A stretch of DNA of 35,822 nt, taken from sequence record SRR22947725_3976; one strand, written 5' to 3'. The notes beneath the pieces were generated by a model. That model saw only the letters and a program-made list of their open reading frames with translations, had not been told where the DNA came from and made no database searches. Of this stretch, positions 1 through 35,822 are shown piece by piece; the stretch's first letter is position 1, and the number at the start of each line of letters is the position of its first letter. Position numbers and translations under genes: made by a program.

Positions 1-336
1 AAATGGTTCATGGAAATGTTTGTAGATTCTTCAGATTGGGTCATGGTACCAAATGTCTATGGAATGGGAACATTTGCTGATGGAGGAATATTTGCAACTA
101 AACCATACTCATGTGGTTCTAACTATATATTAAAGATGAGCAATTATAAAAAAGACAGTTGGTGTGATATAGTTGACGGTTTATATTGGAAATTTATGAG
201 TGATAATATCTCTCATTTTAAAAGTAATCCTCGACTTTCAATTCTAGTAGGTTCTTTAGAAAGAATGAATATAGATAGAAAAAGATTGATTTTTGACAAA
301 GCCTCTAATTTTATAACAAATATGACAAAAAAATAA
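1..336 (+). CDS. Cryptochrome/photolyase family protein (bacterial (6-4) photolyase / FeS-BCP-related), 3' partial
   Basis: Frame is open from base 1 (KWFMEMFVDSSDWVMVPNVYGMGTFADGGIFATKPY...NYILKMSNY...LYWKF). This matches the conserved C-terminal FAD-binding motifs of the PhrB/CryB-like photolyase class. Confidence 0.9.
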   Translation, partial: KWFMEMFVDSSDWVMVPNVYGMGTFADGGIFATKPYSCGSNYILKMSNYKKDSWCDIVDGLYWKFMSDNISHFKSNPRLSILVGSLERMNIDRKRLIFDKASNFITNMTKK

Positions 337-384
337 AACTTCACAAAAATAATTTAATTCTTAAAGTATTTATATAATATATTT

Positions 385-1314
385 ATGGGATTAATTATGT
401 TAAATCAAATTCCTAAGATAGACTTTAATTCATTGTCTAATGAAAGCCATAATGACTATCAAATTGAACAGAAGAAATTAAAAAAAGCTGTTACAGATTA
501 CGGTTTCTTAATAATAAAAAATTATCCTATAAACTTTCAAAATATTAATAATGTTTTTGCTTTATACAGAGATTTTTTTAAGCAAGATTTAGATGAAAAA
601 GACAAAGTAAACATGTCCAAAACATCATCAAATAGAGGTTGGGGTGGAATAAAAGCAGAACAAGTTAATGCAGATTTTAATCCAGATAATAAGGAGATAT
701 TTGACTGTGGACCGAATATTAAAGTCAACCATCAATTCCAAGATTTACCCTATTATTCAAAAAACATTTGGCCAGATGGGATCCCTTCGTTTGAAAACAA
801 AATTATGGAATTTTATAAATCATGCAGTGAAATTTCAATATCAATATTAAAACAAATTGAGATTTCATTAAATTATTCAAGTAACTTTTTTGCAAATAAA
901 TTCGAATTACCAATGGCGTTGTTAAGATGTAATTACTATCCAAAGAGATCACAAAAGATGTCAAAAAAAGATTATGGTATAGCACCTCATACAGATTATG
1001 GATGTTTAACACTCTTGTTTACTGACGGAACACCTGGCTTAGAAGTGGAATTACCTAACAAAAAATGGACAAAGGTTTTCGCCGACAAAAAGGAAATAAT
1101 AGTAAATTTTGGAGATATGCTTGAAATATGGTCAAAAAAACAAATTAAAGCTACTCCTCATAGAGTTATAGGAGGCAATAAAGAAAGATTTTCAATCCCT
1201 TTTTTCTTTAACCCTCAATATGATACAGTCATTTCAGAAGATAAAAATATATTAGCCGGTGAGTATTTATCACAACGGTATAATTCAACATATATTCATA
1301 AAATTATTAAGTAA
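385..1314 (+). CDS. 2-oxoglutarate/Fe(II)-dependent oxygenase, isopenicillin N synthase family
   Basis: IPKIDF and GFLII N-terminal motifs; LLRCNYYP; HTD (HxD) and distal H (TPHRV) iron ligands; RFS (RxS) co-substrate motif; PFFFNP. Confidence 0.92.
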   Translation: MGLIMLNQIPKIDFNSLSNESHNDYQIEQKKLKKAVTDYGFLIIKNYPINFQNINNVFALYRDFFKQDLDEKDKVNMSKTSSNRGWGGIKAEQVNADFNPDNKEIFDCGPNIKVNHQFQDLPYYSKNIWPDGIPSFENKIMEFYKSCSEISISILKQIEISLNYSSNFFANKFELPMALLRCNYYPKRSQKMSKKDYGIAPHTDYGCLTLLFTDGTPGLEVELPNKKWTKVFADKKEIIVNFGDMLEIWSKKQIKATPHRVIGGNKERFSIPFFFNPQYDTVISEDKNILAGEYLSQRYNSTYIHKIIK

Positions 1315-1318
1315 TTTT

Positions 1319-1897
1319 TTATCTCAAACCGTCTTTTCCAACAACTTCATCAGCCTCTAAACCACCCATTCTACTGTTTATCCTAGGTCCCTTAGTCATT
1401 GCTAAGCAAAACATAATTTCGTTTGCCCTTGGAGCATCTGTTACATTTACCTCATATGCATCAAAATGACTTCTAACGTATGCCGCATTTGTATGACCTA
1501 AAGGTATGTCAATTGATGATCCCATTCCTGCTACTTTCATTGCTGAAGGAACTATCGCTTTAGAATTTTTAAGCCTTTGACGCATTGCATAACCACCTGG
1601 CACATGCCAAAGTGCTGTGTGCTCTAATTCTCCATTTTCTCCAGCAATAGCCGCTTTACCATACCCATCAATGCCATTAATACCACCCAAAGTATCTATT
1701 AGACGGTCAGTTAACATTAAGCCAAGATCTTTAAGATGCTCCATCCCTGATTGCAGATCTTCATAATAACTTCCCGCATAAGGGTTAGAAACAATACCCA
1801 AAGCCGCTGCTCTTATTCTTGGAATAGACTGAAGTGGACCATTTTCATGAAAAATTTCTTCTTTTAATAAAATTATTTTTCTTAATTTAAAATTCAT
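1319..1897 (-). CDS. Amino acid synthesis family protein (DUF1185-like)
   Basis: NPYAG, YGKAAIAGENGELEH, IVPSAMKV, IDIPLGH..AAYVRSHFD and DAPRANEI are characteristic of this family. Confidence 0.85.
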   Translation of the reverse strand: MNFKLRKIILLKEEIFHENGPLQSIPRIRAAALGIVSNPYAGSYYEDLQSGMEHLKDLGLMLTDRLIDTLGGINGIDGYGKAAIAGENGELEHTALWHVPGGYAMRQRLKNSKAIVPSAMKVAGMGSSIDIPLGHTNAAYVRSHFDAYEVNVTDAPRANEIMFCLAMTKGPRINSRMGGLEADEVVGKDGLR

Positions 1898-1927
1898 TTA
1901 AAGAACCTATTTCTAAATTTTAATAAT

Positions 1928-2446
1928 TTATTTATTACCTCTCACGGGATATTGTTTTTCTTCAGCAAAAATTAATTTTGCAGGCAGAGAACTTACATCA
2001 GGCCTTGCAAAAGGCATATTACTGATATTTACCAGATATAATGAACCGTCTTCTTTAATAATAAATAAACCTGGTTCACAAAAAACTTCTGCCTCTACTT
2101 CTTTAATAGATCTAGAAATATATAAATTCCATTCCCTAGCTTTTTCTTCTGTCAAACCATAGGCAATATTCAATTTTTTAATATTCCAGTCATTTTTAGC
2201 CTGTAACGCTCTTTCTTTGCTATCCATAGAAACGGCAATTACCTCAGTATTGGATTTTTTATAATCACTTACTTGATTATCTATTGTTTTAAGAAAATCC
2301 GAACATATAGGGCAATGCAACCCTCTGTAAAAAACTATCATAGTCTTAGTCTTGTTTAAATTGCCTTCTAAAGCCCATTGGTTATCCATAACAGTATTCA
2401 GTGAAAGCGATGGTGTTATTTGACCAGGAACAATTTTATTTGTCAT
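1928..2446 (-). CDS. Peroxiredoxin-like AhpC/TSA (redoxin) family protein
   Basis: FYRGLHCPIC CxxC motif, VIAVSMD, EPGLF and MPFARP. Confidence 0.9.
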   Translation of the reverse strand: MTNKIVPGQITPSLSLNTVMDNQWALEGNLNKTKTMIVFYRGLHCPICSDFLKTIDNQVSDYKKSNTEVIAVSMDSKERALQAKNDWNIKKLNIAYGLTEEKAREWNLYISRSIKEVEAEVFCEPGLFIIKEDGSLYLVNISNMPFARPDVSSLPAKLIFAEEKQYPVRGNK

Positions 2447-2539
2447 TTTAAACTCTTAAAATAATATGAAACAACTAGAATTTATATTTAAAATTTTTAC
2501 AAAAACAAATCATATTTTATAATATAAGCTATAATTTTT

Positions 2540-2962
2540 TTATTGAAAATTCTTTTTAAAGGTTCCAATAAACATAAGATATATTAAGAAAGCTTCTGTA
2601 ATATTTTTAATCCAATCAAGAGGATATAAAATTCCATAATTAATATTATCCCCACCTAAAACAATGATTAAAAAATTTAAAATCATATAAATTAGAAAAA
2701 AAAACCTTCCTATTGATATAAAAAAATAGATTAAAATAAAACTTGTTAAAGAAAAAAAAGACATAAATAAAGTTAAAAAAAACTCTAATTTATTATTTAG
2801 AAATACTCCAATATAACCTTGATCAATAAAACGGCTTAGGCCATAGTATTTTTCAAAATTAAAAATATTCGGAATTAAAACAGTTAAGATTGATGAAAAT
2901 ACCATAAGCAGAATTAACCGTCTAAAGAGTAATTTATCAAAATTCTTAAATTCGCTTATCAT
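2540..2962 (-). CDS. Hypothetical membrane protein (about 4 TM segments)
   Basis: 140-aa ORF dominated by hydrophobic helices, co-directional with its neighbours. Confidence 0.65.
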   Translation of the reverse strand: MISEFKNFDKLLFRRLILLMVFSSILTVLIPNIFNFEKYYGLSRFIDQGYIGVFLNNKLEFFLTLFMSFFSLTSFILIYFFISIGRFFFLIYMILNFLIIVLGGDNINYGILYPLDWIKNITEAFLIYLMFIGTFKKNFQ

Positions 2963-3018
2963 TTTAAGTGCCTTATTTATTAAGTAAATATTTTAAACCA
3001 AGTTATAGAAAAATATAA

Positions 3019-4332
3019 TTAATTTTTAATTAATTTAAAAACTCGAGGTAGATAAAAAGTTAAAAAGACACCTCTTAAAATTAAAAATAAAAGAAAACAA
3101 GAATATAAATTTTTTAGGTTTAAAGTATCTTGAATTATAAATTCTATGATTAAATAAAAAATGAGGGATGATAATATCATGCTATTTCTCATTTCCTTTG
3201 CTAATGTTGCGCCAATAAAAATACCATCTAATTGAAAAGCCAACATTGAAATAAAGGGAGTAATAATTACTAATGTCCAAAGATCAATTGTTAAATTTTG
3301 TAAAACAGGAATATTTGTAAACAAATTAATGATGTAATAATCAGTTATATACAAAACTATACCAATTAATACGGAGAAAGACAAAGCAAACTCAGTTGTA
3401 TTTTTTATCGATTTATAAATATTTTTTTTATTTTTTGATCCAATAGATACTCCAACAGTCGATTCTGCAGCATGAGCAAAAGCATCAAGGGTATAAGATG
3501 AAAGTCCAAAAATAACAATTAAGATTTCCATTGTTGCTAATTGATCAACCCCTATCAAGCCTGATTTTTTAATTAGATAAGCCTGCACCGACACTAATAG
3601 CATAGTTCTCACAAATAAGTTTTTACTTATTGAAAACAAGTTAAGAAAACCATTTAAATTAATTATTTTCTTTAAGTCGAATGAACTAAAATTTAATGTT
3701 TTAAAATGATTCAAAAAAATAATAATTGATAAAAGCAAACCTGAAATTTGAGCTAATACACTACCTAAGGCAACTCCAAAAATACCATATTCAAGATAAA
3801 CGGCTAAATATAATGAAGCGATAACATTCATAAGGTTAATAATAACCAACTGTAACATAACTGATTTAGTTTTTTGCATACCAAAAAACCAACCTAAAAA
3901 TACTATATTCAATAAACCTGCTGGTAACCCTATCATTCTGATGAAGAGATATTCTTTATAAAGTGCTAGTAATTGTTGATCAGGAGTTAAAAAATAAACT
4001 GATAGATCATATATATATTTTCTATTTAAATAGAGAATAAAACCAACTGAAACGGCTATTAATGTAGGTCTTAATAAACTAAAAAAAACTTCTTCAAAAT
4101 TATTCTCTCCAAATTTTTGAGCTACGATACCTGTCGTTCCCATTCTCAAGAAATTCAATCCGGCATACATAAAGTTGAAAACAATGCCACCTATAGCGAT
4201 TGCTGCTAAATACAAACTATCTGGCATATGACCCATTATAATAGTATCAGTCAGTCCTACTAAAGGTATTGTAAAATTTGCTATTATGAGAGGCCATGAT
4301 AATGACCACACTTTTTTACGATTTATAAACAT
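3019..4332 (-). CDS. dinF: MATE family efflux transporter, DinF-like
   Basis: PLIIAN..IPLVGLTDTIIMGH, FLRMGTTGIVAQ, LDAFAHAAE and FQLDGIFIGAT motifs; about 12 hydrophobic segments. Confidence 0.9.
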   Translation of the reverse strand: MFINRKKVWSLSWPLIIANFTIPLVGLTDTIIMGHMPDSLYLAAIAIGGIVFNFMYAGLNFLRMGTTGIVAQKFGENNFEEVFFSLLRPTLIAVSVGFILYLNRKYIYDLSVYFLTPDQQLLALYKEYLFIRMIGLPAGLLNIVFLGWFFGMQKTKSVMLQLVIINLMNVIASLYLAVYLEYGIFGVALGSVLAQISGLLLSIIIFLNHFKTLNFSSFDLKKIINLNGFLNLFSISKNLFVRTMLLVSVQAYLIKKSGLIGVDQLATMEILIVIFGLSSYTLDAFAHAAESTVGVSIGSKNKKNIYKSIKNTTEFALSFSVLIGIVLYITDYYIINLFTNIPVLQNLTIDLWTLVIITPFISMLAFQLDGIFIGATLAKEMRNSMILSSLIFYLIIEFIIQDTLNLKNLYSCFLLFLILRGVFLTFYLPRVFKLIKN

Positions 4333-4374
4333 TGCATTTTAAGCATATATAATAATAATAACCATTTGATAAAT

Positions 4375-5022
4375 TTAAAATTTTCTAAATTTTAAATAAG
4401 CTTGTTCAGGGTCCATTCCATTTAATATTGCTTGTCGCATTTCACTTTCAGTACCCATTACCTCCTCAGTTTTACTAATTACCTCTTCTACAATTTTATT
4501 AGGTATAATAACAGCTCCATCCATATCAGCAATTATATAGTCTCCAGAATGGATTGTTACTGTTCCTATAGTTATTGGATGACCTAGAGAATCGTATTTC
4601 CAACGTTCAACAATATCAGCCGCAGTTGAAAGCCTACAAAAAACAGGGAATTTGGCATCTAAGATTTCTTCTACATCTCTACAATGACCATCCATTAAAT
4701 AACCCCTAGTACCTTTAACCATTAAGGCTCTAGCAGACAATTCCCCCATCAAAGCAATTGAATGTGTGTTAGGTTGACATATTATCACTTTTTCAGAAGG
4801 AACTTTGGATAAAACTTGAGACCAAAGCAAAAGAGATTCATGACGTGATAGACTATAATCAATATGACCAGAAATTGTATAAATCTCTCCAAACAATTTT
4901 TGACCTTTTTCTAGGGCTTGAATTTCTGGAGGAAGAACACAATTACCGTAACCTTTTTCTCTTAAGACATCGTGAATAGCACTTGCATAGCATTTAGACA
5001 GACGATCAATTAGATTATTCAT
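4375..5022 (-). CDS. RraA family protein / HMG aldolase-like
   Basis: ALMGEL, DGHCRD and ITIGTVTIHSGDYIIADMDGAVIIP motifs. Confidence 0.88.
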   Translation of the reverse strand: MNNLIDRLSKCYASAIHDVLREKGYGNCVLPPEIQALEKGQKLFGEIYTISGHIDYSLSRHESLLLWSQVLSKVPSEKVIICQPNTHSIALMGELSARALMVKGTRGYLMDGHCRDVEEILDAKFPVFCRLSTAADIVERWKYDSLGHPITIGTVTIHSGDYIIADMDGAVIIPNKIVEEVISKTEEVMGTESEMRQAILNGMDPEQAYLKFRKF

Positions 5023-5108
5023 TTGAAATTCCTATACTATATTTTTTACAAAAATAAATTATTGGCATTATAAATATTTTTATAGTCTATGAGTGTTTTT
5101 ATGAAACA

Positions 5109-5795
5109 TTAAAACACAGATACAACTTCATTAAATGGTTTTTTTACAGTAGACGCTAAAGGAATTTTAGCATCTTTAGCAGAATGTCCTACCGCAAGAA
5201 TTAAAGAGGCTTTGTCTGAAGGCGGTCTATTACATATTTTACTTAAAAAGCCCATTGGATTAGGAGTATGCGTTAAACATGATAATCCAGACAAGTGTAA
5301 TGCTGAAATAAGAAATCCTGTTGCTATACCAACACTTTCTGGCACATAATAATTTTTTCTTTTTGTTCCATCAGCTAATTGTCCATATCTTTCAGAAAAT
5401 ATTACAATCAGCCAAGGAGCTACTTCTAAATGTGGTTTATCTGAATGTGTTCCAAAGGGCTCAAGCGCTTTTAACCATTCATCTTTTTTAACATCATTAT
5501 AAAACTTCTGTTCTTCAATTTCAGCTGCTTTTCTTATTTGAGATTTAATACTAGGATTTGATATTGCTACAAAATGCCATGGCTGCAGATTTGCTCCACT
5601 TGGAGCAGAACATGCGACTTTTATACAATTTTTTATAACAGAATAAGAAACATTTTTATCAGAGAAATCTCTAATTGTGTGTCTTGATTGCATTTTTAAT
5701 AAATGCTTATTCGAGATGGATTCCATATCAGAATTTGAGACTGCTTTTTGTTCTATAGGTGAAATAGGCTGATAAAGTTTATTATTTATATCCAT
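5109..5795 (-). CDS. Nitroreductase family protein, iodotyrosine deiodinase (IYD)-like
   Basis: RHTIRDFS, APSGANLQPWHFV, IRKAAEIEEQKFY, KPHLEVAPWLIVIF, YYVPESVGIATGFL and LTHTPNPM match the IYD subgroup of FMN nitroreductases. Confidence 0.85.
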   Translation of the reverse strand: MDINNKLYQPISPIEQKAVSNSDMESISNKHLLKMQSRHTIRDFSDKNVSYSVIKNCIKVACSAPSGANLQPWHFVAISNPSIKSQIRKAAEIEEQKFYNDVKKDEWLKALEPFGTHSDKPHLEVAPWLIVIFSERYGQLADGTKRKNYYVPESVGIATGFLISALHLSGLSCLTHTPNPMGFLSKICNRPPSDKASLILAVGHSAKDAKIPLASTVKKPFNEVVSVF

Positions 5796-5807
5796 AACGA
5801 AAAAACT

Positions 5808-5975
5808 CTATAAATTTGATAAAAAATGCTTTGGTATGGACAAATCGGCGTAAGGGAGTGCTACAAAAAATACAACTATAAATATAAGAAAGTATTTAAA
5901 GTAATCTTTTCTAAACCTTAAATTATTTTTTCCAAATTTAAACGAAATAAACTTAATTTGATTATTGTTCTTCAC
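5808..5975 (-). CDS. Small membrane protein (55 aa), absent from the ORF track
   Basis: GTG start preceded by GAGG; MKNNNQIKFISFKFGKNNLRFRKDYFKYFLIFIVVFFVALPYADLSIPKHFLSNL*; one TM; ends 12 nt before the nitroreductase start. Confidence 0.5.
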   Translation of the reverse strand: MKNNNQIKFISFKFGKNNLRFRKDYFKYFLIFIVVFFVALPYADLSIPKHFLSNL

Positions 5976-6112
5976 AAGCACCTCAGAATTCTTAATTTAA
6001 AAACATATATTATTAAATACAGACTCATCTTAACAATCAAGTAATTTAAATAACAAATAATTTACTATTTTTATTATTTGAATTTAACAAAAAATCATGT
6101 TTAAAATAAGAT

Positions 6113-6493
6113 ATGAGAATATTATTCAGTGTCGTTTTTTTAATATTTTTTTATTATATAAAACCCTCGCTTGCGACTGAAAGCAATGCTAACATTATTT
6201 GTAGCAACGACAGCAAATCTAATTTATTAGAATTTTCATTTAAAAATAATAATAATAATTTTTATGATTATGCATTCAAAAAAATTAAAAATAAATTTAT
6301 AGAGATTGGAAGCATAGTTGGACAAAAATCAAACTCATTTATTTTATTTGAAGATAAGTATGCTTTTCTGGGTGTTGATTTTGCTTGGCATTTAGATAAA
6401 AGCACTATGAGGCTAAAACCGGTTTTATTGAGCGAAGGTACAATAGAGTTAAAAAAATTACCCGAAGAGTTATCTTGTATTAATAAAAAATAA
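6113..6493 (+). CDS. Secreted hypothetical protein, paralogue of 29516..29902
   Basis: Signal peptide ending SLA; one Cys near each end of the mature chain; shares GQK..SFILFED and FAWHLD with the ORF at 29516. Confidence 0.75.
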   Translation: MRILFSVVFLIFFYYIKPSLATESNANIICSNDSKSNLLEFSFKNNNNNFYDYAFKKIKNKFIEIGSIVGQKSNSFILFEDKYAFLGVDFAWHLDKSTMRLKPVLLSEGTIELKKLPEELSCINKK

Positions 6494-6598
6494 TTTTCTT
6501 TTAATTTAACGTTAATAATGAAATAACATAATTATAACTTACAAATAATTCATTTCATTTTACTTTCATCATAGTCAATAATTTTAATAGGTCACATA

Positions 6599-7297
6599 AT
6601 GTCAAACGCAGTTAAACTCCATTATTTTTTAGGTCGTGGTAGAGCAGAAACTACTAGATGGATGTTGGCAATTAATCAAATTGGTTTTAATAACATTCCT
6701 ATTACCACGCCTGAGGATCTTATTGAACTCAGAAGCTCTGGTAAACTTCCATTTGACCAAATGCCTCTTTTAGAAATTAATGGAATGAACTTAAGTCAAT
6801 CTAGTGGAATGATTAGATACCTAGCAAGAATTGGAGGATTTTATGGAGACAATGATAAAGAAGCTCTTTATTGTGATATGTTTGCAGGTGCAATAACTGA
6901 CTTTGCTGAAGCATCTATGCAGGCTGCATTCCAACCTACTAAAGAAATAGCTGTTAAAATGTTAAAAGAACGTTTTAATAAATTTGCTCCTAAATTTGAG
7001 TTAAGAATACAAGAAAACGGAAATGAGTTTTGTGTTGGTAAAAAAATATCATTTGCAGATGTTATTTTGACAGAGGCCTTGAGTGCTTATATAGAATGGA
7101 TACCTGATCTTTTAAAAAACACCCCTCTTCTATTATCCATATATGAAAAAGTCATTAATCAAACTGGAATTAAGTTATACTTAAGTTCTGAACTAAGATA
7201 TCCTAAACCTGATGAAAAATATGTAATTGACGTTGCGCGTGTTCTTCAAAGAGCTTTGCCAGCACATATGTCTGACATAAATCGATTTGTAAATTAA
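6599..7297 (+). CDS. Glutathione S-transferase (Tyr-type, alpha/sigma-like)
   Basis: KLHYFLGRGRAETTRWML, LPFDQMPLLEINGMNLSQS..MIRYLA and VGKKISFADV motifs. Confidence 0.9.
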   Translation: MSNAVKLHYFLGRGRAETTRWMLAINQIGFNNIPITTPEDLIELRSSGKLPFDQMPLLEINGMNLSQSSGMIRYLARIGGFYGDNDKEALYCDMFAGAITDFAEASMQAAFQPTKEIAVKMLKERFNKFAPKFELRIQENGNEFCVGKKISFADVILTEALSAYIEWIPDLLKNTPLLLSIYEKVINQTGIKLYLSSELRYPKPDEKYVIDVARVLQRALPAHMSDINRFVN

Positions 7298-7301
7298 AAC
7301 A

Positions 7302-7601
7302 ATGATATTTAAAGATTTAAATTTTGTTAATGGAAAATGTCAATTAGACTATAATTATTATGTTCTTAGTTTTTCTCAGATTGAAAATGAAAAATTATAT
7401 GAATGTGCAGTGTTCAATAGAGCAAAATTACCTGTAGATTTACCTAGTGTAAAGACAGAAAAAATTAAGAATAATAAATGGGTCAAGATACATTTCACAA
7501 AAATAGATGTTGAAGATATGTTAAATAAATTTTGGGCTATCACTGGGATAAAAACCCCAAAACAACTTGATGAAAGTGAATTTTACAAAGATATTTTTTA
7601 G
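7302..7601 (+). CDS. Hypothetical protein
   Basis: 99-aa ORF starting 4 nt after the GST stop; no recognised motif. Confidence 0.65.
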   Translation: MIFKDLNFVNGKCQLDYNYYVLSFSQIENEKLYECAVFNRAKLPVDLPSVKTEKIKNNKWVKIHFTKIDVEDMLNKFWAITGIKTPKQLDESEFYKDIF

Positions 7602-7634
7602 ACAGCTGGATATTTACGACTTTTATGAAACACT

Positions 7635-7775
7635 CTAAATATAGTATCCAATTAAAAGCCCTATTATCAATCCTTCTATAAAGCTTAGCCAAATAATTTG
7701 ATAATTTGATAAACCAGTAATTTTTTGTACTTTAGTAATTAAATTTATGTGCCAATTTAATAATTTATTTTTCAT
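7635..7775 (-). CDS. Small membrane protein (46 aa), absent from the ORF track
   Basis: MKNKLLNWHINLITKVQKITGLSNYQIIWLSFIEGLIIGLLIGYYI*; amphipathic N-terminus plus a GxxxG-containing TM helix. Confidence 0.6.
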   Translation of the reverse strand: MKNKLLNWHINLITKVQKITGLSNYQIIWLSFIEGLIIGLLIGYYI

Positions 7776-7886
7776 TTAAAAACCCCGAGAAAAAATTTTA
7801 TAGATTTAAAGTAACTAAATTTATGTTAATAATTAAATTAATTTAATTATTATCAATAATAACAATTTATTTATAAGGAAATAAAG

Positions 7887-8294
7887 ATGAATAACATTCC
7901 GCTCACATCTCTTTTTGCATCATTATTTACAATTTTTTATTTATTTTTATCTTTTCGCATAGGTTACCTTAGAGGAAGTCCTGTTATGAAATTAATATTT
8001 AAAATGGATAAAAAAGTACCAGCTATTAAATTAGATAGAAATGTTAGAGCTCACGGTAACTTTTCAGAATACGTTCCTCTTTTTTTAATACTTTTATATA
8101 TTTTTGAAAGTGTTAATCTATTATCTTTTAACTACTTACTAATAATTTGTTTAGTATTTTCTTATGGTAGAGTTGCACACGCAATTTGTTTTGCTTTTTA
8201 CGATCATAATCCTTTTCTCAGAATTTCTGGAATGCTATGTACCTATTTAAGTTTAGCTATATTATCTATTCAACTATTATTATCTAAAATCTGA
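7887..8294 (+). CDS. MAPEG family membrane protein
   Basis: AAGGA RBS; VRAHGNFSEYVP and GRVAHA motifs; 4 TM segments. Confidence 0.9.
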   Translation: MNNIPLTSLFASLFTIFYLFLSFRIGYLRGSPVMKLIFKMDKKVPAIKLDRNVRAHGNFSEYVPLFLILLYIFESVNLLSFNYLLIICLVFSYGRVAHAICFAFYDHNPFLRISGMLCTYLSLAILSIQLLLSKI

Positions 8295-8320
8295 ATAGAT
8301 GAGGTTATAATAAAAATTTA

Positions 8321-8518
8321 TTAATATTTCCAAATTTTTATTACCTCATTAATTTTTAAGAATTTACTATGTTCATATTGATGAAGGATTATTTCAATAG
8401 CTTTTTCTTTATTTTCAGCTTCTACAATTAATGTTTTATTTATAATTTCTTTTTTACCGTCACCGTGAATAAATTCTAAACAAAACTTTACTTCAAAGTC
8501 TGTTTTCCAATTTGTCAT
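8321..8518 (-). CDS. Small hypothetical protein
   Basis: 65-aa ORF with AGGT upstream; LIVEAENKEKAIE motif. Confidence 0.65.
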   Translation of the reverse strand: MTNWKTDFEVKFCLEFIHGDGKKEIINKTLIVEAENKEKAIEIILHQYEHSKFLKINEVIKIWKY

Positions 8519-8636
8519 AAATTAACCTATGGGTATTTATATTAAATTAAATTGATTTAAAATTTAAATATTTTAAATATTGTTTATGAAATTGTTATAT
8601 ACAGAATTGTTATTTATTAAATAAAAAGTATAAGCA

Positions 8637-8879
8637 ATGAACTTTAAATATAATAAAAAGAATGCAAAATGCATGTGGTGCAAGAGAACTGAAAATCCTC
8701 ATCCAGATTTTTTACATGAAACTATCCCAACAAAAGTATTTTTTTCAATGTTAGGTCGTAAAATAGAACTTTGTTTTAATTGTTATGAAGAAGAAAAGAA
8801 AAAATCTAATTCAAACGAAAGTGATTTTAAAAAAAACTTAGATTTTAAATTTGAAGCTATGAAAATATTAAAATTATAA
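8637..8879 (+). CDS. Small hypothetical protein, putative Zn-binding
   Basis: Two CxxC pairs (CMWC and CFNC) in 80 aa. Confidence 0.65.
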   Translation: MNFKYNKKNAKCMWCKRTENPHPDFLHETIPTKVFFSMLGRKIELCFNCYEEEKKKSNSNESDFKKNLDFKFEAMKILKL

Positions 8880-8938
8880 TTTAAAATAAATTTATTTTAT
8901 GTCATTAATCATACTACTAATTATTTGGATAAAAATTT

Positions 8939-11900
8939 ATGAGAATAATAGAATTTAAATTATCTAAAACTCTAACAATCTTTTATCTATTCTTATCCCT
9001 ATTATTCTCTAACATGGCCTTAAGTTCAGAAAAAAATACTAATTATATTAATGAATTAAACACTATTGAATCTTATTATTGGATTGCACTAGAAGAAAAA
9101 GGTAACCACAAACTTTTTTCAAAAGCTTTAAACAAACTTAATGCTTTAGAAAATAAAATTAAAAAAATTACACCTGCAAGTAGTATTCTTCTTAAAATTA
9201 GAGGTTTAAAGGAAGATATTAGACAACAATTAGATATGTCTTCTGATACTTTTTTTGGTATTTTCCCCCTCTCAAGATTTTTTAATAATAACTTTCTTAC
9301 AAATTCTATTGCTTTTGGAACATATGAGTTATTTGACGATTATAATGTGATGTCATCTAATCAAGGTGTCGAAAATTTGTTAAAAACCTTGAAAGAAAAA
9401 GAAAGAAAACAATTAGACGTTATATTTATATCAAACCCTCTTGATTACGCATTAGAGAATGAAGCTTTATACCTTTTTAATCAAAGCCCTCAATTTTTTG
9501 TTCATAACCAAAAAGAAGTAAACGATGCCTTTGTTAAAAATAACTTAAATGAAAACGATATTTCTGACTTTAAATCAGGAAATTTAAATGAAAAGCATTT
9601 GCAATCATTTTTTAAATCTTTTGATACAAACGATCTACTTTTAGTTAATATTGAAAAAAATTCTTCTTTTTTAAAAGATGCTTTTTATGTAATAAAAGGG
9701 TCATATTTCAAGCCTGATCAATTAAAACCGATTAAAATTTATAGAAATATGGGTTTTTCCAGAGATAGGACTAACTTATTAAATCCTATAATATTGTTAA
9801 ATTTTTCATTCTTACTTGTTGCTATCATTCTCGGTTTCATACTATATCGCAAAAAGACAAATTATAACCCAGATAAAAACTTACAATTTCTATCTATTTT
9901 ATCATTAAGTTTCATCATATCTAGATTGTCTCCATATATTGTTATACCTGGTTTAAATTCTATTATTTCAATGCCACCACCAGAAACCTTGGCAATTTTA
10001 AGTTTTTGGTATGTAATAATCATATCCATAATTTTTTTATTCTTACCATTTATTTTTATACATGGACTAAAATTAAAATTTAAAAAATCTGACTATTTTC
10101 AATTGATTTTTAGTAACTCGGGAATAATTGGTATCGTTTTTTCTTTTGGTATAATTTCTTGGTTTATCACTTCGTTTGTCATTTACGAAGGCAGTTTTCA
10201 AAATGCTACTCAGTTTATAATTCCGATTATTATTTTTTCACTAAACTTCTATGAATTTGGGAAAAATATAGATAAATCAGAAATAAAATTTTCAACTTAT
10301 TTTATTGTATTGTTAAGTATTTTATTTTTTATGAGCCTTGTTTCATTAAATTATACATACATTTACATCACATCTTTTTTATTACTAGTTAATTATGCCC
10401 TATCAAAGTTAATGTTTAATAAAAACCAAAGTTCATTTCCATCAAACAAAACAAATAATAAATTAATTAAATGGATACACCCTCATTTAAAGAAAGAAAA
10501 CTTATTAGAAATTAAAAAAACTACTGGGATAAAATTTACTTTTTTAAAAACTATAGATGAAACAAGTGGAAGATTATTAATTAAACAATCTTTAAAAGAC
10601 AATTTCTTGTTTGTAGAGATTGAATGCCACAATGAAAATTCATCTTTTGATTTAATCAATCAACTACTTGAAAAAAAATTTGATGGTACAACTAATCAGT
10701 CTATAGAAGATACAATAGATAGCATTACTAATTTTATACCATTTAGTAGTTTATTAAACATGGCAGTAAACCAATCAAATCAAGAAACCTCCTTGGATCA
10801 TGTACTTGAGGCGGCTAGTTTAGAATTTTTTGATAAACTTAATAACCAAAAGAATGTTTGTATATTAATATCTGGTTTAAATTATTTAGATAAAGAGAGT
10901 TTCAAGTGGTTACGCCAAATTAAAAATTATAATACCAACCTAAATATTAATTTTATTTTTATAGGAACTAAATTATTATCAAACGTAAATTTTAATAATA
11001 CTCTTACACTTGATGATTTGGTCCCTGAAGATTTAATTAATTTCTTGAAACAGGAACTAAATTCTGACCCTATCCTAGCTGAAAAAATAATAGAATATTT
11101 AAATGAAACAGACGATAAAACCACTTTAAACGATATAGAGCTTATTTTTCAAAACTTAAAAAGAAGTAATTCAATTTATTTAGATACTAAATGGCATCTA
11201 GATATAAATAAAAAAATTGAAGATAATATTTTGAAAGATGAAATGATTTCATTAGAAAATACTATAACTGAAAGTTTACAAAACTTTCCTGAATATAAAA
11301 CTTTTCTTATTATATCAGCATGTTTAGGTTATCAATTTAATTTAAAAGTTCTGTCAAATGCTACTGGTTTAAGCTTAATTGAAACAGCTAAAACTATTGA
11401 AGATATAAGTATAAAAACTGGAATAATAGAAAACACTCCTAACGCAAATAATAAAATTAAATTTAGAAATAGGTCTACCTTAGTGACCTTGAATAGTATT
11501 TTTTCTTTAAATGAGACATTAGATAATATTCCTTTAATTCAAAGAACATGTTGTTTTAACGCTGCCATTGCTATTAAAAATTATCACAAAGGATATTCTA
11601 ATGAAAATCAACGAATATTTAATTTATTTGAAAAAAGTGGAACTAATAATTTAACATACACCTTAGATGCTGGTTTAAAGTTAAGTTCAAATTTATGTGT
11701 TTTAAACCAATTTGATAAAGCAAACATAATTATTGAAAAATGTTTGAATTATTTAAAACATTATAATTCAGTAAATAAAAATGATCTTTTTAATCAATTG
11801 TTAATTGAGAAATATTTTATTGAGTTAGAAAAATCGTTTTATAACGGTACAATGATTGAAAAAGAATATCTGTCCAATATTGCCGAAAAATGGCTTGAAT

Positions 11901-12757
11901 ATCGTAATTATAAAAACAAATTAATTTATCCTATTATGCGAACACTTTATAACCTAAGAGATTATAAAGATCTTAAAAGTTTTATTGAAATTGTAAAAAA
12001 AGACCCTGAATTAGATAAGTGGTTAGTGTGTGACATAGAGCATTATACTGCGCTCATTGAAATTCAATTTCATAAAAAATTGGATAAAGGTAAATTATTA
12101 CTATCAAAATGTATAAAGAGTTTATTAAATGAAAATGACAATCAATTTTTATCCGTAAAATCTAGAGTATTTACTACATTCGCTAATCATTTTTCTAGTG
12201 ATAAAAATTCAAAATATTATATTAATGAATCAATTGAAATCAAAAAACAATTAAGTGACAAACCAGGACTAGCAAGATCTTACGGATCCTTATCAAGACT
12301 ATTATTTACTGAGAACCCCATATCTAACGAAACTTTAGAAGCTACTAAACAATGGTTTATAATTAATGAAGAAAACAAAGATATTTTTGGTATAATTTTT
12401 TCTAGAAACTTTTTAGGAAAAATATATTTTAATATTTATAAAACTAATCAATCTAAAAACGATAATTTAAAGAATAGCAAACAACAATTTAATGAAAATA
12501 TCAAACTACTTAACAATAAAATTGATCAGGGAAGTCAAATTCAAATCTTTACGTCATTTGCAGATTTGATGGAAATAGCTAAATTTGAAAAAGATGAAAA
12601 TACGTTTTTAGACTTATCAAGTAAGTTATATAATCTACTTAATAATTTTGAAAAAATAGAAAATAAATTCTTTATAGATATTTTTAAAAATGCTTTTAGT
12701 TCAAAGTTTAAAAATGCGGTTTACTCAAAACAAAATATTAAAGAAATTTTAAGTTAA
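8939..12757 (+). CDS. Large multi-TM protein with degenerate STAND/AAA-like domain, winged helix and TPR-like C-terminus
   Basis: Signal peptide, about 250-aa extracytoplasmic region, about 7 TM helices. Then eroded STAND motifs: KTIDETSGRLLI at the Walker A position, ILISGLNYLDKES at the Walker B position, SACLGYQFNLKVL and IKFRN. TPR-like helices follow (KKQLSDKPGLARSYGSL). Confidence 0.7.
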   Translation: MRIIEFKLSKTLTIFYLFLSLLFSNMALSSEKNTNYINELNTIESYYWIALEEKGNHKLFSKALNKLNALENKIKKITPASSILLKIRGLKEDIRQQLDMSSDTFFGIFPLSRFFNNNFLTNSIAFGTYELFDDYNVMSSNQGVENLLKTLKEKERKQLDVIFISNPLDYALENEALYLFNQSPQFFVHNQKEVNDAFVKNNLNENDISDFKSGNLNEKHLQSFFKSFDTNDLLLVNIEKNSSFLKDAFYVIKGSYFKPDQLKPIKIYRNMGFSRDRTNLLNPIILLNFSFLLVAIILGFILYRKKTNYNPDKNLQFLSILSLSFIISRLSPYIVIPGLNSIISMPPPETLAILSFWYVIIISIIFLFLPFIFIHGLKLKFKKSDYFQLIFSNSGIIGIVFSFGIISWFITSFVIYEGSFQNATQFIIPIIIFSLNFYEFGKNIDKSEIKFSTYFIVLLSILFFMSLVSLNYTYIYITSFLLLVNYALSKLMFNKNQSSFPSNKTNNKLIKWIHPHLKKENLLEIKKTTGIKFTFLKTIDETSGRLLIKQSLKDNFLFVEIECHNENSSFDLINQLLEKKFDGTTNQSIEDTIDSITNFIPFSSLLNMAVNQSNQETSLDHVLEAASLEFFDKLNNQKNVCILISGLNYLDKESFKWLRQIKNYNTNLNINFIFIGTKLLSNVNFNNTLTLDDLVPEDLINFLKQELNSDPILAEKIIEYLNETDDKTTLNDIELIFQNLKRSNSIYLDTKWHLDINKKIEDNILKDEMISLENTITESLQNFPEYKTFLIISACLGYQFNLKVLSNATGLSLIETAKTIEDISIKTGIIENTPNANNKIKFRNRSTLVTLNSIFSLNETLDNIPLIQRTCCFNAAIAIKNYHKGYSNENQRIFNLFEKSGTNNLTYTLDAGLKLSSNLCVLNQFDKANIIIEKCLNYLKHYNSVNKNDLFNQLLIEKYFIELEKSFYNGTMIEKEYLSNIAEKWLEYRNYKNKLIYPIMRTLYNLRDYKDLKSFIEIVKKDPELDKWLVCDIEHYTALIEIQFHKKLDKGKLLLSKCIKSLLNENDNQFLSVKSRVFTTFANHFSSDKNSKYYINESIEIKKQLSDKPGLARSYGSLSRLLFTENPISNETLEATKQWFIINEENKDIFGIIFSRNFLGKIYFNIYKTNQSKNDNLKNSKQQFNENIKLLNNKIDQGSQIQIFTSFADLMEIAKFEKDENTFLDLSSKLYNLLNNFEKIENKFFIDIFKNAFSSKFKNAVYSKQNIKEILS

Positions 12758-12768
12758 ATATTTTTATT

Positions 12769-13167
12769 ATGAACAAAACAAATGAAATTATTCTTTATGC
12801 ATTCAGAGGACTTCCTGGATCTGGTAAAACTACTTTTGCAAAATCACTTAATTTAAAATTCTTTGAAGCAGATCAATATTTTGAAAAATTTAATGATAAT
12901 AAATATGATTTTAAATTACTAAAAAAAGCACATCAATATTGTTATCAATCTGTAAAAGAAGAATTAGAAAATGGAAAATCAGTGATAGTTAGCAACACAA
13001 TGACATCTCAAAAAGAAGTTAAGGAATATCAAGATTTAGCTAAAAAATTAAATGTAAAGTTTGTATCTTTAATTTTAGAAAACAGACACAACGGTAAGTC
13101 AATTCATGACGTGCCTATTTCTTCAATTCAACGCATGAAAGAGAGATTTGATATAAAACTTAATTAG
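12769..13167 (+). CDS. Small P-loop kinase (AAA_33 / polynucleotide-kinase-like)
   Basis: RGLPGSGKTT Walker A, EADQYF, VIVSNT and ENRH..SIHDVP...MKERF; 11 nt downstream of the 1272-aa gene. Confidence 0.85.
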   Translation: MNKTNEIILYAFRGLPGSGKTTFAKSLNLKFFEADQYFEKFNDNKYDFKLLKKAHQYCYQSVKEELENGKSVIVSNTMTSQKEVKEYQDLAKKLNVKFVSLILENRHNGKSIHDVPISSIQRMKERFDIKLN

Positions 13168-13202
13168 ATATTTTTAATTAATTTATTATGATTTTTTATT
13201 AT

Positions 13203-13316
13203 CTAGTATAATTTTCCCATTTCAGTCTCAATTTCTAATAGCTTATCTTCTTTCCCGGCTAATTTGTATATTTCGTTAATTCTATGTCCATGCATTATGA
13301 TATTTAACAAGTTCAT
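13203..13316 (-). pseudogene. Orphan fragment resembling the C-terminal capping helix of the adjacent TPR protein
   Basis: MNLLNIIMHGHRINEIYKLAGKEDKLLEIETEMGKLY* aligns without gaps to NRLLDLYQNNGQKEEMEKVELEIKNL at the end of 13352..17353. Confidence 0.4.
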
Positions 13317-13351
13317 TTTACAATAGAAATGTTTACAGTCAAAAAAAAATA

Positions 13352-16300
13352 TTAGGCAGAAAGATTTTTAATTTCTAATTCAACTTTTTCCATTTCTTCT
13401 TTTTGACCATTGTTTTGATAAAGATCAAGTAAACGATTAAGACTTGAAATCAGTGGTTTTTTAAAATCTTCATCACCATCATTATATAGTTTCCTTCGGA
13501 TATTAATACTTTCAAGAAAAGCTTCACGTGCTTTGTCAAATAAACCCTTTTGTGAATATGTAGTTCCTAATGCTGTTAACACAGAAGATACATCTCCAGA
13601 ATTGTTTTCTTTTCGTCGTATAAGAAGAACTTCTTCCAACAATTTTAACGCTTTTTCTATTTCTTTAGTATTATTTCTTAAAAAAACAGCATAATTCTGT
13701 TTTGTTCTTAAAGTTTCCTCATGTTCATTCCCATGTAAACTTTGAGTGGATTTTAGTAATCTATTATATAATAAATCAGCCTGCTTATAATCTTCTTTAT
13801 CTTCTAAAAAATCGATGAAATTATCTAATTCTTCTAAAGTATCTTCATGCTCAGACCCATAAATATTTTTACAAATTTCTAATGAATTTCTGAAATAAAT
13901 TTCAGCTTTTTCATGTTTTTCATAATTCAAGTATAAATATGCTAAATTACTCGTCACTACCTGGGTGTTACTATGATTTAATCCATAAACTTCTTCATGT
14001 CTTTCTAAGGCTAAAAGATAAAATTTTTCTGCTTCATCATATTTATTTATTTGAGATAACGTGTATGCAAGTGAATTTAAACTATTAAGAGTATCTTTAT
14101 GATTTAAACCTAAATGTTTTTCTCTCAGTTCAAATAATTGTCTTATGTAAAGCTCAGCTTCTTCATATTTTTCGTGTTTATCCAAGAAAAGATTTAAAAA
14201 TTTTAATGCTATTAAATACCTTGGATGGTTTATTCCAAGTTGAATTTCTCTTCCTTTTAGAGCTTTCCTGTATAATTCCTCTGTTTCTTCAACATTTATA
14301 TTTTGCTCATCAAGACAAGATGCTAAATTTAACATTGATGTAAAAGTTTTTGTATCATTAGGGCCATTAACTTTTAATCTTCCTTCTAATGATCTTCTAA
14401 GATATAATTCAGCCTCTTTATATTTATTTAAACCTTGTAATGCTAAACTCAAATTGTTCAAGCAAGTAAATACGGTAGTATGATCTTTACCATTTAATCG
14501 CTCTCTTCTAGGAAGCACTTCGCGAAAAATATTCTCTGACTCAACGTATTTATCTTGATTTAGAAGACAAACCCCAAGTTGATTTAATATAGCCAAAACC
14601 TCATGAGTAACTTGGTCATCTGAATTTTCTTTATAAATTATAAGTAATTCTCGATAAATTTTTTCTGCTTCTACATGATTTTTATCAAAATCTAGTAGAT
14701 TTGCAAAATAACTTAGAACTCTCAAAGTATCTTCATGTTGTTCTCCTTTAATAAATTTAAAAATATCAGTAATTTTTTTTGCGAAGTTTAAGGCAGTTAG
14801 ATACCAACCTGAAACAGCACATAATTGTAAAAACTCCTCTAATATATCTAAGTGTTTTTCTTTTAACTCTCTTTCCATATATTCATTTACAGCCTCTATG
14901 TAGACTTTTCCTTGATCATCATCTCCTATTTTAAGCCAGTATTGCAGTATATCTAAATTTTGTTTTCCAAGATTAAACATTTTACCTAGATACTCTAAAT
15001 CAAGCAGTTTCTCTCGTGCATCGTCAACTTGATTATTGCTTAGTAGATGGTCTACACCAGTTCTATATAAGTAATTGGATATAGATTTTTCATCATCAGG
15101 GCTCATAGCCGCTTTCGCAAAAGCCTTCCTTGCCTGTTCAACTGGATAACTCATTGTTTCAGTTGTTAGAATATGTTCCCTTAGAGATAGATGGTGCAAC
15201 ATGTACCCATCTTCTCCTTCAGGATCCGGTGCACGTCTTAACATACTTGCTATGGCAGCGAGGCCTTTTACAACTAGTTTATCTCCTGCCTCACCGTTAG
15301 GTATTCTATCTCTCAGTCTTAAAAACGTTATTATTTCTTGTTCAGCCAAGGGCTCATTTGCCATTGCTAGTGTGGCCACAAGAGGCGTTAATAGTTCTTT
15401 TAAGGCACCAACACCTAATCCTTCAATAAGCTTTTCATGGTAAGCTGTAAGTCCTTTTGGAAGATTGGCTGTCCCGTCCAGTGGATAGTTACCCTGTTGT
15501 ACATCTTGGGTCACATAATTTACAAAGAGTGGTAGTCCCTCAGCTCTTTTCGCCACAAGATCTATGAATGGATTGACTACTTCATCACCTTTTTCTTTAT
15601 CTCCTGCAAGAAGCTTGTTCCTAAACAAGCCAATACGTTCCAATAACATACTTCTTATATCTTGAGTTTGCATGGCTGGAAGACCATCAGGATAAGGGTT
15701 AATAACTCGAGAGTTACTAAACGCTTTTACAAGTTCTTGTTCAGGACGACCTGAGCAAACCCATGTCACTCTCAGAGTATTTAAGTTCAAAGGTATCTCT
15801 TCAGCAAAGCTAGCGTCTCTCGCAAGCAGTTCATCTAATCCATCTAGAACAAAGACGACCTTCTTATCTTTATTAAGATAATCCAGGCAGGACTTAAGAC
15901 GATCTTCTGCTTTGCCTTTTTCGTCTACCTTAACATTATCGATCAAGGCTTCCATTGCCACTAGTCGCTCAACAGCAAAGGTTGCAAAGGCGTCTCTATT
16001 ACAGCGTGCGTCATCTCCAGATTTAAATCTATAAGGAAGGATGATCTTGTTTTCATCTTTATTATTATCAATAAGATTTTGGGCTAAACGTGCCACTAAA
16101 AACGACTTACCTATTCCAGCTGGGCCTGTAATCCAGACTATCCCCTGCTCTATATCTTTAAAGCTATTTTCTATATGCTCTTGTTCTTCTAAGCGCCCTA
16201 CCATTTGATTGGCATCTTTTTGGATCTCTCGTCCAAAGTCCTGTATCTTAAAGGCTTTTTCTGAAGCTTTTTGATTGGCACGTTTTAAACTAAATAAAGA

Positions 16301-17353
16301 TTGGAAGGCTTCTACAGCAGACACACCTGCTTCGGAGTGGCTAAAGCCTTCTGCGCCTAGAGGCGTAAATTGAAGTTGGACAACGTCTTTGCGAACATAT
16401 ATTTGAGTTGAGTTTACATCTCCTGTATCAACATTTCCTTTTGCATCTGATACTGAAGGATAGCCAAACAATGCCATAGGCCAAAGAGATAAAGTGTTTT
16501 TATCTCTTACAAGCCACACTCCGTCACTGTCACCTTCAAACTGTGATACATCTAAAGTAGGTGCCGCCGTTAGATTGTCTGATGTTCCTTTAAGTTCCAT
16601 AGGAACAGTCTCATCAAGGCCGACGATATTAATATCTGATAACCAACTTAAAGATTCAATCGTCTTTTCAAAAGGTTCCTGCCAAATTCCAATTAAACGC
16701 TCAGCTTCTTTTCTAGTTAATCCTCCTCCATGTGCAAGACGATTACGAAGTTTGAGGAATGAGGTGTCGGCTGTGCCCGGATTGTCTGGCCCATAGAGTA
16801 ATGTTTTTAAGGTTTCATTTACATACTTATCTATCTCAGGAAGCATAAGTGTCTGTTTACTTTTAGTTTGTGCAAGAGATATCGCCATAGATAGCCACGC
16901 ACCTAGCGTAGGCATTTCAATTTTACCCCAGAGCTCTTTTAATAGTTTATCATCTAATTCGCCATGTTGCCTTCTATCAGCTGCACCTATAATAACCAAG
17001 AACTTAAGTAAGAGTTCAATAGCATCACAGGCCGCCCAAAGTTTCATGCCAGGATGGTCTTCTTCAGCGTATTCATGAAGCGGTATGGCTATAACTTGAG
17101 GAAGATCTCTAATAAAATTAGAAAAAGAACTGGATGATTTGTTGGCGTCAGAAGTTGTTGATACATCATTTGAAGAAGCATCATTATTAAGAGAAGCGAT
17201 GGCAGCAAGAAGCTTTTTACGGTGCGGAGTAAGAACTCCTAATTCTTTGAGATCATCGTCGGTAAATTCAACTAAGTCTTCTAAAGGAAATTCTGAAAGC
17301 GTATCAGCATAACGCGATAAGCCTATTTCTTCTAATAAATATATTATATCCAT
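13352..17353 (-). CDS. NLR-like STAND protein: SAM domain, RxxxxH (HEPN-like) region, NACHT/AAA NTPase, TPR repeats
   Basis: SAM: LEEIGLSRY...TDDDLKELGV..PHRKKLLAAI. LRNRLAHG at 16730-16747. Walker A GPAGIGKS at 16103-16126. Walker B VFVLDGLDEL. AEGLPLFV (GxP). Kinesin-light-chain-type repeats of about 42 aa (G.xH.xT...LNNL...EAE..Y). Confidence 0.88.
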   Translation of the reverse strand: MDIIYLLEEIGLSRYADTLSEFPLEDLVEFTDDDLKELGVLTPHRKKLLAAIASLNNDASSNDVSTTSDANKSSSSFSNFIRDLPQVIAIPLHEYAEEDHPGMKLWAACDAIELLLKFLVIIGAADRRQHGELDDKLLKELWGKIEMPTLGAWLSMAISLAQTKSKQTLMLPEIDKYVNETLKTLLYGPDNPGTADTSFLKLRNRLAHGGGLTRKEAERLIGIWQEPFEKTIESLSWLSDINIVGLDETVPMELKGTSDNLTAAPTLDVSQFEGDSDGVWLVRDKNTLSLWPMALFGYPSVSDAKGNVDTGDVNSTQIYVRKDVVQLQFTPLGAEGFSHSEAGVSAVEAFQSLFSLKRANQKASEKAFKIQDFGREIQKDANQMVGRLEEQEHIENSFKDIEQGIVWITGPAGIGKSFLVARLAQNLIDNNKDENKIILPYRFKSGDDARCNRDAFATFAVERLVAMEALIDNVKVDEKGKAEDRLKSCLDYLNKDKKVVFVLDGLDELLARDASFAEEIPLNLNTLRVTWVCSGRPEQELVKAFSNSRVINPYPDGLPAMQTQDIRSMLLERIGLFRNKLLAGDKEKGDEVVNPFIDLVAKRAEGLPLFVNYVTQDVQQGNYPLDGTANLPKGLTAYHEKLIEGLGVGALKELLTPLVATLAMANEPLAEQEIITFLRLRDRIPNGEAGDKLVVKGLAAIASMLRRAPDPEGEDGYMLHHLSLREHILTTETMSYPVEQARKAFAKAAMSPDDEKSISNYLYRTGVDHLLSNNQVDDAREKLLDLEYLGKMFNLGKQNLDILQYWLKIGDDDQGKVYIEAVNEYMERELKEKHLDILEEFLQLCAVSGWYLTALNFAKKITDIFKFIKGEQHEDTLRVLSYFANLLDFDKNHVEAEKIYRELLIIYKENSDDQVTHEVLAILNQLGVCLLNQDKYVESENIFREVLPRRERLNGKDHTTVFTCLNNLSLALQGLNKYKEAELYLRRSLEGRLKVNGPNDTKTFTSMLNLASCLDEQNINVEETEELYRKALKGREIQLGINHPRYLIALKFLNLFLDKHEKYEEAELYIRQLFELREKHLGLNHKDTLNSLNSLAYTLSQINKYDEAEKFYLLALERHEEVYGLNHSNTQVVTSNLAYLYLNYEKHEKAEIYFRNSLEICKNIYGSEHEDTLEELDNFIDFLEDKEDYKQADLLYNRLLKSTQSLHGNEHEETLRTKQNYAVFLRNNTKEIEKALKLLEEVLLIRRKENNSGDVSSVLTALGTTYSQKGLFDKAREAFLESINIRRKLYNDGDEDFKKPLISSLNRLLDLYQNNGQKEEMEKVELEIKNLSA

Positions 17354-17436
17354 AATATTAATAGTTTATTTTAGTATAATTAAAATATATTGTTTATGTT
17401 AAGTATTAGGAGTTATTCGTCAATAGGTATAATTTT

Positions 17437-24515: not shown

Positions 24516-27098
24516 TTAGTTAAAATTTACTATTACTCTATCTTTATCACCTTGTAGTTCAGGTGTTTGTGAGCCTGATGATTGTTGAACAACATTTTGT
24601 TTTACGTATATGTGGAGTTCTCTTGCAGTAATCTTATTGTCAGCATTTGTATCTGCATCACCTTCCATGCCCTTCATAAGGAAGTATGAGAACATACCAT
24701 GTTTTGCTTCTTCTAGTGGCCTTGATATCTGCTCATTTGATGCTGCACTAAAGAGTGTAAATCCATCTGGTATAGCTTGTTCTTTTGCTATAATTCCAAC
24801 AGGTCTTCCAGTCACCAGAACCTCTTCACTACGTGTTTCACCGGAGTAGCAAGTGTCTAGGAAGACTGTTACGGATTTAGGATTAGCTTCCTTAATATCA
24901 GAGAAGAGTTCGTCACGTAAAATGGCAGTCTTCTCAAGCAGTCTAGGTGAGCCGTCGTGAGGAAGAAGGTACATATTTTTACCATCTTGAGATGCTAGAC
25001 CATGTCCTGCAAAAAATACGTATATATCAGACTTGTTAGGTTTAGCTGAACGTCTTAGCCATTCTTGTACAGATAATAATATATCTCTTTCATCTGCTCC
25101 ATCATTCAGGAGTATCTTTATTTTATTTTTAGATATGCCTAATTTCTCAGTGGCATAATCTTTAAATACCATTGCATCATTATCTGCGTACAAAGCTTTG
25201 GCTTTTGTATTTTCATAATTAGAAACACCCACTATTAAAGCTAGAGCATCTTCATTTTTCTTAACTCTTTTATTTAGTGGGTTTAAGCTTTTAAATGATA
25301 TGGAGCTATCACTAACCATTCTATTAGCTTTTAACTTTATAATCTTTGAAGTAGTTAAACCTGCAATGTCAGTCACTTCTACTTTTAGTTCTTTACCCTT
25401 TGGTGGAACGTAGGTAGAGAAATTAAAGTTCCCATTTAAGGATAATAACACTGGTTTTCCATCTACAGTAACTTCTGCTACTTCTACATTATCTTTTGCA
25501 ATACCTCTAATCATTCCTCTTTTACCAACCGTATTGTTAGCTACAATCTCAAGTATAGGAGCTCTTATATCAGCATTAATTATTTTTTCTTCGTTTTTCT
25601 GCTTATCTAATAATAAAGCTAATTTACGTTCTAGTTCAATACGTTTTTGTCTTTCTTTTTCTAGTTCTTGTCTTGAAGCATATATATCGTCAGAGGAAAT
25701 GTTTGACATCATATTAGCTATCTTTTTTTGAGTTTTATTAATTTTCTTTGCGTAAAGAAATTTATTATTTTTCCATAAACCCTCTTCTACTTTACCACTT
25801 TTATAAACATATTTTCCTTCACCTTCACGTATACCATTCTTCAAGATACCTTGATAGGTATCACCATTAAAATAAATATAAACTCCAAAACCATTAGGTT
25901 CACCGTTTAAATATTCACCAGAAAATTTCTGTCCGTTTGGCCACCCAGCTTTTCCGTATCCATGTCTTTTATTCTTAAAATATTGTCCAACATAAGTATA
26001 ACCTTTGAATTTATCGTCGCCTATATAAGTGTATTTCCCTTTTCCATGCATCATGTTTTTTTTAAATTCACCAGTATATTTATATTTTTTTGTAATGATT
26101 TCACCAAAACACATATCTTTATAACCTGATCCACACTTGGGTAGTTCGTTAAATTTTCTATTTTTATTTAGTGAAGTCGATAAAGAAGAGTTTTTAGAAA
26201 TATTCTTAGGTTTATTTGTTGTGGTAGCATACTTATAAACACCATCAGACCAGACACCTTCTTTTATATTTCCGTTTTTATATAAAAATTTTCCTTTACC
26301 ATGTAAACGTCCATTTTTAAATTTACCAATATATTTATCTCCAGAGATCCATACATATTTGCCTAAACCAGTTCTTTTATCCTTAAAGAAATCACCTTCA
26401 TATATGTCCCCATTTGCCCAAGTTAATTTTCCTGTTCCATGCATTTTACTATTCTTATAAGTCCCCTGGTAATTATCTCCATTTTTCCAAGTATATGTTC
26501 CTTTTCCCTCTCTATGACCATGGACAAAGTTACCAACATATTTATCACCAGACGTCCAGGTCATAATTCCTTTACCATGTCTTTTTCTATTTTTGAATTC
26601 ACCAATATAAGTAAATTGTTTAAATTTTTGAGTGCCGTAACAACCATACTTACCCCCCATATTAGGGCATTTGGGTAACTTGCTAATAAAACTAGCTTTG
26701 TCTTTAATTTTTCTATTTAGAGTTAAATTTCTGGTATAATAATTCTCTAATGACTTAGTACTCTCCTTCATAAAACTATCTTGTGTTATATTATCATTCG
26801 GTTTAAAATTTGAATGCTTGTATTCTTTATAGTTATAACCACAACTTAAATTACGTTTTTTACTTTCTATTAAATGAGCTTTTGAAGAATTTACACACTT
26901 GCAGAGCTCTTTATCTGAGTAATCTGCTGGATGATTTGTACAGCCAAATATTAAAACTTCTTTTCTTGTTTTTTCACCTACAATCAAGTCGTGTAAGGCC
27001 ACAAGTCCGGGGTTTTTATACATCATTCGTTGTTTTATATTTTTATTTACACATCCTGAGATGCTAATAATTATTATGAGAATAAATAATTTTATCAT
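24516..27098 (-). CDS. Lipoprotein with MORN repeats, coiled coil, Ig-like domain and caspase-family (peptidase C14) domain
   Basis: Lipobox ISGC; two blocks of Y.G.F.NG..HG.G repeats; ELEKERQKRIELE coil; GIAKDNVEVAEVTVDG; ALIVGVSNY, FFAGHG (His) and FLDTCYSG (Cys), HGMFSYFL and QTPE. Confidence 0.9.
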   Translation of the reverse strand: MIKLFILIIIISISGCVNKNIKQRMMYKNPGLVALHDLIVGEKTRKEVLIFGCTNHPADYSDKELCKCVNSSKAHLIESKKRNLSCGYNYKEYKHSNFKPNDNITQDSFMKESTKSLENYYTRNLTLNRKIKDKASFISKLPKCPNMGGKYGCYGTQKFKQFTYIGEFKNRKRHGKGIMTWTSGDKYVGNFVHGHREGKGTYTWKNGDNYQGTYKNSKMHGTGKLTWANGDIYEGDFFKDKRTGLGKYVWISGDKYIGKFKNGRLHGKGKFLYKNGNIKEGVWSDGVYKYATTTNKPKNISKNSSLSTSLNKNRKFNELPKCGSGYKDMCFGEIITKKYKYTGEFKKNMMHGKGKYTYIGDDKFKGYTYVGQYFKNKRHGYGKAGWPNGQKFSGEYLNGEPNGFGVYIYFNGDTYQGILKNGIREGEGKYVYKSGKVEEGLWKNNKFLYAKKINKTQKKIANMMSNISSDDIYASRQELEKERQKRIELERKLALLLDKQKNEEKIINADIRAPILEIVANNTVGKRGMIRGIAKDNVEVAEVTVDGKPVLLSLNGNFNFSTYVPPKGKELKVEVTDIAGLTTSKIIKLKANRMVSDSSISFKSLNPLNKRVKKNEDALALIVGVSNYENTKAKALYADNDAMVFKDYATEKLGISKNKIKILLNDGADERDILLSVQEWLRRSAKPNKSDIYVFFAGHGLASQDGKNMYLLPHDGSPRLLEKTAILRDELFSDIKEANPKSVTVFLDTCYSGETRSEEVLVTGRPVGIIAKEQAIPDGFTLFSAASNEQISRPLEEAKHGMFSYFLMKGMEGDADTNADNKITARELHIYVKQNVVQQSSGSQTPELQGDKDRVIVNFN

Positions 27099-27257
27099 TA
27101 ATATACTTCAATAAACTTAAACAATTAAATATTACAAATTATTTAAAATGAATCTATAGTTTAAAAAAAAATATTATAATCTAATTTAAAATAGGATTTT
27201 GAAATAATCAAAAAAAAAACTAATGATTCATATTTGATACATTTAGTATTACAGATT

Positions 27258-28145
27258 TTAATTTAATATTTTTTTTATCAATCTTCCATCTAAAATTAGT
27301 AGACCTAATATAATAACTATTAAACCTATAAATTCATTAACATTAATCAATTCGCCGATTATAATTGCATTCAGCAATATGGCTGATGGAGGAATAATAA
27401 TCGTACATATTAACAAATTACCAGCACCAGTAGACTCAAGAATTTTAAAATATATAAAATAGGCTAACACTGAACATATCACTGCAAACAGTAAAGAGTA
27501 GCTGATCGAAATAAGATTAAGTGACAAAATCTCATTACCATAAAAAAGAAGAATAAATGGTGATAAAATAACAGTACTCATAGTTAACATACCAGTTGCG
27601 GCAACTTCAGGTTTAACACTTTGCAATCTAACTTTTGCAAAAATTGCTGCAAATGCATAAGATAAACCAGAAAGCAAAATTAAAATCTTTCCTATCTCAT
27701 TATTAAAAAAATCTGACATATTATTATAACCAATTACTATAATAACTCCTATAATACCTATGAAAACACCTATTATTCTAGATTTTGTCAATGGCTCATT
27801 CTTTAATATTAATGAAGCTAATAGGATTGTTAAAAAAGATGTATTTGCATTCAGAATGGAGGCAAGTCCTCCAGAAACAGTTTGTTGTCCATACGTTATT
27901 AAAAGAAATGGAAATACATTATTTAACATTCCCATAATAAAAAAGTTAAAAATTAATAAAAAAGATAACTCTAATTTTATTCTACTCAAAACAATATATA
28001 AGATTAATATTATTGAAGCCAAACTTACTCTTAAGTATACAATCATAAATGGGCTTATATAATTCAATAAGATTTCTACAAATAAGAAGCTTGAACCCCA
28101 TATAAAACCTAGCAATAAGACTAAAATCCAATTTTTACTGTTCAT
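27258..28145 (-). CDS. DMT/EamA family transporter
   Basis: LGFIWGSSF, NNVFPFLL, SGGLASILNA and LAYFIYFKIL..GA; about 10 TM segments. Confidence 0.92.
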   Translation of the reverse strand: MNSKNWILVLLLGFIWGSSFLFVEILLNYISPFMIVYLRVSLASIILILYIVLSRIKLELSFLLIFNFFIMGMLNNVFPFLLITYGQQTVSGGLASILNANTSFLTILLASLILKNEPLTKSRIIGVFIGIIGVIIVIGYNNMSDFFNNEIGKILILLSGLSYAFAAIFAKVRLQSVKPEVAATGMLTMSTVILSPFILLFYGNEILSLNLISISYSLLFAVICSVLAYFIYFKILESTGAGNLLICTIIIPPSAILLNAIIIGELINVNEFIGLIVIILGLLILDGRLIKKILN

Positions 28146-28171
28146 TATATGCTTTTAAAATTAAAATAAGG

Positions 28172-28726
28172 TTATATATATGATTTTTTTAACATATTTA
28201 GTATAAATGGTCTTAATTTTTTTATTGTAATTAAGGGATAAATACTTGTTACGTGATCTAAGTTTTTTAAAGCTTCATCATATTTTTTTAAAGCTATGTT
28301 AATTTGTGTTAAGCCAGATATTGCCCCAAAATGTCTTGGTTCCAGTGACAAAGTTTGTTTGATATAATATGCAGAACTTAAATAATCACCCATAATAAAT
28401 TTTATTGTAGCAATTTTATTAATCGGCTCCGCCCAATGAGGTTGTTTTTTTGACAAATTAACAAACAAATCAAGAGCTTTGTATAATTCACCATTTTCTA
28501 ACAAGATTACCCCTCTTTTCATTTGAAGGTTACTCAATTCATCATTGCCAATGATTGACCATTTCTTCCATATTTTATTCTCAATTGATTTAGCAGAAAT
28601 TAAATTGGGTGCAGTTTTTAATTCTAAAAAAAGTTGATCTAAGTTTGAGGAAAAAGCATTAGAAATTAGATAAAAATAAGCTACTAAGAAAAAGTGAACA
28701 TACTTTTTAAAAAAATTAAATATCAT
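28172..28726 (-). CDS. TPR-repeat protein, exported
   Basis: LDQLFLELK..IENKIWKKW, PHWAEPINKIAT and LEPRHFGAISGL motifs. Confidence 0.85.
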   Translation of the reverse strand: MIFNFFKKYVHFFLVAYFYLISNAFSSNLDQLFLELKTAPNLISAKSIENKIWKKWSIIGNDELSNLQMKRGVILLENGELYKALDLFVNLSKKQPHWAEPINKIATIKFIMGDYLSSAYYIKQTLSLEPRHFGAISGLTQINIALKKYDEALKNLDHVTSIYPLITIKKLRPFILNMLKKSYI

Positions 28727-28792
28727 TACAACTTATCTATAAGTTTTAACATTTAAAACAATATACAGTGTTTAGATGTATGTGTTAAATTA

Positions 28793-29122
28793 TTAATAAA
28801 CTGTTTCATATAAAACAACACCCCTGTTAGAAAAAACTTTCCATGTTATACCTGTTCTTTTTTTGAACTCAGCTTCAGCCTCTTTAAATAGTTTTTGACA
28901 TGCTATGAAAGCTTTATCATCTTTGTATTCCCATAAATGACCTAATCTTAATGTACCTTCTTTATTCCATATTTGAGTAACTGTTTGCCTGACTGCACCA
29001 GCCTTTTTAAATTTGTCAAATCGTTCATTCATAATTTTTTCCCATTCAATTTCACCAATTTTCATATCACTTTGGCTTTGAAAGTCTGACGTTATATAAC
29101 TTATTAATTTTGATTCCATCAT
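28793..29122 (-). CDS. Conserved-looking hypothetical protein (possible dimeric alpha/beta barrel)
   Basis: 109 aa; QIWNKEG..RLGHLWEYKDDKAFIACQ; strand-helix pattern. The fold call is an inference. Confidence 0.65.
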   Translation of the reverse strand: MMESKLISYITSDFQSQSDMKIGEIEWEKIMNERFDKFKKAGAVRQTVTQIWNKEGTLRLGHLWEYKDDKAFIACQKLFKEAEAEFKKRTGITWKVFSNRGVVLYETVY

Positions 29123-29167
29123 TAAAAGTCACCCTTAATTAAAATATTTTTTTTACAAATTAACGAA

Positions 29168-29443
29168 TTACTTGAATTCTATTTCGACAAATGAAAAAGG
29201 GAAATCATTATGATTAATGACATTATGATTAACACCTTTATTTCTATAGTAGCTTTTACCCTTAATTAAATCTGATATAAGGACTGTTCCATCTTGATCT
29301 ACAATTTTTAATTGACCGTCTTCCATGGGAACCACAACATAATCATACTCATGAATATGTTGCCCAGTATCTTCACCTACCTCAAAGCTCCAGCGAGTAA
29401 CCCTTGTTCTTTTATTATCAATCATAATGTCAGATGTAGCCAT
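29168..29443 (-). CDS. Cupin domain protein
   Basis: AGGA RBS; RVTRW, TGQHIHEYDYVVVP, GVNHNVIN and FVEIE. Confidence 0.88.
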   Translation of the reverse strand: MATSDIMIDNKRTRVTRWSFEVGEDTGQHIHEYDYVVVPMEDGQLKIVDQDGTVLISDLIKGKSYYRNKGVNHNVINHNDFPFSFVEIEFK

Positions 29444-29515
29444 TTTTATTTCCTGCTAAAGTTAAGTTTTAAAAACTTTGTTTTATACTTTAAACTTTAC
29501 CTAATTATAACTCTA

Positions 29516-29902
29516 TTAAAACCAAAAATTTTTACTTATACAATCAAATGTATCAGGCACTTTAAATTTTTTATCTTTAGTCTCACTTAAAATAAATGGT
29601 TTTAAAATTTTAGTAACCATATCTAGATGCCAGGCAAAATTTAAATCTTTATCTACAGTATTATCTTCAAATAAGATAAATGAAGATATCTTTTGACCCA
29701 CTACATCTCCAATTTGAATAAACTCACCTTTTAATCTTTTATAAGCTTTGGCATATGTAAAGTTTTCATCATGTTTGAAAAAAAACTCTATGTTTCCTTT
29801 TTTTTTTGAATTATGACATGAGATCCCAGAATATGGTTCAAAAGCTTTGCTCTCAAAGCTTATCAAACTTAATAATACGATTAAACACACCCGAATATTC
29901 AT
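29516..29902 (-). CDS. Secreted hypothetical protein, paralogue of 6113..6493
   Basis: GAGGG RBS; signal peptide ending SKA; FIQIGDVVGQKISSFILFED...FAWHLD...LKPFILSE. Confidence 0.75.
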   Translation of the reverse strand: MNIRVCLIVLLSLISFESKAFEPYSGISCHNSKKKGNIEFFFKHDENFTYAKAYKRLKGEFIQIGDVVGQKISSFILFEDNTVDKDLNFAWHLDMVTKILKPFILSETKDKKFKVPDTFDCISKNFWF

Positions 29903-29968
29903 TTGATGCCCTCTCTATTTAAAAAAAAATCATCAATTTAATAAAAATAAACTTAAAAGGGTTAATTT

Positions 29969-30175
29969 CTAATGATGAGTTTTCTTTTCTTTAAGAATAT
30001 TTTCCATCACTAATTTTAGAGATTCGAACAAATCAATAGCAATTTTTTTTTCTTCTTCTGTTAAAGACAAAAATTGTTTATCAAGTTGTTTCTTGTCAGT
30101 ACCCTTTGATTGTAATTTTAACCATACTGGGTTTTTCTGAATTTCTTCAAGTGACTTATACTTCATTTTTAACAA
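29969..30175 (-). CDS. Small hypothetical protein
   Basis: 68-aa helical ORF with AGGA upstream; the start may be the ATG at 30166. Confidence 0.6.
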   Translation of the reverse strand: MLKMKYKSLEEIQKNPVWLKLQSKGTDKKQLDKQFLSLTEEEKKIAIDLFESLKLVMENILKEKKTHH

Positions 30176-30183
30176 TATCCTAA

Positions 30184-30285
30184 TTAACTAAAAGTCACAT
30201 ATAAAGAAAAAATAATAAATAAAATTAGAGAAATACATAAATATACACTTACCCAAATCCACCAATTTTTTTTATCATTTTCCAT
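30184..30285 (-). CDS. Single-TM micro-protein (33 aa), absent from the ORF track
   Basis: MENDKKNWWIWVSVYLCISLILFIIFSLYVTFS*; AAGGG upstream; fills the gap between co-directional genes. Confidence 0.55.
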   Translation of the reverse strand: MENDKKNWWIWVSVYLCISLILFIIFSLYVTFS

Positions 30286-30307
30286 TATAATATACCCTTT
30301 TAATTAC

Positions 30308-30841
30308 TTACAACTTTATCCATTGAGGAATAACATTAATTTTTTTAAAAAACATTTCTAAATTTTCAATTGTTATTTCCAAAGTCCTATCGTTTACCAA
30401 TGGATGCGCATATATTTTCTTATAGTTTTTTAAAGATAAATCCATAAATAAAACTACATTTTTATGTACACCATTAATCATGGAGAAAGGAGTTACTGCA
30501 CCTGAAAAAACTCCTAAATATTCCATCAATCTATTTGATGAACCAAATGACAATCGCCCTACACCTATTTCAAACTGTAAACTCTTGAGATCAATCAAGG
30601 TATCTTGATGAGCAACAATTAATATATTATTTTTTTTATGATCCCTTAAAAAAAGATTTTTAATATGTCCACCACCCTGTTCAGCATTTAAAAAAGCATC
30701 TTGTACACTCTTTGATTCATTAACAGTTTTTAATGGGACATGCTCAAAGTACTTATATTGTATACTCCAATTATCTAGCTTTTTTATAAACGCATCAGAT
30801 GAGATTGGTAAAAGATGTTGAAAATCAACAGATGCATCAGG
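30308..30841 (-). CDS. YbaK/ProX-family aminoacyl-tRNA editing protein; start codon missing (possible pseudogene)
   Basis: The frame extends 81 codons upstream of the track's TTG: PDASVDFQHLLPISSD...FEHVPLKTV.ES...HIKNLFLRD...IDLK...RLSFGS...LGVFSGAVTPF...AHPLVNDRT. It is bounded by an in-frame TAA at 30842-30844. Confidence 0.8.
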   Translation of the reverse strand, partial: PDASVDFQHLLPISSDAFIKKLDNWSIQYKYFEHVPLKTVNESKSVQDAFLNAEQGGGHIKNLFLRDHKKNNILIVAHQDTLIDLKSLQFEIGVGRLSFGSSNRLMEYLGVFSGAVTPFSMINGVHKNVVLFMDLSLKNYKKIYAHPLVNDRTLEITIENLEMFFKKINVIPQWIKL

Positions 30842-31163
30842 TTATTTATTTTTTATAAAGGATTTTTCCTGAATATTTTTTGATCTCGGCTCCAGTATAA
30901 TTTCTCCAAAAAAGATTATTTCTTACTTTTATGATAAGAATAAATATTTCATTTTTAAATTTCTTACTAAAATAAAAGATGACAAGATTAATTTAAGAAA
31001 ATCAAGAAATAAAATTATACTTAATCATACTTTTTTTGAGACTTTTTGTTAAAATTTGTTACACTTTTTTACGTCTGAACTATTGTTTATTAAATACTAC
31101 CTATAGATTTAATAGTATGAATTAAGATATATTTAATGTAATTATTTTTTAATTGGAGTTTCA

Positions 31164-31337
31164 ATGGATTTTAAATATGCACAATGTTGGTTGTTAGGAG
31201 TTATTTGTTTTGTATATTGCATATATAGAATTATTGGAGGAAAAGACGCACCTTTTAATTGGATAGACGTTGTTGCAATAATAGGTTTTATTTACTCTGT
31301 ATATGTAACGCAAATAAGCCGATCAAAAGAAAAATAA
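31164..31337 (+). CDS. Small two-TM membrane protein (57 aa), absent from the ORF track
   Basis: GGAG RBS at 31155-31158; MDFKYAQCWLLGVICFVYCIYRIIGGKDAPFNWIDVVAIIGFIYSVYVTQISRSKEK*. Confidence 0.65.
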   Translation: MDFKYAQCWLLGVICFVYCIYRIIGGKDAPFNWIDVVAIIGFIYSVYVTQISRSKEK

Positions 31338-31380
31338 TTTATTTATTACGAACCTATTATCAAAGTTAATTAATTGTAAA

Positions 31381-32088
31381 ATGAACATATCAACAGAAAA
31401 AACACCTCAACAAAAGCTAAGCAATTTCACAATACAACATGTTTCGGCTGTCAATGTTACTCATTTACTTATTCATGACTTAAAGGACGTGGCTCAGGCG
31501 TCTGATGAACTTAATCAGCAAGCAGGTTGTAATAAGGCTATTCCTCACGTTGCTGCACGAAATATAAAACATGAACACGAATTAGAAGACTTTATAAAAT
31601 TCTGCACATTAAAAGGGATAGATAAAGCGCTTGTCATTGGCGGATCTATTCCAAGACACCCAAGTAACATTTTTCAAAATGATATTGATGTTGCAACAAT
31701 CTTGAAAAAAGCAAGTATAAAAGTAGATTGTGGAATATATCCACAAAATGAAACAGAACTTGAAATCAAAACCAAACTTGAAATTTTTAATAATGCAATT
31801 ACCCAACTTTGCATGGATCCTGAGTCAATTAATAACTTACCGTTGTTAAACAGCATTCGTATTGGCTTGCCTTCTATGTGTAGCATCAAAGGAATATTTA
31901 AATATCTAAAATTATGTGGAAACGAAAGTTATAAGTATATTTTTAAAAACTGGAAAGTATTAAATTATCTAGGAAGCAACGGTATTAGGGTAGAAGAGTT
32001 TGTTAAGAAACTAAAGTTCAATAACTATCATATTTATAATTTTGGAAAATTAGATAAAACTATCAGTAAGTTGAAAGAAATTGACTAA
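31381..32088 (+). CDS. Short methylenetetrahydrofolate reductase (MetF)-like FAD-linked oxidoreductase
   Basis: IPHVAARNI...ELEDF...GIDKALVIGG, GIYPQ, AITQL and HIYNFG correspond to MTHFR-family barrel motifs. Confidence 0.65.
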   Translation: MNISTEKTPQQKLSNFTIQHVSAVNVTHLLIHDLKDVAQASDELNQQAGCNKAIPHVAARNIKHEHELEDFIKFCTLKGIDKALVIGGSIPRHPSNIFQNDIDVATILKKASIKVDCGIYPQNETELEIKTKLEIFNNAITQLCMDPESINNLPLLNSIRIGLPSMCSIKGIFKYLKLCGNESYKYIFKNWKVLNYLGSNGIRVEEFVKKLKFNNYHIYNFGKLDKTISKLKEID

Positions 32089-32140
32089 CAACATGAAAAA
32101 TTATGTCTAATACTTATTGTTAAAAGATATCCATAAACCT

Positions 32141-32159
32141 GGCTAACTTTGAGTTAGTT
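32141..32159. terminator. Possible weak hairpin between convergent genes
   Basis: GGCTAAC-TTTGA-GTTAGTT stem-loop (two G-U pairs) lies between the stops at 32088 and 32168; no U-tract. Confidence 0.25.
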
Positions 32160-32167
32160 AAAGATGC

Positions 32168-33073
32168 TTAATCTGATTTATGGTTAAATAAGTCTCTACA
32201 AAATAACCCTATATTTTTTATAGCTTTTTCTCCATCTTTTAATATATGTGCACTGCCATGCCAGCCATGAAACATATCCTTATAAACTTCAATTTTTACA
32301 TCTACTTTTGCAACTTTTGCTTTTTTAAAAAAACGACGACTATCATCTAACATCGTTTCAGCAGAACCAACCTGAATTAACAACGGTGGTAGTCCAGTTA
32401 ATTCACCATAAAGTGGAGACGCCAAAGGTAATATATTTGGGGTTTTAGCAAGGTATAAATTTGCCATCCTGTCTAAATATTTTTTGCTAATAACTGGATC
32501 AATATCAGCATTGATTTTCATTGTTTTTCCTGATTGAGTAAGGTCTGTCCAAGGACTTAAAGCAACAGCACCTCTTGGTTGCAAAAATTTTTTTTCTTTC
32601 AATTTCAATAATAATGCTAAACATAACCCGCCACCAGCAGATTGACCGCTGACAATTATATTTTTAGGGTTCACCCCCTCTTTTAAAAGCCAATTATAAA
32701 CTGTATATGTATCATCAATAGCAGCTGGGAAAGGATGTTCTGGTGCTAACCTATATTCGATAGATAAACATCTTACTTTTGCTTCAGCAGATATTCTTGC
32801 TACGGTTGCACGAGTTGCTGCAATTGAACCTCTATAATATCCGCCACCATGAATAAACATAAATATTTTGTCAGATTCAATTTCTCCACATGTAATCCAT
32901 TCTGCATAAATTTTTCCAATGCTTACTCTTTTAAATTTAGTATTTTTTGGCAAAGGAACTTTGTTACCAGCATCCTCTGTTTCTTTACGTAACTGATCAA
33001 TAGTTTTATTTTCTGTATATGGGTTTTTGAGCTTTGCATCAATTATGTTTTTAAGAGTTAAATTATCAGTCAT
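32168..33073 (-). CDS. Alpha/beta hydrolase, hormone-sensitive lipase (family IV) esterase
   Basis: HGGGY oxyanion motif, YRLAPEHPFPAA, GQSAGG nucleophile elbow, LSPWTD, E(TMLDD) and MFHGW. Confidence 0.92.
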   Translation of the reverse strand: MTDNLTLKNIIDAKLKNPYTENKTIDQLRKETEDAGNKVPLPKNTKFKRVSIGKIYAEWITCGEIESDKIFMFIHGGGYYRGSIAATRATVARISAEAKVRCLSIEYRLAPEHPFPAAIDDTYTVYNWLLKEGVNPKNIIVSGQSAGGGLCLALLLKLKEKKFLQPRGAVALSPWTDLTQSGKTMKINADIDPVISKKYLDRMANLYLAKTPNILPLASPLYGELTGLPPLLIQVGSAETMLDDSRRFFKKAKVAKVDVKIEVYKDMFHGWHGSAHILKDGEKAIKNIGLFCRDLFNHKSD

Positions 33074-33450
33074 TTAATATAGATATAAAGTTAAAATATG
33101 ATCTAATATAAATTGTTTTTTTATAGTTTCCATTTTTTTTTAAAAAAATCACTTTTAATATTTAAATTAGTACTAAACAAAAGAGTTTTTGTAATCATCT
33201 TGAAGTGACGCGCTCCGCTCTAGGTAAATTTATTTACATACATAATGTACTATTTGGAACAGCACTTAAGCTATATCAAAAATTTATACATTACTGTAAG
33301 TGAAACCCTAACCATCACGAGTAACATTACTACCTAACGTATATTAATCATAAATTCAGTAGCAAATAGAGTTTTAGGGTAAACGTGTTTTGACTATTCT
33401 TTAATGAATGTGTAAACTAATAAAAAGAGTACTTAATCGTATGGATCTTC

Positions 33451-33843
33451 ATGGGTAATTCAAGATTAATATTAGCAATAAATGGCTTTTTAATGATTAT
33501 CCTAGGCATTAGCTTTTGGACATTTCCAGATTTTTTTAGTTTAGCAATGTTTCCAAATATAGAAAAAAATAACGAGGCTTTTAATGTAGCCATAGCACTT
33601 AGAAAAAACATGGGCGCAGGTTGTGTTTTTATAGGTACATTAATTTTTTGGTGTCAAAGTAGCCCAAAATTTGTTGCTCAAAAACTTCTCTACTGTTCTG
33701 GATTTGGCTTTTTTCTTCTTGTTACCGCTTTACTAGAAGTAAGATTAACAGGACAAGCACAAGTACCCTTACTTATATTGATACTATTTACCCTTATGGC
33801 ATTAATTTCTATTTATGTAGCATCTAGACGATTCCAAAGATAA
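33451..33843 (+). CDS. Hypothetical membrane protein (4 TM segments)
   Basis: 130 aa with four hydrophobic helices. Confidence 0.75.
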   Translation: MGNSRLILAINGFLMIILGISFWTFPDFFSLAMFPNIEKNNEAFNVAIALRKNMGAGCVFIGTLIFWCQSSPKFVAQKLLYCSGFGFFLLVTALLEVRLTGQAQVPLLILILFTLMALISIYVASRRFQR

Positions 33844-33910
33844 TTATATAAACTTTTTAAGTTTCAAAAACATTTATATATTTCGTATATTATATTTATA
33901 AATCAATATT

Positions 33911-35822: not shown

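Follow-up and report, generated by a model that had tools for sequence, protein, structure and literature searches.

A candidate single-gene bacterial NLR-type receptor with an N-terminal SAM domain, a predicted HEPN RNase and exchangeable sensors

The window, a 35,822-nt stretch of DNA from sequence record SRR22947725_3976, contains a gene whose product we interpret as a single-gene immune receptor of the NLR type (a bacterial NACHT protein), with a HEPN-family RNase as its killing part and a predicted role against phages, and we place the probability of this reading at roughly 60%. The gene is one uninterrupted ORF that begins with ATG and translates into 1333 aa with zero internal stops, and homologues of equal length share the same N-terminus. 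Residues 1-830 make up a conserved chassis on which purifying selection acts, and one fixed joint connects it to many unrelated sensors. The preliminary description of this DNA had reported a SAM domain, a region of about 300 aa with an R-x4-H motif, intact Walker A, Walker B and GxP motifs and many TPRs, and the Pfam matches and the translation agree with it on each of these; the order of the domains (Table 1) likewise bears out its comparison with the effector-NTPase-repeat layout of bacterial NLRs.

Table 1. Features of the receptor gene, with coordinates numbered on the whole 35,822-nt window and domain positions in aa of the 1333-aa product.
Feature	Coordinates	Strand	Basis
Whole gene P0001, SAM / HEPN-like / beta domain / NACHT / TPR	13352..17353	-	single ORF
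SAM domain, aa 2-55	17189..17350	-	Pfam SAM_1; nearest solved SAM sequences BICC1 and ANKS6
Ser/Asn-rich linker, aa 56-77	17123..17188	-	low complexity in translation; little conservation in alignment
Helical HEPN-like domain, aa 78-241 (164 aa)	16631..17122	-	
R203-N-R-L-A-H208, predicted HEPN catalytic motif	16730..16747	-	conservation; hhalign onto RNxxAH of RiboL-PSP-HEPN
Beta-rich domain, aa 242-335	16349..16630	-	nine strands in the aa 70-375 model
Helical linker ahead of the NTPase, aa 336-380	16214..16348	-	two helices in the model
NACHT nucleotide-binding domain, aa 381-560	15674..16213	-	Pfam NACHT, NPHP3_N and AAA_16; Walker A aa 410-417, Walker B aa 502-508
Post-NTPase helical / winged-helix part of the STAND module, aa 561-830, GxP aa 606-608; chassis ends here	14864..15673	-	GxP conservation; chassis-end mapping
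TPR sensor array, aa 831-1333, hypervariable	13352..14863	-	TPR_12 and TPR_10 matches

The switch module of the protein is intact in its motifs. Pfam NACHT matched aa 405-519 with 32.8 bits (cut-off 26.7), and the NTPase also exceeded the cut-offs for NPHP3_N (38.2 versus 24.8) and AAA_16 (41.2 versus 32.6). Within the Walker A sequence GPAGIGKS, K416 was kept in 202/202 aligned sequences, while the Walker B sequence VLDGLDE retained D504 in 191/191, D507 in 189/191 and E508 in 188/191, and each residue of the GxP motif (G606-L-P608) was kept in 187/189. At the N-terminus, SAM_1 scored 33.8 bits (E 4.3e-8; cut-off 23) and SAM_2 29.8 bits (cut-off 20.5), with E values in relatives down to 9.5e-16; the closest solved sequences, BICC1 (E 1.1e-4) and ANKS6 (E 0.0072), gave no pointer to polymerisation. 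The SAM domain was carried by 106 of the 203 family members having a complete module N-terminus, and in three genomes of the genus SAM_1 matched only inside these receptor genes. Most likely it makes the response more cooperative through homotypic self-association; co-assembly of paralogues that differ in their sensors is a further possible role, and recruitment of a separate partner is unlikely.

Between the SAM domain and the NTPase, the whole-protein scan matched no Pfam family at aa 60-380. The preliminary description had seen no cyclase motifs, and cyclase families were indeed absent among the 25 best of the 31 Pfam families listed; NCBIfam returned repeat and P-loop matches only, all of them below threshold. 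A structural model of aa 70-375 (pLDDT 92.4) placed nine beta strands with high confidence in the domain that follows the HEPN-like one. This beta domain, in which L290, P292, Y319 and R321 are conserved, always accompanies the HEPN domain within the family, and a search of the ESM Atlas with aa 242-378 gave no usable match. At the DNA level, no meaningful tandem repeat was found within the gene, and there was no excess of promoter- and terminator-like sites over shuffled sequence.

The helical domain is probably a HEPN RNase, with its activity predicted from the sequence and the model, and this assignment draws on three independent lines, including the invariance of the motif and the Pfam and hhalign profile matches. 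The R-x4-H pattern is by itself frequent by chance. In the translation the motif lies within FLKLRNRLAHGG (aa 199-210), and its conservation in homologues, which the preliminary description had named as a check, was confirmed in an alignment of 228 rows from 215 proteins: 11 rows were gapped at the motif, and of the remaining 217, all kept R203 and H208 and 214 kept N204. In a 46-sequence alignment with identities down to 27%, these three residues occupied the only invariant columns, and in comparisons with relatives no other part of the protein is as well conserved as the HEPN domain (98% identity). Pfam HEPN_RiboL-PSP matched 4 of 46 members (best E 1.3e-4) and HEPN_Swt1 matched 3 (best E 0.016), and the window's own fragment scored 11.6 bits against HEPN_RiboL-PSP (E 0.27; cut-off 28.4). 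When the family was compared by hhalign with 18 RiboL-PSP-HEPN sequences, RNxxAH aligned on RNxxAH (P 3.9e-4, probability 35.6%).

Structural comparison leaned towards the proposed HEPN fold. The model of the domain, with about seven helices, was confident (pLDDT 94.5), and its best VIA-align matches were solved HEPN domains at middling Z values of 7-9.7, the top match being Roquin, which we take to be a non-catalytic HEPN. Foldseek against the PDB, in contrast, produced no match at E <= 0.001 with either the two-domain or the HEPN-only model, and the entries it ranked highest (DH-PH, FERM, nuclear receptors and designed proteins) had TM scores of about 0.1-0.2. A profile of the family alignment run against PDB sequences left the HEPN part unmatched and yielded only AAA+/STAND P-loop matches, which came from the longer rows. 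In the ESM Atlas, aa 78-245 matched only unnamed clusters, plus a SAM-bearing cluster (0.81) and an RnlA-toxin_DBD lead (0.77), and a two-copy complex prediction of aa 70-375, run without controls or the family alignment, scored 0.00 and gave no answer.

The C-terminal third of the protein is a repeat array, with TPR_12 (E 1.2e-52) matching in eight stretches and TPR_10 (E 2.7e-50) in seven. The window's sensor is 31-36% identical to the sensors of relatives whose HEPN-to-NACHT chassis is 91-98% identical (SAM 85%), and the chassis is 88-98% identical where the sensors are about 30% identical or are not TPRs at all; even among 5.8 billion proteins, the closest sensor was 41-42% identical. In 27 proteins with chassis at least 81% identical, sensors fell into 12 clusters, representing at least 12 unrelated sensor alleles, and across the family the C-termini found on the same N-terminal module include TPR, WD40 and others. 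The end of the chassis mapped by an anchor to aa 824-831 in 30 of 31 chassis-bearing proteins, and DNA homology to the nearest genome (G001) ends at 14858 and 14803. The GC content of the sensor is 27.5%, versus about 40% in the chassis, for which dN/dS values of about 0.09-0.10 were obtained. Chassis dS (0.35) is above that of the flanks (0.17-0.22), which led us to reject a recent exchange of the chassis between the window and G001.

The family comprises 611 clusters at 50% identity, and the gene is patchily distributed, being present in 3 of 25 genomes of the genus, in none of 16 genomes from the order's other genera, and in 1 of 400 genomes from elsewhere in the phylum. Like the contrast between chassis and sensors, this patchiness fits an NLR-like mode of evolution. 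The nearest genome, of about 2.2 Mb, by which we take the host lineage to be a marine alphaproteobacterium of low GC, has two tandem copies 9 kb apart that carry different sensors. PADLOC-DB 2.0.0 (2023) had no model for the receptor, consistent with the preliminary description, and gave only weak P-loop matches at aa 395-499 (mad8, 2.2e-5; Cas3, 0.0019 and 0.0052). Around the gene in the window PADLOC recognised no known defence system; its matches there, to the protease portion of RT-Protease_XI and to a model for caspases, were at domain level only. No tRNA was found in the window. Proteins of conflict type are encoded close by, in favour of the immune reading: a MORN-caspase, a TPR-trypsin and, at the relative's locus, an FtsK/SspH-like ATPase. 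A divergent 449-aa neighbour was rejected as an obligate partner, as G001 has it beside just one of its two copies, and the window's gene for it had no DNA match in the stretch of G308 that was examined.

The same machine of sensor, NACHT switch and HEPN RNase could be directed at something other than phages, such as plasmids and other mobile elements, kin discrimination, stress, or programmed death together with nearby caspase-like and trypsin-like proteins. Genes for a MORN-caspase (860 aa), a TPR-trypsin (516 aa) and a TPR protein (432 aa) do lie within 10 kb, no antiphage system recognised by PADLOC adjoins the gene, and the variable content of the locus among members of the genus would suit any conflict island. 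However, the receptor gene shares its transcription unit with no other gene, the genes around it differ between genomes, a constant chassis bearing hypervariable repeat sensors is the arrangement expected for recognising fast-evolving viral proteins, and the bacterial NACHT proteins so far tested protect against phage, according to the available text of Kibby et al. (bioRxiv 2022.07.19.500537), so that we consider a target other than phages unlikely. Somewhat less likely still is a HEPN-like fold devoid of nuclease activity, with an RNA-binding, ligand-binding or structural role like that of Roquin, in a protein that acts as a signalling or regulatory ATPase of the STAND type. Some alleles from the same genus end in a Sigma70_r4-like HTH, which would also suit a regulator, but Pfam finds no DNA-binding domain in the window's allele. 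The conservation of R, N and H of the predicted catalytic motif across the 217 rows, at identities as low as about 30%, is the pattern of an active site, the domain that bears them is more conserved than any other part of the protein, and inactive HEPN domains typically lose the motif, as Table 1 of Anantharaman et al. indicates (PMC3710099).

Several features have a eukaryotic appearance, and the protein could have been gained by horizontal transfer for dealing with a eukaryotic host or grazer. SAM domains, NPHP3-type NACHT domains and TPRs of the kinesin light chain type are all typical of eukaryotes, the top PDB sequence matches are eukaryotic (kinesin light chain for the TPRs, BICC1 and ANKS6 for the SAM), and the chassis stands at 40% GC in a 27% GC genome, with GC3 of 0.26-0.32 versus 0.15-0.22 in its neighbours. 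Nevertheless, every named family member seen is bacterial (Alphaproteobacteria, Luminiphilus and Litorivicinus), most of the 611 clusters have the same bacterial architecture, SAM-effector-STAND proteins are native to Alphaproteobacteria, and neither a secretion signal nor a secretion system was seen nearby. We regard a eukaryotic derivation as very improbable.

Under the immune-receptor reading, the TPR array would hold the receptor inactive until a foreign, presumably phage, protein is bound, whereupon the NACHT modules would oligomerise in a nucleotide-dependent manner and bring two HEPN domains together. The dimer-dependent composite site of minimal HEPN RNases provides the activation model: the two R-x4-H motifs would build a composite, metal-independent RNase site, and the resulting RNA cleavage would stop translation and abort the infection. 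Self-association of the SAM domains, possibly as polymers, would make this response more cooperative. A bolder proposal, which we hold only tentatively and think doubtful, is that marine bacteria plug swappable sensor cassettes into a common SAM-HEPN-NACHT platform, and that the shared SAM domain co-assembles differing receptors, for example the relative's tandem paralogues, into one RNase complex. If so, platform and cassettes would amount to a receptor repertoire at the level of the population, and the SAM-driven assembly of STAND immune proteins (SARM1, SAMD9/9L) would have a bacterial counterpart, contrary to the statement, discussed below, that an N-terminal SAM in the SAMD9 layout is exclusive to eukaryotes.

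The preliminary description did not recognise this domain combination as a named defence system. That PADLOC has no model for it supports the observation, but the implied novelty was overstated, given the precedents of HEPN-STAND-TPR proteins (PMC3710099), HEPN-NACHT proteins (bioRxiv 2022.07.19.500537) and SAM-cyclase-STAND proteins. What is new is the HEPN module in the effector slot of a SAM-effector-STAND protein, the extra beta domain and the pattern of sensor swapping, although Kibby et al. and a 2026 STAND survey (PMC13581612) may already list the clade in their supplements. Our literature search found no tested HEPN-armed bacterial NLR, and this family offers a clean case, with an invariant catalytic motif, an intact switch, and natural sensor swaps on a constant chassis that serve as ready-made specificity mutants. 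A bacterial SAM ahead of an RNase-STAND-TPR protein also bears on the origin of SAM use in SAMD9/9L and SARM1. Given this marine, low-GC alphaproteobacterial host with its genome of about 2.2 Mb, the locus may inform phage defence in streamlined plankton, in which few systems are known.

Among known systems, predictions of bacterial NLRs armed with HEPN date back to 2013, when Anantharaman et al. (PMC3710099, Table 1) described fusions of HEPN, STAND ATPase and TPR (with or without S1), for example Npun_F6454, MED222_16016 and Desac_1927, filed them with the Swt1-like HEPN group and predicted them to be RNases of conflict and defence. As far as that table describes them, and the comparison is by description only, neither a SAM nor a beta domain is mentioned, whereas both are present here; the fusions are Swt1-like, while the weak Pfam matches of our family lean to RiboL-PSP-HEPN (4/46) as much as to Swt1 (3/46). 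The bNACHT proteins of Kibby et al. (bioRxiv 2022.07.19.500537) resemble the window protein in that a single gene encodes three parts, an effector, a NACHT module and a repeat sensor, and they require Walker A; HEPN is among their N-terminal effectors and TPR among their sensors, with no HEPN-bearing member described as tested in the available text of that preprint. According to the same text, close NACHTs tend to share sensors and vary in their effectors, which is the reverse of our family, where effector and NACHT are fixed and the sensors are swapped.

With the minimal HEPN RNases (HepT/MNT toxins, Csm6, RiboL-PSP-HEPN and AbiD/F-like proteins) the protein shares the R-[N]-x3-H motif and, going by the model, a helical core, and the RNxIAHG of RiboL-PSP-HEPN sequences is close to RNRLAHG in the window; the domain here is larger, continues into a beta domain and a STAND switch in one fused protein, and has no antitoxin or CARF partner. 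Another likeness lies within the Alphaproteobacteria, where SAM_1 matched in 30 of 301 sampled genomes. The preliminary description held that SAM usually precedes an adenylate cyclase domain in this class, and the order SAM - Guanylate_cyc - AAA_16 was found in all four loci scanned, of 12 fetched. These proteins of about 1100 aa also combine SAM, an enzyme and a STAND-type ATPase, but a cyclase fills the effector slot that is taken here by the HEPN and beta module, and their ATPase scores AAA_16 only, with NACHT not listed at E <= 1e-4. Avs/AVAST and SAMD9/9L proteins follow the logic proposed for the window protein, in which a nuclease effector at the N-terminus is followed by a STAND NTPase and then by a sensor of the TPR type. 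No PADLOC Avs model matches it, however, and here the NTPase is of the NACHT type and the predicted RNase is HEPN rather than AlbA_2. In SAMD9/9L, an N-terminal SAM precedes an AlbA_2 RNase; Legrand et al. 2025 (PMC12680541), who treat these proteins together with bacterial Avs9, state in the portion of the paper available that, within the SAMD9 layout, a SAM at the N-terminus seems to occur in eukaryotes exclusively. Compared with SAMD9/9L, the window's family has reached a bacterial SAM-RNase-STAND-TPR layout with different parts.

The gene at 13352-17353 on the minus strand is real, intact and well supported. A single open reading frame encodes 1333 aa, and it contains the SAM domain, R-x4-H region, Walker A and B motifs, GxP motif and TPRs named in the preliminary description, as Pfam matches and motif positions confirm. 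The claimed lack of cyclase motifs also held, with no cyclase among the best 25 of the 31 Pfam families matched. No Pfam family covered aa 60-380, PADLOC returned nothing for the receptor beyond weak P-loop matches, and NCBIfam yielded repeat matches below threshold and nothing else.

Features of the receptor, its neighbourhood and the paralogues in the nearest genome (nt, window positions unless a locus is named; aa, receptor residues)
Feature	Position	Strand	Remark
SAM domain	aa 2-55		Pfam
FLKLRNRLAHGG, R-x4-H-containing motif	aa 199-210
NACHT-type NTPase	~aa 384-519		Pfam NACHT, NPHP3_N, AAA_16, each above curated cut-off
Walker A	aa 410-417
Walker B	aa 502-508
GxP	aa 606-608
Long TPR_10/TPR_12 array	last third of receptor		Pfam
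ORF, 1272 aa	8939-12757	+	no Pfam or PADLOC match
AAA_33 kinase-like ORF, 132 aa	12769-13167	+
ORF, 449 aa	17437-18786	+	no Pfam or PADLOC match; divergent from receptor gene, 84 bp apart
TPR protein, 432 aa	18904-20202	-	conflict-type
TPR + trypsin-like protease, 516 aa	20207-21757	+	conflict-type
MORN-repeat + caspase (Peptidase_C14) protein, 860 aa	24516-27098	-	conflict-type
G001 tandem paralogues, 1196 and 1303 aa	L003 8787-12377 and 17908 onward

A search of 1.84 billion cluster representatives with aa 70-375 recovered 611 proteins at E <= 0.001, of which 454 reached E <= 1e-10 and 129 reached E <= 1e-30. The match starts no further in than about residue 100 in most relatives listed, and the complete ones among the matches listed are mostly ~900-1900 aa long. 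R203, N204 and H208 were the sole invariant columns of a 46-sequence alignment with identity down to 27%. The RNxxxH motif, whose conservation in homologues had been put forward as a check, proved stable across 215 fetched proteins (228 aligned rows, 11 of which have a gap at the motif): R and H were kept in 217/217 rows and N in 214/217. The Walker A, Walker B and GxP motifs were likewise conserved, in 187-202 of 189-202 relatives. From the family alignment, AlphaFold2 gave confident models of aa 70-375 (pLDDT 92.4) and aa 78-245 (pLDDT 94.5). In these, aa 78-241 form a helical domain and aa 242-335 a beta-rich one, followed by a short helical linker.

Evidence that the helical domain is HEPN, as first proposed, was mixed. 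Foldseek gave no match at E <= 0.001 for the aa 70-375 or aa 78-245 model; on re-examination of its best 770 chains, 16 of the 19 top rows were HepT/HEPN toxins, Csm6, sacsin HEPN, TM0613 or similar. For some of these top 19 entries the HEPN label is one that we presume rather than one taken from the entry title. Entries 1wwp, 2hsb and 1o3u are described as HEPN in a section of PMC3710099. Among 46 family members, four touched Pfam HEPN_RiboL-PSP (best E 1.3e-4) and three HEPN_Swt1 (best E 0.016), and the window's own fragment reached E 0.27 over the motif region. A comparison set of RiboL-PSP-HEPN sequences, 18 of 25 loci from 300 genomes of the phylum, carries the motif RNxIAHG. Aligned to these 18 by hhalign (P 3.9e-4, probability 35.6%), the family profile superposes its RNxxAH on theirs, and the extended alignment places the family's conserved E113 on their first-helix glutamate. 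Three weak-to-moderate lines agree, and the domain is very probably an active-looking HEPN.

Comparison with relatives revealed a fixed chassis, the first ~830 aa, on which the C-terminal sensor is replaced. On both sides of the receptor gene the window is collinear, at 94-97% DNA identity, with the nearest genome, G001 (a single contig of 2.2 Mb). G001 carries two receptor gene copies 9 kb apart with near-identical chassis and different TPR sensors. Against either copy, the window's HEPN is 98%, beta domain 96%, NACHT 91% and aa 561-760 92% identical, and its TPR part just 31-36%; DNA homology ends at window 14858 or 14803. When the sensors of 27 proteins with chassis at least 81% identical (median 89%) were clustered at 70% identity, 12 clusters resulted, with a median identity of 33% between them. 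The end of the chassis, located by an anchor, fell at aa 824-831 in 30 of 31 chassis-bearing proteins. The nearest relative of the window's sensor, 41-42% identical, sits on the same chassis; this came from a search of 5.8 billion proteins that scored the 7999 candidates sharing most words, all of 733-2333 aa. Purifying selection acts on the chassis (dN/dS 0.072/0.805 against G308 and 0.034/0.352 against G001). G308 and G318, more distant species of the genus, carry the gene at the same locus with a non-TPR sensor. Alleles from the genus with the same chassis (P0018, P0026, P0028 and L035 9187-13308 of G318; 1373-1374 aa) have a ~540-aa non-TPR C-terminus with a terminal Sigma70_r4-like helix-turn-helix (P0028 aa 1321-1372, E 8.6e-6). 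By single-protein query, distribution was patchy: 3/25 genomes of the genus (many incomplete), 0/16 in the order's other genera and 1/400 elsewhere in the phylum.

GC content drops sharply within the gene, at the same joint at which homology to relatives stops. GC is ~40% in the chassis (14864-17353) and 27.5% in the TPR sensor (13352-14863), and 21-34% per kb in the window outside the gene. Amino-acid content partly accounts for this difference, because chassis GC1 is higher too. From HEPN to aa 760 the chassis has a GC3 of 0.26-0.32, against 0.22 for SAM and 0.14 for the sensor; neighbouring genes have 0.15-0.22. The chassis excess suggests that chassis and sensor have different histories.

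Examination of the neighbourhood showed that the pair of 1272-aa and 132-aa ORFs adjoins the receptor gene, convergently, in the window, G001, G308 and G318. The 449-aa ORF also lies beside one G001 receptor copy and in G318 (473 aa); it had no DNA match in the compared G308 stretch. The window's TPR, TPR-trypsin, 301-aa and LPP20 genes (~18.8-23.8 kb) had none in the compared G318 and G308 stretches. Between the G001 paralogues lie a 957-aa FtsK_SpoIIIE ATPase (PADLOC SspH 1.2e-27, plus mad8 matches) and a 730-aa MORN-repeat protein.

Across the family, the N-terminal module is joined to TPR arrays, WD40 propellers or the ~540-aa region. One metagenomic member (P0056, 1517 aa) has a GmrSD_C (HNH-type) nuclease C-terminal to its TPRs (aa 1358-1493, E 1.8e-17), and would thus bear two nuclease domains, one per end. 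SAM precedes the module in 106 of the 203 fetched members that include the module start. The receptor's SAM probably adds homotypic assembly; an RNA-binding role, as in Smaug/Vts1-type SAM domains, is conceivable. A separate SAM-bearing partner is unlikely and self-association the simpler reading, because SAM_1 matches in three genomes of the genus were confined to the receptor genes themselves. By analogy with bacterial NACHT and Avs proteins and with HEPN RNases, the TPR array would bind a foreign protein, the NACHT modules would oligomerise with nucleotide, paired HEPN domains would build a composite RNase site, and infection would be aborted through RNA cleavage. We assign this reading as a whole a probability of roughly 60%.

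The domain combination, first described as unrecognised, is new only in part. HEPN + STAND-ATPase + TPR fusions appear in Table 1 of Anantharaman et al. 2013 (PMC3710099), and HEPN is among the effectors of bacterial NACHT proteins in sections of the Kibby et al. preprint (bioRxiv 2022.07.19.500537). Full-text searching found no paper on SAM + HEPN + STAND/NACHT, and the clade may already stand in supplementary tables. The single candidate, PMC7159879, was rejected, its 'SAM domain' being radical SAM. In the sections consulted of a 2026 STAND survey (PMC13581612), HEPN is mentioned on a non-STAND protein only. SAM_1 was matched in 30/301 alphaproteobacterial genomes, mostly in ORFs of ~1100 aa, and the earlier statement that SAM there usually precedes a cyclase was sound: 4/4 loci scanned (of 12 fetched) had the order SAM - Guanylate_cyc - AAA_16. 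In one genome of this sample, G584, SAM_1 matched 19 times, mostly in ORFs of ~1100-1460 aa, which suggests that large SAM-bearing proteins have expanded there; the scanned cyclase loci come from other genomes. Proteins with SAM ahead of an enzymatic domain and a STAND-type ATPase are not uncommon in Alphaproteobacteria, and the receptor family thus looks like the same design with HEPN + beta as the effector. According to Legrand et al. 2025 (PMC12680541), the SAM that opens the SAMD9/9L layout seems to be confined to eukaryotes; the receptor family would be a bacterial SAM-RNase-STAND-TPR layout assembled from different parts. In bacterial NACHT proteins generally, as outlined in parts of the Kibby et al. 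preprint, proteins with closely related NACHT modules have sensors in common and differ in their effectors; the receptor family shows the reverse pattern, keeping effector and NACHT and swapping sensors.
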